A DNA stretch of 63,890 bases, counting the filler, from Reticulomyxa filosa (taxonomy: Eukaryota; Protista; Foraminifera), in the NCBI GenBank assembly GCA_000512085.1. It is 20 parts of 20 records of this genome, joined end to end, with 100 filler letters (N's around TTAATTAATTAA, not from the genome) between each part and the next. Parts side by side here need not be neighbours in the genome. Positions count along the whole stretch, not along the records: positions 35,607 to 40,982 come from ASPP01003538.1; 19 more parts are not named here. The stretch is one strand, 5' to 3'. A program made the translations under genes and the position numbers. Below are positions 1-63,890 of the stretch, one piece after another. The notes beneath the pieces were generated by a model. That model made no database searches and was not told the origin of the DNA. It saw nothing but the letters and a program-made list of their open reading frames with translations. Each line of letters opens with the position of its first letter. Within the stretch, counting starts at the first letter, position 1.

Positions 1-249
1 AAAAAAAAAAAAAATTATCTTGTCTTTTGTTGTGTTGTAAATCAAGTTGAGATCAATTGCTTTATTCCGGACTCAGAATATCGATTCAGCTGTCAAACAT
101 ACTCAAGTTTTGTGCAAATAAATTGTGATCGGACAACTTTGAAAGTAAACATAAATGGTTTGTTTGTATGTGTGTGTGTGTATATATATATATATGTTAT
201 GCGCCAACGTGAAATAATGAAACGAACCGACGCAATTGGATAATTAGCA

Positions 250-622
250 AATTCTAAAACATGACCCGAACAATGAAGAGGTGCAAATGTGGTTCAAACT
301 ATTTAAACTGGCACATCGAATGAAAGAGGAGGGCGACGAAGCATATAAAAATGACTTGTTGGACGATGCGATCGATAAATATACTCAATGCATTCACGCC
401 GATCCATGCAACAATGGATTCAATAGTGTTGTGTACTGCAACTGCGATGCTGAAAAAGCATGTCAATTGGATTCACAATGCAAAGGTGAGTTACCTTTTT
501 TTTTTTTTTTGTAAAATTATTTTGATTTAACTAAAATGAATATTATTGTTGATTGTGCTTAAAAAGAATATAAAAGACAGTTGGGACATTGCAAAGCGGA
601 ATTGAAAAAAGAAACAAGAAAA
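250..622 (+). pseudogene. TPR fragment of a DNAJC7-like co-chaperone
   Basis: ILKHDPNNEEV...RMKEEGDEAYKNDLLDDAIDKYTQCIHADPCNNGFNSVVYCN is a TPR typical of DNAJC7. A later exon reads EYKRQLGHCKAELKKETRK, the pre-J-domain helix. No J domain follows and the sequence is internally deleted. Confidence 0.65.
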
Positions 623-673
623 TATTTAAGCTTTTTTATTTTTATAATATTTTTTTGTTATAAATATAAATAG

Positions 674-1560
674 GATGCAGAAGAAATTGAAATAATATTG
701 TAGCATTTGGTTCGGGTATTGCAAATTAAATTAAGATGGATTAACGATTTTGATAAAATTGTTATTAATTATGTTAAGTTCATTTGTTATATCTTTTTTT
801 TAAAATATAAATCAAAATAATCAAATGTTTATTTAACATAGGTATCTTCTGTCTTCATGTTTGACACATTTCGTTTATCATCCAAATTAATCAATACATT
901 CACTGGACACACAAGTTGTGTGAATAACATTGATTATTCAACATTTGATGATTGCCAATTTATTTGTTCTGGATCATATGACACCACAATTTGTGTGTGT
1001 GGGATGTTGATAACAACATACGCGTTAAATCATTTAATGGACATTTGCGTGCTGTATGTTGTGTGAAATTTTCATCATATCATTATCAAAATTATAATAA
1101 AAAAATAATTTGCTCTGCATCATATGACAATAGTATTCGTTTTTGGGATTTTAAACAGGATCAGGAATTACAAATATTCAATGAGCACACTGGCAGTGTT
1201 AATGGAATTGAATTTTCGCCATTTAATGGTGGTATATATTTATGTTCTGGATCTGATGACGATACTATTCGTTTATGGGATGTTGAAACATCAAAATCAT
1301 TACATATTTTCAATGGACATTAAAATGATGTTGATTGTATTGATATTTCACCATTACAAAGCAACAGCAATAATAGCAATGACAATAATAATATTGGCGT
1401 AATTGGACATTTAGATATTGTACCATTTGTAGATTATTCACCATTTGTAATAAATGATGGTATTCGATCAAATAAGAATGAATTATATATTATTTATTGA
1501 TTTAAAGAAGATGATCTAGTATACTGTATTAAATTTATATTATTAAAAAAGAAATATAAA
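674..1560 (+). pseudogene. Expanded-family WD40 repeat gene, disrupted
   Basis: A 33-codon exon at 674-772 (with an in-frame TAG) precedes GH...CSGSxD.TIR.WD repeats. There is a frameshift in the (TG)n at ~995, a stop at 1321, and a decayed 3' end. Confidence 0.9.
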
Positions 1561-2181
1561 TATTATTAGAATTTATGTTATTGTTCAGGTGCGGGTTCAA
1601 TTCGTGTTTTTTAAACAAAAAATATTTTTGTGTAAAAAAAATTATGCATATACACGAATTGAACCCGCACCTGAGCCATATTTTAATTGTAATGTTTTGT
1701 TGTTTGTTGTGTTTGATGTCTTGTTTTCATGTGTGTAAACGTGTGATATCAACTAAATAGTTTATATTTTTAACGTTTTTTGCAGAATAAAAAAAAAGTC
1801 AGCATTTGTGGTAAATATATGATACAAAGTTATTGTGCTTCTATCAGAAGAAAACATATTTAAAAAAAAATTGAAATTGGCCAAAGAGTCAAATATTGCT
1901 GCAAGTTTTGTGGAAAGAGGAAAATGAGAATAGAAGCAGCTACAGTAAGTTGCAAAGAAAACTGAACGCTCAATGAAAAATCAACATTTATACATAATTT
2001 TTTTTAAAAAATATATATACAAATCTTGTAGTTTTTAAATATGATATTGATTTTTTAATAACTTTTTTTTTTTTTGTTGGATGAAATCAACATTCTTTCG
2101 AATGATTTTTGAAAATTCTGCGATAATGAGTATCATTTGCACTTTTATTAAAATTAAGAAATTTTTTAATCTTTTTGTTTT

Positions 2182-2281
2182 NNNNNNNNNNNNNNNNNNN
2201 NNNNNNNNNNNNNNNNNNNNNNNNNTTAATTAATTAANNNNNNNNNNNNNNNNNNNNNNNNNNNNNNNNNNNNNNNNNNNN
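2182..2281. other. Artificial contig-joining spacer (first of 19)
   Basis: Identical N44-TTAATTAATTAA-N44 blocks start at 2182, 3633, 12769, 15753, 18831, 19960, 28590, 30901, 32760, 35507, 40983, 44907, 48215, 50982, 53509, 54619, 58038, 61445 and 62619. Composition and genes change abruptly across them. Confidence 0.99.
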
Positions 2282-2368
2282 ATAATAATAATAATAAGGG
2301 AGAGAGAAACCAATCTTTCAAAGTGCTGCAAAAAAAAAAAAAAAAAAAAAAAAAAACAATTTGCTTAG

Positions 2369-2974
2369 GTGCAATGGAGTGTGGTGACGTCGATTATTTT
2401 AATGACACACTCCGAATTCGACAGCGAAGGACAATGTGCAAAGGTGCTAACCAATGCGGTGGCTGTTCTGCATAAGAAACAATTGCTCGTAGATGATCTC
2501 GCGCATGGACCGATGAAATATATGGGTATTTGTCGATATGTAAACGATGACAACGACACACACGTCATTGATAAAGAGATTCCAATGGCCAACGCAAACG
2601 ATGATTTGGAAATTCCAGCTACATTCAAAATTGACGTCCCTTCGTTTGATGACACAGACACTTTTGCCGATCACGCAGATCATGTTTCAGAAAAGGAAAA
2701 AATCTTTTTCCACAGAATTGATCTAAAATGTGTTCCATATGCAGATTATCATGCTGCCTTGTTGTATTTTACTGGCTCGGGTGAATTCAATCGACAGATG
2801 CGAGTCAAAGCCGCTGAGAAAGAATTCATTTTAAACGAAAGTGGTCTTTACCGAAGTCTTGACAAGAAAGACAAAAGCAAAAAAGGAGAACTGGTTGTCA
2901 TTCCAACTTGCGAAAAAGATATTTTCGACGCTCTTGGAATGGACTTTGTTCCTCCTGAAAAGCGGTCTCTTTAA
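2369..2974 (+). CDS. DNA polymerase family X (Pol beta/lambda type), last exon
   Basis: CGDVD-ILMTH catalytic DxD motif (needs a 1-nt correction at ~2394), KYMGIC, HRIDL, ALLYFTGSGEFNRQMR, LNESGL, EKDIFDALGMDFVPPEKR. Confidence 0.93.
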   Translation: MQWSVVTSIILMTHSEFDSEGQCAKVLTNAVAVLHKKQLLVDDLAHGPMKYMGICRYVNDDNDTHVIDKEIPMANANDDLEIPATFKIDVPSFDDTDTFADHADHVSEKEKIFFHRIDLKCVPYADYHAALLYFTGSGEFNRQMRVKAAEKEFILNESGLYRSLDKKDKSKKGELVVIPTCEKDIFDALGMDFVPPEKRSL

Positions 2975-3288
2975 AAAAAAAATTTTATTTTATGGTGTAT
3001 CAATCAAAGCAGGCTATAAACACAGTTTAATTTAGCAAAAAAGTACAATGCAGTGCTTTTTTTTTCCTTCAATCGATTAGACAAATTTTTTCTTTTTTCG
3101 CAAACAACAGCATACAAAAAAACAAGCAATATAATTGTGACGCGGTAAACGACACGACTTTTTTTTTTTTGCCTGTTTATGGTCGTCGCTAGCATGAAGA
3201 ACAATAGATTTTTTTTTTGGTAAAGTTTTACAGTAATCATTCCTCAAAGATGTTCCCCCAAAATAAAAACCAAATAAAAAAAAAGCAA

Positions 3289-3632
3289 ATGGGTGCTTCG
3301 TGTGTGCCACCAGCAAATACTGCCAATCAAAAGGAAGCAGATGAAAGCTCTTCAGAAAAAAAGAAGCAAACTGGCGGGACGCGTTCAAACACGACGAAAG
3401 CCGGGTCTAGTCAAAAAACAGCAACAGGAACAGTGAAGAAAGCAGAGAAAGCAAAGGAAAAAACAGGGCCATCAACTACTTGGAACGATCATAAGACAAG
3501 CAGCGTGGAAGTGGAGACGTCTAGCCATGTGACAGAAGCGCCAGTGGTGAATGTTAAATCTTCAGTGTCTCCTGCACGCCCGCAGACTTCAACGAATCCA
3601 TCCCTTTCCAAGCGTAGCAGCAACAGCAACAG
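3289..3632 (+). CDS. Hypothetical protein N-terminus with MGxxC acylation-like start, truncated by contig end
   Basis: MGASC followed by an open, disordered Ser/Thr/Lys-rich frame in coding-like GC content. Confidence 0.55.
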
Positions 3633-4077
3633 NNNNNNNNNNNNNNNNNNNNNNNNNNNNNNNNNNNNNNNNNNNNTTAATTAATTAANNNNNNNNNNNN
3701 NNNNNNNNNNNNNNNNNNNNNNNNNNNNNNNNGATGTATAGTTGGCATTGGAATATTCTAGAGTTTATTCAGTAGTCGATTATTTCTACATTTATCAGTT
3801 TTGTCACAATCATAAATGTTGTTTCAAGATTGCATATTTTGTTAATATTTGTTTAGTATCACAAAGCTAGCGATATTTGTTTGTCATTATAAATTTATGT
3901 TTTATATTATTTATAAGCACTAGCAGTTTTGCAATGTGAATGTATTGTTTATAATATTATATATTTCATGCATATTTAGTTTGTACTTACAAAATTTGTT
4001 TGCAGTATATTATTTATTATTCAATTAATAATATTAATGGTATATGTACTATTATACAATATGTACATATACAACTA

Positions 4078-5077
4078 CAGCAGAATGCAAAATAAAGTTA
4101 CCACTTAAACTGCACATTATGTAGATGATGATTTTAATAAAAAAAAAATTTTTGCAGATTTAATGTTATTTTGCAAAGTTTGTACATTGTGAAGGTGTGA
4201 TGGTTTTTGACTACTGTTTGCATTATATTTCTTATTATGTTTTTTTTTTTGTCTAATACCAATTAATCAAATTAATTCAAAAGCAATAGAACTGAAATTT
4301 TTTTTTGTAGTAAGATTGTTTTAATGAAAATTACCATTTAGTTACATTACCCTGCATTGTGTAATGCTTTTTTTTTGTATTGATTTTGTTAAGTTTATGC
4401 ACATTTATTTGTCGTTTTTTTCCATTTTAATTTAAATTGTTTCTGGAGTTCTTCTTTTGATCCGAATGGTCTATTTTTGAATAGTTTCGTTTTCACTATC
4501 CATCACATATTTTCGATTAGTTCAGGTCTGGAAAATTTGGAGTGAAATTCAATATTTAATAGCGTTTGTTCAAACTATTTTTTGCTAAATTTCTGTTTGG
4601 CTGGTGGCATTATCTTGATGAAACATTTAATTTTTATTATCTTCTAAACACCAATTAATGCTTTTGAGCATTTTATCAACTAAAATTTCATAATAAATAT
4701 ATGAGTTGACACATCAATTAATGTTAAATATATAAACAGTTCTTAATATTCCAAAGTAAGACCACAATATTATGCTTTCAATATCAATTTGATATTTTTA
4801 TGATGAACGTCAGCTTCGATTTACGGACACATTAATTGCTTACACAAAATTGTTTTGAAGCTTTGAGCAAACTCCAGCACTGACTCAACAGATCAACAGC
4901 ATGTCTTTTGTCAAATTTCTCAATCATTTAGTAATTTTTAAAAAATAATTAAAAAACTACACGATTTGTAGATATTTAAAAAAAATAATTATGTATAAAT
5001 GTTGTTTTTTCATGAAGAAAATCAATTATATATATAAGGTGCCATTTTAGGTGTCAACTTTACTTTGCATTCTATTA
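4078..5077 (-). mobile_element. Decayed Tc1/mariner DNA transposon with TIRs and transposase remnant
   Basis: TA|CAGCAGAATGCAAAATAAAGTT at the left end and AACTTTACTTTGCATTCTATTA|TA at the right. The minus strand at ~4440-4720 reads NSYIYYEILVDKML...MFHQDNA...PDLN-IENM*WIVKTKL (DDE motifs) with stops and frameshifts. Confidence 0.85.
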
Positions 5078-5475
5078 TATTTTATAAGACTTAACTATAT
5101 TTAGCATAATATACTGTATTATTTGTAATTTTTTTTCAAATTGTTCAAATTTTATGTAATCAATAAAAATAAAATAATGTATTTACATTATTTCTTGCAA
5201 AATCAATAGTTTTTTTGTATATTTTTAAATGTTTGATTCTAGCATTTTTTTCAGTTATGTTCGTTGCTTTGCCTATAAAGAATAAAACGATCATATCACA
5301 AACACACAATAAAAAAAAAATGTAAATTTTTTTAATAAAACATTTATAAGAATATATACAGTTTTTTTATTAAACAATTGTCTTTTTCTCATGAAACAAA
5401 TTAATATGCTTTTCTTTAAGCAATATAGAAAAAAATATATATTGTATATGAAAGAATAACAGAAAAATCGGGGTT

Positions 5476-7050
5476 TCAAAGAATGGCACATTTGGTCCGG
5501 CGTGCTGGTGGTGTTGTTTGTGCCGACAGTGCAGTTGGATTGAGATTGGATTGAGCCGAAATGGATTTGTTGTCAATATGTGCCAAGCCTTTCAATTGGA
5601 CAAACTCACAAACGGAATCAGGTAGTAATTGTTTGAGTGAAAGTGATTTTTCAAACTCTTCCTTAATTCGAAATTCAAAAGGACCTTGTTGCAATACATC
5701 CTTGTCCTTGGGATTGCTCCAGTCAAAGAGACTAGTACCCGCAATGGGTGGTTCATGGTTTATTTCGATTAGCCATACTTTTTGAATAGCAAGCAAAGTG
5801 GTATTATTATTGCTATCATTATTATCATTGTTATTATTGTTATTATTGTTATTATTATTATTTTCATGTTTACTTTCATTCTCATTCGCATTTTCATTTA
5901 CATTTGCATCCTTATTATCCGTTTCTTTTTTCGTGTCAGTGGACAAGACCACAGCGAAATCAATGGTAAAGTCTTGTAAGCGTTCACTAAGCAAAGGTTC
6001 AACGGCGCGATAGGTATCGAGAATATGTGCTTGAATCTCAGTCTTCAACTGCTTCATTTCTGGGACCACAGTGATTTTATGGTATTGCGTCAGTGCCACA
6101 GGGACGCGTTTACGTATAAACATTCGAAACTCGAGCAACGGATTGACAGTCACTTCCCATTTACGTATCACCACAAATGTCTGGAATTGCTCTTCTGTTT
6201 GTCGCAACAACTGCTGATTCAAATCCACAAACGTGCGATAGCTTCGACACAGCAATTCGACCGCCTCGTCACCGGTCCGAACACACAGCGCTTGGATGGA
6301 AGCTTTGTAAAATGCACAGACAATATCGTTCACGTCGGCAATGAATCCGGTGCTTGCATCTTTTTTTTTTGATCGCAATTCGTTTTCGAACAGGTTAAAC
6401 ATTTGCACGCTTTCCAAACTCGAGTCTTTCGGACTTCGCGTCGACAGGCGAATAAATATCCCACTTTCTTGTCCATCCAATGTCCGATCACTTTCGTAAT
6501 GTTCCCGGAAAGTTCCTCCAAATGTCGGATATGTGTCGCTATTGGGGTATCTTGGTACATTGTGTTATTGTCACCACTGTCATTATTCGCACTGCCACTT
6601 CCATTCGGTTTGCTTTCCTGCTCTTTTGATTCTTGGGGTTTGGATTGACGCCTCCAGTCCAAATATTCACCCCAACATTTTTCTTCGTTCACCCGGTTTG
6701 GATTGAAGTGCAAGTAAATGCCCTTCTCTTCGTCGCACAGTTTGTTGAAGTCATTTCCATTTGACTTGCACTGACCAATCATAAACTTTTTGAACAACTT
6801 GAAATACTCGCTGAAAAATTGCAATGCTTTACATTGTGCCAAGGTAAGGGGAATTATCTCCGTCGCAAATGTAAATTTTTTTACTGGTTCGTACCAGTGT
6901 TGAATCTGACAAGGGTCATCTGATAAGTACAGTATCTTATGCTGCTCTACTTCTTCACGCTTTTTGAAACCCAACGAATTTGGATCTAAGGCCACTCGAG
7001 CTTGCATCTGGTCGCTTTTAGGTTGATCGAGCGCTCTATTATAATCTTAG
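5476..7050 (-). CDS. Cdc123/R2K-clade ATP-grasp protein with C-terminal CaaX (CAIL)
   Basis: FIRLSTRSPKDS, EFRMFI, ALTQY, TIDF, WLIEIN, GTSLFDW, GPFEFRI. The N-terminal ORF 6330-7007 (WYEPVKKFTF.TEIIPLT) joins via a frameshift at ~6483. Confidence 0.85.
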
Positions 7051-7413
7051 GGGAAAACAAAAAGTTTTTTTTTTGTTGTACTAATGCCACAGTGCTGTAG
7101 CTGCCAACCTCGCGGATTATTCAAGCTTACTATTGAGGTACTCTTTTTTTATTTCGATTTATAAAGTAATTCATTGATTTATCTAATTGTCTAAAGTCAC
7201 ATACTAAGGATCATGAAATTGAGTATTAGCAACGTGAACTTGATTTTTTAAAAATTAAACATCTTAGAAAACTCAACAAATTGACCAAATATGGTTAAGA
7301 TCCAACTGTTTTTTGTTTTAAATTCTTTAAACACAGTAGACGAATTTTTCTTTTTTTTCCCCTTCAATATTTGATGGGTTGGTAACTGTAATTCCTTGTT
7401 GCACAGCGTAAGA

Positions 7414-9823
7414 ATGATGTGGACATCAATATCAACTTCAAAAGCTTTAATCAAAAACGCATATGGTAGTTCTTCGTGTGTTGGTCCCTCGTTACGAGCG
7501 TTTCCGACGATGTGTTCAAAAACATTGAATGCACAGTTGTGTGGAATCCAAAAGCGAAGTTTGACAGAGAGTACAGCACCACACGGCGAGGGAAAGCAGT
7601 TTTTGAACGACACTCGAAAATTTTTTGACACGGCAGCGGCAATGTGTACAATTTCGCCGGGGGTGTTGGGTATCCTGCAAGAATGTCGAACCGTTTTTCG
7701 TTTTGCATTTCCTTTTCGGGTAAAAAAAAAAAAAAAAAAAAGGAGAAGAAGAAGAAATAAAACCAATCAAATAAAAAAAAAACAAAAAAAAAAAGGCGAA
7801 AGCGGGAATTTGCATTCAGTGTATGCGTACCGTGCCCAACATAGCCACCATCGGTTGCCGACGAAAGGTGGTATACGTGTTTCGACTGAAGTGGACTTAC
7901 AAGAAATAATGGCATTGGCAATGTTGATGACATGGAAGTGTGCTTGTTTGGACATTCCTTTTGGAGGTATTACCAATGTCAATACAATTTTTTTTTTTTA
8001 AATTATTTTGATTAATGCCACTTTGTTCCCCCCCTTTTCTTTTTTATTTCATGTTTTTGAACCAATTTTTTTTTTTTTTACGTCTCTTTTTTTTTTTTTT
8101 TTTTTTCCCAACTTAATAACGACGCTATCACTCAGAACACAACCAACACAAAAAAAAAAAAAAAAGGGGCGAAAGGAGGGATTCGTTTGGATCCGAAACA
8201 GTTGACAGCAAGAGAGATGGAAAAAGTAATTCGTTCGTACGCCGCCGAATTGATATGCTTCCAGGTAATTGGCCCCGGCATTGATGTTCCAGCACCGGAC
8301 GTCGGCACGGGGCCTCGCGAAATGGCGTGGATCCGCGACCAATACCAGATGATGGAACGAGGGGACCCGGACGGTCCCGGGATTGTCACCGGAAAGCCTC
8401 GCGAAGTCGGCGGCATTGATGGACGAATAGAAGCCACCGGGTTGGGAGTGTATTTTGCTTTGAAGCATTTCTTTGATCGCATTGCCGATTTCCGCAACGA
8501 TTTGAGGTTTGAAAAAAAATTTGAAAAAATAGAAAAATTGTTTGTTTGTTTTTTTTTTTTTTTAAAAAAAATTATTTATCATTTTATTTTGTTTTTTTTG
8601 CAAATACATATCCTTAATATATATGTACATATATATTAAGGATATGTATTTGCAAAAAAAACAAACATATGAAAATTTGCTGTGGTATATACAAAGCAAT
8701 TGAAAGCATTTACACACACACACATACATAAACCTATAAACATATGTATGTATGTATACACGTAAATATGTATCCCTTAATTAACTGAGTGTTTGTTGAT
8801 TAGTGTCGGACTGTCGGGTAAAACTGCTGTCGTTCAAGGATTTGGAAACGTTGGCTACCACTCCGCAAAGTTTATATCGCAGGACTGTAAAGTGATAGCG
8901 ATTGGCGAATACAATGGGTATTTGTACGACGGCGACGGGATTGACGTGGAGGAGTTGCGCAAATATTGGATAAAGCATCACACGTTCGAGGGCTATTCGA
9001 AAGGGACTTTTTCGAAAGAAGCCAGCGAGGTGTTGCTTTGCGAGTGTGACATATTGGTACCTGCGGCCAAGGAAATGGTGATTCATGAAAACAATATGAA
9101 GTCAATCAAAACCAAGGTCATTGCAGAAGCCGCCAATGGGCCGACTTCGTATCAAGCCCATCAATACTTGACACAAAACGGGATCATTATTTTGCCTGAT
9201 TTATACGTCAACGCTGGAGGAGTTCTCGTGTCCTACTTTGAATGGCTCAAAAATTTGAGTCATGTTCGTTGGGGAAGATTGTCTAGACGAATGGACGGAA
9301 ATCGCGGACTTGCCATTGCCACCGCTTTGAAGCAAGTGACTACGTTGACGCCCGGCATGGAAAGGCTCATTACTGAAGGAGTTATATATCATTATTATTT
9401 ATTTTTTTTTTTTTTTTTTTCTCCCTGTCAAATTTATTTATTGATACGTGTTGCCTCATGTATTTTTATATATGTATACGTGTGTAAAGGCAAATGAAAG
9501 AGACTTCACGTACAGTGGTTTAGAAGATTCCATGGTAGAGGCTTTAACTCAAATTTGCGGATATGTCAAACAAAAAGTTTAGTTGCTTTTGTTTTTTGTT
9601 TTTTTTTTTGCAATGTTTTCACTATTTCACTATTGAAATTTTTTTCTTTGCGAACAAAAAAAAAAAAAAAATAATACAGTCAATCACAACACAAACATTT
9701 TTGGTGCAACTGGATTGTTTGTACATATCATGATAGAATGTGGATTTCAGAACTGCTGCAATGATGAATGCAATTAACAAAGTTGCCAGAGTTTGGGATC
9801 TCAGCTCTTCTGCTTTCATTTGA
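7414..9823 (+). CDS. gdhA: Glutamate dehydrogenase (GLUD1-like, probably mitochondrial), about 6 exons
   Basis: YRAQHSHHRLPTKGGIR, MTWKCA, PFGGAKGG, DVPAPD, VTGKP, GRIEATG, VQGFGNVG, EAANGP, NAGGVLVSYFEWLKN. The Arg/Ser/Thr-rich N-terminus resembles a transit peptide. GT-AG introns, e.g. 7967-8166. Confidence 0.96.
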
Positions 9824-10328
9824 GCAAATTCATATATCTTAAAAAAAAATGGAGCAGTCAAATTATTTTTTAAAGATTTAGCCTCTTTTTGGGAACATTG
9901 GCCTTTATCTTTTTTTAATTAAATTCACCAAAAAAAAAAATTTATACAAGTGGTGAAAACACAAAAAATAAAAAATTTGAGCATTTTTATCTTTTTTATT
10001 TTTGTGTTTTTAGTTATTGTTGATTTAGGTTTTTTCTGTAATTGTTAAATTTGTCAGCTTTTTATTTTAAATAAAAACTGTTGCTAAGAAACAAATAAAC
10101 AAAGCACACATTTGAACTTTTCTCATTTTTTTTTAATTATTGTCAAAGTCCCAAACGATGAAGAAAGGTAGTGCTACCAAAGTTGAAAGGAAGCATTAAA
10201 TACAACTTTATGAAAGAAAATTTCTTTCTTCATCGTAAACAACAAATAGGCCAGTCAAGTGAAAAAATAGCATAATAAAGTATAGTGAGTCTATATAAAA
10301 TTATTCAATCTAAGCAAATAAAAAAATC

Positions 10329-10505
10329 CAAAAGATACAAAAGAAAATAAACAACTAAAACAGCATCTTATATAGATGATATTTCTTCATGAAGAAACAA
10401 CATTTAGACCTAATTTTTTTCCAAAGTTTTTTTTAAACTACATGAAGAAAATACAATCTCTATAAGGTGCCGTTTTAGTTGTCAACTTTCTTTTGCATTC
10501 TACTG
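10329..10505. mobile_element. Short Tc1/mariner-family MITE
   Basis: The right end ...GTCAACTTTCTTTTGCATTCTACTG|TA and a degenerate inverted left copy match the TIRs of the element at 4078-5077. Confidence 0.75.
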
Positions 10506-11470
10506 TATATTATAGGTTTCTTGTTTGAAGAACAAAAATTGTTTTCACAACTGTTAACTGATACTTCGTTACAAACTTTGAGATTTTATTTGTTTTTTTT
10601 GATATTTTAATGCTTATCAACTTGAAACATGTTTTTCGCTTGTTATTGTCGATTGTGTTAGTTTTAGAATTTTTTTATTATCTTTTCCTTTTGCTTTTTG
10701 TTTTTCTTTAGAGTAGTTTGCCCCTTTTGGGACGATCTTAATGATAGCTAAAAAAAATGTTTTGTAGTCATATCTCTTTCATTTTTGTTTTCCTGTGGCG
10801 ATCTCTTGTCGTGTACATTTTCAAATTTTTTTCATTATTGAAACGGTTTATATTAGTGTTGATACGACGTTTGATTAATCTTTAAAAAGTTTTGAAAGGA
10901 GAAATTCCATTGAAACGCATTTTGACAGACATAACAAAACAGCTAAGCTGTTTTTTATGGACATTGTAGGGAAAGTCACTACATTACGTCCTTAAATACT
11001 AACGAAACGGTGGGACCCCCAGTGGGTTAAAACCCTCTTCTTAGCACTACTCACTTTCCTCTTGTTTTACTTGTTTTCTTTACTTGCGTTGTAATTATTC
11101 TTCTTTAATTAACTTTCTTTTACTGAAATTACTCTTTTGAAACTAAGTTCCTTTCGTATTACACTTAATCTTCTCACAAGTTCCACAACATTAACTTTGT
11201 ATAGTACTCTACACTTAGGTTTCACTTTGTGGTAAATTCTAGTCATTTATCAGCGTATGTAAAGTTATACGACAGTTAATTTACTCTATTTTAAAAAGAT
11301 AACTTAGACAATCTGATTATTTTTTCTGATATTTTTTAAAATTTATTATTTTTGAATTCACAAGTTGCAAAAAATTTCAATATTTTAATGACGTTATTGA
11401 CACAATTTAAATAAGTCGAAAAATAAGACAAATGAAAAGCTATAAACAATTATTCAACAATATATTATTT

Positions 11471-12768
11471 TCAATGCAGGCCAGAAAAATGAGAGGAAAA
11501 CAAACTCTTGTTTGTCCTATTGGTAGTAGTTTTTGTTTGTTGTACTGCATAAGAGTTGATAAATCGGTGAGGAGTTGGAGAAGATGATTTATATTTGTTC
11601 CTTGTCAAAGTACTATAATTGTTTTGTTTTGATGAGCTGTAGTCCAGTTTCGGACTGTTCACCGGTTTTGAAAGAGCAACATCAGATCTGGAGCGTAAAC
11701 TTTTTACTCTGTTTAAGTGAGTAAAACTAAAAGGCGCGGGTTTAGTGACAGATTTTTTTTGAATGTCGCCGCAATCCTTAGTTTTTTCTTCTGCCGTTTT
11801 TTGGGTCTCAAGCCAACTGTGATGTGATGGATTTGTCACTATTCTTTGATTTTCTTTAGATGTTCGCGAGAGCCATGGCCTTGAGTACCGCCTACTAGTG
11901 AACGAAGTTGGTTCGTATTGCAACTTGACACCACTGGCAACCTGAAGTTTGGAAGAAGATCCGTGAGGACGTGGTGAAGTGCGAATATAATCAGAGAGAA
12001 TCTGTGAGTCTGCATCCTTTGTCTGTGCTTGCTGATTTGTAAGGAGCGGCGTGTCTCTGTTTTGTGGTACAGTTGTTTGCTGTTTTGTTTGAACGTAATC
12101 AGACCTTTTTTTGTTGATAAGTTCGCTTTCATTTTGTTCATTTCGTAGTTTTTTTTCTTCTTGCTTTGTCTTGTCCACAACACATAACAAAGCATTCGAA
12201 AGATGCTTTTCATTGCACTCGCACATTTTTTTTCGCAAAAAGATAAATACACACTCACCAAAACATTGCCACAAGTTGGTACAGCTGCATCAGCTGTATT
12301 TTGTTTCCCGGATGATAGCGAGTCCGCACATGGTGAGCTAATCATGTGGTATATACACAAACCAAAATAAAGGGAATTTTTTAACTTTCTCACTCACACG
12401 AGTAACGACAACAACAAAAAAAGAACATATGTGTATATGTGCATATTTTCATTTACTAGTTATTATTGGCTGTGCTCACAATATCTTTCAGCTGCTCTTT
12501 TGAAACTTTGTTGTCTTTGTCGTTGCTTTTAATGTTTTTGAAAAGCAAATTACTCAATTTGAAGAGATTGCTTTCGCCGCCGATCCACTCAGATGCATTG
12601 TGCTGTTGTGTTTGTGATGTGTTGTCAAAAAGCTTTGAGGAGCTACGAGACAGGTAATTTGATGAGTAAGCAAAGGGTGAAGCGCTTTTAGGCTTGGGTG
12701 AAGAAGGAGGCGACCGGTAAGGTTGGAACCGAAAGGGTTTGAATTCCGGGTTTTTAAAAACCCGGAAT
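11471..12768 (-). CDS. Hypothetical low-complexity Ser/Thr/Lys-rich protein (3' exons)
   Basis: Long open frames with coding-like composition separated by AT-rich intron-like gaps. No domain recognised. Confidence 0.55.
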
Positions 12769-12868
12769 NNNNNNNNNNNNNNNNNNNNNNNNNNNNNNNN
12801 NNNNNNNNNNNNTTAATTAATTAANNNNNNNNNNNNNNNNNNNNNNNNNNNNNNNNNNNNNNNNNNNN

Positions 12869-12905
<37 letters not shown>

Positions 12906-13860
12906 AGAGCCACAAAAACTTGAAAAACAAGACGGAAAAATATCGGACGTGAAATCAGTGACACACACATTGAAGGTGACATTTGACGAAGAAAAAGGTA
13001 CATTTGCAGGCATGCCAAAAGACTGGCAAAACGCAATGAGCAAGCAATTTGGTGTGTCCCCGAGACAACTGCCTGGTGTGAAGCTGCCAAACTACACAGC
13101 CAAAATTCCCAAAGTGCTGGTGACATTGAAAGAGCGCTTGGTCACAGCAAATGGATATCAACAAACAGGAGTATTTCGGTTGCAGCCCGATGCCAGGGAT
13201 AGCAATACTGTGAAGTCTGCACTTGACTCCGGAACGTTCAAACCTACTGATCTACCCCTTGACGCCAATATTTATGCCAACCTCATCAAAGTATGGTTTC
13301 GAGAGCTACCGGAGCCACTCTTACATTCCATTACATTCCAACAACTCGAAATGGCTTCTACAGAACAAGATGTCGCCAAGATTATTGCTCAACTTGATGA
13401 TCCTTGGAAATCTCTTTTTCTTTGGCTTTGTGATATTTGCGTTGAATGTGCCACCTATTGCAACGTTAACAAAATGGATCACAAAGTTCTGAGCCTGTGC
13501 TACATCTATATTTTTACCTTTGTGTACATATATGCATATGTAAATATATAAATATATTTATCTACATATTCAAGAAAATCCAAATGCAAGGACAAATAAT
13601 TGACAACACTTTTTTATTTGCTTGCTAATGTTTGACCATATACATACATATATTTACACATACGTATATATATATATATATATATTGCTTTTGCATGCAT
13701 GCAGAATCTGGCGATTGTAATTGGACCCAATCTCTTTAATCCTCCCAACTATGAAAATCCTACCAAAGCCGTCATCTATTCCTCAAAAGCTGTCGACTTA
13801 TTTGAAAAGGCTATCAAATGGAGGCATGTCAGTCGCTTACAAGAAAAAGTCACTTCTTAA
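12869..13860 (+). CDS. PBD/CRIB-like domain plus RhoGAP protein (5' truncated)
   Basis: KISDVKSVTHTLKVTFDEEKGTFAGMPKDWQ is PAK-type PBD-like. The RhoGAP part has IPKVL, the GVFR arginine finger, ANLIKVWFRELPEPL and NKM|NLAIVIGPNL. Intron 13486-13704. Confidence 0.9.
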
Positions 13861-15852
13861 AAAAAATTCTTCCTTTCTTCTTTCTGAAAATTGTACTTAC
13901 TTGATGTCTTTGGCTTTAATTTGGTTTTCTTAGTTCGCTTGAACAAATTTTGGTTTTATTTGTTCTTTTTCTTCGATCAGATCTCCTGCAAACAGTGTCT
14001 TTGACAGGCAGGGCAAGTCTTAGCAGCAGAGAAGTCGATTAATCATTCATAAACCTCGATTCTTTTACTAAACAAATTCTTCGCTCAAATTTTTGTGCAG
14101 AATCTCACAAAATAAATTTCGTTATAAATATCTTAATAAGACGTTAACACAAAATTTCATGACCACAAAAAAAGGGTCCTCTTATGTAAATCAAAACTTA
14201 TTGTGGTTTTTAGAAAATGTAGTGACTTGTGCAATATTTGCCCCTACAGACGGTAGCGGGTTGTGTGTTGACATAAAATGTGTTCGAGCGTTGAAAAACT
14301 TGGGCGTTACAGAGAACGTACACAAATATGTTTTTGCAGCCACATTGAGTCCATGTGACTTTGGCTAGGATTAACAGTTTTACAAGCAGCTTGTGGACAC
14401 AATAGGCTGACAGCTTCGAATATTTATCGAAACATTAAATGTAGAGCTCATAATTTGTCCATTTTTGTCAAATATGATATTGGTTTTATATGCACTCCAA
14501 ACGAGAAACGAGTTTATCGTCATCACACTGTTTGAAAGCGAGAAAAGCCACGATCTTGCTGAAGGGGGTGTTGAAGTTTTATGTTTTGTAAAAAACTGTG
14601 TCTGTTCGTCTAATTTAATTTGACACAACAAACAATCCTTTCTTTAGAATAGAAAAGGTATTACCGATTTAAATAAAGAATGTTGTAATTAGTAGCCCTT
14701 TAAAAAAAGTAAAAAAATTTTGTTTTCCGACTAAAAAGTGAAATAATTTACATAGACAAAAAAAGCAAAAGAGTTATAGATTTTTTGTTATTGAATATAA
14801 AAAATGTGTTATTTTTGCTTTGATATTTTTGAATCAATAAAACAAAAACAAATGCATCTAATTGAACATATTTATCCAAAAATGATTATTTTCCATCATG
14901 CACCTGTAAAATTAAAAAATATATCGATTTCACATATACAAAATTTTTAATCACGTGAACAAGAATATATTATTGAATTGTATTCACAATACAATTCAAA
15001 CTTCTTTTATATTCAATAAGTAGATCACTTGTAGTTACATTAGTGTAAAATGATCGGAATTAATCGTAAGTTAATTGCTATATACATATTTTTTAAAGCA
15101 TTTAACTTAAAATTTTTTTCTTCTATTACTTGCATTCTCTAATGATGAAGCAGGTGAAGTTAGTAAGTAGTCAGAATATTGAGAATATTCGAGTAAACAT
15201 CGATAGTTCAAGTTTTTTTTTAACATTTTTTTGTTTAAGTTGGAACGTCTACAAAACGTTTCTTCATGAAATGAAAAGATAAAAATTTGGTTAAGCAGAA
15301 AAATGTTTTACGTACAGTTGCAAGATTCAAATATCTTTTATTATTATAGTATAATGTGAATAAATATCTTGAAACGAGTCTTTCTCAATGATTGTTAGAT
15401 AGTCATTAACTGTCTAATTGTTTCTATAACGCCATACGTAGTTTTTTTCAATTGCATATACAATTATGCAATTCATAAATGTGTATTTAGATAATATTCA
15501 TTTGTGAATAGTCATGGAGAAGAAGGTCACGTTGCTATTGGAGATAATACGATTTCTCAAAAAATCTTCTACAATAGTTTGCAAAAAAAACAGTACAACT
15601 AAAAAAAATGGCTTTTTTATATTTGACTTATATAATTTTGTATACATAGAACAAATCATAGACTATTTTTCCTCTATGTTGTACTATATTATCTCTTGCA
15701 TTTATTTGAGTATTTTCTCTTTTCATTTTCATCAACACAATTGTAAATGTAANNNNNNNNNNNNNNNNNNNNNNNNNNNNNNNNNNNNNNNNNNNNTTAA
15801 TTAATTAANNNNNNNNNNNNNNNNNNNNNNNNNNNNNNNNNNNNNNNNNNNN

Positions 15853-17009
15853 AAAAATAAAAAAATATAACTAACCAAGTAAAGATAAGCATCAATAGTA
15901 AATCGAATAGAATCAATATCTTCTTTTGTAATTTTGTCTTTCCATTTGTATTCTTTCAATAGTCACACTTCAAATTGTTCACTTGACATTATTTTGAACT
16001 TTTCAATAATATCTGATTTGTCATTTTGTTCTCTTTGATGCCACCATTTCATCAATTTTTTAAGTTGATCCTGGATTTGCTTTGAATTTTCAATGTAAGT
16101 TGTATAGAAAATACTTTTTCATTTTTTATGTTAGAAATGTAATATATATATTCTTTTTTACTGTTTCATCTTCATTTATTTTTTCTTATCTTCTTCATTC
16201 AACCATTCACTCACTTTCGTTTTCATGTGTGTTGATACAGTCATCCTTTTGCCATTCCATCCTCCAATATGCATATTCATTGAATGATGCAATATCACTA
16301 CAAACAGGTAATTGGCGAAATTGAAACAAAATGTTACTTTCATCATATTCAATTGATAATCCTATCTTTTTACAAAATAATAGCATTTCATCATTTCTTG
16401 TACTCATCCATTTTTTGACTTTGATACAAAGCAATGATAAATAATATAACTGGCTGGTAATTTATCATGTTTAATAAATTGAAATACATTTAAATCAAAC
16501 ACGCTAATATTATTTTTATAATAAGTAATAAATAACAAATGATTGTTGCTTCCATCAATCACTGCACGCACTCCTTCATAATCATCTTGTTTTCTTCCAA
16601 TTTGAATTGGATAATTGTGACTGTCTATGAAAGGGATTCATTCATTGTACTTTTTTGATTTATTCCTTTTGATGTCACTTATATATTTTATCACCAATGT
16701 ATGGTTATGTTTTCCACCAAAAGATAACAGAGTGACCCCATTGCTGTCTTTGTTGTTTCTGTGATATTCCAGTTTCAATACACAGTGTCCAAATAATTTG
16801 ACTTCATGTGGATACTCACAGACGAACTTGTATTCATTTTTGAGTGTATGATAAGAATAACAAGCCCTCTGTTTACAAATGAGGATTTTGCGTTTGTATC
16901 GTACACATTGAGGCAAAGCAAATGAAGAGGACACATTCTTCACATCCTGAAAGGGAGTTGAGGTAGTAATGATTTGCTTTTGCTTTCGTGCTGTGTTTTG
17001 GCTGCTCAT
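15853..17009 (-). pseudogene. Kelch-like beta-propeller family gene, disrupted
   Basis: CYSYHTLKNEYKFVCEYP, GHCV, LLSFGG; after a stop at 16638 it continues GVRAVIDGSNNHLLFITY...SVFDLN...YHCFV. Further frameshifts follow. Confidence 0.75.
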
Positions 17010-17736
17010 GCGTTAATGTTGAGACACCATTAAGTTAAATTTTTAAAAACTACAAAACTCTGTTTTCTCTTTTTTTCTTTCAACAGAAAAACTGAGTAAT
17101 TTTTAGAAATAAAAAAATATAATGAAGAGAGTTAACGTTATTTTTTATGTGCCAAGTTACTAAATAACAAATAGATTACATCTTTGCCTTCCTGAAAAAG
17201 CAAAAAATACATCAATACAATTTTTGGATTTGTTGTTTTTATGTATTATAAAAGTTTTTGTTTGAATAACCATTGACATATGCAAATACTTTTTTCAAGG
17301 GGTCTGTCACGTCCCTTTTAAAAAAAAATTCAGCTAGTCGAAATGCAACACAAAAACCTCATGAACGAAAAACTGAACAAAGTTAACATATCACTACTTT
17401 AACTTCCTTTCAAAACTTGAAAGCTTTGTCTATTCCGCTTTACGAACATCAATACGTACTACTACAAACACAAAATTAAAAAATTGCATGTTCGCGCATA
17501 TATGAGCAGTATATAAAAAAAATATTCGATGATGTTATCGAAGAGGGATGATTGATGAAACAACTGAAAACACAAATTGAAATGTATCACAAATAATTAA
17601 AATTTTGAACATTCTTTTTTTATCTCACACAAAATATTTACTTTCGTCTCATTTTGATTAAAAAAAGAAAGAATTTTTGAAAAGTGATTGAACTTTCTTT
17701 CACAAAATATGTTGCTTTTTTCTCATATCAGAATGT

Positions 17737-18830
17737 CTATCCCCACATACAAATGGGCCCTGTTAATGTTCCATAACATAAATTATAATTATAATTAGTA
17801 CCATTAATAACATTTCTTTCTCCATTCTTCAATGCCACAAATTCAATACATCTTATTCCTCTATCTTCTTCATCTCCTTTAACCTCATAAAATTTTCTGG
17901 TGATTCGGATATCCCAAAAACGAATTGTATTATCTTCTGATCCAGAACATATTACATTTGAATTTAATATATTATTTATGTTATTGTTTCTGAAAGGAAG
18001 ATATTCCACACAATATACCGCATTTGTATGCTCTTTAAATACATGAGTTTGTTTACTAGTTCGGATATCCCACAAACGAACACTTTTATCATGTGATCCT
18101 GATAATATTGTATTTAATAATTCATTTGATCCATATTTTACACTCATCACATAATCTGTGTGTCCTTTGAATACATTGAATTGTTTTGTTGTTTCAATAT
18201 CCCATATTCGAATGGTTTTATCGTTTGATCCAGAACAAATTGTATATCCATTTCCACCAATCACACCAACATTATTACTTTTATCATTGCTGTTGCTTTG
18301 CAATGATGAAATATCCAAACACCAAACAGTATTTTCATGTCCTTTGAAAACATGTAATGATTTTGATGTTTCAACATCCCATAAACGAATTTTTTTGTCA
18401 AATGATCCAGAACACAAATATCGGCCACCACTAAATCGTGAAAATTGGAGGGGAATAATGCCTTTGTTATGTCCATTGAGTGTTTGAAATTCTTTATCAA
18501 TATCGAAATCCCAAAATCGAATAATTTTATCACCTGACGAAGAACAAATTACTGAGCGATGATGATTATAATAATGATACGGTGAAAATTTCGCACAATA
18601 TACTCTAGTGGAATGTCCTTGGAAGCATTTCAATAGTTGTCTTGTTTTTACATTCCATACACAAACTGTTTTATCTTTTGACCCAGAGCAAAGATATTGC
18701 TCACCATTCAATGATGCATAATCAATACTCCTTACAACATTAGTATGTCCAGTGAAAGTCTCGATTAACTTGGAAGATTCGAATGAATCGAAAGAGATAG
18801 TAGAAAATTGTCTGAATGGAGAAAAATATA
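17737..18830 (-). CDS. WD40 repeat protein of the expanded family (about 7 blades, 5' truncated)
   Basis: Uninterrupted ORF with repeated GH...CSGSxDKT(I/V)R(L/I/F)WD units, ending in GPICMWG. Confidence 0.95.
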
Positions 18831-18930
18831 NNNNNNNNNNNNNNNNNNNNNNNNNNNNNNNNNNNNNNNNNNNNTTAATTAATTAANNNNNNNNNNNNNN
18901 NNNNNNNNNNNNNNNNNNNNNNNNNNNNNN

Positions 18931-19434
18931 AAAAAAAAAAAAAAAAATTGAAACTGTGTCCGGAGTCAATAAAATCCTCGCCCAACCAAATCGTCTTTTT
19001 GAGGACGGAACTTTTTGGAAAGTCTTTGGTTCAGCTTGGATCGGACCTGTTGCTTGAATTCCGCTTTTTTGTGGTAACTCTCTCCCGGCCAAAGGATGCT
19101 CTTATCTTGCAACTCCTTGTCCTTTGGTCGCTGTGACAACAGTGAGTCCAATGCTTTCATCGATTCGCGGCGTTCAAACTTTCGATACTCAATTCCTCCT
19201 GTCCCTGCATTGGCGTTTTTGTAACGGTAACGATACTTGGGCGCCTTCTCTGCTGCGCTTTGTGCGGCTTTGGAGGTGGAGGACAAGGAGGAGGAGGAGG
19301 GAGCGGGCACTACATTTTGTGGCGTTGAGTGTGCTTCGTTTGGAAATCCATCAATGATTAACATTGCTGGATCGAACACAGACGATGGAGAGGGAGCTTC
19401 GCTCCTTTCATCTCGAGAATCCTTTTGGCGTGCC
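18931..19434 (-). CDS. RPEL-repeat (G-actin-binding) protein, partial
   Basis: LDSLLSQRPKDKELQDKSIL and LNQRLSKKFRPQKDDLVGRGF match the RPxxxEL consensus. The gene probably continues past the contig end. Confidence 0.75.
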
Positions 19435-20059
19435 TACATTCAACCATCCCCATTTTGTTTGATATTTCTCTACCGATTGGTTTTTGTTTGTTTGTTTTTG
19501 TTCCCTTTACTCTTCTACTCTTCTTTTTTTTTTTCCTCTTCAAGTTCAAAGTGAAGAAGGGAGGAAAGTTGATGACCTTAGCTTGCGACATCAATCACAT
19601 GTACCGAATATGAATTCCCGGTTTATTCAAAAAAAACTCTTTGAACTGAGCTTTTAAAACTTCGACACCATATAAACAGTCACTAAATCGTCATGTTTTG
19701 ACGCAACTATTTCCAACTTGGCAAGTACTTTGCAAAATCTAACTTTGTTTATTTTGTGGCAAGCTGGGAGCCGAATTTGCTTTACGATTTATTTTCCCTT
19801 TCTTATTTTGCAATTAACAACAATTTAAGCAAAGTTTAAGAAAAGATGTAATAATTCTTCAATTATTTTAAACAACAAATAATTCAATATAGGTCATTGA
19901 ACAAGTTATTGACAACAAAAAAAGACTAGTTTCAAAACAATTTGTGCGGCAAGAGGGGGNNNNNNNNNNNNNNNNNNNNNNNNNNNNNNNNNNNNNNNNN
20001 NNNTTAATTAATTAANNNNNNNNNNNNNNNNNNNNNNNNNNNNNNNNNNNNNNNNNNNN

Positions 20060-20294
20060 GTGCCATTTAGGTATGGCGGTTTTTTTTTCAATCTACTGTA
20101 TTCGATTATGGAGTGTTGAGCATACAATAAACAATGATCCCGATAAACCAGTTAAACTTGGTTTGCTAAAATGCGTTTGGCAAGCTGGTATTCATAGTTG
20201 CAGCTTGTCAATGAAAGACAGCGTTTGGAAACATGTTGATGGTCTAACGCCTCATCAAAAATTGCTTGTACAACAGCGTGGTGGAACATTTTAA
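20060..20294 (+). other. ORF end weakly resembling an IS630/Tc1 transposase C-terminus
   Basis: RLWSVEHTI...VWKHVDGLTPHQKLLVQQRGGTF* loosely parallels the LW..L and LV.SMP.R...VI..KGG consensus. No DDE residues are visible. Confidence 0.3.
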
Positions 20295-20824
20295 TTTTTA
20301 TTTTTCATTGCACAATTTTGTTACAGTTAGTTTTTTATGTAAATAAAATTAACAATTTTTTGTAAAGATTTATATTGAAAAAAGACCACAGCAACATTGG
20401 GTTAAATAATGATTAAATGTCAAATTCCACGACAAATTACTACAAAAACAACCAACATCAGCGATCAACCCATATAATAGTCTTCTGCGTAATCACACAC
20501 ACAAGCCCAAAATTACTTTACAAATACCACCTTATTTAAACAAAAACTTACCAACGACACAAGCGTTTCTCAAGTTTCATAACGATCAAAATTCAAAAAT
20601 TTTAACTAATACACAACGATAACAAATGCGAAAAATTTTTGCAGTATTCCGAATTATTTTTGCACGTGGTTTTTGTTTCTGAAGCTTCGGCGCAAAAAAA
20701 ATGCTTCCAGCGCAACAGTGGAGACTATTCCTCGACATGATGTACTTTACAACATCGTATCATCACGTTACTAAAGAATATCTCCCGATCAAGCCCACAC
20801 ATTTTAAAAAAAAAAGAAAAAAAA

Positions 20825-20882
20825 ACAGAAATTTTTTACGACTGGCGGCACAGTAGTGCCGCCAGGTGTAAAATTTTTCTGT
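20825..20882. repeat. Palindrome / hairpin
   Basis: Perfect 10-bp stem CTGGCGGCAC-AGTA-GTGCCGCCAG (20842-20865), extended by ACAGAAATTTTTTAC / GTAAAATTTTTCTGT and A-tract/T-tract arms. Confidence 0.85.
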
Positions 20883-21801
20883 TTCGTTTTTTTTTTTTAA
20901 AGTTTTGTTTTTTTGTTTCATTTTGTAATTTTTGAGTTGTATTGCTATTTTTATTCGTTATGTTTTGTTTTGTACGATCTTTGTAATTATTTTGTGTATT
21001 TTTTATTTTTTGTAGTTATTGGCTCTGCTATATTTGCAGGATTTCGATTGTTTCTCTGATTGCTTTTTTGTGCACGCCGAAAAAAGTTCATTGAACAAAT
21101 CTAATACAAATTTTTATCAGCCGGAAAAATATTTCAATGATAGAGAAAAAAATATAAATCTTATAAATTTCTTTTTTTAATCTCTTTTATTTTATGTTTT
21201 TGGAAATTTGAGCTAACAATGATTTGAACACCTCAAACAGTCATATCCACCGAATAACACATTTAGCTAATACTTTTTTTTCTTAAATTTTTTTGGTGTG
21301 TGGGCGAAGCAATTGATTGGAACAAGTTTACTGGTTTCAAATAACTTTAAAAAAACGGACTTTTGATGTCTTATTTGGAATTCTTGTTTTGATGGCGATA
21401 AACAAAAGAGTCATGGAAAAAAATATTTGATCACTTTGGGGCAGCAATGCCAACCCTAATCTTTCAAATTCATTTCTAGTCCTAAGCAAGTACAAATAAA
21501 CTCAGGTAAATTCAAAAGAAAAAAGACAACACAACAACAGGAAAAAAAAAAATTACACTCCAAATCTGCCACAAAAAAGGAAAATCAAGCAAAATTTGAA
21601 ATGTTAAAAAAAAAGAATAGTGATCAACCAACAAAAAAGGACCAAAGAAATGTGCGCTCAAAAGCAAATCGAAAAGTATGTGTTGACAAGCCAAAATAGA
21701 CTTTAGAAAGATAGAACTGGGTTGTCAACAAAGCAGATGGAAAGAATGATGAATGACAATAGGATGGGTTGAAAGAGAGCATCTGAGGAGAATTGGATTT
21801 G

Positions 21802-23554
21802 TTAAATGAACCTGGTCACTTTTAGAAGCATTTGAAACTTCCATGTATCTAATATATCTTTAACATTGACCTTGTCTGTTGCATTAGATCAAACATGCAA
21901 CAACATGCAATGAAACCAGTTTGCAAGGAAAAGAAGAGAGAGGAAGCTGAAATAAAATGGGCATTGTACCGGTAGCACAGGAGACGTGAAAATATAAATC
22001 TCTTGGAAACGAAAACGATTTAGCAGAAGGATTCTGCTGTTCCGCAGCCACAAGCTCAGACATAAAGAGCGTTTTGTTGCCGGTGTCAAACCTGTCCTCG
22101 AGTTCCTTCTGTATGTATTTGAGTGCAAACTCTGCGCTGTTCAAATGTTCGTCAGGACAGTCGAAAGAATATACACTAAATGGTATCTCTTTGATATATA
22201 GTTCAAACAAATCTATTTCGTCATTTGAATCACGCACAAATGTATATTTTTGCTTAGCTCGAAATGCAATACAATATGTACACGTACATACACGCGTACA
22301 TATGCAATCATATACATATACATGTTAATGACCATATTTGTTCAAAAACACCATAAAATTGGTTTTTTTGAATTCTTCGCAAGTGCTGATATTGCGGAAT
22401 AATTCGAGGGACTCATCCCAGCACCTTACGGAATTGTCTTTATACGACGCTTTGTAGTACCCGGTGAGCGATATCATATACAACACCATGTCGACGCCTG
22501 CGAACAAACGGATCCATCTGTGCTATCCCGTGTATGCATTTGTTTGTGTGTGTAGAATAGGAAGGATACACTATTGCAGATGAGTGCACATAACTTACTT
22601 TTTTCGTTCATTTCGTTGGTTCCCAATATTGATCAGTTTGACCTTCCACATCTGTGAGTGAACGTCTAAAGAACAAGTTGTGCACGTCATTTCCATTGTT
22701 CGATATCGAGCCCTCACCTATCACGTGTATCGTTTGTACGTACACATACGCAATACAGGTATATCATATACAGTACACATTTAAAAAAACATGGTCAGCA
22801 AGGTCAGCACAATAGGTAGGATCCGCAATCTTGTTGGCTTTCTTAAAAAAATAGGGAGTGGATTCCATGATATGTGTATTCGCACGTATTTTCCAAGTGC
22901 GTTTCATTTCAGCCTATGTACATACATATATACATATACATATAATATAAAAAGGGCATCGAATCAGCGAGAAAAATATAGGAAAAAACAACAAACGAGA
23001 GCCCAAAGTAGTTTGACATTTCTAGACATTGTTTTAGTAAACTCCATTTCATCCGTGACTTTTCCAAAAAGTGCGGCAAATTCATCGCGGATTTGGCAAC
23101 ACTTTTCATCCTCGATTTGAAGGCTTGTGTCACTTGCCGACAGTTCTTTGTTCGCTTGACACAAGTCAATGATATCGTCGAGTACTTGCTTTCGCACCGC
23201 CATCGTTGTCACTTGCAAATCGCGCTGTAATATTTCGCCGTATGTGCCCTGTGCCCGTTTGAGCAATGTACCTATGCAATTCAACCAATTTCCAAGTTAT
23301 CATCTTATTAGAAATGCATATACTTATCACACATACATTTATACGTATTCATGTGCAAACCACCTTCTTTTGGAATTTTTTTAAAGGTAACTTTTGCCAC
23401 TTCCTCGTGTTCCCAATAATAAAAGAGTTACGGCTCGATCCTCTTCTTGTTTTGCCTTGCTTAGTTCTATGTTAATGTTCATATTCAGTGTCTTTTCGTC
23501 AACATCAGCTACTTTCTTTTCTGGTTCTCTTCTTTGGAACAGCCAGCAAGACAT
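21802..23554 (-). CDS. Divergent heterotrimeric G-protein alpha subunit A
   Basis: LLLLGTRGSGKS|T, helical domain, YFLRK...DYLP.ADL, RARYRTM, LINIGNQRNERK, WIRLF, DESLELF, FLNK|DLF, VSCAT|D. Multiple GT-AG introns. Confidence 0.9.
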
Positions 23555-24274
23555 ATTTGCCAAAAAAATATTGATTTGTTTGAGATTGAAAAAAGCAATG
23601 TTGATTGCCCCTTTTTTTTCTCTCATGTTTTTTATGTTCAGAAGTTTACTTCAGCTACAATTGCAAAAAAATAACTGCTCTTCTCGTGGAAAGTGATCGT
23701 TTTTTTTGAATTTTTTATTTCAAACATTGCCCCGTCCGGGATATGAAACAAAAATTATATTTTGTAAGTCCCAAACAAAAAAAATAATAGTATGACGAAA
23801 TCCTTGTTAGTTTTTTAGCTTTTTTGAAAAGAAACTGTTTATACTGCTTTTTTTATAAATAAAAAATTATAACTTTCATTATCTCCAAAGTTTATTGTTG
23901 AATTGCTAAAAAACTCCAAAAATGTTGTATTCTTAATGAAAAAACTAAACGATGTTTGTATCATTCATCATCAAAAAATTTTAATTTAAAAAAATGCAGA
24001 TGGTCTAATGCACTTGGTTAAATTTAGTATCGCATGCGCAAATAAATAAAATATGTGTGTGAACCCCGTTTATATTTTCAATTTGATAAAGTCAAAGTTT
24101 ATCTTGCCAGTAGTTATAACGCTAAATGTACTGTACTATTGAATGTCGTGTTCTCACTATGAATATGCAGCAAAACAAAAGAGCACGTGCAATCCAAATC
24201 TTTGAATTTTTTTAAAAAAAGACCCTTGGACACCGTTTTCTAAAATAGCAACTAAAGTGCAATTTGTAGTGATT

Positions 24275-25831
24275 ATGTCCTTTGGTTGGTTTTTCAAAAA
24301 TAGTGAAGAAAAAAAAGAACAGGATGCACACGAGCAAATTACTAGAATGCTCGGAAGAAATTACACACGGCGACACACCCTTGCCGTCTTATTATTGGGA
24401 AAAAGAGGAAGTGGCAAAAGTTCCTTAAAAAAGAAAATAGTGAACGACTTTGTATACCAGGATCAAATAAAATACACATAGGTACCGTGTTTAAGCAAGC
24501 GGAGACACTTCAAGATGGTGACATATCGGAGACAGAATTGCAAATAACAACAATGGCAATAAGAAAGCAAGTGATTGATGACATGATTGATTTATGTCAA
24601 TTTAACAAACTACTATTTAAAGAATCTTGTCAAATTGAGAATAAAAAGTATTGTGAAATTCGTGATAGATTTGCGTCTCGTTCAGAAACAAATCTGAGTG
24701 AAGAAATAGAGTTGACTAGTGATATGGCTCAGGATATCAAACTACTTTGGTCACTTGTTACGTATGCGTGGGGCTACTGTTTTTTTTTTTCCAAAAATTC
24801 CTTAATAATCTTTATTCATTCACAAATGTTTTTTTAAAAAAAGAATGAAATGAAGCAAACCTGGAAAACACGTTCAAGGAGTCATATTATGGACAATACC
24901 CCTTATTTTTTTGAGAAGGTTGACAAGATCGCAGATCCTGATTTTTGTGCCGACTTTGATGATCATGTTTTAATTATATATTTTTATGTATTATATGATA
25001 TGTATATTTAGAAATAATATGGATAACATAAGGTGAAAGTTCGACGGCCAACAAACGGAATACTGTGCACAGAATTTGATATGACCTTTTTGAATACCCC
25101 ATATACACTTAAAATGACGGAAGTGGACGGTCAACAGAGCGTACACAATAGGTTATTGCACATATATTGTCTTCATATGTTATCAAACCTATTATTTATG
25201 TTTATATGTGTGACTGTGATTGGACAAAAAGGTGGATTCGTTTATTTGTAGATGCGAATATAATATTTTTTATAACCGATTTAAATGGCTATGACACAAA
25301 TTCTTTGGGGGAATCTCTCGAGTTATTTGATTTCATCTGCTCTTTGAAAGGATTTGATGATTCAAATTTTGTCGTGTTGTTGAACAAATACGGTTATCAA
25401 TATAATATGATTTATCCTTTTTTAAATTTGTTTTTTTAGTTCTAGTTAGAAAGGTAAGTTGTGTTTAATGGGGCACGAATACAATCGATAGATTTATTTG
25501 AAAAGCAAATAAAAGAGATCCCATTTGATACTTTTTTTCCTAATTGCCGCATAAACAATCTGCACAATCCAAAATTTGCAATTGAGCATATAAAGGAGAG
25601 GTTTATACAAATATTTAACAAGAAAAATAATCAAAGCGATTTATTTTTCCATGTCACTTGTGCCACGGGTATATATGTATATGTATATCATTTTGTAAAA
25701 TGAACAATCTTCTTATCTTTTGTGCAATGCAAATAGACAATCCTCAAATTGAAGACATGTTGTGTGAAGTACTGAATGCTGACATGCACAAAATGGCGAA
25801 GAAACAACTGGAACACACGGGTCTCTTCTAA
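24275..25831 (+). CDS. Divergent heterotrimeric G-protein alpha subunit B
   Basis: LLLGKRGSGKS|TVFKQ, DNTPYFFEKVDKI, VKVRRPTNGI, TEVDGQQS, WIRLF, ESLELF, LLNK|DLF, HVTCAT|D, and C-terminal LEHTGLF*. Confidence 0.92.
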
Positions 25832-25998
25832 AAGAAAGATGAAAATATATTTTGTTGAATTGCTTGTGTTTCGTCTTGCTTTATTGCATCCAATAAAAAA
25901 CAAAATTAAGAAAAAAGTAAACTATTTTCTCTTGTTCATATAATTAATATCACTTCCAAAGAGTACGACAATTGTATTTATCTGGAGAAAGAGATTTA

Positions 25999-26525
25999 CA
26001 GCTAATACAAGTAAAGCTGACACATAAAACAGTACATTATATAGATGATTGATTTTCTTCATGAAAAACAACATTCAGACACAATTTTTTAAAAAATATC
26101 TACGAATAGTTTAGTTTTAAAATATCATTTGATTTTTTATTAAATCTTTCATAATTGTTTCAATATTTTGCCCTTTATTTTTTTTTTGGGTCAGTTCGGT
26201 ATTTGAGTTTTTAAATCATTTTTATTTTTTTTAAAACGATTATGCATTGAGTACTTTCTGAAAATGCTTAAAAAAAATTGGCAAATTTCATGGTTACGAC
26301 AGTCATGATTGTCAACATTCTATCGAAAATTTTCAAAATCAATAAAATATTTAAATTTTTTAAACAATTAGGAAAGATTTAATAAAAAACCAAAATAATA
26401 TTTAAAAACTGCAAGATTCATAGATATTTTAAAAAATTAGGTCTGAATGTTATTTTTTCATGAAGAAAATCAATCATTTATATAAGGTGCCGTTTTAGGT
26501 GTCAACTTTACTTTGCATTCTACTG
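25999..26525. mobile_element. Tc1/mariner-family MITE (527 bp) with long imperfect TIRs and TA target duplication
   Basis: TA|CAGCTAATACAAGTAAAGCTGACAC...GATTTTCTTCATGAAAAA on the left pairs with TTTTTCATGAAGAAAATC...GTGTCAACTTTACTTTGCATTCTACTG|TA on the right over roughly 160 bp. Confidence 0.9.
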
Positions 26526-26849
26526 TAATATTAAACCTCTTAAGATGATCTTTGAAAGTTTGCACTTGCTTTCCTTATTTGAACTGTATCATCAAGCAAT
26601 AAAGGAATAATCTGGAACGCTGACTTCGTTTGGTTGTTTGTAGTTACAAATATATCAGATGTTCAATTCAGCATACTTCCAGAGTAATCTTGAAGAAATC
26701 TCAGTCAATCTAATTGTATGTGATTAGGTTCGTCTAAAACTCACCTGAACAAACATGTTTGTCAATTAACAAAAATATGTACTATTTTCACCATAACAAA
26801 GAAAAAAAGAGCAGATTAAACAACTAAGCTGATTTTCATTTGTTACAAT

Positions 26850-28300
26850 AAAGTTGAAAGTTATCACCAGATAGATGAACTTCTCTGAATCGTATTGCTG
26901 ATAGTATAAGATGGAATCAATATCCTTTATCATTTGTCGTTTAATGTATTTAATTTTTTCTATAATTTTTTGTCAATTACAAACATTTTAGCATTTTCTA
27001 TATCATTTTCTTTGATGGGTTGCAAGTGCTGGACTACTCTATCGATTCATCGTCAACTCGCAATGCTTTTTGCCCTAGCTCTTTCTAAGAAATAGAACAC
27101 AGTACTAACAAGGAACACAAATAAAAGAAAGACACAATCTTACATTGACCAAAAGGTCTATGCAAAAAATGATCAAAAGAAAAACAAGATTTTTCTTGAA
27201 GAAACTTGATAATTGTTCAAATCATTCTCTTGGTATCAATTACGAACTTGGCTGCTGCTTTCAAAACTTTGATCATGACTTCTGGTTTCCACGATCGATC
27301 TCAAATGATGAACTGTTTCATCGACAGGGACAATATTAATGTCTGAAAGCAATTATTGTACATTTGCTCACCAATTGCAATGGTAATTCTTGATACAGCA
27401 AACATTTCATCTCGACATTATCTTCTTCGCACCAAATACAATTAAGAAAATATGATCTTTGGATGTGATACAAATAATCATTCAATCTAAATTGGCAGTG
27501 ACCAACTGACAGATAGTCTTGCGCTACAATCACATTAGATAGGAAATATCGTAGCATTACGTGTCTTGGATTATCACTGCATTCACATATACAATGTCTA
27601 TTCTATTGCTATGTAAAATAAAGATTCAATAAATGATTATTTAGGAATGCCCCGATCTATTTTGTTGGACCAAATCTGGTTGCAATTGTTGAGCTTTCTT
27701 ACGAGCATTATTTGCAAATAGATCCACTTTATCGTTTCCAGGAATACTAGAATGACCTTTGATCCAATATATCTGGGACATTATCACCATTAAATGATCT
27801 CAAAATCTTCTGACAATCAATAATTGGCTCAGAATATTATTTATTGGATAATGCATTGATCACGAACTTGCAATTAGCTAGAATAATCGACCTTCAACAA
27901 TGGGATCTGTAATGACTACTCACATATCTCAATGCAAGTCTTTGTAATTCAATTGATTCCAACTCCAGACATTGTGGCAAATATGGACCTTGAATGATAA
28001 GTCATGAAACTCAACTCCAGGATTTGAGAATGTATTTACATAACAGAATATCACAATAAAATCAAAATCCAACAATAACAAAATTTCATCTGATGTTGGC
28101 TCGTTGAAGATCGCAAAAGGTGATTTATTTGATTATGGCATCATTGCAATTTGGGATTGGATGTAAATCTGGTTCAACTTTGGCACTCCAGCATCAGTTT
28201 CATGGATGCATCCACGGGATAATGTCGACAATTTACCAATCAATGGTATATAATGCAAATGAGTCGATTCAATCATTGCATTGCCAATATGTTTATTTTT
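26850..28300 (-). mobile_element. Non-LTR retrotransposon 3' remnant (RNase H and C-terminal zinc finger)
   Basis: QIYWIKGHSSIPGNDKVDLFANNAR at ~27705-27778 (RNase H), then GHCQFRLNDYLYHIQRSYFLNCIWCEED. Many stops. Boundaries are approximate. Confidence 0.82.
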
Positions 28301-28689
28301 TTTAAATTGCCTCAATTGCTTAGCAGCTCTCTTGTACAGAATCAAATTCCTTGGCGTTCTTAAATTCTGAAGGAATTATGAAAGTTAAGCAAATTATTTT
28401 CAAGGTCGATAGTCTGAGAAAGTTCCGCAAGATTTTCGGACTAAGAAAGAAATTTTTTAACTAGAAACAAATTTTTTATAGTAGTTGGATTTTCTAACAT
28501 TGTGAGTCATCAACGTCGGGTTAATTGATTGTAATTCTGGAATGTTGATTTAACCTCTGCTAATTCACGTCTTAGCAGTGAGATTTCATNNNNNNNNNNN
28601 NNNNNNNNNNNNNNNNNNNNNNNNNNNNNNNNNTTAATTAATTAANNNNNNNNNNNNNNNNNNNNNNNNNNNNNNNNNNNNNNNNNNNN

Positions 28690-28920
28690 TTGTAAATTTG
28701 TGCTGTATTAAAATATATAAAGCAATGATTTGTAAAAAATGTTGAAATATTTTTGTTAGTAAATAAGAAAAAAAAAAATAGAAATTGATTGTTACGTGTT
28801 CTCTGTTAGCCAGGTTAAGACATCCTTTGTCTTTTCAGCATCTTGATCAAACCATTCCAATACGTCTGAAATGCTCTCTTGATTAATCTCGGGGAACGTC
28901 TGTTGAAGTTGTGTAAGCAT
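28690..28920 (-). CDS. N-terminal CUE/UBA-like exon, probably a paralogue of the PUB-ART gene at 37422-40085
   Basis: MLTQLQQTFPEINQESISDVLEWFDQDAEKTKDVLTWL is CUE-like (L...FP). It ends at a GT donor and resembles the decayed 5' end (TLQQT...) of the gene at 37422-40085. Confidence 0.55.
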
Positions 28921-29959
28921 GATGATGAAGTTAACTGCAAAAGAAAACCCTTTTTTTGAACGCTTAAAAATGTAATTACGTAATTGATAAGCAAGAAGGT
29001 AAGAAAAAATGGACATTGTTGAATAGAACAATAACGCTTCCAACTATGTTTAGTTGATATTGCCACAAGAAGAAAAACATTCTAGGACCAATAAAAATCA
29101 TGTTAAATACTCTTTGTATACAAAAATGAAAGGTTGTATATTTTTAGAAAGCAGATAGAGTTGCATTTTTATCAAGTCTAATTCTTTTCTTTATTTGATC
29201 AAAACAATTATAGAAATTCTCTTCAAGCAGCTGATCATCAAATAATAGTATCTCTGGGTATCGCTGGCGAATTTATAATTTACCACACTAACTGTTTTAT
29301 CCCAATATCAAACAATATATTCTAAGAGTTTTACTCCTTAAGAACGTTCTTAATGAACCCCTTTTATACTTATATGGCCAGATTTTCGTCCTGGATCAAA
29401 AAAATGAAAAAAAGACAAAAAGCAAAAGTAACAGTTTTTATCCGGCGTTAGAACGACTGCAGATAGAAACTTTTATTTTTTATTTTTTCCTTTTTTTAAA
29501 ATGTATTTATAAGCATTTTCGATGATAAGGTAATTGTTGTTTTTGTTATTTTGATCGTTTAGCAAATTTTATTTGATGAACATTGTTTCAAAAAATATGT
29601 GAAATTTATTTTTTTTATGTACTTAGTTTCATTATTTACCTTTGAACCAGTTTTTTTATGTTTATTCTTATCAAATGAAACAAAACTCTATTGATAATGA
29701 TATAAAATTCTATTTTTATTTTTGAAGAATTTACTGCACAAAACATGGATTTATATTTTTTAGATAGTAATACAATTATCATCTAAATATAAACACACAA
29801 AAATTTCAAATAATATTTTACTAATTTGTCTAACGATATTGTTTGTTTTGATTACAAAGTACTGTTTTCTTTCGTATCCTTTTAATTACACATTGCCTGA
29901 AAATGTATCTTATCTCCAAATACAAATTGTGCCTTTTTGTGAACCACAACACAAGTTGA

Positions 29960-30300
29960 AGCCATGACCCCCATTTTTTTATTTTATTTTTTATTTTCTT
30001 TTTTTTTCAATGGCAAAAATGTAAGACATCTCATTCCATATCTTCATTTTTGTCTTTGATTACATAATTCATTCTTATTTGATCGAATATCCCAAAAAAG
30101 AATTGTATTATCAGTTGATCCATGACATTTTACATTTGAATCACTTCCAACCAATCAAAAATTTCACCACTATTTTTTACTACAAATAGTGAATATTCAA
30201 CATCATTGAATGCTTGAATTTGTTTATAGTTTGTATCTTCTGATCAGATAATATGTATTAATAATTCATTTAATCCATATTTTACACTTTCACATAGTTC
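29960..30300 (-). pseudogene. Decayed WD40-family 3' fragment
   Basis: VKYGLNELL, SNVKCHGSTDNTILFWDIRSNKNEL match the terminal blades of the family. Confidence 0.75.
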
Positions 30301-31567
30301 CAAAAAAACAGACTAGAGCGAAAAATAGTGATTACATGAACCATAAAGAAATAGTGCTATCTCTTAAATAGAAATAAAAAAGTATTATCCTTTCCAGTCT
30401 TTGTTTAGTTGTTAATTTTTTTTATCGTTAAAAAATGAAAACGTCTTCATAACTACGAAGCCAAAAAGAACAAATGAAGCAATCTTTTTGAACGTCTTGA
30501 TTCAGCAACGTTGCTTGGTTTTCTTTCAAATTATCAGTCATGTTCGGAATGTAATTTGAACACAAAAAACTTTAGTTTTAAAAAGTTTTAAGAGCTTTTT
30601 TTCTCCAAAGGGATATTTCTTTTGTTGTTTGGTTTATTTTTTTGATGTTTTCTTTTTAAAGATATATATTAAAAGCTTAATTACCATTATTATAGAAATT
30701 TTGTTTTTTTTATTTCGAAGACGATTGTATGGACAAAGCACTTTGCATATCAATCGTTTTTCGATAAAATGTAAACAAGAACCAGCAAAAAGAAATAGTC
30801 AAACTTTTGCCAAAAAGTTGATTGATTCAATTGGCTCCCCCTTGGTGAACAAGGAAAAAAAGGAATTACAACAAGCTTAACTCAGTGACAGAGAAGGTAG
30901 NNNNNNNNNNNNNNNNNNNNNNNNNNNNNNNNNNNNNNNNNNNNTTAATTAATTAANNNNNNNNNNNNNNNNNNNNNNNNNNNNNNNNNNNNNNNNNNNN
31001 CTCCCCCCCCCCCATCTCCTCTCTTTTTCCTCCTTTTTTTGCCCCACTTTCTCCCTCACATTCCTCCAAAATTCACACAATTATAGTGACAACGGATAAA
31101 CGCATACTCAATGCGCTTGCTATTAACTTTAAAAATGTCGGTTTCTTGCGCAAATTGAATTGGTTGGGCCTTAAGTTCTTTCGGCTTCCATATTTTGCGC
31201 TGAGTGCCTGAGTGTTGTGGGCGCGCTTCTTGCTGACTAGTTTTTTGGACAGGGCCAGAGTTTTGGCCGCTATTTGTCGACATATTTGTGCTTGTTGTCA
31301 TAAACCTAATCTTATTTCTTATTTCTGTAGATAATCAAGGTAAAAAAAGGGGGAATGAACTTTTATGGACCCGTCAAATTTGTCCCAAAACAAATGAGAG
31401 CGTCACGAGTTGCAATGTTCATTGTACAACAATTTGAACTAATATATTTTTATGCTTGAGATCTCGTGTTTCTAAGATCAAGAATAACAATTGTCCACGA
31501 CCAAGGGGGGGTAGGAGAAAAAAATCCTAAATATTCGTGTACATGAACTCACTTTGAATGCATTTCG

Positions 31568-32759
31568 ATGAATAACGCAGGAATGTACGAAGTTCAATAT
31601 CATCCTGCATATTCCTATATATCTTCAGCTTCTTCATCAAAGACTGTATATTCTCAGCCAATGATTGGAACAAACCACGGACACATATCATTGCCAACAA
31701 CCTGGAACAGAAACGGGACGTCTCGTGAAAAAAACAATAGGAGCGACAATGAAATGTCTCAATATCCGAGCAATGGCCGAGCAGCAATGATGGGATACGG
31801 AGCAGGTGGAGGACAAGAAGGTTCGGGAGGTCAGCAAGCAGCGCATGTGCATCCAAGCCGAAACGGATCTTGGTCAATGCGTCACCCGAGCCGTTCGAGC
31901 ATGAATAATCGAGGGAAAAAGGCGCCTATGCATAATAATCGCGGAGGAGGAGGAGGAGGAGGAGGGAGGGGGGAGGGGGAGGAGGTCGTAAATATCAGAA
32001 TAAGCCCCGAAGCAATTCAGTGACTGATCTAACGAGATATCAACATTCAGGACATAAGTCGTCAAGCGCGCATTACGACGTGACGCATCACTCGTCGATG
32101 GGAATGCATCGACAGCCGCAGGCACAGATGAATGGTAATAGTAGCAGCCATAGCGGAGGATGCGTGTATCCGTATGGACCACAAATGTCATCAAGCAACA
32201 GTTCGGAAGCGAGTACCCCTGTGTTGAACCACTTGAAAGGTTACGACACGTCGAAGCATAGTCACAGCAGTGGTCATGTCACTCCAGCGACAACGACGAC
32301 GACGACGACGACATTGTATGCCGATGTCCCGTTTGTTGTGCAGCCCAAGGGCTTCCATTTGTTCGACCAAACGAGTGCATCTTCACCGTCATCGACGTAT
32401 TCTTCTTCTTCCTCTACCACTGCCACCGTTGCTACTACTGCTACTGCTGGTACTACTGCTGCTGCTGCTGCTTCTGTAACTGCAATAGCAGGACCTGGAC
32501 CAGGACTAGGCTTAACAGGTGCGAGTGCACCAAACACGCTGCAGACTGAAACCTTGTCATCGTCGGCTGATGCCAATTATCACTATTGGTACGACCAACT
32601 ACAACACGTACGAAGCTCGCCTACGAATTTTCCCATGGACACACAGCTGTCTCATCGCAGCTATCACGCAAGCAATAAACATGGCATCATCACGCCCAGT
32701 CATGCCCATTCCTTCAGTCCCCGTGCCAACACCAACACCAACACCAACACCAACACCAA
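31568..32759 (+). CDS. Hypothetical low-complexity (Ser/His/Gly/Thr/Ala-rich) protein
   Basis: Two abutting long ORFs in higher-GC sequence, probably joined by a frameshift in the G-run at ~31965. No domain recognised. Confidence 0.5.
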
Positions 32760-33533
32760 NNNNNNNNNNNNNNNNNNNNNNNNNNNNNNNNNNNNNNNNN
32801 NNNTTAATTAATTAANNNNNNNNNNNNNNNNNNNNNNNNNNNNNNNNNNNNNNNNNNNNATGCCACAATATAAAACAATGTATATGTACATATATATAAT
32901 ATGAATATGATGAAATGAACATATAACATAATTTCATCTTTACAAACAATCACTTAAATGAATTGTACAAAGATCAATTTGAATAATTTTAATAGCTTTA
33001 AACGTTTTCAATTTTTCAAAAAAACTATGTTTTGATTTAAAAGAAGTTGATAAGAAAAAAGAAGAAATCCAAAGAATCATTTCCATTGTCCATCAAAAAA
33101 ACTTGAACTGGGAGAACTGAACGTAAAGTGGAAAAACTAAAAAACTTTTACTTTCAAAACTTTGTTACTTTTATCGTCTTTTTGTACGTGTAGAGAAAAG
33201 ACCTTTCGCCTTCAAACCAGCTAAAAACGGTAGGCACAAAGCCATGTCTCAAAGCTTTAAGCTAAATATGTTTTTGCTTTGTTTTTATTTTTGTTATTGG
33301 GTTGGATACTCCTACTGTGATAAAACAGAAAGTTGACGTAATATTTATGTTTTTCTTTTTTTGTTATTTTTACGCATAAAAGATACGTTTGTTTTTATAA
33401 ACTTGTATGTGCCCAAAGTTGTAAAGTCATCACCGACGAAGGCCTAACAAAATTAAATATTTTTACTAGTAATAAAAATTATTTTATCTAGTTGAAAAAA
33501 TATTTATCAACAGCTCTCCCGCAAGTTCGCAAA

Positions 33534-35080
33534 TGACCTAACAAAAGTCCAACCACTTCCAGTAGAGGTAGTGTAGTTGAAGAAGAGGAAAAAAACAAAC
33601 AAAGCAACAATCAGTTACAGCCGCTGCATTTGGATCCTGCCGTTCAAGAAACATTAAAGGAAGCTCTGCTAGAAACCCAAACGCAGACCGAAACGGAAAT
33701 GGAAATGCAGAAGCAGCAAGGAAAATCAAAAGAATTGCAAGCATCACTGGGTGCGCCCGCGCTTCAAAACGATATCACCATGTTCGAAAAGGAAAAAGAT
33801 AAGGAAAACGATCAAGAAAGAACCATAAGTTTAACTGCCCCTGCCGTCGATCAAATGGTCCTTGATCCCGTGCAAGATGAATATATAGAACAAGAAAATG
33901 ACAAAGAAAATGATCAAGAATAAATCTCTTTCGTCGCAAGCATTATGTCGTCCTTATTTGTTAGTTTTCCCGCGGATTACCAGACTCAAATAATGGAGCA
34001 AAATTTTGAGTCTTTTGTTAATACTGTGTTCAAAGAAAAAAATGTTGAAATCATTAACTTTGAAAAAGAGAAAAGTATATCGAAGGAATACGATGCGCAT
34101 CCTGGTTTAATTCAAAATCTATCTTTGGAAATATTATCTCGTATAACACTTGTGGAAGGAACCAGTCTCCTTCGGCAAGACTTCGTCCGTGCTATATGAT
34201 GCAGTAAAAAAGTATTTACAGCAAAATGATAAACTAATTTGGGAAAAAACGCAAAGCGTAAAGCATTCGGGAAGAAACAAAGAAATTGCGGAAAAAAACA
34301 TATTGAAATCAGTAATTCCTGTAAACCAATTGCAGAAATAACGGAAAAAATTAATATAGAAAAAAATATTATACGTCAATGTCAAGCTGTCATCGACGAT
34401 TACGGAAAAATTATAAATTCTCTTAAAATATTCGAGAAATATCTAAAAAGTACGTTGTTACGCTATATCGTAATCCAGACCTGTCTATATTTCATTATTC
34501 AATTATTGTTATTATATAAAGAAATACAAGACTTAATGGAAAAAATCAAACGGTATCCCAAGTTAAATAGTAATATTTGTAGTAACGATTATGAAAAAAT
34601 TAAAAGTTCCATAATTGAGGAAATTAAAAATTATTATATTTTTAATAATCAAATTCCTGAAGGAATAATTAATTTTAGTATTTCGCCAATTAACATCGCG
34701 ATGTCCAAAGAATTTGGTAATGTAAGTAGAATAATGTACAAGACAGATCTCCATGTTACACAATATCATCGCAATCTTAAATTTAAAGAAAGCTATTTTT
34801 TATCCCAAAAACAAAAAATGCAATTATATTTATATACATTAATATAATTAAGCAAATAGCCAAGAATCCAACTCCTGAAACACTTAAAGCATACAAACAG
34901 AACATACTAACGTCCTTTAACGTGCAGCAATGGGAAGTAAGCTTCTCAGAAATTGAAGCGTTCCATCAACTCCTCATCAACTTTGGGGAAAGACCTGGAA
35001 ATATCATCAAAAGACAAACTGGATTCATCGACAGTGAGTTTCGCGTCCGCAGTATGCCTTATTCTGGTAAACTCCTTTGA
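33534..35080 (+). pseudogene. Frameshifted, intron-less ORF of unknown origin (possible transposable-element ORF remnant)
   Basis: Successive ORFs in different frames without intron-like gaps, and an internal direct repeat (EKDKENDQE / ENDKENDQE). Confidence 0.35.
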
Positions 35081-36387
35081 TAATGCGATCCCTCCAAAAA
35101 AACTCATCTGATATCGCATTATCCTCTCCTATCCCTCTAACTGCTCTTCGCCCTCCTCCCAGTCCCAGCATCGAGCACAGCGATGCCAGGATCGCAAACA
35201 CCGCAACTCAAGCCGCAGCACATTGACACTCATTACCAACTCTTATCTCCCGTCCCGCTGCATTCTTCGCCGGACATGCACGTCCACAACTCGCCAAGTA
35301 AAGACAGAGATGCCAGTGTCGGACTTGTCGCTCGTCTCAAAGCCAAAAACAGCGACTCCACCGCTCTGCCGTCGCGTGACGACCTCAGTACAGGGGGCGT
35401 GGGGCGCTACGTACACAAAGAATCGGAGCCATTGCTCGCGTCCAGCAGATTGTTGGTATTGAATACGAGGCCAGCCAGCGACGTTGTTGGCATGAATAAC
35501 AATGACNNNNNNNNNNNNNNNNNNNNNNNNNNNNNNNNNNNNNNNNNNNNTTAATTAATTAANNNNNNNNNNNNNNNNNNNNNNNNNNNNNNNNNNNNNN
35601 NNNNNNTGGAAAGAAATCTCTTTTTGTTATTGCAAACAATTAAAACTGTACAAAGAGAATATGAGTAAAATGAAGGACTTGTTGAGACTGGAATAATTTT
35701 TAATTTTTTAGTATTTTTGATTTTTTACTAATAAAGAAGGTTTTGTTTCTTCATAAAAAAAGAAATTTTTTTACAAGAATTTTTTTTGCTTTAATTTCTA
35801 GTTTACTCAAAATTATCAAAAAAAAGATAGTAATGATTTTGTTGCAATTTGGTGAAAAATAAAATAAAATCAATGGATAATTTTTCATTGTTTATCTTAT
35901 CTCTCAAAATTACTAAATGTTCACATTTTAATTCACTTTATTCTGGTTCCAATAATAAATTAATTTTTGATTTGCTTGTATTTACAATAAGCATTCAATG
36001 TATATTGAAAACTTTTTATAAGATCTTTCTAAAATACAATGTGACAACTATTCAATTATGCTCAATTTTTTGTTTCACTAATCAACAAAGATATCTCGCA
36101 AAGAAAGAAAATTTTACTTCAATTCCTGTATCAAGTCTATTGATTAGTTTTTGTGAAAATAATTTTATTTTTGAGTTATCAAAACAATAATAAGTAAGTA
36201 TATTACACTTTTGTCTTTCTATAAAAAAACAAATAAAAAAAATAAATTCAACATTGGATATGTTAAACGTAAATTGGAGATGAGCTATGTAAGAGTTTGG
36301 AGTAGTAACAATAAAACGAATGAACTAAATAATTGTAATCAATCCTTTCACAGACATACAATCATTCAAGAAATTATCAAAAAGTGT

Positions 36388-36669
36388 ATGAGATTAGAGA
36401 ATATTAAAGAAATTAAATTTGGATTTTTCATAAGTCATGTAAATACTTCTGATGATATTCAAGTTACAAAGATTTATAGAAGTGATCGAGGATGTATTTT
36501 ACATTTTCATCCTTCTATGAGAAGAGCAAATATGATATACAGTTTTGATGTATCATGGATATCTCCATTCAAACATGAAAGAAAAATTTTATTTTCTAGA
36601 TCTCAAGAGATTTAATTTTATAACACAAATACTAAAGAAGAAGCTGGATGGAATGCAAAAATAGAGAGA
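36388..36669 (+). pseudogene. Inverted partial duplicate of the ADP-ribosyltransferase domain
   Basis: Near-identical to the reverse complement of ~37826-38105, but STS is changed to NTS, ERE to ERK, and there is a stop at 36613. Confidence 0.9.
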
Positions 36670-37421
36670 AAGATAAACAACAAACAATAATTGAAATTAA
36701 AATATTTGTCAAGCATATTATTATTGTGTAAAATACAAATATCTTCTATTAATAAATAACTTCAAAAAAAATAGGACAAACATTTTGAACTGTTTTTACG
36801 AATGATTCAATATAAAACAAAGAAAATCATGAATGGTTTAGACAAAAAATTATCTCACATTTTTTTGTTTAAGAATAAATTTTCTAAGAACAAATTAGGA
36901 TAAAAACAAAAATCGGATTTGAAATTTACAATTTTAGTCAACTAATTCAGATAATTGCTCTAAATCTAAAGTTTAAAGTCATTCTTTTGTTGAAAGTAGA
37001 ATATGTGCTTTTTTTTCTTGCAAAGATTTATTGAATTAGCAAAATATAAAGTTGTAATTGTACTCTTCAGCGGTCAATGACGCATCACATTTCTTAATTT
37101 TAAGATAATGTTAAAAAATTCATTTTTTAAACAAAAAACAATTGTTTTCTTATAAAATCAAAATCTTTTTAGTTGGAAAACCAGAATGAGGCCTTTTTCA
37201 TTCTGATTGACTCACAAATGAAACAAAGATTGCTATCATTTGCCAATTTCATTTGAAAAAAGACAATTAAATAAAAGAAGAAAATGATGATATCAAAGAA
37301 CAAGAATCGATCACATTCAAACAATGAAACTTGTTTATGAAAAATTAAAAAAAAAGTATCATCAAATATTCTTCTCTTATTATCTTTTTCAGTCTAACAA
37401 ATAATATGTTTGACAAATATT

Positions 37422-40085
37422 TCAATTTCCTTTATTGCTCTTTTTGTCTTCATCGACAAATGGCAAACCATCTTTGACAGTAACTGCTGTTGCAAGTTCA
37501 ATAGGAGTGTTAGATCTTGATAGCCCTTTCTCTACGATAAAAATGAAAAACAAGTTGATGTGATGATTGCAACAACGTTTTTCCATAAATTCCTTCTTTT
37601 TTTCTTCATATTTCATTTTATTCTCTGTTTCATTTCTCCATTCTTCAATGAAAGGTAAAATCTCCATTGTTCGATCAATGTCTCCTTGAGCATTCGTTAA
37701 CACGATATAGATGAGATTTAAATCAATGGGATTATTCCACCTTTTACTAATAGACATAGTTTGTTGGATGAATTGATCATATCTTGTCCATGTTAATAAT
37801 ATCATTTGTGTGTTTTTATTTTCTTTCTCTATTTTTGCATTCCATCCAGCTTCTTCTTTAGTATTTGTGTTATAAAATTGAATCGCATGAGATCTAGAAA
37901 ACAAAATTTCACGCTCATGTTTGAATGGAGATATCCATGATACATCACAGCTATATATCATATTTGCTCTTCTCATAGAAGGATGAAAATGTAAAATACA
38001 TCCTTGATCACTTCTATAAATCTTTGCAACTTCAAAATCATCAGAAGTACTTACATGACTTATAAAAAATCCAAATTTGATTTCTTTAATATTCTTCAAT
38101 CTCACTTCTTTCAGTCCACAATATAATTCTATACTCTCTTCTTCTCTTCTTTCGTGATTGTGCAAAATACGGATAGCTTGTTGCAAATACCAATCCAAAT
38201 TACTCCATTTCGAATGTTGAAATTGTATTTGGTCACGACTAAATTGAACATTACATGATCTTCCACAATACAATAGTATTGCACAAATATGAATTAATTG
38301 AAGTGGATATCCCATTTGTTTATGAATATCATCACGATACAATGTTTTTACTTCATTTAATATTGTTAATATGTTTTTATTTAATTTTAATTCATTTACA
38401 TTTTTTTCATTGTAATTAATTTTTTGTTTGATTGTTTCATGAAGTTGTTTTTCCTCTTTTTTAGTTAAATACTGAATTGTGACCAAATCCGTCAAATGCT
38501 CATTCTTGATTACTTCATGCAAAAGGGATTTCCATTGATTGTTGCTTGTATCTTTAATCGAAAACATAGTATCTTGAATAGTTTTAAGTTTGTGAATATC
38601 ACATTCATACAATAATGGATTGAATTTAGGTTTTTGATTTGATGAAATATCTTTACTTGGACTACTTTTTGGTATATCTGTTCTTTCAATACTAATTGTA
38701 TGTTTGTAAGACACCATGGATATACAATGCATTCCCAATAAACTTGTATATTTGGATAATGAGGAAAATGTCTGTAAATGTCATTCAATAATACATCCTC
38801 ATTTATATCTAATAAAATTTGTGGCTTAAAATTATTAAAATTACATTCCAATTTTATAAATTCATCCTCTCCATATAAAGACTCTTGTCTTATTTGTAAT
38901 TGATGTTTGAGATGTTCAAGTCCTTGTTTTAGAGTCATGGAATAAGGATTGAATGGTTCTTTATGTGCTGTACCACTCTCATTCAAAATAATTTGAAATG
39001 AATTGAATTCCTGTTTATAAATGAATGTTAAAACAATCTACAAATTAAAGTTTATTTTATTCAAATTTTATTTGTACTGAAATGATTAACTGAACAAAAA
39101 TTTGATAAAAATTCTCTACTGGCAATTTGTTCTGTGCGGAAATGCCAACCATGGTTAAGAATGAGATTGTAGTGCTTGATACAACTTGTTTTGAATTTTA
39201 GAATAATCATTATACCATTTAATATGAACATTGAATTCAAATGATGATTTCTTTGAATTTCCAACATGTAACGTTTTTAATTTTATTTTTTTAGACTTAC
39301 CTACTTTATTTTTATCCAATAATACAATCCTTCGATATTCATAATCAAATAAAATTTCATATTCTTTCCATTTTCCATTTGATAACATACACACTGTTTT
39401 TTGGGATATCTGTTCTCGTTTTGTAACTATTCATTTGTCATTTATAAATAAAAAAAAAATTCAGATATAAACAAATAATACATTGATTGTTGTTTAATCC
39501 ATTTTTTATAATATCCCCACAACAGTAACAATTGAGAATCAAATTGGATAACAAGATAATACCAATTGTCATCATTTTCTTTTTGGAATCCATAATCTTT
39601 TAAAAATGATTGCATCTTTTCAAATAATGAATCCACATTGATATTGAATTGATAACATTTTTGTTTTAAACGTTGATACAATGAACTTGTGTTGATTTGA
39701 CGATATTTGATAATTTTTGGATGAGATATTATACTCCATAATGTGTATAAACACATTTCTCTCATTATTTTCAATTCATTGTTTTCTTCCATTCTATTCA
39801 ATATGCAATCACAAACATTCGCAAATAGTTTTTTTAATCATTTCTACATTTTTTAACTTGTTGATATTGGAAGTAGAAGATATCTCCTTTAATTTTATAT
39901 TTGTATCTGCATAAATTTGATTACATTGTTTCCATGTACTTAAAATGGTTGTTTTGTCAATCTTATTATCATATTCTTCTAGTAATCTCATTAAAAGCAG
40001 CTGTTGTTGAAGAGTTATTCTATAATTGATGTATTAATTTGTAAAAAAATAATATTTGAACAAGTCTGTTGTAAAGCGTTGGTTA
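37422..40085 (-). CDS. Multidomain protein: (CUE-like)-PUB-PH-like-mono-ADP-ribosyltransferase (R-S-E clade)-UBA-like, with frameshifts
   Basis: PUB-like LYTLWSIISHPKIIKYRQIN...FLKDYGF. ART motifs ELYCGL / FISHVSTSDDFEVAKIY / DVSWISPFKHEREILF. Frameshifts at ~38733 and ~39185, and a decayed 5' end. Confidence 0.75.
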
Positions 40086-41085
40086 TAACTTATTCTCTAC
40101 AATGAAATTCAGGACCATAGTTGTTTCGTCAACATTTTCTTTGCACAAATTCCAGATTTTTGAAACAAAATCTCTTTTTCAATTGTGCTAAAATTGTCTT
40201 GAAGTCGTTCCATTTGAAACACTCAAGTTTAATACTTCCAACAGTTCTTTGGAAAAACTCTTTTTCAAACTGGAACGAAGTACACCCGGAAAAAAGTAAA
40301 TATTTTACTCTTATACTACATCTTATTTCGTAACAAAAATGAATATTAAAAATATTCTTTATTGATAAAGTAAATAATTTGACCTACTTTTACACTTTCT
40401 CCCATTCGGCGATGTTAAGTCAAAAGAGTCCCATCATTTTGTTAGGGTAAAATGAATGTTGATTATGCAATTTAAACAAGGTAAACAGGTAAAATCCACA
40501 TATTAGCAAATTTTTTATTTTTTGAAATGGATTAGCTTTTCAAGGATTTTATTTTGCTGGCAAAGATTTTTTTATTTTTCACTCCGGAGTGGCACAAAAA
40601 ACTACTCCACTTTTTTGCTGAGGATTGGTTTAAACTATTTTTCACAATTCATACAATTTATTGAAATATAATGAATTGATATAAAATATGATATATGTTA
40701 CAAAATTTTCACTATTTCTTTTGTGAATAAATATTCTTTTATTCATGTTATTGACAACAATTAAAGTTAGAAAAACATTATGTAAGATTGTTTATATAAA
40801 GTTGGATGTAATTTTAAACGTGAAAATTGAAACAAAGAAGAGTAGTAAAAGGTAGACATTCTACTTTTGCATTTTCACTTTGGGAAAATTGGATAATGCT
40901 CTCTTTACAAGGCTGAGTTGTTTATCTAACTTAAATCATTAAGAAAAAAAATCAAACAACATTCCAAATTTTAAAATGCATTNNNNNNNNNNNNNNNNNN
41001 NNNNNNNNNNNNNNNNNNNNNNNNNNTTAATTAATTAANNNNNNNNNNNNNNNNNNNNNNNNNNNNNNNNNNNNNNNNNNNNTAC

Positions 41086-41117
<32 letters not shown>

Positions 41118-41140
41118 TAACCTTGGTGTATGAAATGAAA

Positions 41141-41795
41141 GGTACTACTGATCGTAACTCCAAAGAATTCAAAGAAATCAAAGACCATTTGCATAGCCTC
41201 GGTGCGAATGAAGTAATTGGCGAAGACGACTTGCCCAAGCTGAGCGATGAGGAACGACTCAAGTTATTTGGTGGCAACAAAAATCAAGTGCCATTGCTGG
41301 CGTTCAATGCTGTCGGCGGCAGGGTCGTTTCCGACATGTGCAAGCTTCTCGGAAGAGATGCCACGCTTGTCACGTACGGAGGGATGAGCAGAAAACCTGT
41401 CACCATTGGCACCGGCACCTTGGTCTTCCAGAACATTTCGTTCACAGTTTTGGAGTGTGTGTTTATTATTATTTGTCTTTTGTTCACGTGCGCTCACTGC
41501 GTGCATGCAAACTTCACATAAATGGAAAAAGGGGTTTTGGATGAGTCGCTGGAAAGATATCGCAAAACAAAGCGAAAGTGGGCAAAGGGAATTTGAAAAA
41601 ATGCTAAAAGAGCTCGAATCGATGGTACTCAATCGAGAACTAACCTTTTGTTCACATGAATTTCCTTTTGGACAACAGGGCGAAGGGCTGCTAAATGCTC
41701 TCAAATGTCTAACCGAGCCCAGTGCTGCCAATACTCAAGATGGTCAAAAAAATACCTGTCCTAAACATGGCAAGTACATCCTTTCTTTTGAATGA
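41141..41795 (+). CDS. MECR: Mitochondrial trans-2-enoyl-CoA/ACP reductase, 3' part
   Basis: LAFNAVGG, LVTYGGMSRKPV, LVFQNISFT|GFWMSRW, and terminal KYIL. Intron at ~41448-41531. Confidence 0.88.
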
Positions 41796-42379
41796 TACAC
41801 AAGTGTAGGGTTATTGTTTCCTTCTTGATTTCATTCGTTGAAATCAAAAGTCTAATTTGTAAAATTCATTACTTAGCTTTGCGTAATTTTTTTTTCTTCA
41901 GCATCTTCACTTTAGTGCTTTTGGAAAGTCTTATGATCTTCCTCATTTCCAACAGACACTTGATCAACTTTGAAATTGTGTTGTTCAAATAAAAATGTGA
42001 CTTGTAGTTTGTCCGAAAATGAGAAAACAAACTTGGGTTGTTTGTTGGCTTTGGGCGAGATTTTCTGTGTCACTTTCATAATTTTCCTTTGTTTTACAGA
42101 CCAATCAATATCGAAAATGAATAAAAATTGGTGGTTTGATTGTAGGTTCATTGTCAAACAGTGTTTTCGTCACTGCATTGTTCTACACAGTAAACACGAC
42201 ATTAATTTTCTCTTTATATGTTTTTGCAAGTCTAGTTTGTAATTGCATATTTGCCCTAGCAAAGGATTTTCAATTGTATAAAAAACCAAAAAACGACTGA
42301 CTTTAAAAAAAAAGGTATACGAAGGAGCCACGCAATCAAATTTCATCTAAAATCAACAAATTGATTATCTAATCTAGCA

Positions 42380-43438
42380 ATGACATCAACATCAGCAACT
42401 TCCATTACTCCAACTCTGCCAAGAGTCTGCAAGCCAGCTCCATCTTTCTCATGTCCAGCGTTGCAACCAGACAAGAAATTTAAAGACGTGTCTTTGTCGG
42501 ACTTTAAAGGCAAATATTTAGTGTTGTTTAGTTATCCTTTGGACTTTACTTTCGTTTGTCCAACGGAGATCATTGAGTTTAGTGAAGCTTCGGAGCAATT
42601 CCGCAAAATCGGATGTGAAGTAGTTGGATTTTCGATTGATTCACAGTTTACGGTGAGCTCTCCCCCTTCTTTTTATTGTTTTTTTTTTTTTTTTTTTTAA
42701 TAAAAAATTTTCGTTTTCCAACATTTTTTTCGAGCATTGAATCAAAGTCGAACAACAAAACATACAATAGCATCACGCCTGGGTAATGACCCCCCGAAAA
42801 CAAGGCGGCTTGGGTTTAGTAAAAGAGAATACCTAAAGTTGTTTGAATGTTAACTGTCGAGTCCGTGATTACGGCATACCCTTTTTTTTTTTCCTGAGAC
42901 TTACAAACAAACAAAATAAACAAACAAAGGTGACATCAAAATTCCCTTGTTAGCGGACGTGAACAGAAAATTGAGTCGAGATTACGGTGTGTTGCTGGAT
43001 ACTGGATTTACTTGTCGTGGGACCTTTATAATTGGTATTTCACAAAAAAAAAAAAAAAAAAAAGTAAAAGGTTTAGAGTTTGTTGTAATGTTTAACCAAA
43101 AAACAAAACAAAAAAAAAAACAACTTGACATTTCAAGATACCCATGGAATAATTCGCCACATCAGCATGAATGACCCTCCTGTGGGACGCAATGTGAAAG
43201 AAATCTTGCGATTGGTGGAGGCCTATCAATATACGGATAAACATGGTGAGGTGTGCCCTGCCAACTGGGTCAAATCGGGCGATGCCACAGTTAAATTTGG
43301 AAAACAAAGGGGGAATCTTGCTTGATTTCGCTCTGTACATCCATGAATATTTGTCATTGTATGTTGTTGGAATAGATAAAACCTGATCCTGACAAGAAAT
43401 TGGAATACTTCAACAAAAAAGATGAACAGTCGAAATAA
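42380..43438 (+). CDS. PRDX: Typical 2-Cys peroxiredoxin (AhpC/Prx1), 5 exons
   Basis: [34 protein letters not shown] and a C-terminal YF motif. Confidence 0.96.
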
Positions 43439-43999
43439 AAAAAAAAAACAACTAGCCTGATTTGTTTGTTGTTGTTTGTCTCTTTTTCAAACAATTATTT
43501 GTGATTTAAAATGAATTAGCAATTGGGGTCTGTCTTATATTCCAATCTTCCTATGGGGGGGGTATCCCATACTCTTTGAAACAGAAAGTAGTTGGTGGAA
43601 CGGGTAACGAGTCGCATCTGGGTGTTATGTTATCTGAACATAGCCTTTCTAAACTTTTTTTTTTGTTGGTCTTCAATGCAATGCAAAGTATTGTTAGATT
43701 TTCTTCACGCGTTTGAATTACAGCTTTTTAAAACTTAGATCTTTTTTTTTGTTCCGTTTTTTAGCATATACCCCTAACATGAGGGTTAGTTTTTGATTGA
43801 AAAGTATATTTCTGCTGAGAGTTGTTATCTCTAGTTTTTTCATGGTTCTTAAAGAGTACTGAAACCGAAATAGAACAATGGTTTTTATCGCAACTGATAT
43901 TCACGTTCGAACTAAATAGGTGCTAGACACTTGTTATATCAGTGGCACTCGTTGAGAAGTTTCCTCTTGGGAGGGAAAAGAACTTTCAGAATTCCAAAT

Positions 44000-44591
44000 A
44001 TGGATTTTGAAGATGAGCTGAAAAATGGGGATGATAGTGATAATGACCTGCTTCCGTCAAAAAATCCATCACCAGGTTATTTTGGAAAGTCAGAACGAGT
44101 AGACTTGACAAACACAGAAATGAAGAAAGAGGAAGCAGTAAAGAAAGAACAAGAAGAGGAAGAAGAAGAAGAGCAAGGAGCAGCAGTGGCAAATGAAACA
44201 GAGAAAAACCTAAGAAAGCAGTATGAAGAGATATTTGCAACGATGGATCAAAACATAAACGAGATGCAGTCATATGAGAAAGCAAGTTCGATAATATCGT
44301 TCCAAACGCAATCGCCAACGGAAACACCGAAGCGAAACGACACGCGAAGCAAGTTTTCGGACAGCGATTCGTCGGGCTCGAACAGCGACGTAGGGAGTTC
44401 GAACACGATGGTGTCACCATCAAAGTCGAAGTCGAAATCGAAGTCGAAGTCGCGACTGCAATCGAAAGCGGGATCGAAGCGCAAGTCAAAGTCGCAATCC
44501 AAGTCAAGAAGAGAAGAAGAAGAGGAGAAGAAGAGTAGTAACAAGGACAAAGATAAAGATAAAGATAAGAATAAGAATAGGAAGAAGAAGA

Positions 44592-44649
<58 letters not shown>

Positions 44650-44906
44650 TAATAATAATAATAAGCAAACACAAGGCAATACTCAAACAATAGGCACAGC
44701 AATGGCACCAATCCCAATGTTGCAAAGCAGTAGTACGTTTGACAGCAGCATGGATGTGGCGTCTCGTGACAGTGAAGAATTCAAGCAACGTATATCGTTC
44801 ACGACGGACGACCTTAGCGTCACAGTTACCCCGCGAAAAAAGACCAATCCCAAATCGGTGGACGCCAAGCCCAACTCGCCGTCGCTCGGTACCATGACTA
44901 CTACTA
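44000..44906 (+). CDS. Hypothetical disordered protein N-terminus (poly-Glu, SK repeats, poly-Asn)
   Basis: Long open frame from MDFEDEL to the contig end. No folded domain visible. Confidence 0.6.
44593..44662 (+). repeat. (AAT)n microsatellite encoding poly-Asn
   Basis: Direct reading; similar tracts occur at ~5803-5860, ~48320-48380 and ~49300-49355. Confidence 0.95.
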
Positions 44907-45484
44907 NNNNNNNNNNNNNNNNNNNNNNNNNNNNNNNNNNNNNNNNNNNNTTAATTAATTAANNNNNNNNNNNNNNNNNNNNNNNNNNNNNNNNNNNNNN
45001 NNNNNNAAAAAAATTATATATGTTTTTTTCATATAAATGAGTTGCGATTTTTCATTTTATGGATAATAAAAAATTTATTGTAAGTGCATATAATAAAGTA
45101 TTTTGTGTTATATTGATAATTGATAAAATGACCTTTTGAGTCATGATTTATAATATATTTATTTATTTTTCTTCATACCGGTTTTTCCATTTGGGAGAAC
45201 TTTTATAAAGATTATCTAGGATATTATTGTATCTCTAGCTCTAATCTTTATAGAGCTCGCATTTTTGCTTATGGTAATGTTACAATTACCATAAGCAATA
45301 AGGATAGTCGGCTCCATAGCCTACCTTAGTTCTCTTCCTAGGGTAGCTGCTGTATTAAAGGATTTTATCTTTTTTTACAGTAGATATGGAGTTCGGAGTT
45401 TCCGACAAGTGAGCGCAGACCAGGGTTCTCACTGGTATTCAGTAGTTGCTTTTGCAATTATTGATAATCAGTGTTCCCCCCAAT

Positions 45485-45615
45485 TTTTAATTTATTTTAT
45501 TATTTTTTAATGTTTTTTTATTATTTTTTTAATGTTTTTATATTATTTTTTAATGTTTTTAAATGTTTTTTTAATGTTTTTTTAATGTTTTTTAATGTTT
45601 TTTTTATGTTTTATT
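45485..45615 (+). repeat. T-rich minisatellite (TTTTTTAATG-like units)
   Basis: Repeated ttttttaatgtttt units. Confidence 0.8.
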
Positions 45616-46998
45616 TTAAATATAAAATTAATAATAAAATTTGTTGTTTTTTATTTTTATATTGATGAAAGATTCATGAAAGTAATATAAATAAATTATT
45701 TTAAATTAGTTTTCATCTTAATTGAATGATTCTGTCAAGACATTGCAATAAGCTCAAAACACAACCTAAATACAGAAAAGGGGATCATCAAAAAAAAAAT
45801 GACACAACAATCTCAAAATCAAAGACTTTCCATATTAAACTCAAAAGATTTAATCACAAAACTTAAAATGATCATTGCTATTTCAATATACTTGGTCCAT
45901 ACTATAGATTGTTGAACTCTAAAACCAATGGTGACTTTGGAAGACAACTGGGTATTTACTTTACATTTGATATGCACATGCACAATCTGATAATGCTTTG
46001 AATAAAGTAATAAATAAATGAATAATGAACGATACAAGTAATGATAATGGAGGATGGAGAACATAGACATAGAAATGTATTTAGTTTGTTGTTATTGTAG
46101 AACATTGCATCTAACATGTGATAATTTGTTGGTCATTCCAATCGACCACTCGAAGGGGATTATTGAGTGAAGAGTTAGTGCTTTGGATGTATTGAAAGAT
46201 TAAGTCTTTGTGGGCGGCACATAATTTATTATTGTCATGGTCACCACTCCTACTGTTGGTACCACTGCTGCTTCGATTGCAGATAACGGTACCTGCGAGT
46301 ATTCGTAGCGCATTACTTTTAAACACTGTAGACATTTCACTTCTAATGTGTTTTCTTCGTTGGCCAATATCACCATGTGATGTAAACAATCGGTGCATAA
46401 ATCAATTCCACACTTTTTTTTTTTAGCTATTTAATTGTATAATTGTCATTAACCACATACACACAAAACTTGACACGGACGATACGCAATTTCTGTCAAT
46501 CTCATATTATTGATACACTATTGTTCCCAATCAACATACATCCACAAGTTTTTGAGTGGTGATGAACAAACATTTTTTCCAAACAAAAAAATCACACAAG
46601 GACGCAACAAGTACTTGTGGTCATATTTCCAAAGTACCATGCGTTGTACTTTCGAAAGTATAATTTTAAATAGCACATTTTCAAGTAATAATTTTCTTGC
46701 TTTTAACGTTTGTGTTAGAATATACAGAGAGTGAGTTATTTGATGTGTCACTTTGAATATTTATTTGAAAGAGTTTTAACTTGAAAAATTGGGATGTGAT
46801 TCAATCAGAAGACTCAAGTTTAAATTTTATTTTCAAGGAGTTATATGTGTAAAAAATTTTTAGCAAAAAAGAAATGTTGAACTTATTTTTTATAAAACCT
46901 GAAACAAAAACAAGCAAGACAAGTATAAAACAAACTGTCGCTAAAGAAAAACTCAAAAAAAAAAAAAAAGGAAGCATATTGTAGAGTGAGGACAAGGA

Positions 46999-48105
46999 TT
47001 AGAAGAGCTTTCCCCAAGTCTTCGGGACAGGGTGTGCTTCAGTGTTAAAAACATAGTCATCGAAGTTAAATCCAGTGTCAACGCCTTGTGTAATGGTCAA
47101 GTTGTACATAAAAGTCAAATACAAGTATTTCATGCTTTCTGCAAAGAAATAGCTTGGACACGAGTTTTGCCTTGACATTGTGGAGACATTTTGCAAGGCA
47201 GAGTAGCCAACACAATCAGAGGTGCATTTGCAATAAGTGACAATGTCATTGAAGTACTCCACCGCTCGATCATAGTATATGCCGTTGTTGGTGAATACAT
47301 ACAGATAATAATTCGATTCAAAATTTTCCGGATTCAAATCATACGACGGGTTCACTGCTGTATCTGAAATAAAGTTGTACACGCCAGGTTCGATGATATA
47401 AGTTCCCCACATTTTCCAATTGGCATTTTGGTTTTGCTCCGCCCATTCCAATTCACCAGTCAATGCCAATTCTGCTGCAAAAAACGCAGCATACAAATCG
47501 TACTGGTATCCCTGTAAAATTTTATTTTTTAAAGTACGTATACACAATATATACATACACATGTATTATATATATATATATGTATACATATACATATATA
47601 TTATATAAAAAAAAAAAAACAAACGTTTGGCAGGATTTGCCCAGTGGTCATATTGGCAATGGCAAACCACAAATTCTGCCCTTCGTAATAGCTTAAGTAG
47701 GTGGTAATGGAATAAAGGGCGTCGTTCCACCATTGGAGACAGTCCTCATCTCCGAACAGCTTCCAACACTTGAGCAAGTATTCGTAGTAACTGTCAATAC
47801 CGGCATCGATGTGAGTGTCGGTCGAGCTGTATACGTGCTTGATCGAGGTTTGCGTCAAATTGATAGTGCCGCCAACAAATCCAATGTCGCTTTGCGAGTT
47901 TTTCAACAGCTGCAAGTTCTTCTTCGCCGCGTCGTAGTACTTCATATCGCCCGTCAAATAGCTCAAACACCCAAACTCGATTATCGCTGTCCCTACGATC
48001 GCTGGGTTCGTTGTCGTCGCTTGCTTATTCACCACGCCCGTTTTCAAGTTTATCGATTGGTATGGAAAGCCTGAAGGGCTGCGATTTGTAAATATTGGAT
48101 AAATA
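46999..48105 (-). CDS. Glycoside hydrolase family 47 (class I alpha-1,2-mannosidase), 3' exons
   Basis: PSGFPY, GTAIIEFGCLSYLTGD, AGIDSYYEYLLK, LNPENFES, SYFFAESMKYLYL, FNTEAHP. Intron at ~47513-47624. Confidence 0.93.
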
Positions 48106-48176
48106 CGATTTCCTTTGTATACGTGCATATATTTGGAAATGTATAAATATTGATGTTAATATAAATACAAGTATAA

Positions 48177-48214
<38 letters not shown>

Positions 48215-48314
48215 NNNNNNNNNNNNNNNNNNNNNNNNNNNNNNNNNNNNNNNNNNNNTTAATTAATTAANNNNNNNNNNNNNNNNNNNNNNNNNNNNNN
48301 NNNNNNNNNNNNNN

Positions 48315-48330
48315 TTATTTATTATTATTA

Positions 48331-48376
<46 letters not shown>

Positions 48377-49315
48377 GTTATTACATTGAGTAGAATTGGT
48401 ATTGGAATTAGAAGAGGAGATTCGATAGTGTAAAACATAAGCAGCACAAGATGGATCTCGTTTGGTGAATTCGAATAAACCGTTGGCCAAATCGAGCATG
48501 ATATCCAAGACTATTTCCAAAGTGCCTTCGGGTTTCGACGGCTCGGATGTCGGCGTTGCGTTTGTTTGTGTCTTCCAACACGCAAGCAGCGAATGCAGCC
48601 CAATTTCGACGCAACTGAGCAAGTCCATTATTTCCATTGTCACCACATTGCCGTCGTCCCATTGCGACAGCATATAATTCACAAAACGAGACACGCGATA
48701 TTTTTCTTGCAATGTGTCTTTGTTCACATCTTTTTTTTTTTTTAAAAAAAAAAAATTTAAAAAAAATAAATAAATAAATAAACAAATTAAATATTGTAAG
48801 TAATCCCAAAAAAAAAAAAAAAAAAAAAAAGTAGCGAAACAGCGCAACTGTGCAAATCAAATTGTAAAAACACAAGATGCATAAGAAGATATCCATAATT
48901 GGTGACAAATGAGTTGATATTGGGAGTGAAGAATTCGCATAAGGCGGCGATGGCCGACCAAAGTTTGACTTTGAAAAGAAGAGAATGTGATTGAAGCAAA
49001 GAAAGAGAAGAAAGAGGAGAAGAAGAAGAAGAAGAAGAAGAAGAATGAGAAGGATTGGAAAGTTGTTTTGTTTTCAAAAAAGCAAGTTTGTGTTGAGCAA
49101 TGTAATGTCGACAAAGCAAGGAGTTATCATGAAAGCCATAGCACTGGAATAGAGTTTGCAACAGCAATTGGATGCCATTGAATTGATACACCTGAGATTG
49201 CACAGCCGAGTTGTTATGTGCCAAGTCTTGCAATATCCACGCACCGAGGTATTGTATCTGTTTGCAAAGAATCTTTGTTTCCAATGTCTCCTTATCATTG
49301 TCATTGTCATTGTCA

Positions 49316-49358
<43 letters not shown>

Positions 49359-49880
49359 TTTCGTCGCAATAATAATAATAAGTGCGCAAAAATGAATTGA
49401 TGTCAGTATATTGTCGCGACACCAACTGAAGCAACAAGGATAGTCCCCCACATTGATAGATGACTGCCTCGTTCTTGTCCAATAGTTGATGTATCACTTC
49501 CAATGAATCGATTATTAACGTTAGCTTTTCCATATCCATTTTCTTTGTCTTTGTCGTTGTCTTGCTTACACTGCTCATCAATTCACCCAACTGCTCAATT
49601 GCTGTCTTCAATGTCTTGCGGTTGTTCAACACACTCTCTCCTCCGCCCAATATCACTTCGGCCCACTTTTGACGCTCTTCCGGAGGCAACGCGTACAAAC
49701 TCTCCACCTTTGTCCCGCTTAGCTCGTTCCGCTCTTTCGCTTCCGTCTCGTCCGGGTTGGGATTGATTTCATCTATCGGATGTCCTCGGTCTGTGTAGTT
49801 TGGCTTTGCAGTTTCTTTTATTATCCAACGCAATAATTGACCCGGATGAAATTCTTCTCGAGACATTCCAATTGACAAAG
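48315..49880 (-). CDS. Fes1/HspBP1-like ARM-repeat Hsp70 nucleotide exchange factor
   Basis: QLLRWII...LPPEERQKW N-domain, GGLSLLL, AWILQDLAHNNSAVQSQV, KLWSAIAALC. Confidence 0.72.
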
Positions 49881-51081
49881 TTCCTTTTTTTTTTGTTACA
49901 AAAAAAAAAAGATGTAGTCATAAATAACTTAAAAGGAAAAAAGTCATGATAACTACCTTTTTTTAATCCTGTAAGTTGAAGAGTGAAGAAATCATTTAAT
50001 TGAAGTTGTCAGAATTTTTTCATTATTTCAAAGGTGCATGATTATTGTCCTCTTTTTTACAGTAGTAACTACAAAATCGAATTGGTTAATTTGCTAATTT
50101 ACAAAAAGTACAACTTTATGTCAATCTTTTGCATAACATTATCTTTACTTTGTTTGATAAAAAGATAAAAAGATTTGATTTATTCTTAACAATGATTAGC
50201 ACATTGAATAAAAATGACATATTTTGACAATGTATTGATATGATTACTAAATCATTTCAGTGACAGTATGTCCTCCAATCTTTGAAACAATTGAATTTTT
50301 GGAATGACAAATAAAAATGAACAAACGCATATACACCAATTTTGGATTAAAAAAAAAATAAGTCAAAAGACTATATTTTTTCATATTATTATCACCCAAC
50401 AGTCGCATTGAGTTTAGACTTTAGAGTCAACTATTTCATCCATTTTATTCAAAAATAATACAAAATAGTAATCATTTTTTTTTAAATCAAATTTATTTAT
50501 TAAATTTTGATAAATAATTTGGTCCGAATTGTGAGATATAATCAACATTAGAAATATATATGAATGTGAAAAACGGTAGAAACACAATGAACATAAGGAA
50601 CAGTTGGAGTCATAATGGACTCAAGATTGTGTTCATAAAAAATTTTTTTTGTTTTCAGATTCATTGTTTCTATTTCATTGTCAAAATGTAAGTTTTTATA
50701 AACAAACAAACAAAAAAATGTATTAATTTGTTCAATATATGACAACAATAAAAAAAAAAATTAATTTGGAATTCAAATATAAATAACAAAATAATCATAT
50801 ATAAACATAGATAAACCAGAGTCGATATCAAATGTTGCAAGTGTTGGTATTCTCGTTCGTGTTCGCAAATATGTGTTCATGTCGCAATAATAATAATAAT
50901 AATAATAATAATCATCATCACTGTTATAGTCATCGTTGTTATCATCGAAATGTTTTGGCGCATAGTATGTGATGACAAGCGNNNNNNNNNNNNNNNNNNN
51001 NNNNNNNNNNNNNNNNNNNNNNNNNTTAATTAATTAANNNNNNNNNNNNNNNNNNNNNNNNNNNNNNNNNNNNNNNNNNNN

Positions 51082-51623
51082 CCGACGACCACACCCGCGC
51101 CTGTGCCGCGGCGGCGCTGGGCGAGCCGTTGACCGTGCACCCCGAGGCCCGCGCACTGATCGAAGGCCGTTTTGGCGACGAAGCCTACCCGCACCGCATC
51201 AATATGGGCACCTTCCCGGCCAGCGCCAGCATCATCCCCAACCCGGTCAACCAGATTCCCGGCTTCAGCTGCGCCAACGTGCACTTTGTGCCCGGCTTCC
51301 CGAATATGGCGTGGCCGATGGTGGAGTGGGTGCTGGATACCCACTACCGTCAGCTGTTCAGCGACAGCCCGGACGTCGAGCGCGGCTGCATTGCGCTGGA
51401 CGCACGCGAAGGCGACCTGATCAGCCTGATGCAAGACTTTGTCGCCCGCTACCCGGCCTTGCGCCTGTCCAGCCTGCCCAGTTTCGGCAACGAGCGTATT
51501 GCGCAGATGCATATCGAGTTCGGTTTCAGCGGCCAGCCGGCGCTGGTGGACATCGCACTGAGCGAATGGCAAAAAGCGCTACAAGCTAAGGGCTATACCG
51601 TGCAGGCCAAGACTGAGTGCTAA
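51082..51623 (+). CDS. Bacterial CinA-like / molybdopterin-binding domain protein (5' truncated)
   Basis: T.DDHTRACAA, IIPNPVNQIPGFS, FVPGFPNMAWPMVEWVLD. GC-rich and intron-less. Confidence 0.85.
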
Positions 51624-51630
51624 TCGCCAC

Positions 51631-51661
51631 AAGGTTGGCCGCCACCGCCGTGGCCAACCTT
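51631..51661 (+). terminator. Stem-loop after the cinA-like stop codon
   Basis: AAGGTTGGCC...GGCCAACCTT 10-bp stem starting 8 nt after TAA; the U-tail is weak. Confidence 0.55.
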
Positions 51662-51731
51662 GCTGTGCTTGACCGCACGCCATCGTGCTGACCATACTGG
51701 CACTTCGATAAATACCGCCAAGGAGACCGAC

Positions 51732-51773
51732 ATGGAAAAAATGGATATTGCCACCGTGCCGGTCACCGTCTGA
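51732..51773 (+). promoter_or_regulatory. Putative leader peptide MEKMDIATVPVTV upstream of the rsgA-like gene
   Basis: Strong Shine-Dalgarno AAGGAG at 51720-51725, 6 nt before the ATG. The 13-codon ORF is followed by hairpins. Confidence 0.55.
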
Positions 51774-51931
51774 GCGGGTATCACGCTGTTCCCCTGCGCC
51801 ACGCGCATCCTGCTTTACCCCTCATTCCGTGTCACCGGCTACCTCATACCGGTGCTGCAGCCTGGCTGCAGCGTAGGCCCTTTACGGGCATGGCTCGCGT
51901 GTCTGCACGCGCGCCCGTCACGGAAACCTTC

Positions 51932-52984
51932 ATGTTTACATTCGATTTTACCCGTCTGGCCGCCATCGGCCTGACGCCCGCGCTGTTGCAATCGCTGCTG
52001 CAACAGGCGCAATACGACGCCACCCTGTGCCGTGTCAGTGAAGTGCAGCGAGATGTCATTACCGTCCATGATGGCGAACACGAGCACGTTTGCCGCCTGG
52101 GTAGCGGCCTGTGGCAAGCCCTGCAAGCCGACGACGGCATCGCAGTGGGTGACTGGGCACTGGCCCGTTGCGATAGCCACGGCGGCTGGTGGCTGCTGCA
52201 GCGTTTTGCCCCGGCGGCGGCACTGTCGCGGCGCGACAGCCACGGTCAGCGCCAGCGCATTGCCAGCCCATATCGATACGGCCTTGCTGGTGATGGGGCT
52301 GGATGGCGACTTCAACCTGCGCCGGCTGGAGCGCTACCTGAGCATGGTGCAGGCCGCCGGCATCAGCCCGGTGGTGGTGCTGAGCAAGGCCGACCAGTGT
52401 GCCGACCCCGACGCGGCCATCCAGGCGGTGCGCCAGCGTATACCGCACTGCCAGCACGTGCTGGCGCTGAACGGCACCGATGCTGCCAGTTGCGGCCAAC
52501 TGGCGCCGTGGCTGGGGGCAGGGCAGACGCTGGTGCTGCTGGGTAGCTCCGGTGCCGGCAAGTCCACGCTGGGCAACACATTGTTGGGCGACGCACGCCA
52601 GCAAACCGGTGCGGTGCGGAGGGCGACAGCCGTGGCCGGCACACCACCACGGCGCGCAGCTTGCACTGCCTGCCGGGCGGAGGGTGCCTGATCGATACCC
52701 CTGGCGTGCGTACGCTGCAGCCCGACCTGGATGCTGAGCAGCTGGCCGACAGCTTTGCCGATATCCAGGCGCTGGCGGCGCATTGCCAGTTCCGCGATTG
52801 CCGCCATCAGCAAGAGCCTGGCTGTGCGGTGCGCAATGCGGTGGATGCTGACCGGCTGCACAACTACTTCAAGCTGCTGCGCGAGGCGCAGCGCGGCGAG
52901 GAAAGCCTGTTGCAACGCAAGGCTCAGCAAGCGGTATGGAAACGGCGCAGCAAGGCGATGCGGCAAAAGCAGAAGCTGGAATAA
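51932..52984 (+). CDS. rsgA: Ribosome small subunit-dependent GTPase RsgA-like (two frameshifts)
   Basis: AVGDW OB-fold, [33 protein letters not shown] and the [14 protein letters not shown] zinc site. Frameshifts at ~52270 and ~52620. Confidence 0.92.
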
Positions 52985-53136
52985 AGCTGACACAGGCGGG
53001 CGGTGCGTTACCGCGTGCTGCCCGTCTGCTGTGCCACGGTGTCTGGCTTGTTTCTGCTTATGTCATTTGCAATAATACTGACCTTAGCCAGCCAACCCGT
53101 GGGTGAGCCAGCCAGCAATTTTCTACGAGGCGCCCC

Positions 53137-53508
53137 ATGTCCCACTCCGTTTCATTACACCGATACGCGCTTGCCAGCCTGCTCTGCATGCTGGCTGCTA
53201 GCCATGCTGTTGCAGCCGATACGCCAGATACGCTTGTACAGCAAGCTCACCATCTGCTGGAGCAAGGCCAGCCGGAAGCCGCGCTGCCGTTGCTGGAGAA
53301 CGTGCTGGCCAGCCAGCCACAGCACGCCGCCGCGCGTTTCAACCGTGGCGAGCTGCTGCGCGGGCAAGGCAAGCTGGCACCTGCGCTGGTCGATCTCGAC
53401 GTCGCGGTGGCGAATGCGCCGGGCAATGCCCGCTACCTGGGTACGCGTTGCGTGGTCCGAGTGCAAGCCGGGCAGGCCGAGGCCGGGCTGGCAGACTGCC
53501 AGCAGGCA
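53137..53508 (+). CDS. Bacterial exported TPR protein (3' truncated)
   Basis: Signal peptide (ALASLLCMLAASHAVA) followed by TPR helices. Confidence 0.8.
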
Positions 53509-54575
53509 NNNNNNNNNNNNNNNNNNNNNNNNNNNNNNNNNNNNNNNNNNNNTTAATTAATTAANNNNNNNNNNNNNNNNNNNNNNNNNNNNNNNNNNNN
53601 NNNNNNNNATAATAATAATAATGACTTAAATGCTCATAGCTCTGATGATGATGATGACGATTGGGAAAAAGAGTTCATGGACTTCACTCATCAGAATGAA
53701 AGTCTACCCTGCCAAACTGCTCCTTCTAGAAATACTACTGGTCAAGTTGATCCTCGCGTTTCCACTGCTTTGTAAAATAGTCTTGTACGTCTTTCCTTTG
53801 CTTTTTTTATCCCTCCTTCTTTCCTCTCCTTTTTTTTTTTCCATTGTTTGTCAAAAAAAAAAATTCTTCTCCAATAATCCTAATTTCAAAAAAAAAAAAA
53901 CAAAACTAAATAAAATGGCAGGTTTTAATTTTATGTAACTGTACAAATTCGAAAAAAGCTAATACTCTACCTTGCAGGAGAGTGTTCTTTTAGTATCATA
54001 GAAAAAATATGTTCTAATATTTATTTTGTAATGGCAAAAAAAAAGGCTAACAGAAAAGAATAAATACATTTCTTTAATAAAAAAAAGCTCACATTATTTC
54101 AAACGTTAGAAAACAGTTTTGAAACTTTTATTGGAGTGTTTCCATTCGTCAAAACAACCCTTCAAAAAAAAAAAAAGGATAGACTTCAAAATAAAAAAAA
54201 TAGAAAATGGCCACAGGAATTGAAGCGGACTTTGAAGACCTGGTAGAATATTTGTTTTGGGATTGTCCATTAGATGACACAAATCAAATTGCGCAGATTG
54301 CTCGAATAGTTGCAGATTTTGCAGACTTGCAGATAGTAATAACCGTTGAGTTAACCCAAGCGTGATAAAAATATGAAAGTGTACACAAATAAAAAAAAAT
54401 GATGACACCCAAACAGACAAAATTTAGTTTCGATCCGGTGTCGACGAAAAAGATATCGAGGCGAACGGCAGTGGCCGACATATCCGACGACAACATACTT
54501 CATCTCTTATACGAGCTGAACCCGTATGAAAAGGCGTGTGGCCTCGTTAAAATAAACAAATTCAAAAGGCGGAAA

Positions 54576-54618
<43 letters not shown>

Positions 54619-54785
54619 NNNNNNNNNNNNNNNNNNNNNNNNNNNNNNNNNNNNNNNNNNNNTTAATTAATTAANNNNNNNNNNNNNNNNNNNNNNNNNN
54701 NNNNNNNNNNNNNNNNNNAAATAAGAAATATATTTATTTATTTTTATTTAAATTAAATGAAATACAAAAATAGAATAAACATAAC

Positions 54786-54896
54786 ATAATTGACAACTAG
54801 TTTATCGAAATCATTTATCCATCCAAATTTAATGTTTAGTATTCGAATCCAATACTGGATAATGATTTGGAATTCTTTTTTTTCTTGCTGATTCAT
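54786..54896 (-). CDS. First exon of another WD40-family gene (shared helical module)
   Basis: MNQQEKKEFQIIIQYWIRILNIKFGWINDFDKLVVNY|GT, homologous to exon 674-772 with the same splice junction. Confidence 0.75.
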
Positions 54897-55959
54897 AAGA
54901 AGCACACGCAATAAATAAATAAAAACTTGAAGATAATCAACTTTGAAATAAAACTTACCACTACTAGTTGAGTTAAAGTTTGTTTATGATTGATAAGAGC
55001 TTTCATTTTGCAACTGGTTTGTTTTTTTGCTTGGAACGTCTTCAATGATGTAAAATGGAAACTTTTAACTTTTTTTTTTAAGTTCAACGAAGGGACTTCA
55101 AAAATAGAATTTTGCAATATCTGTGTTTTTTCTTAATGAAAAAAAAATAAAATTGATTTTGAAATATATATTTCATTACAATTAGTAGAATATCTAGATG
55201 ATATAACAGCACAAAATAAATAGCAAAATATTTCAAATATTGTATTTTTTTAATTTTTGTATAGTATCACATACGATTGTTTTTGTAGTAATTCGTGATT
55301 TACATCTTTTCTGTTTTGAAGAATCCAGAATATTATTTAAAACTTGAAATATTGTTATTGCCATTGACTCTTTTCAAAGAACTACAATAGATAACATATT
55401 CAATGCTTTTATTTGATAATATTTTAAAAAGAAGAATTGAAAAGAAAATTCAAAAATGGTTTAATCAAAATAGTGTGTGTGTGGGAAGTCTCAATTATCA
55501 AAGAGAGAAAGACTTAGTAAATGGAAAGAAAAAAAAGAACATTAAAGAAATAGAAAATCCAAATACCACTGAAGTAAATATTTTTGGCAAAATGGCTCAA
55601 ATTACGCTTCAATGAGTCTTTCTTTATCTTCAAAAAAGATTGTTTTTTTTTTTATTATAAGTATTGTTCATTCATATCCTGCTTCAGGAAAAAATATTAT
55701 TTTTAGTAATGCACGTTGTTTTGAGTGTTTAATACTATACAAAAAACAATAGCAAATAGACATTCAAAAAATTAGTAGTGAAGAAAATGCAATACTTAAA
55801 ATATTTTACAACTTATTTTGATTTTAGATACAAGTCTTATTTATTATGCTTTTCAACTCTTTCAAAAATTGGATGTAGATAAAACACATCCTTCAATGCT
55901 TGCACTAAATTAAATTAAATACTTTTTTTTAATCAAATGTTTCAAAAAAGAAAAATACT

Positions 55960-56350
55960 TCCATCCCCAAATATGAATGGGACCATTGCCTGAACCATAA
56001 ATCATAAGTAATATTCTTTGTCATCTCTTTCTTTTTCAATAAAATAAATGTAAGACAAATTATTTCATTATATCCTTTGATTATATACAATTGATTCTTA
56101 TTTGATCGAATATTCAAAAAACGAATTGTATTATCATTTGATTCAGAATATATTATCAGTATGTTCATTGAATATATTCAATTGTTGATTATTTTTGATA
56201 TCCCAAAAACGAATGATGTTGTCATATGATGAAGAACAAATAACATTACAATGAAGATTGCGGTAATGATATAACGAAAATCTCACACAATATACATAAC
56301 TTGAATGCCCATTGAATGATTAAAGATTGTAGTTGCCTGATAATAACAAC
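55960..56350 (-). pseudogene. Decayed WD40-family fragment
   Basis: VICSSSYDNIIRFWDIKNNQ and NDNTIRFLNIRSNKNQLY, with deletions and stops. Confidence 0.8.
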
Positions 56351-56609
56351 AAATAAAGATTTGAACATATTGATTGTCATTTGAATGAAAAGCAAATAGT
56401 ATTGAGTAATATGAACTTTTACCTTAAATAAGGAATGCAATTTCATTTTGCAATTATATCATATCATAATCACAATTTTGCATACGTTGTTTCTTTTTCT
56501 TACCCCCTTTTTGAAGGAGCCCTACAAAAAATTTTTGAGAATTTTCTATCAATTAATAAATCTCTGACAACATAGAAAACAAACAAATCAAAGTAAACGA
56601 AGCAAAAAC

Positions 56610-58037
56610 ATGAACAAGCTTGGAGATGAGAACATGAAAGAAAAAGAAGGATTTGTTGAAACTATAATAACATCAGTTCCTTTTGTTCGGCAGTGCTTTG
56701 ACAAAAATTGGGTGTTGCAATTGAACCCACAAGAACAAATTGGTCATTGCATTTGTTTGATTTGCAAACAAGTTGCAAATAATCCAGTTGAAATTAATTG
56801 TCCCCAACACGAAGACATGGACGAAGCATTGATTGCTGGAGAGAATTGTCTAAAACAATTTCTCAAAAATAATAATAATAAATGTCCTGTTCAACCTCAT
56901 GACGGTTGTCAGTACTATAAAGTAAAAGCAATGCAAAAACAAATAAATGAACTAAATGTCATATGCCAAATGCAATTTAATCAAGATTTGAAAACGATAG
57001 GAATGAATGAAGAAGGACAAACAGATGGTGATATGACTGTGATATGTGATTTTAAAGGGAAAATAAGAGATATGAATGAACATTTAAATACATCATGTGC
57101 ATTAAAAGTATCCAATTGTTGGTTTAGACAATTTGGATGTGAATATTCTTGTCCCGATAAAGATTTAAAACATCATTTGATTGAAAATATGAGACAACAT
57201 TTTGATTTCGTAATTAAGAAATTCGAATTGATGCAACAAATAATCAAACAACAACAAGTTTATCATTCTTTTTTTTTTTTTTTATTAAAATTAATAACAT
57301 AATTGAATAATTGAATAATTAAACAATAAATATAGGATGAGATTAAACAGTTGAAATCAGAAAAAGAGCTAAATGAAAAAAAACAAGATGAAGAAATTTC
57401 AAAAATAAATAATAATAATCTAATATTAAAACAACAATTAGTATGTTTCATTTTCTTATTTCTATTTTAAAATACAAACATATAACATATAACATTAATT
57501 AGAACAATCAATCCACTGAAATTCAACAATTAAAAAAAGAGACGCAATTCAAAGATAATAAAATAAATGTTAATTATAACGAAGATAAAAAAGATAATGA
57601 TTACAATCATCAATTATTACAATCCAAATATATAGCGTCGTCTACATTCAACTTTGATTTGTTTCGCTCATCATCCAAAATATTCAACACATTAAAAGGA
57701 CATGCCGGAATTGTGTGGAGTATTGATTATTCAACATTTGATGGTAATCAATTCATTTGTTCTGGGTCATCTGATAGAACAGTTCGTTTATGGGATGTTG
57801 ACAACAACAAACAAATTCAATCATTCGATGGCCATTTAGATTATGTGTACTGTGTGAAATTTTCGCCATATCATTACTATAATCATCATCGAAATGTCAT
57901 TTGTTCTCCATCACTTGACAAAACCATTCGTTTTTGGGATATCAAAAATAATCAACCATTCAAATTATTTAATGAGTGCACTAATGGCATTTGTGGAATT
58001 GAATTTTCATCATTTAATGGTGGTAGATATTTGTGTT
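56610..58037 (+). CDS. RING-like - TRAF zinc fingers - coiled coil - WD40 protein (TRAF7-like architecture), 3' truncated
   Basis: CLICKQV...CPQH...GENCL...CPVQPH; CDFKG...HLNTSC; CWFRQFGC...HHL; two short coiled-coil exons; WD40 repeats from ~57660. Confidence 0.88.
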
Positions 58038-58559
58038 CTGGATCATATGACAAAACANNNNNNNNNNNNNNNNNNNNNNNNNNNNNNNNNNNNNNNNNNN
58101 NTTAATTAATTAANNNNNNNNNNNNNNNNNNNNNNNNNNNNNNNNNNNNNNNNNNNNATCTTCAAAATCTTCAAATCTTGGAAGATGTTGCCAAAAAAAG
58201 ATACTTCCAAACTAGTTTCAAGTTTTTTGCTTTGTACTTGTCAGATGATCAGATATATATATTTTTTTTTAACTTCTACTGCACATCGGGCACTCGCTGA
58301 TAACAAGGCTTGTGAAGGCGATTGGAGAGTCGAGGCAAGGTGTCTTTACCCTAATTGGATCTACTGCAAGCCATGTTGGGACAAAATACCCCACTCTAAT
58401 GGTAAGGAAAAAAAAAATCCTTATCTCAAGCCATAAGTAGGGGTACAAATCCTGCGTCTTACGAATGTCCAAATACATTCCCATGGCGAAAAAAGTTTCC
58501 AACATTCAAAATGTGGAGGTCGTTGTTTGTTCCAACTCCCGGGACCCCCAAACGTGGAT

Positions 58560-59300
58560 TACAGTTTGCTGGCAACAGTCTTCATTAAAACTGGATATTT
58601 TATTTTTGATCATAGTGACTTGATTTCTGTCATTTATTTGATAGCACATTTTAAAGCGCAGCAGTTCCCTTTCCTAAAATTGTGAGCTACTGGATTTTTA
58701 TGGAACTTGGAGGATATCAACCGGTCTGATCAAAATCTACGTTGGTATTCCTCAATTTTATGAATGAAATATTTTAATGTTTTTGATTATTGTTTTTATG
58801 TTTTACAAATTCGTTGGTCTTTTCCCTTTGGTTGTTTAAGGATTTTGCAATTTTTTGTTTGTTGATTACTTTGTAAGACATTGTATTCTTAGTACTGTAT
58901 TCGGTGTGAGTGATGTGCCATTAGAACAAAATTTGCATCAGAACAACCTATAGCATTTCCTGTATTGCTTTTGGCCTTAATTTGCTTTTGTCGAATGGTT
59001 CCACTTTCACCATTGAATATCATTGTCTTTTAATATCTTGACAACATCTTCAGTCTTGGATAGAAACACTTTGACAATTAGCATCTTATGGAATCATTTA
59101 ACTTCTTGTATTTGATATACATAATCTTCCAATGTCTCCCTGATTTCATTATCGCTTTTGCGAGTTGATACTCCTCGAAGCAGGATAATACAACTTGAAG
59201 CGTCGAATATTGATGCTTTGCTTCCTTCGCAATATCATCCGTCTGGTCTCTTTCGTTTATGGCTCCATATCATTATTCGACGTATATCTAATTCCATTTC
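58560..59300 (-). mobile_element. Possible LINE ORF1 (gag-like) remnant
   Basis: The minus strand at ~58900-59010 reads KVEPFDKSKLRPKAIQ, KCYRL, CKFCS, resembling a pre-knuckle segment and decayed zinc knuckles. Confidence 0.4.
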
Positions 59301-59329
59301 CAATGCCACTATGCATACTGGCATTTGAT

Positions 59330-60830
59330 AATTCACTAGTGGCAGACATCACATTATGTTTATCGTCTATTCTTCCATTAATTGGTAATTGGATAATGGA
59401 TGATGTTGAATTGGATTTGCACTCAGATCATCTTCCAATCACGTTCAATATCAAAACCACTTGGAATCTGATAAGTAATAAATAGTAACAATTTAGATCG
59501 AGATTAAAAACGAATATTGAAAATTGGATGAAATCTATTGATCAAATTGTATCGAGAGATCAAGATTCTTGGACCAAATATGTTGTTGAAGCTGGAGAAT
59601 CGACAATTGGTATCAAGACAATTTAGATTGACAGCCTCTTATCAGATCGACTTGGAAGAGTTTATTGAATGTATGGAATTCAATACTGGAGTTCCCCATC
59701 CCCAATATTATTTCTACTGTATATCAATGATTTACCAACAGTCGTTTATCAACCTATTCAATGTGGAGATGACGTGGCTACTTTGGACATCGATATTTAC
59801 AAGTAATGTCAATGAAATGAGTGACCAATTGCAAAGTCTTGATGACGTATCCATTTGGTCGAATAAATGGAAAATGTTATTTGCAGCTGATAAGACGCAG
59901 TGCATCACATTCAGATATCAAAATAAGAGGAAATTCCAAAAGATGCAATTGACATTGCAGCACAAACCTGAAAGGATTCGATCATGTAAAGTATCTTGGA
60001 TTGTTTCTTGGTTCTCACATGACTTATTCCAAGCATATTAATTACATCTATGGCAAAGCACCTATGTTCATTCAAATGTGTCAGACCAAGTCTACGTATA
60101 ATCTATTACAAGACCACTATTCGTCCGAGTCTCGAGTATGCATCAGCATTTTGGAATGGTGCAGCAGATACGATTGTAAATGATACAAAGGATTGCAATA
60201 TATCGAACCAGACTGCTCTTGAACTAAGACAAGAAGAGGTGAAGTTGTATCATAAATTTATCAGATGGTCAGGTCGATTAAATGGTCATAATCTTGTATT
60301 AGAATACAAGATTTGGAATGAATTACATATCATTGATTGTTAAATTATCGACATTATCCCGTGGTGCATCAATGAAGCCGATGCGACAGTTGAACCAGAT
60401 TCACTCACATCCGTTCCTCTAATGCAAATTGCAATGATGCCACAATTAAGTAAATCACCATTTGCGATCTTCAATGAATCAACATCAGATGATCATTGGA
60501 TTTTGGAAGTACATTCCCGAATCCTGTAATTGGTACTTGCAAGAAAGCGGCATTCCTGAATAATCATGGATTAAATCCCTTCTTTACAGAGAAATGGAAT
60601 AGACATTGGATTTGCGAATGGATTGATATTCCAAGACATATAATGCCACGATATTTCTTATCTAACCTGATGGAGGCTCAATCATTTGAAAAGATTGTAT
60701 TACATTCATTAATATTTAGATCATTTGTCGATTGATTACTGGCAAAATTGGACTGATCATTTGCATAATATACAAAGATCAGATTCTCTCGATTGTATTT
60801 GGTGTGATGAAACAATTCATTATTGGGGAT
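59330..60830 (+). mobile_element. Decayed non-LTR retrotransposon ORF2 (APE endonuclease, RT, C-terminal zinc finger)
   Basis: DITL...SDHLPI (endonuclease), TGVP, LLYINDLP, WSNKWKMLFAADKTQCI, VKYLGL, YKTTIRPSLEYASAFW, HNIQRSDSLDCIWCDETIH. The last motif matches the remnant at ~27450. Confidence 0.9.
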
Positions 60831-61224
60831 CGATCGTGGAAACCAGATGTCAGGATCAAAGCAGCAGCCAAGTTTGTAGTCGATACCGAATAATTGTCAA
60901 GTTTTCTCAAGTAAATCAATTTAAATTGAAACTTTGTTTTTCTTTTGATTATTTTGTAAGCTTTTGTGTGTCTTTTTTGTTTTTGTGTTTCTTTTTTGAG
61001 TAAAAAGCAGTGCAAGTTGATGATGAAGCGAGAGAGTAGTCCAACACTTGACACGCCCCTACTGCAGCCCATCTAAAAAAAAAGAAATTAAAAGAATGGA
61101 AAAAGAATTTGCAATGGTGGGATCAAAATAATCAACAGACATTAGATTGTATTGTGGAATCTTGGACTAGAAAATGCAGAACAGAATTGAATTATAGGAA
61201 ATACAAGCGAGCAGCAAAAGAAAA

Positions 61225-61444
61225 CTAAAGCAAGAAAAACAAGGATGATAAACTTGGTCTGACTCCTTTGTATGAACATAAGTATGTTAAATATTCACGT
61301 TTCCTCGCTGCCTTGCCGTATACGTAATTAACATGCTTGGAATAAGTCATGTGAGAATCAAGGAACAATCCAATATACTTCACATGGTCACATTCCTTCA
61401 AATTTGCCTGCTGTAATGTCTTATCTTCCATTTGTTGGACCAAA
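61225..61444 (-). mobile_element. Second, inverted fragment of the same LINE (RT thumb)
   Basis: HVKYIGLFLDSHMTYSKHVNYVYGKA closely matches 59985-60060. Confidence 0.88.
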
Positions 61445-61544
61445 NNNNNNNNNNNNNNNNNNNNNNNNNNNNNNNNNNNNNNNNNNNNTTAATTAATTAA
61501 NNNNNNNNNNNNNNNNNNNNNNNNNNNNNNNNNNNNNNNNNNNN

Positions 61545-62618
61545 CCGACGGCCTGAAAGCGCTGCGTCAGAAGATCCTGTCGCTGAAGATCGGCGACAGC
61601 GGCTACGTCTACGTGCTGGACGCCAAGGCACGTCCGGGCGAGCTATTGATCCACCCCAGCAAGGAAGGCAAGAACATGCTGGACAGCGTGGACGCCGACG
61701 GCCAGACCTTCGTCAAGACCATGCTGTCGCAACAGCAGGGCCTGATCCGCTACAACTGGCTGGACCCGGATAAAACCACGCCGCGCGTGAAGCTGGCGAC
61801 CTTCGTGTCTTACCCGCACTGGGGCTGGCTGGTGGCCACCAGCGCCTACCAGGACGAGCTGGTGCGCGAACCACGCGAAATGCAGGTGAAGATGCTGCTG
61901 GGTACGCTGCTGGTGATCGCACTGCTGATTGCGCTGGTATTTGTGGCGATGCGCCGCTGGGTCAGCCAACCGCTGTCGCGCCTGGTGGCCACCACCCGCC
62001 GCGTGGCCGCCGGCGACCTCACCGTCAGCATTGCCGTGGATCGCCACGCGAAATCGGCAAGTACTACAGGCCAGCAACCAGATGTGCCAGGAGCTGCGCC
62101 AGCTGATCAGCGAGGTCAACCAGAGCGTCGATGGCCTGGCGCGCAACGCCCAGGGCCTGGCCGCGCTGTCGGAAGACGTCTCCGGCAGCTCGCAAGAGCA
62201 AAGCCGCGCCGTGGCCGCCATGGCGGCCTGCGTCGAGGAGATGACGCAGAGCATCGGCCAGGTGAGCCAGTACGCCAGTGACGCGCGCGAGCTGGCCATC
62301 CAGTCCGACCAGGTATCGCAAACCGGCGAAGTGATTGTTGGCCGCACCGTGCAGACCGGTAGTACCGCCGCCACCGTTACCCAGCTGGGCGAGCGTTCGG
62401 AGCAGATCAGCCGCGTGGTGACCGTGATCCGCGACATTGCCGACCAGACCAACCTGCTGGCGCTGAACGCCGCCATCGAAGCCGCCCGCGCCGGCGAGAT
62501 GGGGCGTGGCTTTGCCGTGGTGGCCGACGAGGTGCGCAAGCTGGCCGAGCGCACCGCCAGCTCCACCACCGAAATCGCGCAGATGATCAACACCATGCAG
62601 GGCAAGTCGGACGACGCC
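61545..62618 (+). CDS. Bacterial methyl-accepting chemotaxis protein (Cache-TM-HAMP-signalling domain), partial, frameshifted
   Basis: [12 protein letters not shown]...LLIHP Cache domain, a TM segment, HAMP (PL...VAAGDLT) and [40 protein letters not shown]. Frameshift at ~62050. Confidence 0.96.
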
Positions 62619-62764
62619 NNNNNNNNNNNNNNNNNNNNNNNNNNNNNNNNNNNNNNNNNNNNTTAATTAATTAANNNNNNNNNNNNNNNNNNNNNNNNNN
62701 NNNNNNNNNNNNNNNNNNTTTTTTTTTTTTTTTTTGTGATTTAAAAAAACAAACAAAAAAAAGG

Positions 62765-63819
62765 AAGAATCAAGACAATTAAAGATTGAAAATGAACAAT
62801 TAAAATGGAAAGTGCAGTCAAATGAACAAGAAAATGGTGACAACATCTCAAACTTAATGAATGAAAATGCGGTTTTGAAACATCAATTGTTGCAATGTCA
62901 ACAACAAATTACGCAATCAGATTCTTATTTGGTCTGTCCAAAAATGAAATTGTATTGTACTGTATATGTCGTAACTTAAAATGGAGAAAAAATTTTAATA
63001 CATAGCAAAAAAAATTGGCCGAAATTGAACAACTGACTGAAGAACTCAAAGCAAAAAAAGAGGAACTAAAAAAATGGAAAAGGGAAATACCAAGAAAAGA
63101 CAATCGACATTTGAACAAAGAAGATGAAGACAAGATAGCACAAGATAACTCCCAAGAAGAAATGGCCGAGCATAGCAATGCCAAATTGCCAAAGAAACGT
63201 GTGATTAAAAAAAAAGATCAATTGTTGGAGCAAAATAAGAAATTATTGAAATTACTGAAAGAAAACTATGCTAATGTAAATAGGGGCGATGATCACAAAG
63301 AATACAATGGTGATAATGACAAAGTATTGATGTCCACTTCTGAACATATTCATTCATTTCCTTTTGAATTAGTATGCACTTTCAAGCTGATCAAGACTTT
63401 CAGTGGACATAATGGATGTGTAAATAGTATTGATTATTCAACATTTGATGGTGGTCAATTTCTCTGTTCTGGATCGGATGATAAAACCATTCGTGTATGG
63501 GATACAGATGCAGCCAAGCAAATCAAGCTTTTGAATGGACATGATGAATATGTAAATTGTGTAAAATTTTCACTATATCATTACTATAACAATCGTCGTA
63601 TGGTCATTTGCTCTGCATCTGATGACAAAACGATTCGATTTTGGAATTTTGAAACCGAAAAAACCATGCAAGTATTCACTGGACATGACAAAGGTATTCT
63701 TAGTATTCAATTCTCATCATTCGGTGGTGGTCGCTATTCGTGCTATGCATCATTTGATAAAACAATTCGTTTATGGTATGTTGAAACTTCCAAATCATTG
63801 CATGTTTTTAAAGGACATA
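62765..63819 (+). pseudogene. Coiled-coil plus WD40 family gene interrupted by a transposon
   Basis: Coiled-coil exons, then family WD40 repeats that break off at SKSLHVFKGH|T where TIR sequence begins. Confidence 0.85.
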
Positions 63820-63890
63820 CAGTAGGTTGCAAAGAAAACTAAACACCTAAAACGATATCATATGATGATAATTGATTTTCTCCATGAAAA
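63820..63890 (+). mobile_element. Left TIR of the Tc1/mariner-family element
   Basis: TA|CAGTAGGTTGCAAAGAAAACTAAACACCTAAAACG...GATTTTCTCCATGAAAA matches the TIRs at 25999 and 26525. Confidence 0.85.

Follow-up and report, generated by a model that had tools for sequence, protein, structure and literature searches.

A Reticulomyxa filosa protein family with a predicted ARTC-type ADP-ribosyltransferase fold, without the two NAD-binding arginines and possibly acting as a non-catalytic adaptor

The window, i.e., the whole 63,890-nt stretch of Reticulomyxa filosa DNA that was analysed, carries on its minus strand a five-exon gene (37422..40213) encoding, from N- to C-terminus, a CUE, a CUE-like, a PUB, a PH, a beta, an ADP-ribosyltransferase (ART) and a second CUE-like domain. 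The ART domain is predicted to adopt the ARTC-type fold, and the two arginines usually expected at its NAD site are both replaced, by a Cys at the beta1 (arom-R) position (38118..38120, minus) and by an Ile at the less conserved helix (aliph-R) position (38226..38228, minus). By contrast, the STS motif (38043..38051, minus) and the ExE motif, present as ERE (37908..37916, minus), are intact. Based on the structural model and on the analogy with the Xanthomonas effector XopAI, we consider that the family would be, with a probability of about one half, a non-catalytic pseudo-ART adaptor whose pocket accommodates a target peptide.

The ART fold, together with its N-terminal helices, spans 37781..38597 (minus). 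The predicted model of the last 418 residues of the window copy (pLDDT 80, pTM 0.80) displays the split beta-sheet of ARTs and yielded 11 Foldseek matches at E<=0.001, of which the ten top-ranked are all of the ARTC type, headed by ExoS, ART2.2 and ExoT. With VIA-align, the Z-scores are 12.8 for ART2.2 (rmsd 3.5, 188 aligned residues), 12.4 for HopU1, 12.2 for XopAI and 12.1 for ExoT, and 8.9 for both SidE and C3. The preliminary description of this DNA had recognized an ART in the STS/ERE region, and the predicted fold bears this out. At the sequence level, the core ORF of the window copy gave no Pfam match at E<=1, and the Pfam ART cut-off (PF01129) was passed by the near paralogue P0009 (27.2 bits) and by several marine relatives. 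When the PDB was searched by sequence, neither the single domain nor alignments A1, A2 and A4 returned anything significant; alignment A3 alone reached ART2.2 (E 0.009).

The number of paralogues was taken from protein records. Protein searches gave 71, 451 (150 among the matches listed), 8 (in the 1048-2990 aa range) and 333 (120 among the matches listed) matches, and of the 71 obtained with the core protein, 70 carry the name R. filosa. In 200 of 289 proteins, an ART segment of 110-260 residues was present. These comprise 77 near relatives, with more than 40% identity to the window gene, and 123 far, marine relatives at 24-40%, the named members of which belong to Bolivina, Nonionella, Elphidium, Ammonia and Globobulimina, with one from R. 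filosa. The 77 ART-bearing near relatives in R. filosa agree with the multicopy family proposed earlier. The PUB, PH, middle and ART domains occur together in 23 of the 77 near models, and all seven modules are found in eight annotated near models of 721-882 aa; many family models are partial. In UniRef, some family members are automatically labelled as ART or CUE proteins. On a FastTree phylogeny of 198 rows, from which three gappy rows had been dropped, the near group forms one clade with a support of 0.86 under midpoint rooting; JGI records fall within this clade, and related sequences are also present in locus L001. The marine clade is a sister or parent group, with 24-40% identity over the domain. 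Scans with one short pattern revealed no relative in prokaryote genomes among 23 candidate stretches, in viral contigs among 34 candidate stretches, or, with alignment A3, in metagenomes among 34 stretches; with alignment A1, and again one short pattern, one relative was observed among 163 stretches.

In the profile alignment, YsG of the family is placed on the YRG of ART2.2, and the helix segment 'sqr' on the 'AVR' of ART2.2. For the window copy, LYCG and STS align with the YRG and STS of ART2.2, and ERE with the EQE of ExoT, the latter weakly (E 0.26). The order of LYCG, STS and ERE is that of an ARTC active site, as previously noted, but the C of LYCG, which had gone unflagged, replaces the defining arginine. 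At this beta1 site, the near clade (n=75) exhibits C in 62 sequences, S in 6, Y in 4, G in 2 and R in a single one, and the marine clade (n=123) S in 75, T in 38, C in 5 and R in one. The helix Arg is found in none of 68 near sequences versus 119 of 123 marine ones. As the beta1 Arg is kept in 1/75 and the helix Arg in 0/68 near sequences, the earlier assignment of the protein to the R-S-E enzymes is not supported. The window copy does exhibit an Arg three residues before the helix Arg site, which is common to 2 of 63 paralogues. The other motif positions are better kept: the first Ser of STS in 60/75 near and 119/123 marine sequences, and the two ExE glutamates in 54/71 and 64/75 near sequences and in 122/123 and 120/122 marine ones. 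In the marine clade, the helix Arg, the Ser and the ExE are thus kept at 97-99%. Both STS and ExE are present in 17 of 23 long models; the other 6 of the 23 are without STS or ExE and retain the architecture.

Apart from these canonical positions, the Reticulomyxa-type clade exhibits a nearly invariant HPSMRR motif (37968..37985, minus), which is not conserved in the marine clade. Its two arginines, present in 71/72 and 68/72 sequences, arise on the stem on which the helix Arg was lost.

The catalytic residues are under different constraint in the two clades. Of 176 sites, the Ser holds rank 3 in the marine clade versus 77 in the near one, the first Glu rank 4 versus 104 and the catalytic Glu rank 8 versus 89, and the aromatic residue after STS goes from rank 32 to rank 153; this contrast in rate is inflated because the near set consists of genome gene models and includes pseudogenes, whereas the named marine members come from EukProt/MMETSP sets. 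On the near-clade tree, the Ser changed 13 times, the first Glu 12 times and the catalytic Glu 10 times, versus 0 and 2 changes for two control glutamates. Many sites are invariant in the near clade over a tree length of 38.5. The losses are unevenly distributed. In a 54-member crown group, which holds the window gene, the Ser is kept in 52/53 sequences, the first Glu in 50/51 and the catalytic Glu in 49/52, with 1, 1 and 3 changes, respectively, against a median of 4. STS and ExE therefore persist in the crown group and were repeatedly lost elsewhere in the near clade; they are also kept in its earliest branches (P0110, P0080, P0101 and P0093).

Among the ARTC proteins, XopAI, a type III effector of Xanthomonas (PDB codes 6K93, 6K94 and 6KLY; Z 12.0-12.2), is the one in which the NAD site resembles that of the family. 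According to the available text of PMC6829252, it likewise exhibits a small residue in place of the beta1 Arg, has lost the helix Arg and keeps the ExE. The same text indicates that the beta1 and helix arginines both contribute to NAD binding, and describes a cleft occupied by an arginine peptide and not by NAD, with enzyme activity left possible by the authors. XopAI differs from the family in several respects: the STS serine is lost as well (AAS/ATS), the residue at the helix site is a Glu instead of the Ile found here, and it is a secreted, single-domain bacterial effector that shares 9-10% identity. Convergence probably accounts for the resemblance.

The identical pair of Arg losses in XopAI, with ExE kept, and the relaxed constraint on the catalytic residues favour the pseudo-ART reading. 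Against it, the crown group keeps Ser and ExE, the HPSMRR arginines could replace the helix Arg, and the STS serine, lost in XopAI, is kept in the Reticulomyxa family. As both NAD-gripping arginines are absent, the protein is likely to bind a target rather than to modify ubiquitin or p97. The cleft would be devoid of phosphate-binding arginines but would retain an acidic ExE pocket, which could capture the arginine side chain of a target peptide. The CUE-like and PH-fold modules probably hold the protein at ubiquitin-marked membranes, the CUE modules by binding ubiquitin and the PH by recruitment to the membrane. No signal peptide was detected in any of the eight long paralogue models checked, in line with the cytosolic location claimed earlier, and the protein is presumably cytosolic. 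Its role could be that of a fast-turnover sensor or adaptor handling prey or invaders. Such a role in defence is suggested by the expansion and turnover of the family and, by analogy, by the recruitment of toxin ART domains in eukaryotes, for which we refer to the available part of PMC3417536.

It is also conceivable, albeit less probable, that the proteins of the crown group are active arginine ADP-ribosyltransferases whose NAD site has been rewired. In such enzymes, Cys or Ser would stand at beta1, the phosphates might be held by the clade-specific arginines, and the CUE and PH modules might direct the protein to membranes marked with ubiquitin. The retention of STS and ExE in the crown group and in the earliest branches argues for this possibility, as do the conservation of the new arginines and the marine clade, in which a beta1 Arg in only 1 of 123 sequences coexists with a near-invariant Ser and ExE. 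ExE is moreover a mark of arginine specificity (PMC3102197, available text). However, both of the NAD-binding arginines known from the literature are missing, and the near clade has seen about ten losses of the catalytic residues. Should this tentative reading apply, Foraminifera might carry a large and new branch of cytosolic arginine-type ADP-ribosyltransferases with a [S/T/C]-S-ExE site, and the Reticulomyxa members, in which HPSMRR would have taken the place of the remaining NAD-binding arginine and the ART would have become joined to CUE, PUB and PH modules, might be active ubiquitin-guided effectors directed at prey or invaders.

The pseudo-ART candidate shares its fold (Z 10.9-12.8), STS and ExE with ART2.2, HopU1, ExoS/ExoT and Tre1 (PF01129). 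In contrast to the arginine-specific ARTC enzymes, the family is without the beta1 Arg and the helix Arg, no signal peptide was seen, and the ART fold sits within a CUE-PUB-PH protein. The marine clade shares with the family the absence of the beta1 Arg and a DVSWIS..ExE motif, and its records are partly auto-labelled as PF01129, but it keeps the helix Arg and its Ser and ExE are near-invariant. None of the 123 marine sequences matches the PUB or CUE profiles of the family; the partners of the ART domain in that clade include PH, RING/RZ, SAM, WD40, CNH and ubiquitin-like domains.

The window consists of unrelated contigs strung together with N spacers, and the gene under study lies on the contig at 35607-40982. 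On the same contig, positions 35873-36175 are matched at 99% by the R. filosa protein RFI_03843. Long reading frames were obtained with code table 1, and the ciliate code (table 6) was unnecessary. All the peptides quoted in the preliminary description are located on the minus strand and the introns are of the GT..AG type. The gene is real, but its frame is broken at four sites. It also extends further than the interval 37422..40085 proposed there, since it starts at 40213 and its main CUE domain is encoded by an N-terminal exon beyond that interval. Exon 1 (40090..40213, minus) encodes the CUE-type domain, with FS in place of FP, and is followed by intron 1 (40020..40089, minus, 70 nt). Exon 2 (39858..40019, minus) encodes the second CUE-like helical unit and precedes intron 2 (39794..39857, minus, 64 nt). 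The PUB-fold domain, in which the motifs of the p97-tail pocket are missing, is encoded by exon 3 (39482..39793, minus), which is separated by intron 3 (39427..39481, minus, 55 nt) from exon 4 (39091..39426, minus), encoding the PH-fold domain. After intron 4 (39011..39090, minus, 80 nt) come the mixed alpha/beta middle domain (38732..39010, minus), the ART fold and the C-terminal CUE/UBA-like helices (37637..37721, minus), a weak call without an FP motif. The four introns, all GT..AG, were deduced from the alignment of paralogues.

After splicing, the frame breaks of the window copy are found near 40170 and, within exon 4, near 39403 and 39195, with the last near 38732, in the middle domain. 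All four are upstream of the ART domain, and the last 434 codons, including this domain, are open. No in-frame stop is present within the five in-frame pieces, which give 830 positions when an X is set at each break. Three of the four breaks are in or beside runs of at least four identical bases and the other is beside a run of three; such runs of at least four hold 13% of the exonic bases of the gene. Judged by its sequence, the window copy is not visibly decayed, as it departs from the family at 9 columns out of the 216 that are conserved (4.2%), which corresponds to rank 16 of 40. It is either a recent pseudogene or a gene affected by homopolymer assembly errors, and both fit.

Two other pieces of the window, at 28690-28920 and 36388-36669, had been reported as related. 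Both indeed belong to the family: the former is the exon 1 (CUE, with the FP motif) of another paralogue (28795..28920, minus), on a separate contig that ends at 28690, and the latter is a pseudogene fragment from the ART region, inverted and truncated at its 5' end (36382..36705, plus; 92% identity over 300 nt). This fragment is identical to the gene at 275 of 300 nt, exhibits a stop codon and a Lys instead of the catalytic Glu, and shows, over 83 codons, 8 synonymous versus 12 non-synonymous or nonsense differences. The four breaks in the window copy, the adjoining pseudogene fragment and the many partial models would be expected if the family were mostly decaying duplicated DNA, with an ART domain devoid of a current role. 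This is unlikely in view of the eight models of 721-882 aa with all seven modules, the many invariant sites, the few deviations of the window copy and the related sequences found among the JGI records as well as in locus L001. The evolution of the family is one of birth and death.

The preliminary description had further proposed a toxin-type enzyme that modifies ubiquitin or p97. In a SidE-like version of this proposal, the PUB domain docks on the p97 tail and the enzyme ADP-ribosylates ubiquitin, p97 or ubiquitinated proteins. The N-terminal half of the protein was folded on the paralogue P0067 (pLDDT 71), the model of which exhibits a PUB fold with a Z-score of 10.7 and an rmsd of 1.9 to the PUB domain of PNGase (2HPL); the Pfam PUB matches are all below the cut-off (E 0.005 for exon 3 of the window copy). 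The fold is shared with PUB domains from PNGase, UBXD1, HOIP and SPATA2 (Z 10.7, rmsd 1.9-2.0, 84-85 aligned residues). The p97-tail pocket consists of the motifs YxxN(x)9Y and K/RxxN, the latter for the C-terminal carboxylate of p97 (PMC6995525, available text). These were tallied in the 36 of 44 family PUB segments in which all five positions are covered. The first Tyr is found in 0/36 paralogues, where it is replaced by I (31), V (3), M (1) or L (1), while the Asn (34/36) and the second Tyr (36/36) of the same motif are mostly kept; in K/RxxN, the K/R is found in 0/36 and the Asn in 3/36. The window copy exhibits a Thr for the first Tyr and a Ser for the first Asn. The family PUB is therefore nearer the non-canonical state of SPATA2, which has a Val for the first Tyr and binds no known PIM according to the available text of PMC6995525. 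As the pocket motifs are missing, canonical p97 docking is unlikely: the PUB assignment of the segment is retained as a predicted fold, but the p97-tail pocket motifs are absent in 36/36.

A link to ubiquitin would come from the CUE units. Pfam CUE is listed for 7/7 paralogue N-termini and is above the cut-off in one of them (P0065), and the two exons from the window gave no Pfam CUE match. In the aligned units, the FP motif is present in 13/24 and the aliphatic-Leu motif in 20/20, but a minority have a hydrophobic residue ahead of FP. The second CUE-like unit resembles the first with an hhalign probability of 91%. No CUE structure was found among the best 50 fold-search matches, which are dominated by PH and PUB. 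CUE domains can have other folds as partners (PMC6688830, available text), and ubiquitin binding by the CUE units of some paralogues is plausible from their motifs. The C-terminal UBA/CUE domain proposed earlier is weakly supported: its helices resemble the N-terminal CUE unit in hhalign, but weakly (71%), and ESM Atlas gave leads of 0.79-0.80 to UBA/CUE clusters, below the 0.9 bar; Pfam CUE/UBA matches were obtained for 0/5 C-terminal segments, and the window copy is frameshifted. The call of a PH-like segment is supported by the P0067 model, which has a predicted PH fold with a Z-score of 10.8 and an rmsd of 2.2 to the pleckstrin PH. The order of elements in the middle domain resembles that of a beta-grasp, as a candidate only. 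A ubiquitin-like nature of this domain was considered but not borne out: hhalign probabilities were below 2% against both the marine N-termini and a ubiquitin-family domain, ESM Atlas gave no feature match and TM <0.5, and no ubiquitin-like fold appears among the best 50 fold-search matches, filled by PH and PUB.

Taken against these data, the p97/ubiquitin proposal is improbable. The PUB fold, the retained pocket Asn and second Tyr, the CUE call above the cut-off in one of seven N-termini and the marine fusions to a ubiquitin-family domain (P0247) and to RING with an RZ finger (P0151) are on its side. The absence of the first Tyr (aliphatic, as in SPATA2) and of K/RxxN, the Ser for the first Asn in the window copy and the loss of both NAD arginines speak against it. 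The mART domain of Legionella SidE shares the ARTC fold and a possible ubiquitin link, but it is a weaker match (Z 8.9 vs 12.8) than the other ARTCs, and no phosphodiesterase or ligase domain of the SidE type was detected in the Pfam scans of the family. There is no indication that either ubiquitin or p97 serves as a substrate. Least probable of all, the domain would hydrolyse NAD+ as a glycohydrolase or sense an NAD metabolite, being neither transferase nor peptide binder: some ARTCs are mainly NAD hydrolases (PMC3102197 and PMC10789625, available texts) and the Gly after beta1, the Ser and the Glu are kept in the family, but hydrolysis needs NAD binding too, and the hydrolase example in the available text of PMC3102197 has QxE whereas the family keeps ExE.

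No description of the Reticulomyxa ART family was found in the literature as covered by titles and the first part of abstracts; the R. filosa genome paper and book chapters on ART evolution could mention it. The available texts of PMC12522546 and PMC12957317 do not mention Reticulomyxa. AACRNL, from the latter source, was compared as a candidate and rejected, being a Crinkler-like ART with an HGT motif; the available text mentions neither Reticulomyxa nor Rhizaria. According to the available part of a 2010 review (PMC3102197), unicellular eukaryotes seem to have no arginine-specific ARTs.

The foraminiferal clade, with at least 200 sequences, combines the ARTC fold and ExE with the absence of the triad Arg, and, judging from their motifs, the marine relatives of the pseudo-ART candidate may constitute an undescribed active-site variant. 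Together, these sequences form a natural series, comprising marine members without one NAD Arg and with the rest almost invariant, the Reticulomyxa crown without both, and side branches without the glutamates. This series bears on whether an R-S-E enzyme can do without its R and on how an ART becomes a pseudoenzyme, and the main remaining interest lies in the loss of the triad Arg across Foraminifera.

Among the near paralogues, P0080 (RFI_27877) is the only one in which the YRG, STS and ExE motifs occur together. This protein, which occupies an early branch position in the tree, lacks the helix Arg despite the presence of YRG.

The source annotation places RFI_03843 (P0070) at window positions 35873-36900. 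It appears to be a patchwork in which the ART pseudogene fragment is combined with open frames rich in A and T, and the model is likely spurious. Some gene models (P0025, P0047 and P0055) carry Kelch repeats attached to the ART region, and their C-termini are matched by a Kelch-like repeat region at 16282-17039; the joins are either real fusions or merged models. A further family segment of 60% identity, carrying HPSMRR, STT and EHE, lies at the very start of an external contig (L001, positions 4-288), the remainder of which is bacterial in appearance. This contig is probably a chimeric assembly.

Elsewhere in the window, the GC-rich contigs at 50982-53560 and 61445-62666 stand amid the foraminiferal ones and likely derive from co-sequenced bacteria. 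Their ORFs look bacterial, and were assigned by eye to a ribosome-associated GTPase, a TPR protein and a chemotaxis receptor. Four WD40-like repeat genes, also recognized by eye (982-1323, 17737-18882, 57503-58105 and 63006-63842), represent a single type that has apparently expanded.

The marine foraminiferal ART-fold clade comprises P0207, P0191, P0146, P0143, P0278 and further relatives. Marine-type ART domains are fused to a RING and an RZ finger in P0151, to a ubiquitin-family domain in P0247, and to CNH/Vps39, SAM, WD40 arrays or PH in P0199, P0197, P0204 and P0177. With regard to the active site, Ser or Thr generally takes the place of the beta1 Arg across the 123 sequences analysed, while the helix Arg, the Ser and ExE are near-invariant. 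Compared with the Reticulomyxa near clade, this marine clade is the stronger candidate for a non-canonical enzyme that is active.
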